DNA of 17,089 bases. It comes from a bacterium (GTDB taxonomy: Bacteria; Eisenbacteria; RBG-16-71-46). Positions 1 to 17,089 of this stretch are shown here, one piece after another. Positions within the stretch are counted from its first letter, which is position 1, and every line of letters starts with the position of its first letter. The translations under genes and the position numbers were made by a program. The notes below the pieces were generated by a model. It saw only the letters and a list, made by a program, of their open reading frames with translations. It ran no database searches and was not told the DNA's origin. Location of the stretch: positions 1 to 17,089 of the forward strand of contig JAYWEM010000160.1 of the NCBI GenBank assembly GCA_043779265.1. Direction: 5' to 3'.

Positions 1-1196
1 AAGTCGTTGGGGTCGGTGGAGCGGCGACCCGGCGGGACGCGGGGATGGGTCTTGACCAGCACCAGGTGGTCGTAGAAGCGCACGGTCGAGACATCGGCGC
101 GCGCGACGAGGCGCCGGCCGACGAACCGCCTCGGCAGTGAGTACAGAGCACGGGCGACCTGGGCGTGCTGGTCGCGGGCCACTTTGGGCTCGCACCACAG
201 CGGCAGGTCGTAGCGCGTCGTGGGTGCCGGCAGCAAGAGCGCGCGCTCCTCGGCCTCGAAGTGCTCACGCGGCAGGCGCTGGGTGGTGCCATGCCGGTGC
301 ATGCCGTAGTCGTGCTCGCACCAGTGCCGGGCGTGGTCGCGGGACGGTTCGACATCGGTGAAGCGCTCGCCGGCGAAGCAGTCGTCGCGCACGTGGCGGA
401 CCGAGCGTTCGACGCGCGCCTTGTCGCAGGGATGACGGGCGCGGGTCGCATCGATGTGGAAGCCACGGGCCTGGGCGTACTCGAGGAACGCGCGGGTGAA
501 GCGCGGCTCGAGCGGATCGGCGTCCTGGACGATCGTCCTGGTGTTGTCCGGGACCAGCGTGCGGAACACGCCGCCGTAGAACTCCCACGCCGCCTCGCAC
601 GCCTCGATCGCGCTGGCCGTGGTCTCCGGCAGGCACGGGTAGACGAACCGGTAGCGCGACACGCCGGGCGTGAAGATCCATGCGCGCAGTCGCCGCCGCC
701 TGCCCGAGGCGTCGGGCTCCAGGTACGTCATCCAGCCGGTATCGACTTGAAGCTCGTCGCCGGGCTGGCCGTCCGCGAGCGGGATCGTCGCCACGGTCCG
801 GCCGAAGTCGAGTTCGACGATCGCGAACCGGCGCAGCGTCGGATACGCCACCTCGACGCCGCGGCGCTTGAGCAGCTTACGGATCTTGGAGAGCCGCACC
901 CCCTGCTTCAAGTGCGAGGCAATGAACTCGCGCTGCCCGGCGCACACCGCCCACGCATCGCCGCGTCGCCGGCCCCAGTCCGGCTGCAGCGCGGCCACCA
1001 CGGCCGCGACCCGGGCCTCGTCCAGCGGGGCGTCGCCCGCCGGCCAGGCTCCTTGCCCCTGCGCCACCCGCAGGTAGCGCCGGACGGTCTTGATATCGAG
1101 GCCGAGTTGCGCCGCGATCCGCTTCTTCGCGGTCCCGGCGCACCACAGCCTCAGGACTTCCTTGATCTCCAGCATCGTGACCTCGCGATAGCTCAT
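1..1196 (-). CDS. istA: IS21-family transposase IstA (3' end runs off the window)
   Basis: Manual translation from ATG 1196: MSYREVTMLEIKEVLRLWCAGTAKKRIAAQLGLDIKTVRRYL (HTH) ... ELQVDTGWM (D1) ... AWEFYGGVFRTLVPDNT (D2) ... HPCDKARVERSV (E) ... RHGTTQRLPREHF ... LYSLPRRFVG. The frame is open to position 1. AGGAGG lies 4 nt upstream. Not in the supplied ORF track because no stop falls in the window. Confidence 0.95.
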   Translation of the reverse strand, partial: MSYREVTMLEIKEVLRLWCAGTAKKRIAAQLGLDIKTVRRYLRVAQGQGAWPAGDAPLDEARVAAVVAALQPDWGRRRGDAWAVCAGQREFIASHLKQGVRLSKIRKLLKRRGVEVAYPTLRRFAIVELDFGRTVATIPLADGQPGDELQVDTGWMTYLEPDASGRRRRLRAWIFTPGVSRYRFVYPCLPETTASAIEACEAAWEFYGGVFRTLVPDNTRTIVQDADPLEPRFTRAFLEYAQARGFHIDATRARHPCDKARVERSVRHVRDDCFAGERFTDVEPSRDHARHWCEHDYGMHRHGTTQRLPREHFEAEERALLLPAPTTRYDLPLWCEPKVARDQHAQVARALYSLPRRFVGRRLVARADVSTVRFYDHLVLVKTHPRVPPGRRSTDPND

Positions 1197-1218
1197 GGAC
1201 CCTCCTGGGGAGGAGTCC
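1197..1218 (-). promoter_or_regulatory. Hairpin occluding the istA Shine-Dalgarno
   Basis: mRNA reads GGAC-U-CCUCC-CCA-GGAGG-GUCC-AUG: a 9-bp stem with one bulge whose 3' arm is the SD plus spacer. Confidence 0.6.
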
Positions 1219-1233
1219 TAGCCGCTTGGTCAC

Positions 1234-1297
1234 GCGGGGGGGGGAATGATTCTGCAAAGCTGGCCCTGCGGGGGTCCCATCATTCTGCAAACTGACA
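1234..1297 (-). repeat. IS21 left terminus with two transposase-binding-type repeats (L1 1291-1268, L2 1258-1234)
   Basis: L1 TTTGCAGAATGATGGGACCCCCGC and L2 TTTGCAGAATCATTCCCCCCCCCGC start 33 bp apart, just inside terminal TGTCAG. Multiple subterminal repeats are typical of IS21 ends. Confidence 0.85.
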
Positions 1298-1635
1298 CTC
1301 GCGACATTCTCACCGGTGAGGTGTGGCGCGAGCATCACCACCGCGCTCAAGTGCAGCCGACCATCCGCGATCGCATCGAAGATGGCCGGGTACAGGCGAG
1401 CCGCGCGAGCGGCTTGCCAGCGCTTGAAGGAGGAGTCCTCGGACATGTGAAGGACATGCACACAGTAGAGATGCATCGACGGGTAGCCGGCCGGCAGATA
1501 CAAGCGGCGGGCCTCGAACTCGGCGATGTGGGCCAGCAGATCCGCCGTCGCGGCGCGATCACGCACGGCGGCGGCGAGGAGTTCCTGACGTAGTACGTGG
1601 TCGGCAAGATGCGAGAGCGAGCGCATGGCAGTCAT
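1298..1635 (-). pseudogene. 5' fragment of a DUF222-like/HNH-endonuclease-family gene interrupted by IS21
   Basis: (MTA)MRSLSHLADHVLRQELLAAAVRDRAATADLLAHIAEFEARRLYLPAGYPSMHLYCVHVLHMSEDSSFKRWQAARAARLYPAIFDAIADGRLHLSAVVMLAPHLTGENVA resembles the N-terminal helical region of multicopy HNH-tailed proteins (recognised from memory). Protein-like sequence stops exactly at the IS end. Start is ATG 1635 or 1626. No HNH motif is visible in this window. Confidence 0.75.
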
Positions 1636-1881
1636 CCGCGGGGGCGAGTCGCGGGAGCACATGTCGTTCATAGCATGTGCGTTCGCGGCCGCCGTCCATG
1701 CGCGCAGAGCGGAGAACTCGGCTCATCGTGAGAGCGCTCTCGAGAGTGCCCGCGAACGCGGCATCCACGCCGAACGCGTGCGCCCTATCGCAAGGCAGTG
1801 GGCGGGCAGCGGCTTGGAGCAGGCACGCTCGAAATCGGCGTCAAGGGGAAATCGCGAATCCCCACAGAGCAGAGCGCTTCG

Positions 1882-2535
1882 TCAGTCGAGGTAGAGGCGC
1901 TTCAACCTGCCCCACGACTTTGCCTGACCGGGCAGCGGTCTGAGGCTCCCGGACGGCAGGGTCTCGTCCTCATGCCGCTCCACGAACCAGCGAGTGGAGT
2001 CCGACTGGCCTCGCGAGAGGGTGACGTGAGCCGAGTCCCCTCGCACCAGAAAGAACCTCGCGTTCCCAACGACATCGAAGCTCATCTGAGAGTCGCCCTC
2101 GCTCGACTGCACGCTCAGATCCACATTGGTGAGAATCGTCTTGTGCCACTTCGCCTGGCGACCGGGCCGCGGATCCGACAGTGGGATCAGCGTACGGCCG
2201 AAGACGAGCGCGACACTCGAGGCCGGCGGCAGCGAACCGCCTCCAACGAACAGATGCCGGTTCGACGTGGATTCGTGCTTCGGTCCCCAACCGACGATCC
2301 GGGACGTGTCCGCGAGCCCGAACACGAACTCGAAGTCATCCGTGAGCAGTTCGCGCAGTGCCATCGTGTCGCGATGGCTCCAGGCCCACTCGAGCCAACG
2401 CACCGCCTCCTCCGGCGAGTGCGCCACGCCTGGCGTCGGGACGGGCTGCGGCTGCACCGTCTCGGAGGCGCGGCCGCAAGCCCCCAACAAGAGCAGCGCC
2501 GCGATCGCGGGCAGGAGTCGTCTGGGCATTCGCAT
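1882..2535 (-). CDS. Predicted lipoprotein, possibly NTF2/SnoaL-like fold, with C-terminal SWGRLKRLY motif
   Basis: MRMPRRLLPAIAALLLLGAC is a signal peptide II with lipobox LGAC (Cys codon 2478-2476). A Pro-rich linker follows, then 'AWSHRDTMALRELLTDDFEFVF', resembling the NTF2-like N-terminal pattern. Start could be 2550, 2535 or 2529. Confidence 0.75.
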   Translation of the reverse strand: MRMPRRLLPAIAALLLLGACGRASETVQPQPVPTPGVAHSPEEAVRWLEWAWSHRDTMALRELLTDDFEFVFGLADTSRIVGWGPKHESTSNRHLFVGGGSLPPASSVALVFGRTLIPLSDPRPGRQAKWHKTILTNVDLSVQSSEGDSQMSFDVVGNARFFLVRGDSAHVTLSRGQSDSTRWFVERHEDETLPSGSLRPLPGQAKSWGRLKRLYLD

Positions 2536-2577
2536 GGTGGCGAGGAGCATGTCACGCGGCGCACTCGCCGCGGAAGC

Positions 2578-3438
2578 TCAAAGTTCCCGCCGATACTCCC
2601 CCCACCCCCGCCACCGGCCGGCCAGGATCGCGCGATACCTCGCCGCCATGCCCCAGCGCAGCGTCACGGCATGGAACAGCGCCGCGTACGCCGCGCGCTG
2701 CAGGTAGTGGAACCACAGCATGAGGAAGAACGCGTAGTGCTTCCGCCCGGCGTGCTTGCCGAACAGCGCGCCCCAGCCGCGGCCGTACTGGAACGCCCGC
2801 TCGGCCTGTGCGCGGGCGCCGCGGACTTCGAAGGGCTCCGGGTGGGTGACCACGAGTTCCGGCGCGTACCAGCCGTGCCGGCCCGACTCGAGGATACGGA
2901 ACAGCAGGTCGCTCTCCTCGCCGCTCGGGAACCGCGCACCCACTCCGAGGTCCTCGTCGAAGCCGCCGATCTCCGCGAGCACGTCGCGCCGCACGAACAG
3001 CCCGGGCGACATCACGGTGCGCAGCACGTCGTCATGCAGATGCAGCCGGCGCGCGCGCGCATCCGCCGAGGGCATGAGCGCGCGACCGGCGGGCGAGAGG
3101 ACGCGCGCGCTCACGAACGCGACGTCGGGCTGCGCCGCGATCACGGCGTCGAAGCGCGCGAGCACGTCGGGCGGCACCGTGCAGTCGTCATCGGGGAAGT
3201 ACACCCAGTCGCCCGTCGCATGCTCGAGCCCCGCATTGCGCGCCCGCGAGATGCCGCGCGCCTCGAGGCGCAACATGATCACGGCGGCCGAGATGCCCAC
3301 CATCGGCGACTCCGCGCTCTGGTCCGCCACGATCACCTGGGCGAATGCAGGATCGGCGGCCGCGAGCGAGGCGAGACACTCGTGCAGCAGCGCGGGTCGA
3401 TCGAGGGTCGGGATCACCGCCGAGACACGCACGCTCAT
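2578..3438 (-). CDS. Glycosyltransferase family 2 (GT-A)
   Basis: VSAVIPT, VIVADQS, GISRARNAG, DXD-type YFPDDDC, IGGFDEDLG, GEESDL. ATG overlaps the upstream stop (ATGA at 3438-3435). Confidence 0.93.
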   Translation of the reverse strand: MSVRVSAVIPTLDRPALLHECLASLAAADPAFAQVIVADQSAESPMVGISAAVIMLRLEARGISRARNAGLEHATGDWVYFPDDDCTVPPDVLARFDAVIAAQPDVAFVSARVLSPAGRALMPSADARARRLHLHDDVLRTVMSPGLFVRRDVLAEIGGFDEDLGVGARFPSGEESDLLFRILESGRHGWYAPELVVTHPEPFEVRGARAQAERAFQYGRGWGALFGKHAGRKHYAFFLMLWFHYLQRAAYAALFHAVTLRWGMAARYRAILAGRWRGWGEYRREL

Positions 3439-4511
3439 GCCATCACCTCGGCGAACAGCGCTTCGTAGCGCGATGCGACTTCGGCGGGCGCATGCTCACG
3501 CACGCGGCGGCGCGCCTCATCGGCGAGCGCATCGCGCCGGGCGGGGTCCACGGCGAGCGCGCGGATGGCATCGCCCATCGCGTCGTTGTCGCCCGCGGGA
3601 ATGAGCACACCTGCTGCCGGTTCCCCTTCGAGCAATCGCTCGACGCTCGGCCCGCAACGAGACGCCACCACGGGGAGCCCGCTCGCCATCGCCTCGAGCA
3701 GTGAGAGCGGCAGTCCCTCGGCGCGCGACGGCAGCACGTAGAGATCGGCCGCAGCGTAGCGAGGTGCGGGGTCGGGCTCGAAACCGGCGATCTCGATCCG
3801 CCTCGCGCTCGCCTTGGCCTCGAGCGCGGCCTTCTCGGGGCCATCGCCGACCAAGGTCCACGAGGTCATCGCATCGCCCGCGCGCGCCGCGATCGCGGGC
3901 ACGCGGTCGCTCCCCTTGACGGCGTGCAGGCTGCCCACCGTCAGCAACCGCATCGCGCCTGACGCACGCGGCGAGCGGCGGCCGGCGATCCCCTCGGCCC
4001 ACGGCGCATGCGGATTCGGCAACCGCACGAGCTGCGCCTCCGGCACCCCGAGCGCGCGGCTCGCGCGGGCAGCGCCCTCGGAGACCGCGACGACGCGCCG
4101 GGCGCGACGCATCGCCCAGCGCTGCCCGAGCCAGGCGAGTTGCGGCACGTGCTGGTGCCGTCGGAACTCGTGCAGGTCGGGGTGCACGATCGAGACGAAG
4201 GGTCTGCCCGCGCGCATCGCAGCCAGGGCCGCCACCATGCTCGCGGCCCACTCCATGCCACCCACGACCACGTCGGCCTCGCGCGCGGCCGCGGTGGCGC
4301 CCGAGAGGATGGCCCCCGCATGTGCCCACAACGAACCGTTGCGCGGCGACAGCGCGCGAGGCGGCGCCAGCCCATCGGGCAGCGCGTGTTCCACCCAGTC
4401 CTTGAGCAGCACCAGTCGAAGGCTCGCGCGATGCATGGCCGGAGCCAACACGAGCGGCAGGCGCTCGGCGCCACCGCCTCGGAGGTTGGTGAGGAACCAG
4501 GCGACTCGCAT
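3435..4511 (-). CDS. Glycosyltransferase family 4 (GT-B)
   Basis: N-terminal GGGAER; VGSLHAVKG, LVGDGPE, and DLYVLPSRAEGLPLSLLEAMASG (E-x7-E motif). Confidence 0.93.
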   Translation of the reverse strand: MRVAWFLTNLRGGGAERLPLVLAPAMHRASLRLVLLKDWVEHALPDGLAPPRALSPRNGSLWAHAGAILSGATAAAREADVVVGGMEWAASMVAALAAMRAGRPFVSIVHPDLHEFRRHQHVPQLAWLGQRWAMRRARRVVAVSEGAARASRALGVPEAQLVRLPNPHAPWAEGIAGRRSPRASGAMRLLTVGSLHAVKGSDRVPAIAARAGDAMTSWTLVGDGPEKAALEAKASARRIEIAGFEPDPAPRYAAADLYVLPSRAEGLPLSLLEAMASGLPVVASRCGPSVERLLEGEPAAGVLIPAGDNDAMGDAIRALAVDPARRDALADEARRRVREHAPAEVASRYEALFAEVMA

Positions 4512-4518
4512 CGCGTGC

Positions 4519-5244
4519 TCAGCGCTTCTCGGCGACCGCGATCAGATTGAACTCGAGCGGCGTGCGGATGTCCTCGCTCCCCAACTCGGCCACCAGGTAC
4601 AGCCGCCAGATCGCGCGCATCGCGCCCGCCACCCAGCTCCGCACGTGAGCCTTCCAGGTCAGCGGGCGGAACCGCTCGCCGACGATCGCGACCGGATTGA
4701 GATCGCAGGTGAGGAACGCCTGCCGCAGCGAGTGCTCCGAGTAGACCAGTTCGTGCGTCAGGTCGCGCCAGCGGAATCTCGAGGCCAGAGGCGACAGCGC
4801 GTTGGGCGTTTTGATCACCACGCGTCCGCCCGGCTTGAGCGCGCTGTGGCAGGCATCGAGGAAGGCGAGCAGTTCGTCTCGGGTGAGGTGCTCGGCGAAG
4901 TCCAGTGCCAGGACGGCGTCCAGTTGGCCCGGACGGGCCGTGAGCCACTCGATCGCCTCGGCACGCTCGACCGGGAGCCCCTTCGACTTCGCCACCTCGA
5001 CCTGCTCCTCGGAGAGATCGATGCCGATGACGTTGGTGTAGCCCGAGCGCTGCAGCATCGAGAGCGCATAGCCGATGCCGCAGGCGGCATCGACGATGAA
5101 CGCATCACGGCGGCTCGTCACATGAGGCAGTAGCAACTCGCGCAGCGCGGGCAGCGCCAAGGCGAACGCCGCCTCATCGCCGGGGCTCGTCTCGCCGTAC
5201 GTCGTCGTGAAGTAGCGCGAGTAGATGCGCTCACGGAATCCCAT
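4519..5244 (-). CDS. Class I SAM-dependent methyltransferase, probably glycan-modifying
   Basis: Start re-called to ATG 5244 (MGFRERIY), overlapping the flippase stop as TGATG. Motif I IVDAACGIG, then GIDLS, DFAEHL, LKPGG-x-IKTPN, DLTH. Confidence 0.88.
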   Translation of the reverse strand: MGFRERIYSRYFTTTYGETSPGDEAAFALALPALRELLLPHVTSRRDAFIVDAACGIGYALSMLQRSGYTNVIGIDLSEEQVEVAKSKGLPVERAEAIEWLTARPGQLDAVLALDFAEHLTRDELLAFLDACHSALKPGGRVVIKTPNALSPLASRFRWRDLTHELVYSEHSLRQAFLTCDLNPVAIVGERFRPLTWKAHVRSWVAGAMRAIWRLYLVAELGSEDIRTPLEFNLIAVAEKR

Positions 5245-6509
5245 CAGGCGGCCCTCCTGGCCGAGCCGTCGCGGATCGCGAAGGCGTAAAGCATCCATAG
5301 CAGAACATACGTGCCGATGGTCGCCCAAGCGGCACCCAACAAGCCGAGGCGCGGAATCAGCAACACGTTCGCGCCCAGATTCAGCACTGCCGCCAAACCC
5401 GCGCACCACGCGAGCGGTCGCTCACGTCCCGCTGCCACATGCGCCGTCCCGAGTGTCGAGACCACGAAGTCGAGCGGCACGACGAATGCCAGGACGCGCA
5501 GCACCTGTGCCGACTCGCGGTACTCGGCGCCGAACAGTGCCAGCACGATCGGCTCGGCCCACCAGGTCAGCGCGAGCGCGGCCACCACGCCACCCATCAG
5601 CGCGAACCCCACCAATCGGCCCGCGAGGCTGCGCGCCTGCGCCGCCTCGCCCTTCGCCATCCTCGCGAGCACCGGGAAGGCGGCGAACGTCACCGCATTG
5701 AAGGCGGCCAGCGGCACCTGGATCACGCGATAGGCGCTGCCGTAGAGACCGACTGCGCGATCGCCGAGGAAGGCCTTCAAGAGCAGCGAGTCGCCGCTGT
5801 TGTAGGCGAGCACCGCGAGGTTGGCCATGAGCAGCACGCCGCCCGAGGCGAGCGCCGCGCGAGCCGCGGGTGACGCGATCGTCTCGCGCCACGACAGCAT
5901 CGTCTCCGCCCGGCTCCCCTTGGGCTCTCCGTGCCGCACGCGCGCGAGCAGCGCGATCCCGATGGCGGCCGCGATCGCGCCAGCGGCCAGTCTCAAGAGC
6001 GGCGCCCACAGCAGGTCGTCCGGCGTCTGGATCAGCGCCAATGCCCCGATCAGCAGCAGCGCCGGCTGCAGCGCGCCCAGCAGTCCCGCCAGGTCCATGC
6101 GTCCGATCGCGCGGAACGCCCAGTCGGGGACCAGCGCCAGCGGCAGTGCGACAAGCAGCGTGCACGTCATCACCAGCCGCGTCGTCTCGGAGGCGGGCAC
6201 GAGCCAGGTCACCAACAGCGCGACCGAGACGAGAAGCGCCGTGAGCGAGGCGCGCAGCGCGGCGACCGTGCGCCAGGTGCGATGGCGTTCGGACTCGTGG
6301 ACCGCCATCTCGCGGACACCGTGGATCGACAATCCGAAGTCGCCACCCAGCAGCACGTAGCCCAGAACCGCCTGGGCGAACGTGATCAGCCCGAACGCCT
6401 CGGGGCCCAGATGACGCGCCATCCATGCGGTGGCGCCGAACAGCGCGATGCGCGCGAGCGCGTCGCCGGCGAGCAGCGGCAGCGACTCGCGGGCGATGCG
6501 GCGGATCAC
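5244..6509 (-). CDS. wzx: Wzx-type oligosaccharide flippase (MOP superfamily)
   Basis: 421 aa with many hydrophobic segments; ARHLGPEAFG, DFGLSIHGVRE, AVGLYGSAYR, LNLGANVLLIPRLGLLGAAWAT. GTG overlaps the trmD stop (GTGA). Confidence 0.9.
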   Translation of the reverse strand: MIRRIARESLPLLAGDALARIALFGATAWMARHLGPEAFGLITFAQAVLGYVLLGGDFGLSIHGVREMAVHESERHRTWRTVAALRASLTALLVSVALLVTWLVPASETTRLVMTCTLLVALPLALVPDWAFRAIGRMDLAGLLGALQPALLLIGALALIQTPDDLLWAPLLRLAAGAIAAAIGIALLARVRHGEPKGSRAETMLSWRETIASPAARAALASGGVLLMANLAVLAYNSGDSLLLKAFLGDRAVGLYGSAYRVIQVPLAAFNAVTFAAFPVLARMAKGEAAQARSLAGRLVGFALMGGVVAALALTWWAEPIVLALFGAEYRESAQVLRVLAFVVPLDFVVSTLGTAHVAAGRERPLAWCAGLAAVLNLGANVLLIPRLGLLGAAWATIGTYVLLWMLYAFAIRDGSARRAA

Positions 6510-7276
6510 GCGGGCGAATCCCCGGGCTTCGCGTGCTCGCGCTCGAGTCGGCGCAGGAACTTGCGATCGTCATCCGACAGCGGCGCGGAGGCGAGCAGGT
6601 CCGGCCGGCGCTCGAATGTCCGGCGCAGGGCCTCCTCGCGCCGCGCCTTCGAGATCAGCGCGTGGTGACCCGAGAGCAGCACGTCGGGCACCGTCCAGCC
6701 ACGGTACTCGGCCGGCCGCGTGTAGTAGGCGCAGTCGAGCAGCCCCGAGTGGAATGAATCGCTCTCGACCGAGTCGAACTTGCCCACCACGTCCGGCAGC
6801 AATCGCGCGAGGGCATCGACGACGCACAGCGCCGCCGGCTCACCTCCCGACAGGATGAAGTCGCCGAGCGAGAACTCCTCGTCCACCAGATGATCGGCGA
6901 CGCGCTCGTCCATCCCCTTGTAGCGCCCGCACAGGATCACCAGATGATCGAGCTTGGCCCAATCGATGGCGCGCGCCTGGGTGAACGGCCTGCCCTGCGG
7001 CGACGTGAGCACCACCTTGGTGCCGGGCCCTCGTTCGCCCTTGGGCGGCAGCCCGAGCGAGGCCAGCGCGCGGTCGACGGGCTCGATCTTCATGATCATC
7101 CCGACACCGCCGCCGAACGGGGAATCGTCGGTCGTGCGATGCGCATCCTCGGTGTGATCGCGCAGGTTCACGACGTCGATCTCGAGGCGGCCCTTCTCGC
7201 GGGCGACGCGGATCATCCCGTCGGCGAATCCGGCAGGGAAGAACTCGGGGAAGATCGTCAGCAGCGAGATGCGCAT
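6506..7276 (-). CDS. trmD: tRNA (guanine37-N1)-methyltransferase TrmD
   Basis: MRISLLTIFPEFF, DDSPFGGGVGMIMK, LTSPQGRPFTQ, LCGRYKGMDERV, SLGDFILSGGE, DSF, YTRP, VPDVLLSGHH. GGAGG SD 4 nt upstream. Confidence 0.98.
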   Translation of the reverse strand: MRISLLTIFPEFFPAGFADGMIRVAREKGRLEIDVVNLRDHTEDAHRTTDDSPFGGGVGMIMKIEPVDRALASLGLPPKGERGPGTKVVLTSPQGRPFTQARAIDWAKLDHLVILCGRYKGMDERVADHLVDEEFSLGDFILSGGEPAALCVVDALARLLPDVVGKFDSVESDSFHSGLLDCAYYTRPAEYRGWTVPDVLLSGHHALISKARREEALRRTFERRPDLLASAPLSDDDRKFLRRLEREHAKPGDSPA

Positions 7277-7292
7277 GCGGCCTCCACCCGGG

Positions 7293-7799
7293 TCAGAAGT
7301 CCCCGAACCCCGGCGGCAGGTCGAGCACCGCGATGCCCTCGACGAAATCGATGCGCCGGAGGAAGGCTCCGAACGCCGGCACCAGCATCTCGCGCCCCTC
7401 GACGTCGATGGCGAACAGCTGCTGGCCCGAGTTCAGGATCACATCACTCACGGTGCCGATGGTCTCGCCGGTCGGCGAGACGGCCTTCAGCCCGACCAAC
7501 TGGAACGTGTAGGCCTTGTCGGGCCCCGGATCCGGAAGCCGATCGGCCTCGATCCAGAGTTCGCCCGGCGTGAGCGTGCCGGCGATGTCGCGCAGCAGCA
7601 CCTCGGCGAACATGATCAGGAGTCGATCGTGCGTGGCGCGAACCGCGCGCACGGTGAGCGTGCGTCGTCGATCGCGGCCACGCCACTCGACCGTTCCCAG
7701 CGCCAGCAGCTCCTCGGGACTGAGGGAGCAGCGGTCGATGTAGATCTCCCCATCGAGCCCGTGCGGGCGGCCGACTCGAGCCAGCTGGACGAACCTCAG
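7293..7799 (-). CDS. rimM: 16S rRNA processing / 30S maturation factor RimM (probable CTG start)
   Basis: The ORF-track frame 7293-7652 continues upstream without a stop as LRFVQLARVGRPHGLDGEIYID (RimM N-terminal G-x-x-H-G-L-x-G-E motif). The C-terminal PRC-barrel region reads YTFQLVGLKAVSPTGETIGTVSDVI...EMLVPA...IDFVEG. It lies between khpA and trmD and is 168 aa from CTG 7799. Confidence 0.93.
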   Translation of the reverse strand: MRFVQLARVGRPHGLDGEIYIDRCSLSPEELLALGTVEWRGRDRRRTLTVRAVRATHDRLLIMFAEVLLRDIAGTLTPGELWIEADRLPDPGPDKAYTFQLVGLKAVSPTGETIGTVSDVILNSGQQLFAIDVEGREMLVPAFGAFLRRIDFVEGIAVLDLPPGFGDF

Positions 7800-8110
7800 T
7801 CGGTGATCTCCAGCGTGACGCGACGGTCCATGCGTGACGAGGCGGCGCCGAGCACCAGACGCAGTGCGTTCGCCGTGCGGCCCTCGCGACCGATCACGTG
7901 GCCCATGTCGTCCTGATGTGTCGACAACTCGAGCACACCGTCGTCGCCAGCGCTCAGGATCTCGCAGGTGACGTCGTCCGGATGATCGACCAGGCCCTTG
8001 GCCATGTGGATCACCAGGTCGCGGAGCTTGTGGTCGGTATCATCGGGGTCGCGGTGGACACGCGGGGCCGAGCGGGCGGCGGACGAGGCGGACGAGCCGC
8101 CGCCGATCAT
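7796..8110 (-). CDS. khpA: Single KH-domain RNA-binding protein KhpA (YlqC/UPF0109)
   Basis: LRDLVIHMAKGLVDHPDDV...DDMGHVIGREGRTANALR...RVTLEI with GxxG loop; canonical position upstream of rimM. Start re-called to ATG 8110, overlapping the upstream stop (ATGA). Confidence 0.92.
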   Translation of the reverse strand: MIGGGSSASSAARSAPRVHRDPDDTDHKLRDLVIHMAKGLVDHPDDVTCEILSAGDDGVLELSTHQDDMGHVIGREGRTANALRLVLGAASSRMDRRVTLEITD

Positions 8111-9117
8111 GCCTTCGGGGCGAGGGGCACGGACGATAGTCGCAGCCCGCTCCACACCAACAGCATCGTCGACAGGCCCGACAGCAGGAGCACCTTCAGC
8201 GGCTGCGGATCCTGCAGAATAGCGATTCCGGCGGCGCTGAGGACGGCCGTACTGCACCAGATCAGGAGAACGGTTCGGATCGGACATCGGAGGAGGGTCG
8301 CCAATCGGTGGTTGGAGTGGTCCTTGCCGCCCAGCCAGACCGGGCGGCCATCGCGCATGCGCGTCACGATCACGAAGATCATGTCGAACGCAGGATACGC
8401 GAGCATGAGCAGGGGGCCAGCTTGGCCCCACCCCGGGGGTGTCGCCCGGAGGGCGAGCAGCGCCGAAGCGCCGAGACTATAGCCCAGAAACAGACTGCCC
8501 GCGTCACCCAGGAAGATACGGGCCCGCGGGAAGTTATGGGGAAGGAAACCGAAGCAGGCGCCGGCCAGGGCCAGCTGGGCTGCGGCAGTCCCGTGGGCCC
8601 CCCGCTCGAGCGAGGTCCAGGCGAAGGCCGCCAGGGTCAGGGCGGCGATCCCCCCCACCATGCCGTTCATGTTGTCGAGGAAGTTGACCGCGTTCATCAA
8701 GGCGATCAGGGCCACCAGTGCCAGAACCGCCTCGATCCCCACCGGCAGCCCGAGTTCAGGGGTGACGCCCGCGGCGAGGAGCAGCGTTCCGGCCGCCGCC
8801 TGACCGAGCATCTTGACCGAGGGCTGCATGCCGAAGCGGTCGTCCCAGACCCCCACACCGAGCGCGACGGCCGCTCCCGTCAGCAGGTAGTAGGCCTCCC
8901 AGTCGGCCGGGGCCCGCGGCAGCACCCGGGTGGCGACGAGCCAGGTGATCAAGGCCGCCACGAACACGCTCACGCCGCCGAGCAACGGCGTCGCCGAGGT
9001 GTGCAGCTTGCGCGCCTCCGGGAGGTCGATGAACCCGATGGCGGTGGCGAGGCGCACGACCCACGGCACGAACAGCCACGAGAGCACAGCGGCGAGCGGG
9101 AATGCGGCCAAGGGCAC
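8107..9117 (-). CDS. WecA/TagO-like polyprenyl-phosphate HexNAc-1-phosphate transferase (MraY/PNPT family)
   Basis: DLPEARKLH...TPLLGG, GVWDDRFG, NAVNFLDNMNG, GFLPHNFPRARIFLGDAGS, KDHSNHRL, with multiple TM helices. Start re-called to GTG 9117 (GGAG 5 nt upstream), which avoids overlap with the epimerase. Confidence 0.92.
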   Translation of the reverse strand: MPLAAFPLAAVLSWLFVPWVVRLATAIGFIDLPEARKLHTSATPLLGGVSVFVAALITWLVATRVLPRAPADWEAYYLLTGAAVALGVGVWDDRFGMQPSVKMLGQAAAGTLLLAAGVTPELGLPVGIEAVLALVALIALMNAVNFLDNMNGMVGGIAALTLAAFAWTSLERGAHGTAAAQLALAGACFGFLPHNFPRARIFLGDAGSLFLGYSLGASALLALRATPPGWGQAGPLLMLAYPAFDMIFVIVTRMRDGRPVWLGGKDHSNHRLATLLRCPIRTVLLIWCSTAVLSAAGIAILQDPQPLKVLLLSGLSTMLLVWSGLRLSSVPLAPKA

Positions 9118-9145
9118 GGGGACTCCGGGGACGCGGTGGCCGAGG

Positions 9146-10144
9146 CTAGTCGGCAGCCACCTCGATGGGACAGGCGATGCCCATCTGGTCACACGTGTCG
9201 CGGATGGTCATGTCGAGCAGTCGATCGAGCGTGACCTGCGGCCGATAGCCGACGTAGCGGCGGATCTTCCTCAGATCCGGCACGCGACGGCGCATGTCCT
9301 CGAACGAGGCGCCGTACACCTTCTCGTACGGCGTGAACTGGATGGCCGAGTCACTGTGGCACATGCCCTTGATGCGCTGGGCCAGCTCGAGCACGGTGAC
9401 TTCCTCATCCGAGCCGAGATTGAACGCCTCGCCCTCGGCCTCGGGAGCGTCCATCAGCATGAGCATGCCGCGCACGACATCGAAGACGGCGCCGAAGCAA
9501 CGCGACTGACGGCCGTCTCCGTAGACGAGGATGGGCTCGTTCTTGAGCGCGCGCTGCACCATGCTCGGGATCACCATGCCGTAGGCGGAGGACTGCCGCG
9601 GCCCGCAGGTGTTGAAGCAGCGGACGATGACCATCGGCAGTTGGTACTGCTGGTGGTAGGCGTAGGCGAGGCATTCATCGACGGCCTTGCCGGCGGCATA
9701 GGACCAGCGCAGCTTGTGGGACGGACCCATCAGGCGATCATCGTCCTCGGCGAACGGCACCGTGACGCCCTTGCCATAGACCTCGCTGGTCGAGGTGACG
9801 AGCACTTTGCGCCGATGCAGATGGCAGGCCTCGAGCACGACCTCGGTGCCGCGGATATTGGTCAGCAGCGAGCGCAGCGGATGCTCGAGCACGTACTTCA
9901 CGCCGACCGCGGCCGCGAGATGGATCACCTGGTCGCACTGGGCGACGAGCCCGGCGACCAGAGCCAGATCCTGGACGTCACCCTCGAGGAAGCGGAAGCG
10001 CGGATGGAGTTCGAAGGTGCGGAGATTCTCGACGGAGCCCGTCGATAGATCATCGAGCGCCCAGACCTCGTGGCCTCGGCGCAACAGCTCCTCGGAAAGG
10101 TGCGAGCCGATGAAACCCGCTCCCCCCGTGACCAGGATCCTCAT
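9146..10144 (-). CDS. NAD-dependent nucleotide-sugar epimerase/dehydratase (extended SDR)
   Basis: MRILVTGGAGFIGSHL (GxxGxxG), IHLAAAVGV, TSTSEVYG, YAAGK (YxxxK), RCFNTCGPRQ, GDGRQSRCF. Start is ATG 10144 or 10150; SD spacing favours 10144. Substrate cannot be assigned by eye. Confidence 0.95.
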   Translation of the reverse strand: MRILVTGGAGFIGSHLSEELLRRGHEVWALDDLSTGSVENLRTFELHPRFRFLEGDVQDLALVAGLVAQCDQVIHLAAAVGVKYVLEHPLRSLLTNIRGTEVVLEACHLHRRKVLVTSTSEVYGKGVTVPFAEDDDRLMGPSHKLRWSYAAGKAVDECLAYAYHQQYQLPMVIVRCFNTCGPRQSSAYGMVIPSMVQRALKNEPILVYGDGRQSRCFGAVFDVVRGMLMLMDAPEAEGEAFNLGSDEEVTVLELAQRIKGMCHSDSAIQFTPYEKVYGASFEDMRRRVPDLRKIRRYVGYRPQVTLDRLLDMTIRDTCDQMGIACPIEVAAD

Positions 10145-10245
10145 GTCCATCCCTCGAGAGTCGTCAGTGGCATCCGTGCGGACAGGCGGGGCCAGGCCCT
10201 CCGAACGTCGAGGCAGCCTGCAGCGGACGGACTCTTCGGTGAGGA

Positions 10246-10274
10246 AAGGTAGAGAAGCGGTGGCACCGGGTCAA
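10246..10274 (-). promoter_or_regulatory. Putative sigma70-type promoter for the epimerase-wecA-khpA-rimM-trmD-wzx... block
   Basis: Minus strand TTGACC (10274-10269), 17-nt spacer, TACCTT (10251-10246), in the only large intergenic gap of the cluster (about 230 bp). Confidence 0.6.
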
Positions 10275-10379
10275 ACTCCTTTGCCAGAACGGCTTCGCCC
10301 GGTCCTCGTGAACACGCCCCGTGCCCTGTCCTACCGTCTCGGGCCCCTCCGGGTTCCCGCCTGCGTACAGCTTGGACGC

Positions 10380-11945
10380 TCAGTCCGCCGAAGCGTCACG
10401 TCGGACCCAGCGCTGGACGACGATCCGGTGGTCGTAGCCGGGCATCCCGGTCAACCGCCGCTTGAGGGCCTGATAGGTCGGGTCGATCGGCAGCCAGCCC
10501 TGCTCGTGGTCGAGCGTGCCCCACCTCGCCAACCGCTTCTCGACCTGGTGACCGCCTCGGACCCGCTGGCTGCCGTCTCTCGAGAGACGAACGAACCAGA
10601 TCCGTGAGATGCGCGGGTCCGAGAGCATGGCGAGCGTGGAGGCCTCGATCACCGGATCTCCGAACGGGATCCCGGGACGGCCACGCTCGAACAGGTAGTA
10701 CGGCACGCCCGTGTCATCCTCGGCCAACACGCCATCGCCCGCCTGCAGCCGCGGCCCGAGGTCGGCGGCGACCTCACGACCCGGCGTCAGGTAGATGGGG
10801 TTCATCCAGCCCTCGGCCCGGTGGAGGTTCACCCAACCGCTCGTCCAGGCGATGAGCAGCGCGCCGGTCAGCGCGATGCGCAGCAGTCGAGGGTAGACCG
10901 GGTCGAGCGCCGCGATCGCGAGCACGACGGCCGCGAATGGCCACATGAAGAGCGTGCGAGCCGGCAGCCCGACGAATGGCGTCGCGTGCGCCAGCGTGCC
11001 GATCACGATCCACGCCAGAGCGAGCGCAGTGAGCGCGGGCACGAGAACCGAACGGCCGAGCCCCCGTCGCACCGCGGCCAGCGCGCCCAGCGCGAGCAGC
11101 GCACTGCCGCCCACGAGACCGGCGATCCCGGCGGCGGTCCACGGGGCCTGCAGTTCGGTCGCCGTCAGCGCCTGGAGATCGAATGCGAGCATGAGCGCGA
11201 GCCCGGTCGGCCCGGTGATCACCGAGGGCAGGAGCCCCTGCGCCTGCTTCACCTGCTGCACCAGCGCCAGCAGCCACGGCAGGAACAGCACGAACCCGCC
11301 GCCCGCAGCCGCGATCCAGGCCTTCCACAGCCTCGGACGACGACGCTGCGCCGCGAGTGCCCAGACGAAGTGCGCGAGCACGAGGCACACGGCGACGTAG
11401 GAGGTGTAGAGCAGCGCCGCCACGCTCAATCCGTAGAGCAGCCACGAACGGGGCCCGCCGCGCTTGACCGCCAGACGCACGAACAGCCCATGCGCCAGAA
11501 CCGCCAGAAGAGCTGCGAACGCGTAGTAGCGCCCCATCCGCGCGTACAGGAAGAACTGCGGGCAGAGCGCGAGCATCCACGCGGTGGCCGCGCACAAGCG
11601 TTCGTTCAGCACCGGACGGAACGCCCAGTAGGTGGCGGGGATGGTCGCGATCCCCGAGAGCAGCGACAGCAGCCTCAGGCCCGATTCGGAATCCCCGACC
11701 CACCGCACGACGAAGGACTCGAGCAGGAAGTAGAGCGGCGGATGCAGATCGCTCCGCAGCGTGGCTATCAGTGCGGGCAAGTCGAGCCGCATCCAACGAG
11801 CCGTGTAGATCTCATCGCACCACAGCCCGGGATCGCCGAGCCGCCAGCCGGCGAGCACCGCCGCGACGATGCACGCCAGCACCATCCACACGGGACCGGG
11901 AGCGAACACGGGCCCCAGGCCGAGCCAGCGACGAGGCTCGTTCAC
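10380..11945 (-). CDS. GT-C fold membrane glycosyltransferase (ArnT/PMT-like, GT39/GT83-type)
   Basis: Start re-called to GTG 11945 (GTGA overlap). TM1 is followed by LWCDE (acidic loop motif), DLHPPLYF, SESGLRLLS, ARMGRYYA, many TM helices and a soluble C-terminal domain. Confidence 0.85.
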   Translation of the reverse strand: MNEPRRWLGLGPVFAPGPVWMVLACIVAAVLAGWRLGDPGLWCDEIYTARWMRLDLPALIATLRSDLHPPLYFLLESFVVRWVGDSESGLRLLSLLSGIATIPATYWAFRPVLNERLCAATAWMLALCPQFFLYARMGRYYAFAALLAVLAHGLFVRLAVKRGGPRSWLLYGLSVAALLYTSYVAVCLVLAHFVWALAAQRRRPRLWKAWIAAAGGGFVLFLPWLLALVQQVKQAQGLLPSVITGPTGLALMLAFDLQALTATELQAPWTAAGIAGLVGGSALLALGALAAVRRGLGRSVLVPALTALALAWIVIGTLAHATPFVGLPARTLFMWPFAAVVLAIAALDPVYPRLLRIALTGALLIAWTSGWVNLHRAEGWMNPIYLTPGREVAADLGPRLQAGDGVLAEDDTGVPYYLFERGRPGIPFGDPVIEASTLAMLSDPRISRIWFVRLSRDGSQRVRGGHQVEKRLARWGTLDHEQGWLPIDPTYQALKRRLTGMPGYDHRIVVQRWVRRDASAD

Positions 11946-13093
11946 GCGACGCGCTTCCCGCGTGCTCGCTCGTCCGCGCGCGCGCACGCGAACGCGTAGG
12001 CCGCGTCGACGCCGCGCATCATCGCGGCGCGCGAGAACACGGTGCGCGCGCGCTCCCGACCCGCCGCGCCGAACCGCGCGCGGCGCACGGGGTCGTCCAT
12101 CAGGCGCCGCAGTGCGCCGGCGAGTGCATCGGGGTCCCCGGGCGGGACCACGAGCCCCGTCTCGCCGTCTCGATTGACGAACGTCGTGCCCGTGCCGAGT
12201 TCGGTGCACACCACCGGCAGCCCGGCTGCCAGGTACTCGATCATCGCGATCCCGAGGGCCTCGCTCGGATGTGTGCTCGGCAGCACGCCGACCTCGGCTG
12301 CGCCGAGATGCGAGTGCAGAACGTCATCACTCACCGCGCCCGCGAACACGACTCGATCTCCGAGCCCCAGTCTCGCGTGCTGCGCCTTCAGGCGAGCCTC
12401 CTCGGGGCCGTCTCCGACCACGACCAATCGGCCATCCCAGCGCGTCATCGCATCCAGCAGCACATCGACGCCCTTGTAATAGCGCAGCCGACCGACGAAG
12501 AGCACGAACGGGCCACCGTAACGCTCACGTAGATCGCGCACAGCCACTGACCCGCGATCGATCCGTTCGAAGGCCTCGAGTTCGATCCCGAGCGGCACGA
12601 CGTGGCACTTGCCGCGATGCGGCCGCAGGAACGGCGAGTGCTCGATGTAGCGATCCGAGGTCGGCATCAGCACATCGGCCCTCGCGAGCAGCGTCCGCAC
12701 GAACGGTCCGTAGAGCGGCATCACGAGGCGCTGCCGCACGACATCCGCGTGGTAGGTCACCGCGAGCGCACCATCGGGCCGGTGCAGCAGCCAGCTCAAC
12801 TCCCCCGTCGGGTTCGGGTAGTGCAGATGCCAGACGTCGGCCCCCATCGCCGCCAACTCGCGCGGGAAGGACGGGCACAAGGGAGCCGAGAGCGCGCGTG
12901 CCCACTCGGCCACGCGGATCACGCGCACGCCGGCGATCGACTCGCGAACGGTCTCACGGCCGCCACTCGCCGAGACCAGCACGCTCACGTCGTGCCCCGC
13001 CTCGACCTGCGCTCGCGCCATGCGCTCGATGGTCTGCTCGATGCCGCCTCTCACGGGCGGGTGATAGTCCTTGTAGACGTGGACGATCCTCAT
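11942..13093 (-). CDS. Glycosyltransferase family 4
   Basis: Start re-called to ATG 13093 (MRIVHVYKDYHPPVRGGIE; ATGA overlap). HLHYPNP, TYHAD, FVGRLRYYKG, LPSTHPSEALGIAMIE. Confidence 0.93.
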   Translation of the reverse strand: MRIVHVYKDYHPPVRGGIEQTIERMARAQVEAGHDVSVLVSASGGRETVRESIAGVRVIRVAEWARALSAPLCPSFPRELAAMGADVWHLHYPNPTGELSWLLHRPDGALAVTYHADVVRQRLVMPLYGPFVRTLLARADVLMPTSDRYIEHSPFLRPHRGKCHVVPLGIELEAFERIDRGSVAVRDLRERYGGPFVLFVGRLRYYKGVDVLLDAMTRWDGRLVVVGDGPEEARLKAQHARLGLGDRVVFAGAVSDDVLHSHLGAAEVGVLPSTHPSEALGIAMIEYLAAGLPVVCTELGTGTTFVNRDGETGLVVPPGDPDALAGALRRLMDDPVRRARFGAAGRERARTVFSRAAMMRGVDAAYAFACARADERARGKRVA

Positions 13094-14205
13094 GACTCGT
13101 CCGCCTCGGGCGTCAGCGCCTCGCGCATGACCGCCAGGGTCTCCCGGGCGCAGCGCTCGTACGTGAAGTGCTTCACGCGCTGGAGCCCCGCATCCTGCAG
13201 CCGGGCTCGCCACTCGGCGTCGCGGGCCACACCATCGATCGCCGTGGCCCAGGCCCCGGGGGAATCCGGGTCGCAGAACAACGCCGCGCCCTCGCCCGTT
13301 TCACGCAGCGTCGGGATGTCGCTCGCGATCACCGCCGCGCCATGCCGGAACGCTTCGACCAGCGGGAAGCCGAAGCCCTCGTAGCGTGTCGGGAACAGCA
13401 CAACGGTCGCATGCGAGTAGAGCCACGCGAGTTCGTCCTCCTCGACGCGCCCGAGCACCGTGACCTGCTGCGCTCCCGCGTCGCGTGCGAGGTCGTCGAA
13501 CCTCGGATGGCGCGGATCGATCGGGCCGGCGGACACCAGTTGCAATGTGGGCTTGTCGCCCAACTGTGCCCAGGCGCGCGCCAGCATCGGCAGGTTCTTG
13601 TGCGGCTTGTTCACGCCGACGATCAGAGCGAAGGGGTCCCTGGGGAGCGATGCCGGTCGCCTCGGTTCGATCGCGCCACGGCCCGGAGGGACTCCCAGAT
13701 GGACGACGCGCACGAGGCTCTCGCTGACCGCGGACAGCTCGGCGATCTCGGCCTTGCTGAACTCGCTGCTCGTCACCACCAGCCGCGCCCTCGCCGCCCA
13801 GGCGATCATCAGCTGGTAGAACATGCGACGCAGGAACGGCAGTCCGCCGGGCAGCCGAAGCGGCCAGACATCGTGCAAAGTGAGCACGCACGGGCAGCCC
13901 GCCCCGACCGGCAGCAGGTAGAACGGCGAGAAGTAGAGGTCGGGCTTCACCTCGCGGAGCCACGCGCCGACTCGAGGGAGCATGTGAGGCGCCACGGGCG
14001 CCCACTTCATCTCGACCCAAGTGACGCGCGGGTGGGACCGAATCGGGCCGAAGTCGAAACGCGTCTGCCGAAGCAACGGATTCCAGAGCACGATGTACTG
14101 CTCATCTCCGGGCGACTGCAGCAGGCCCTCGAGTAGGCAGAACGCGTGCGTGCCGATCCCCGGGAAGTGGTCGGCCGCGTATCGCAGGTCGTAGACGACT
14201 CTCAT
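13090..14205 (-). CDS. Glycosyltransferase family 4 (MtfB/mannosyltransferase-like)
   Basis: Start re-called to ATG 14205 (MRVVYDLRYAADHFPGIG; ATGA overlap). LTLHDVWP, TSSEFSK, KPHKNL, FPTRYEGFGFPLVEAF, SDIPTLRE. Confidence 0.93.
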   Translation of the reverse strand: MRVVYDLRYAADHFPGIGTHAFCLLEGLLQSPGDEQYIVLWNPLLRQTRFDFGPIRSHPRVTWVEMKWAPVAPHMLPRVGAWLREVKPDLYFSPFYLLPVGAGCPCVLTLHDVWPLRLPGGLPFLRRMFYQLMIAWAARARLVVTSSEFSKAEIAELSAVSESLVRVVHLGVPPGRGAIEPRRPASLPRDPFALIVGVNKPHKNLPMLARAWAQLGDKPTLQLVSAGPIDPRHPRFDDLARDAGAQQVTVLGRVEEDELAWLYSHATVVLFPTRYEGFGFPLVEAFRHGAAVIASDIPTLRETGEGAALFCDPDSPGAWATAIDGVARDAEWRARLQDAGLQRVKHFTYERCARETLAVMREALTPEADES

Positions 14206-15686
14206 TCCGGCCGCTCGGAAGCGCGTACCAATCGCGCGAGCGCCACGGCGAACCCGAACACCACCCAGACGAAGGAGCGCAGCCAGAAGTCGTAGAAGAC
14301 GTTCGAGACGGCCATCGCGGCGAACGCGGCGAGCATCCCGGCCAGCAGCGCATGCATCTCGGGGTCCCGGGATTCGAGCGCTGAAGAGCGCCAAGCCCGC
14401 CGAACCTGCGTCACGATCACGATGAGCAGGGCCGCCATCGCCACGCCGCCCACGACTCCGCTCTCCGCCAACCATCCGACGAAGGCATTGTGAGCCATCA
14501 TCGACGTCGCGCCGGGTTCGAGTTCGCGCCCGTAATGTGCACCGAAGTTCCGCAGTCCCACGCCGGTGATGGGGAATCGCGCGAAGAGTTCGAGCGCGAA
14601 GACGAATGCTGACTCGTGTGTGCGCGCGGAGACATCGTGGGAGGAGAAGCTCCCCATCAGGCGCGCGACGATGAGGAAGACCTTCACACCGGCCACGGCG
14701 GCCACTGAGACGCCGGCGACGACCAGCGCTCCCAGGCCGGTCCAGAGTCGAGGCGAGCGGAGCCAGGATGGGCGAAGCAGGAGGAGCACTCCCATGCCCA
14801 CGACGGCGGCGAGCACTCCGCTTCGCGAGAGTGACAGGATCAGCGCGATGACGCCGAGCGCCAGCGTGCTCCACACGCTGACGAATCGAGCACGCGATGC
14901 GCTCGCCCACGGGCCGAGGGCCAATGCGGCGAGAATGGGGATCATCGCTGCGAGGAAACCGCCGAAGATATTCGGATCGTTGAAGAGTCCGTTCGCCCGG
15001 AACGTGCTCGTCAGTTGGTGGATCACCGGTGCACCGATGCTGTACTCGAACTCGGGATTCCCGAACCGACGGAGGAACCCGAGATCCAGGTTCCGCTTGA
15101 AGACCGCGATCGCGATCATCTGCGCAACCCCGAACGCAGCGCCTATCGCGACGCTCCACTGCAAGGCGATCAGCGCGCGGCTCACGTGAGCGCGAGTACG
15201 GATCCCGGTGAGCGTCGACCAGAATGCGGCACCGGCGACGGGGATGATGAACGCGCGAGCAAGCGCAGGGCGCATCTCGATCGCCATGATGCACGAGAGC
15301 ACGCCCGCGAACGTGAGCGCCGCGAACAGCCATAGGAATCCGCCTTCCTCGAGTGGCGCCGGCTGTTCCAGCCATCGCAAGACGAGGATCAGACCCCAGA
15401 CCGCCAGGATCACGTACTCGGGGAAGACCGTCACGAAGCCAAGATAGAAATTGAACTTCGTGTTGCCCATGACAGCGATGAGTGCCAGCGGAAGCACGCT
15501 CGGATGCCGCCACAACAGAGCTGCCACAAGGATCGAGCCGAGCACGAGCACCGCTGCGAGAGGAGCGAACGCACCAGCGATTCCGGCGATCGCGAGGATC
15601 GCCCATCGCGCCCGCGAGAAGCGCTTCTCGTTCGCGACCCATGAGTTCGCGAGGTCGCTCCAGCGTGCAGGCGTGGTCGGCACCAC
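14202..15686 (-). CDS. O-antigen ligase / Wzy polymerase / O-oligosaccharyltransferase family membrane protein
   Basis: Many TM segments; RANGLFNDPNIFGG, LSLSRSG, PITGVGLRNF, AHNAFVGWLAESGVVG (Wzy_C-type Arg/His motifs). Start uncertain (GTG 15686 or 15683, CTG 15695, TTG 15725). Confidence 0.88.
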   Translation of the reverse strand: MVPTTPARWSDLANSWVANEKRFSRARWAILAIAGIAGAFAPLAAVLVLGSILVAALLWRHPSVLPLALIAVMGNTKFNFYLGFVTVFPEYVILAVWGLILVLRWLEQPAPLEEGGFLWLFAALTFAGVLSCIMAIEMRPALARAFIIPVAGAAFWSTLTGIRTRAHVSRALIALQWSVAIGAAFGVAQMIAIAVFKRNLDLGFLRRFGNPEFEYSIGAPVIHQLTSTFRANGLFNDPNIFGGFLAAMIPILAALALGPWASASRARFVSVWSTLALGVIALILSLSRSGVLAAVVGMGVLLLLRPSWLRSPRLWTGLGALVVAGVSVAAVAGVKVFLIVARLMGSFSSHDVSARTHESAFVFALELFARFPITGVGLRNFGAHYGRELEPGATSMMAHNAFVGWLAESGVVGGVAMAALLIVIVTQVRRAWRSSALESRDPEMHALLAGMLAAFAAMAVSNVFYDFWLRSFVWVVFGFAVALARLVRASERPE

Positions 15687-15691
15687 CGAGA

Positions 15692-16738
15692 TCAGTCCCG
15701 AGTGACCATGTGCTCGCGACTCCAAGCGAGCGCGAGCCCGACCACGAAGCTCAGAGCCAACGCCCCGAGCCCGATGAGCAGGCGCCTCGGGCTGCTCTTG
15801 TGGATCGGCGGAACAGCCAGATCCACGACTTCGACGCTCGAGATGTTCTTCAGCTCGAGCAGGCGGGCTCGCTCGCGCTCCTCGGTGAACACCAGCAGCA
15901 CTCGCTCCTGGATCCGGATCTCACGCAGTCGTCGGGCAGCCTCGGTCGTGGCCGGAGGCAGCTTCGAGATCTCCGAGTCCAGCTGGGAGATCTCGGAGCG
16001 CAATTGGATGAGTCGTGGAGTCACCGTGCGCGAGATGGATTCGAGCGTGCCAAGCTCCAATTCGCGACGGATCTTCTCGGCGACCAGTTCACTGACCGCA
16101 GCTCCGGCGCCGCCGAGATCCGCGCTCAACATCGGCAGCTTCCGCTTGATCTGGAAGTCCCGAAGCCCATCCTCGGCTGATCGCAGCGACGCCCGGGTCT
16201 CGGTCACACGCTCATCCAGATACTCGCGGCGCAGTCGCGCGTTCGTGTTGGTGCTGGTGCGAAGATAGCGATCGAGCTCCTCGGCGTAGGCGTTCGCGAG
16301 ATCGGCAGCCAGCTTGCGGTCCTTCTCGGTAACCTCGATCTGGACGAAACCCTCGGGCGTGGTCAGAACGCCGGTGTGGGCATCCAGTTCGACCATGGCC
16401 TTCTCGACGTCCTTCTTCTTGTAACGCTTCATGAGCTCGAACCGTTCGACCAAGCGCCGACTCAGGGACTCGCTCTGGAGCACTCCCAGGTAGAGATTCG
16501 TCTTGTCCGAGCTCTCGAGTCCGAATGCGCGTGAGAGCGCCGGGGATCCCGCGAGACCGGACAGCAGGCCACCGAGATCGGATTCCTCGGAGGGCGGCAA
16601 CAACACGGTCTTCGCCGTGTAGCGATTGGGAATCAAGAAGCTCGCGCCGACGACCAACACGGCGATGATCGCCGCATCTCGTGCGATGCGCAGGCCTTCT
16701 CGGTGCAGCACGGAGAGCATCGATGGGGTCTCGCTCAT
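15692..16738 (-). CDS. Wzz/GumC-like polysaccharide co-polymerase (chain-length determinant), no kinase domain
   Basis: N-terminal TM followed by PNRYTAKTVLLPP, AADLANAY, long coiled coils, Pro-rich VVDLAVPPIHKSSPRR and a C-terminal TM. It ends without a Walker A domain. Confidence 0.88.
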   Translation of the reverse strand: MSETPSMLSVLHREGLRIARDAAIIAVLVVGASFLIPNRYTAKTVLLPPSEESDLGGLLSGLAGSPALSRAFGLESSDKTNLYLGVLQSESLSRRLVERFELMKRYKKKDVEKAMVELDAHTGVLTTPEGFVQIEVTEKDRKLAADLANAYAEELDRYLRTSTNTNARLRREYLDERVTETRASLRSAEDGLRDFQIKRKLPMLSADLGGAGAAVSELVAEKIRRELELGTLESISRTVTPRLIQLRSEISQLDSEISKLPPATTEAARRLREIRIQERVLLVFTEERERARLLELKNISSVEVVDLAVPPIHKSSPRRLLIGLGALALSFVVGLALAWSREHMVTRD

Positions 16739-16772
16739 GGACCGACGAGCCTAAGGAGCACCCAAGAGGGTG

Positions 16773-17089
16773 TCAACGACCGGCAGCCAGGTCGGACAGC
16801 GCCCGCTCGTACCGCAGGGCGAGGCGAGCCGAGACGCCACTGCCGCACCAGCCTCGCACGGTGTGGAGCATCCGGCGCAGTGACCACCCCCGACGCAGTA
16901 CCGCACGGATCGCGATCGCGTCGCGCGGGCTGGCGTGTTGCTCGAAGTAGCGGATCAGCGACAGCCCGCCGTCGGCAGGCAGGAGCGAACTCCGGCTCGA
17001 CCCGGTCCCCCGCACATGGAGTGCGTTCGCCAGCGGCTCGATCCAGACCTCCCAGCCCGAATCCCGGAGCCGCCGGGCATAGTCGACAT
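16773..17089 (-). CDS. Glycosyltransferase family 2, C-terminal part (WbbL-like); 5' end outside the window
   Basis: The frame is open from the window edge: (D)VDYARRLRDSGWEVWIEPLANALHVRGTGS...LIRYFEQH, the typical post-ED segment of GT2 enzymes. Confidence 0.8.
   Translation of the reverse strand, partial: VDYARRLRDSGWEVWIEPLANALHVRGTGSSRSSLLPADGGLSLIRYFEQHASPRDAIAIRAVLRRGWSLRRMLHTVRGWCGSGVSARLALRYERALSDLAAGR

Follow-up and report, generated by a model that had tools for sequence, protein, structure and literature searches.

The window, the 17,089 nucleotides analysed here, is contig C160 of a genome (G000) that is 92% complete. Comparison with its relatives points, very probably, to a two-step history. 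An ancient reciprocal rearrangement would have placed khpA-rimM-trmD directly behind a wecA-like gene throughout the order; within a single family, the 3'-terminal third of wecA would then have acquired a promoter belonging to the cassette and a novel start codon for khpA, with about 60 codons encoding WecA's last two predicted membrane helices and, in the -1 frame, a new N-terminal tail of KhpA. Coordinates are given in Table 1.

Table 1. Features of the minus-strand locus and its flanks in the window.
Feature	Position	Strand	Remarks
Promoter-like site (-35-like hexamer, 17-nt spacer, -10-like hexamer) before epimerase gene	10246..10274	-	Likely epim-wecA promoter
NAD-dependent epimerase/dehydratase (epim)	9146..10150	-	Class-wide conserved partner upstream of wecA
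WecA/TagO-like polyprenyl-phosphate sugar-1-P transferase	8107..9117	-	Matches PF00953; ancestral frame of the overlap
TATAGT, -10-like hexamer within wecA (Tyr-Ser codons)	8476..8481	-	Predicted promoter for khpA-rimM-trmD
khpA, long form, 163 aa (P0001)	7796..8287	-	PF13083; KH domain at residues 89-161
Dual-coding overlap, 181 nt (wecA last 60 codons / khpA first 60 codons, -1 frame)	8107..8287	-	
rimM	7293..7799	-	TIGR02273 over cut-off; start CTG 7797-7799
trmD	6506..7276	-	TIGR00088 over cut-off; single copy in G000
Wzx-like flippase	5244..6509	-	PF01943; 4-nt overlap with trmD; genus-level occupant of variable trmD-rplS insertion site
Methyltransferase, GT4, GT2 and hypothetical "hyp16"	1882..5244	-	
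N-terminal part of repeated HNH-type gene	1316-1689	-	At contig end
IS21-like transposase fragment	3-1196	-	At contig end

The sequence-only reading had described a translation cassette joined into a glycan operon, and the minus-strand order epim-wecA-khpA-rimM-trmD-wzx is indeed present (profile matches PF00953, PF13083, TIGR02273, TIGR00088 and PF01943). The wecA product matches PF00953 but scores 116.9 bits against TIGR02380 (WecA, the ECA initiating transferase), whose curated cut-off is 326, and is therefore called WecA/TagO-like only. The locus has the profile content of a Wzx/Wzy-dependent cluster (PF00953, PF00534/PF00535, PF01943, PF04932 and weak GNVR/Wzz-like matches nearby). In rimM, no ATG, GTG or TTG precedes the conserved N-terminal motif, so the start must be the CTG.

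Other orders of the class carry epim-wecA-hemC/serS and ffh-rpsP-khpA-rimM-trmD-rplS; the window's order has the two tails swapped. khpA follows wecA at 83 of 88 distinct loci in the order as against none of the eight wecA loci from other orders, and the outgroup wecA is followed by hemC and/or serS in 6/8. Conversely, rpsP adjoins khpA in 11/11 genomes of other orders and at 0/31 rpsP loci in the window's order, where hemC/TPR/serS lies downstream of rpsP at 28 of the 31. By sequence comparison, the junctions wecA/hemC-serS and rpsP/khpA have become wecA/khpA and rpsP/hemC-TPR-serS, most parsimoniously through what would be excision and re-insertion of one segment. The two swapped junctions make a clean gene-order marker for the order. 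The canonical (ffh)-rpsP-khpA-rimM-trmD-rplS operon, with khpA in synteny with rimM/trmD, is described in the available text of 10.1101/2023.10.30.564711. As in that operon, whose full order is kept in 11 other-order genomes, khpA-rimM-trmD stay together here. They differ from it in being split from ffh-rpsP by the swap with epim-wecA/hemC-serS, with rpsP never before khpA in the order; in the family, moreover, variable inserts part trmD from rplS and each part has its own predicted promoter.

The order-wide wecA-khpA adjacency bears out the view that the arrangement is not chimeric and was not shuffled together recently, and the comparison of trmD neighbourhoods disposes of a one-genome accident. 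Chimeric assembly was rejected since relatives share the gene order; contigs from two possible source runs, which are not independent data, span 1602-8273 with no difference. A second trmD was sought in G000, and the gene proved to be single-copy. The absence of rpsP and rplS was correctly noted for the window, where no S16 or L19 is found, but was overstated. The rplS gene of G000 lies on contig C108, and in relatives rplS is downstream of trmD on the same strand. S16 was not found in this 92% complete genome; contig C113 ends inside ffh, at residue 427 of 442, and in both same-genus genomes rpsP comes about 60 nt after ffh. The G000 rpsP, as predicted from these neighbours, falls in the assembly gap behind ffh. 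Loss of rpsP was rejected because 59 of 61 genomes have the gene and the G000 ffh is broken by the contig end.

Of the three 4-nt junctions, the letters are there (ATGA 8107-8110, CTGA 7796-7799, GTGA 6506-6509), but ATGA is likely not the start of khpA. The start is likely ATG 8285-8287, 181 nt inside wecA. An upstream Met with a conserved basic motif occurs at 78/78 khpA loci of the family (Ca. Eisenbacteria) as against 0/10 in f2/f3 and 0/11 in the outgroup; the genomes compared are kin. This Met lies inside wecA by 178-364 nt at 66 of the 78 loci, and L087 is a further overlap locus (367 nt). Of 84 junctions, just two show ATGA at the wecA stop, and 22 in-frame ones terminate with TAG or TAA. 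No clear Shine-Dalgarno sequence precedes the internal khpA ATG, which would nonetheless be used in vivo. The public record of the window's KhpA is the short, 104-aa form, and would thus be truncated.

The WecA frame bears the marks of a second constraint. GC3 falls from 0.915 outside to 0.79 in the overlap, and differences at 4-fold sites from 0.47 to 0.31; over the same stretch, ATG-less wecA genes of the family go from 0.96 to 0.97 and 0.37 to 0.44, and f2/f3 genes from 0.92 to 0.92 and 0.50 to 0.47. Synonymous recoding of WecA tails (13200 draws) gave the ATG in 5.3%, TATAGT in 0.18% and the basic motif in 0.05% of draws, versus 66/66 observed for the motif. The corresponding figure of 66 of 66 for Cys/ATG holds by construction, the ATG-less group (10) being defined by the missing Cys. 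Against a profile built solely from 12 free-standing khpA tails (see below), overlap frames score 38-85 bits and recoded WecA tails up to 36.8; no wecA from the outgroup, from f2/f3 or from the family's ATG-less group exceeds 1.3. An open -1 frame was rejected as evidence, as the ten ATG-less and ten f2/f3 controls are stop-free too (0/10 with stops in each). The C-terminal end of WecA, with its two hydrophobic segments, aligns with f2/f3 and outgroup orthologues: the WecA tail is alignable class-wide and the KhpA tail restricted to one clade. Both frames are conserved, one is older and wider, and the older has reduced synonymous freedom, as expected of overprinting; the WecA frame being ancestral, the khpA extension therefore appears to have arisen in this way.

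A TATAGT lies inside wecA, 194 nt before the ATG of long khpA, at 60 of 66 overlap loci, as against 0/10 wecA genes lacking the ATG and 0/10 in f2/f3. Tyr-Ser pairs in G000 are written this way in 3 of 1217 cases, and among upstream hexamers with a strand bias in that genome, TAnnnT forms rank first. TATAGT is likely a working -10, although no clear -35 was seen at the site and the predicted leader is long, about 185 nt. The epimerase gene has a TAnnnT within 250 nt upstream at 76/76 loci, mostly at -85 to -120; the window's epimerase site fails a strict sigma-70 scan requiring both hexamers, which returned zero promoters across the window.

At least six lineages have un-overlapped wecA and khpA, the extension and TATAGT having relocated to free DNA in 10/11, with the hexamer in the spacer preceding khpA. 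Free-standing khpA has six to seven origins inside the overlap-bearing clade, a single origin being rejected (p-AU 1.6e-7). The free-standing copies start cleanly at the same Met. Their tails have regained GC3 (0.86 versus 0.53), show dN/dS of 0.08-0.39 in 12/12 pairs, and have the old WecA frame interrupted by stops in 8/11. In the wecA genes that precede them, ATG and TATAGT are both gone at those positions in 8/9; the ninth, L085, keeps both with the motif decayed. About four independent events retain a wecA for comparison, and L085 is the one that kept ATG and TATAGT. These loci are natural controls, showing which function keeps or drops its sequence. They also bear on the proposal that the amino-acid constraint on WecA in a GC-rich genome produces the upstream frame incidentally, KhpA starting near the KH domain and the free-standing copies being relics of duplicated wecA ends. 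The naturally stop-free frame of the controls, the median of 9.4 bits scored by recoded tails and the many public KhpA records of about 98-107 aa would suit it. Relics, however, would not hold the tail frame while dropping the WecA frame, nor regain GC3 or show dN/dS below 0.4; several family khpA genes have no ATG, GTG or TTG before the interior of the KH helix, and rare wecA codons are fixed at precisely the points that the second frame demands. The proposal is scarcely credible.

The overprinted tail was next considered as protein. In P0001, a basic-motif-bearing N-terminal part of about 85 residues, predicted to be disordered, precedes the KH domain (89-161), which scores over the PF13083 cut-off (KH_KhpA-B) and shows a GxxG loop; rimM/trmD synteny is as expected for KhpA. 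KhpA is described, in the part of PMC11261784 available, as a small single-KH protein. The family shares with it, as portrayed there, the domain, loop and synteny as well as a KhpB/Jag in the genome (Jag_N, KH and R3H, on G000 contig C28), but has about double the length, its N-terminal tail being confined to the family. At 150-203 aa in 78/78 loci it is more than a KH domain alone and therefore a variant, not a typical KhpA. A link between gain of the tail and loss of KhpB was rejected, since R3H turned up in 35 of the 36 relatives from the family. In the AlphaFold prediction the tail has a pLDDT of 50-60, and the ESM Atlas yielded no usable match for residues 1-85. A phmmer search of 1.84 billion representatives returned six matches, four of them family KhpA fragments and two TPR-repeat proteins taken as chance; these sequence and structure searches brought out no relatives beyond the family that hint at function. 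Because at least six independent un-overlapping events kept the tail, it seems to have become needed, possibly through added RNA or partner contacts. From comparison of sequences, then, the first 60 residues of family KhpA, its start codon and its promoter probably originated de novo within the terminal coding part of a gene for a membrane glycosyltransferase, the basic tail becoming a needed, RNA-contacting module.

It seems conceivable that the internal promoter yields long KhpA and that a second product is made as well, either a shorter form, through ribosomes re-initiating at the wecA stop, or a WecA-KH fusion, through a -1 frameshift within the overlap. The stop is overlapped in frame by ATG (the window and L063) or GTG (23 further loci), and the reading frames permit a fusion. 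But the GTG doubles as a tail Val codon, the wecA stop slides between loci from 178 to 367 nt past the khpA ATG, the free-standing copies share one clean start, and no conserved slippery site stood out on informal inspection of the overlap; two forms are very unlikely.

In the model that grows out of the sequence-only reading, epim-wecA-khpA-rimM-trmD-wzx would be one translationally coupled operon, with KhpA starting at ATGA, maintained by selection for matching lipid-linked glycan synthesis to ribosome (30S) maturation. The order-wide adjacency agrees with this, no terminator-like site was found on the minus strand of the window, and read-through from the epimerase promoter is possible. In the window's genus, trmD and wzx are probably on one transcript, given the 4-nt overlap and lack of a terminator. 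In 19 of the 34 family genomes trmD is followed by a gene of glycan type, and the two frequently overlap by 4 nt. Such overlaps are nevertheless routine, making up 466 of 2027 co-directional pairs (23%) in G000 with our own gene caller. The gene after trmD varies by genome (rplS, hypothetical, Wzy-like, DegT, GT or flippase), wzx taking this place in only 3/34, all of one genus; rplS is directly next to trmD in 5/34 family genomes versus 11/11 in f2/f3. Together with the rarity of ATGA, the predicted promoter and start inside wecA and the persistence of khpA without adjacent wecA at four loci (L072, L084, L117 and L120), this leaves the coupling unsupported and highly improbable. A TATA[ACG]T lies 61-92 nt before rplS at 26/27 family loci versus 0/11 in f2/f3, and a family genome would have three units: ffh-rpsP and what follows, khpA-rimM-trmD and rplS, the latter two from promoters of their own. 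The trmD-rplS gap would therefore be open to variable glycan genes hitch-hiking on a housekeeping promoter. In Bacteroides, a metG-linked O-glycosylation locus reportedly has glycan genes downstream of a translation gene, likely on the same transcript. The window resembles it in both respects and differs in that the downstream glycan genes are not the same from one genus to the next and many relatives have nothing inserted there.

Long bacterial co-directional overlaps are commonly treated as annotation errors; wecA/khpA would be a family-wide counter-case with a clear older frame. Thermus RnpA gains an N-terminal extension through overlap with rpmH. In that same-strand pair, to judge from its citation in PMC9841429, rpmH lies wholly within the other gene and the two starts use a single initiation site. 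There too, on that account, the frame of an RNA-binding protein runs over a same-strand housekeeping neighbour; wecA/khpA differs in overlapping tail to head, with a predicted promoter inside the upstream gene, over a membrane enzyme's last helices, and in having been undone at least six times. A survey of 715 co-directional overlaps above 60 bp in 338 prokaryote genomes reported no real case in its available text (PMC2478687). wecA/khpA resembles class (i) as outlined there, in which the downstream gene is longer at its 5' end than its distant orthologues, but spans 178-367 nt across the whole family, with both frames constrained and un-overlapped loci serving as natural controls. Our literature search, with most subscription papers and supplements outside its scope, returned nothing on trmD in Eisenbacteria, no matching overlapping-gene report from that group by title or opening of abstract, and no mention of a KhpA N-terminal extension in the accessible portion of the matching review. 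If the proposed history is true, the locus amounts to a natural experiment on overprinting, dated and replicated, in the chromosome of a cellular organism; it makes testable the origin of new coding sequence, its fixation and its later release from the double constraint, as well as the contribution of a disordered basic tail to the KhpA RNA chaperone.

Two observations concern the flank of the locus. The hypothetical gene "hyp16" sits just before rplS in relatives, and the C-terminal part matching the HNH-type gene at the window's end is found upstream of rplS on contig C108.

On its minus strand, the window carries genes for an epimerase, a WecA/TagO-like transferase, KhpA, RimM, TrmD, a Wzx-like flippase, a methyltransferase, a GT4 and a GT2 (Pfam and NCBIfam matches). 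The window makes up all of contig C160 of the source genome, G000. Elsewhere, G000 encodes another WecA-like protein, a distant paralogue with 32-36% identity. The gene order described in the sequence-only reading is genuine, ancient and shared across the order: of 88 distinct loci of the order (the source's own family, f1, plus f2 and f3; four distant non-family wecA loci excluded), 83 have khpA as the first recognised gene behind wecA. The remaining five comprise an insertion (L085), a different neighbour (L199), a locus containing masked bases (L088) and two that reach a contig end. The three four-letter junctions noted in that reading are likewise present in the sequence, but they are not informative in this genome, because 466 of its 2027 co-directional neighbour pairs (counted with our own gene caller) overlap by 4 nt. 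Nor does the ATGA at the wecA stop appear to be the khpA start, as had been proposed. ATGA occurs at only 2 of 84 such junctions, and a family-wide Met lies further upstream, inside wecA in 66 loci.

In all 78 distinct family khpA loci, this Met is followed 10-16 residues on by an aromatic-Gly-Arg motif and a basic run, then by a conserved Gly-Pro-Val. The upstream Met and motif occur in 0/10 f2/f3 loci and 0/11 loci from other orders of the class (outgroup). The Met codon lies 178-364 nt inside wecA in the 66 loci (median 196); L087, not in this first-pass set, has a 367-nt overlap. The khpA frame is open far into wecA, which was not counted as evidence because control wecA genes are stop-free there too; the 66/66 Cys/ATG match, which holds by construction, was also left uncounted. 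Within the overlap, WecA GC3 falls from 0.915 to 0.79 and differences at 4-fold sites from 0.47 to 0.31; neither value falls in family wecA lacking the ATG or in f2/f3. Rare A/T-ending wecA codons are fixed at single positions required by the second frame. When the same WecA tails were recoded synonymously, the ATG arose in 5.3% of 13200 draws and the basic motif in 0.05%.

In 60 of the 66 overlap loci, a Tyr-Ser pair of wecA 194 nt ahead of the ATG is encoded as TATAGT; in 2 it is TACAGT. Among the 1217 Tyr-Ser pairs of G000, only 3 use the TATAGT codons, and TAnnnT hexamers head the strand-biased upstream hexamers of that genome. No clear -35 or Shine-Dalgarno sequence is visible at the internal khpA site. 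The promoter, start and tail of khpA are very probably overprinted inside wecA, and this, judged from sequence comparison, would be the notable feature of the locus. The coupling of glycan and ribosome functions suggested earlier is weak, given a probable khpA start and predicted promoter inside wecA and a variable gene after trmD.

Coordinates of features in the window and in other contigs of G000
Feature	Location	Strand	Remark
Long khpA start ATG	window 8285-8287	minus	wecA/khpA overlap 181 nt
TATAGT, predicted internal khpA promoter element	window 8476-8481	minus	wecA Tyr-Ser codons
CTG, likely rimM start	window 7797-7799		
IS21-like transposase piece and part of repeated HNH-type gene	window 1-1689		
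HNH-type gene, other half	L062 (C108) 7408-8280		upstream of rplS
argC fragment	L062 (C108) 8246-8878	opposite	contig end, adjoins HNH-type gene
Second WecA-like gene	C66 1339-2280		

The WecA frame is the older one, since the final pair of hydrophobic segments in WecA can be aligned throughout f2/f3 and the outgroup, and sequence searches found the KhpA tail nowhere outside the family. In 12 loci khpA and its tail stand in free DNA, with TATAGT in the spacer, 43-170 nt upstream, in 10 of the 11 having enough sequence. The old WecA frame contains stops in 8/11 free-standing loci. Tail GC3 is 0.86 in free-standing versus 0.53 in overlapping copies, and free-standing tails show dN/dS of 0.08-0.39 in 12/12 pairs tested within three clades. 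A profile made only from free tails scores 38-85 bits against overlap frames and at most 1.3 bits against control wecA frames. The spacers of L085 and L120 still resemble wecA sequence around TATAGT, showing descent by duplication. ATG and TATAGT are lost from 8 of 9 wecA genes preceding a free khpA; the ninth (L085) retains both, with a decayed motif.

In a 105-row tree built without the wecA overlap columns, the family forms one clade whose basal rows carry the overlap. Free copies need 7 changes, but L199 and L120 are seemingly one contig, leaving at least 6 un-overlapping events. A single origin of free copies was rejected (p-AU 1.6e-7) in a 41-row subset (28/66 overlap, 10/15 free, 3/10 f2/f3). 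Related genomes not being independent, real replication amounts to about six events, of which four retain a wecA for comparison. In L072 (G020), wecA is absent and the epimerase gene directly precedes khpA, whose tail is kept; a different A/T hexamer lies 6 nt before the ATG, and this start is possibly leaderless. The G036 assembly has two khpA-rimM-trmD copies (L117, L120), both with free-standing tails, through duplication or a mixed bin.

PMC2478687 reports no real co-directional overlap >60 bp among 715, and PMC3887535 describes 5' elongation as the less common way in which such overlaps arise. The khpA overprinting would belong to a known but very rare kind, the nearest known case being Thermus rnpA/rpmH, as cited in PMC9841429. 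A literature search of incomplete coverage found no published report of the wecA/khpA overlap or the operon rearrangement. KhpA is described as a small protein with a single KH domain whose gene is syntenic with rimM and trmD (PMC11261784; 10.1101/2023.10.30.564711). AlphaFold, run with 77 sequences, gave residues 1-80 a pLDDT of 50-67 and the KH domain one of 87-97; the basic, predicted-disordered tail would most likely provide extra RNA contacts or partner binding. The public record of the window's KhpA is a 104-aa form. Other public records, mostly from short contigs, have forms of 150-170 aa, and one of these (P0041) matches an overlap locus, so the long KhpA is at times called by pipelines. 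KhpB is present in G000; an R3H match is absent, with the query used, from 3/3 f2 genomes (G037, G039, G041), which may lack KhpB.

The S16 gene, rpsP, was not found in G000 contigs, and the L19 gene, rplS, is on contig C108. rpsP sits in an assembly gap, because ffh is cut at residue 427 of 442 by the end of contig C113, and the genes that come after rpsP in relatives, serS among them, are likewise absent; rpsP was found in 59/61 genomes searched. In other orders of the class, rpsP is ahead of khpA-rimM-trmD in 11/11 genomes, and of the 8 loci fetched with the wecA orthologue, 6 have hemC and/or serS behind it and none has khpA there. In the order itself, hemC, TPR or serS follows rpsP in 28/31 loci and khpA in 0/31. 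The two new junctions, wecA-khpA and rpsP-hemC/TPR/serS, are reciprocal. The 8 family genomes that carry rpsP and trmD on a single contig have rpsP on the strand of trmD, 24-87 kb downstream of it. The simplest route would be excision of the segment between the junctions and its re-insertion downstream.

rplS directly follows trmD in 11/11 f2/f3 genomes. Among 34 family genomes with a visible gene after trmD (two contig ends and one genome without a trmD match excluded), 5 have rplS in that position, 10 have rplS behind a hypothetical or other gene, and 19 have a glycan-type gene; a flippase directly follows trmD in 3, all of the window's genus. In 5/5 long-contig genomes tested that have a Wzy-like gene behind trmD, rplS is found on the same strand after another 11-16 kb. 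TATA[ACG]T is found 61-92 nt ahead of rplS in 26/27 family loci versus 0/11 f2/f3 loci, making it likely that rplS acquired its own promoter in the family and the trmD-rplS gap turned into an insertion site. A Wzy-like/GT4 pair lies just after trmD or inverted just ahead of the epimerase gene (L066-L070, L074-L082, L086-L090), placements that point to repeated inversions around a conserved core. The halves of an HNH-type gene, which has several genome copies, at the window's end and on C108 suggest that rplS follows the window's left end. The codon style of the argC fragment looks foreign, possibly marking a chimeric contig end.

The window's rimM has no ATG, GTG or TTG ahead of the conserved N-terminal motif, and a CTG is therefore its likely start. 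Among the 75 family loci scored (the window and L063-L208), 27 lack these three starts; a CTG at the stop codon of khpA in 19 or an ATT in 5 mostly occupies the position of ATG in other members. It is conceivable, speculatively, that weak starts lower the RimM level or make it responsive to 30S quality. In six loci (L064, L083, L085, L093, L114, L119), ABC transporter, wzi-like, yfhO-like or other genes are inserted at wecA/khpA, khpA/rimM or rimM/trmD. trmD is split in two pieces in G015 and G016, and a single in-frame TGA interrupts G056 trmD and G051 wecA; these are likely sequencing errors.
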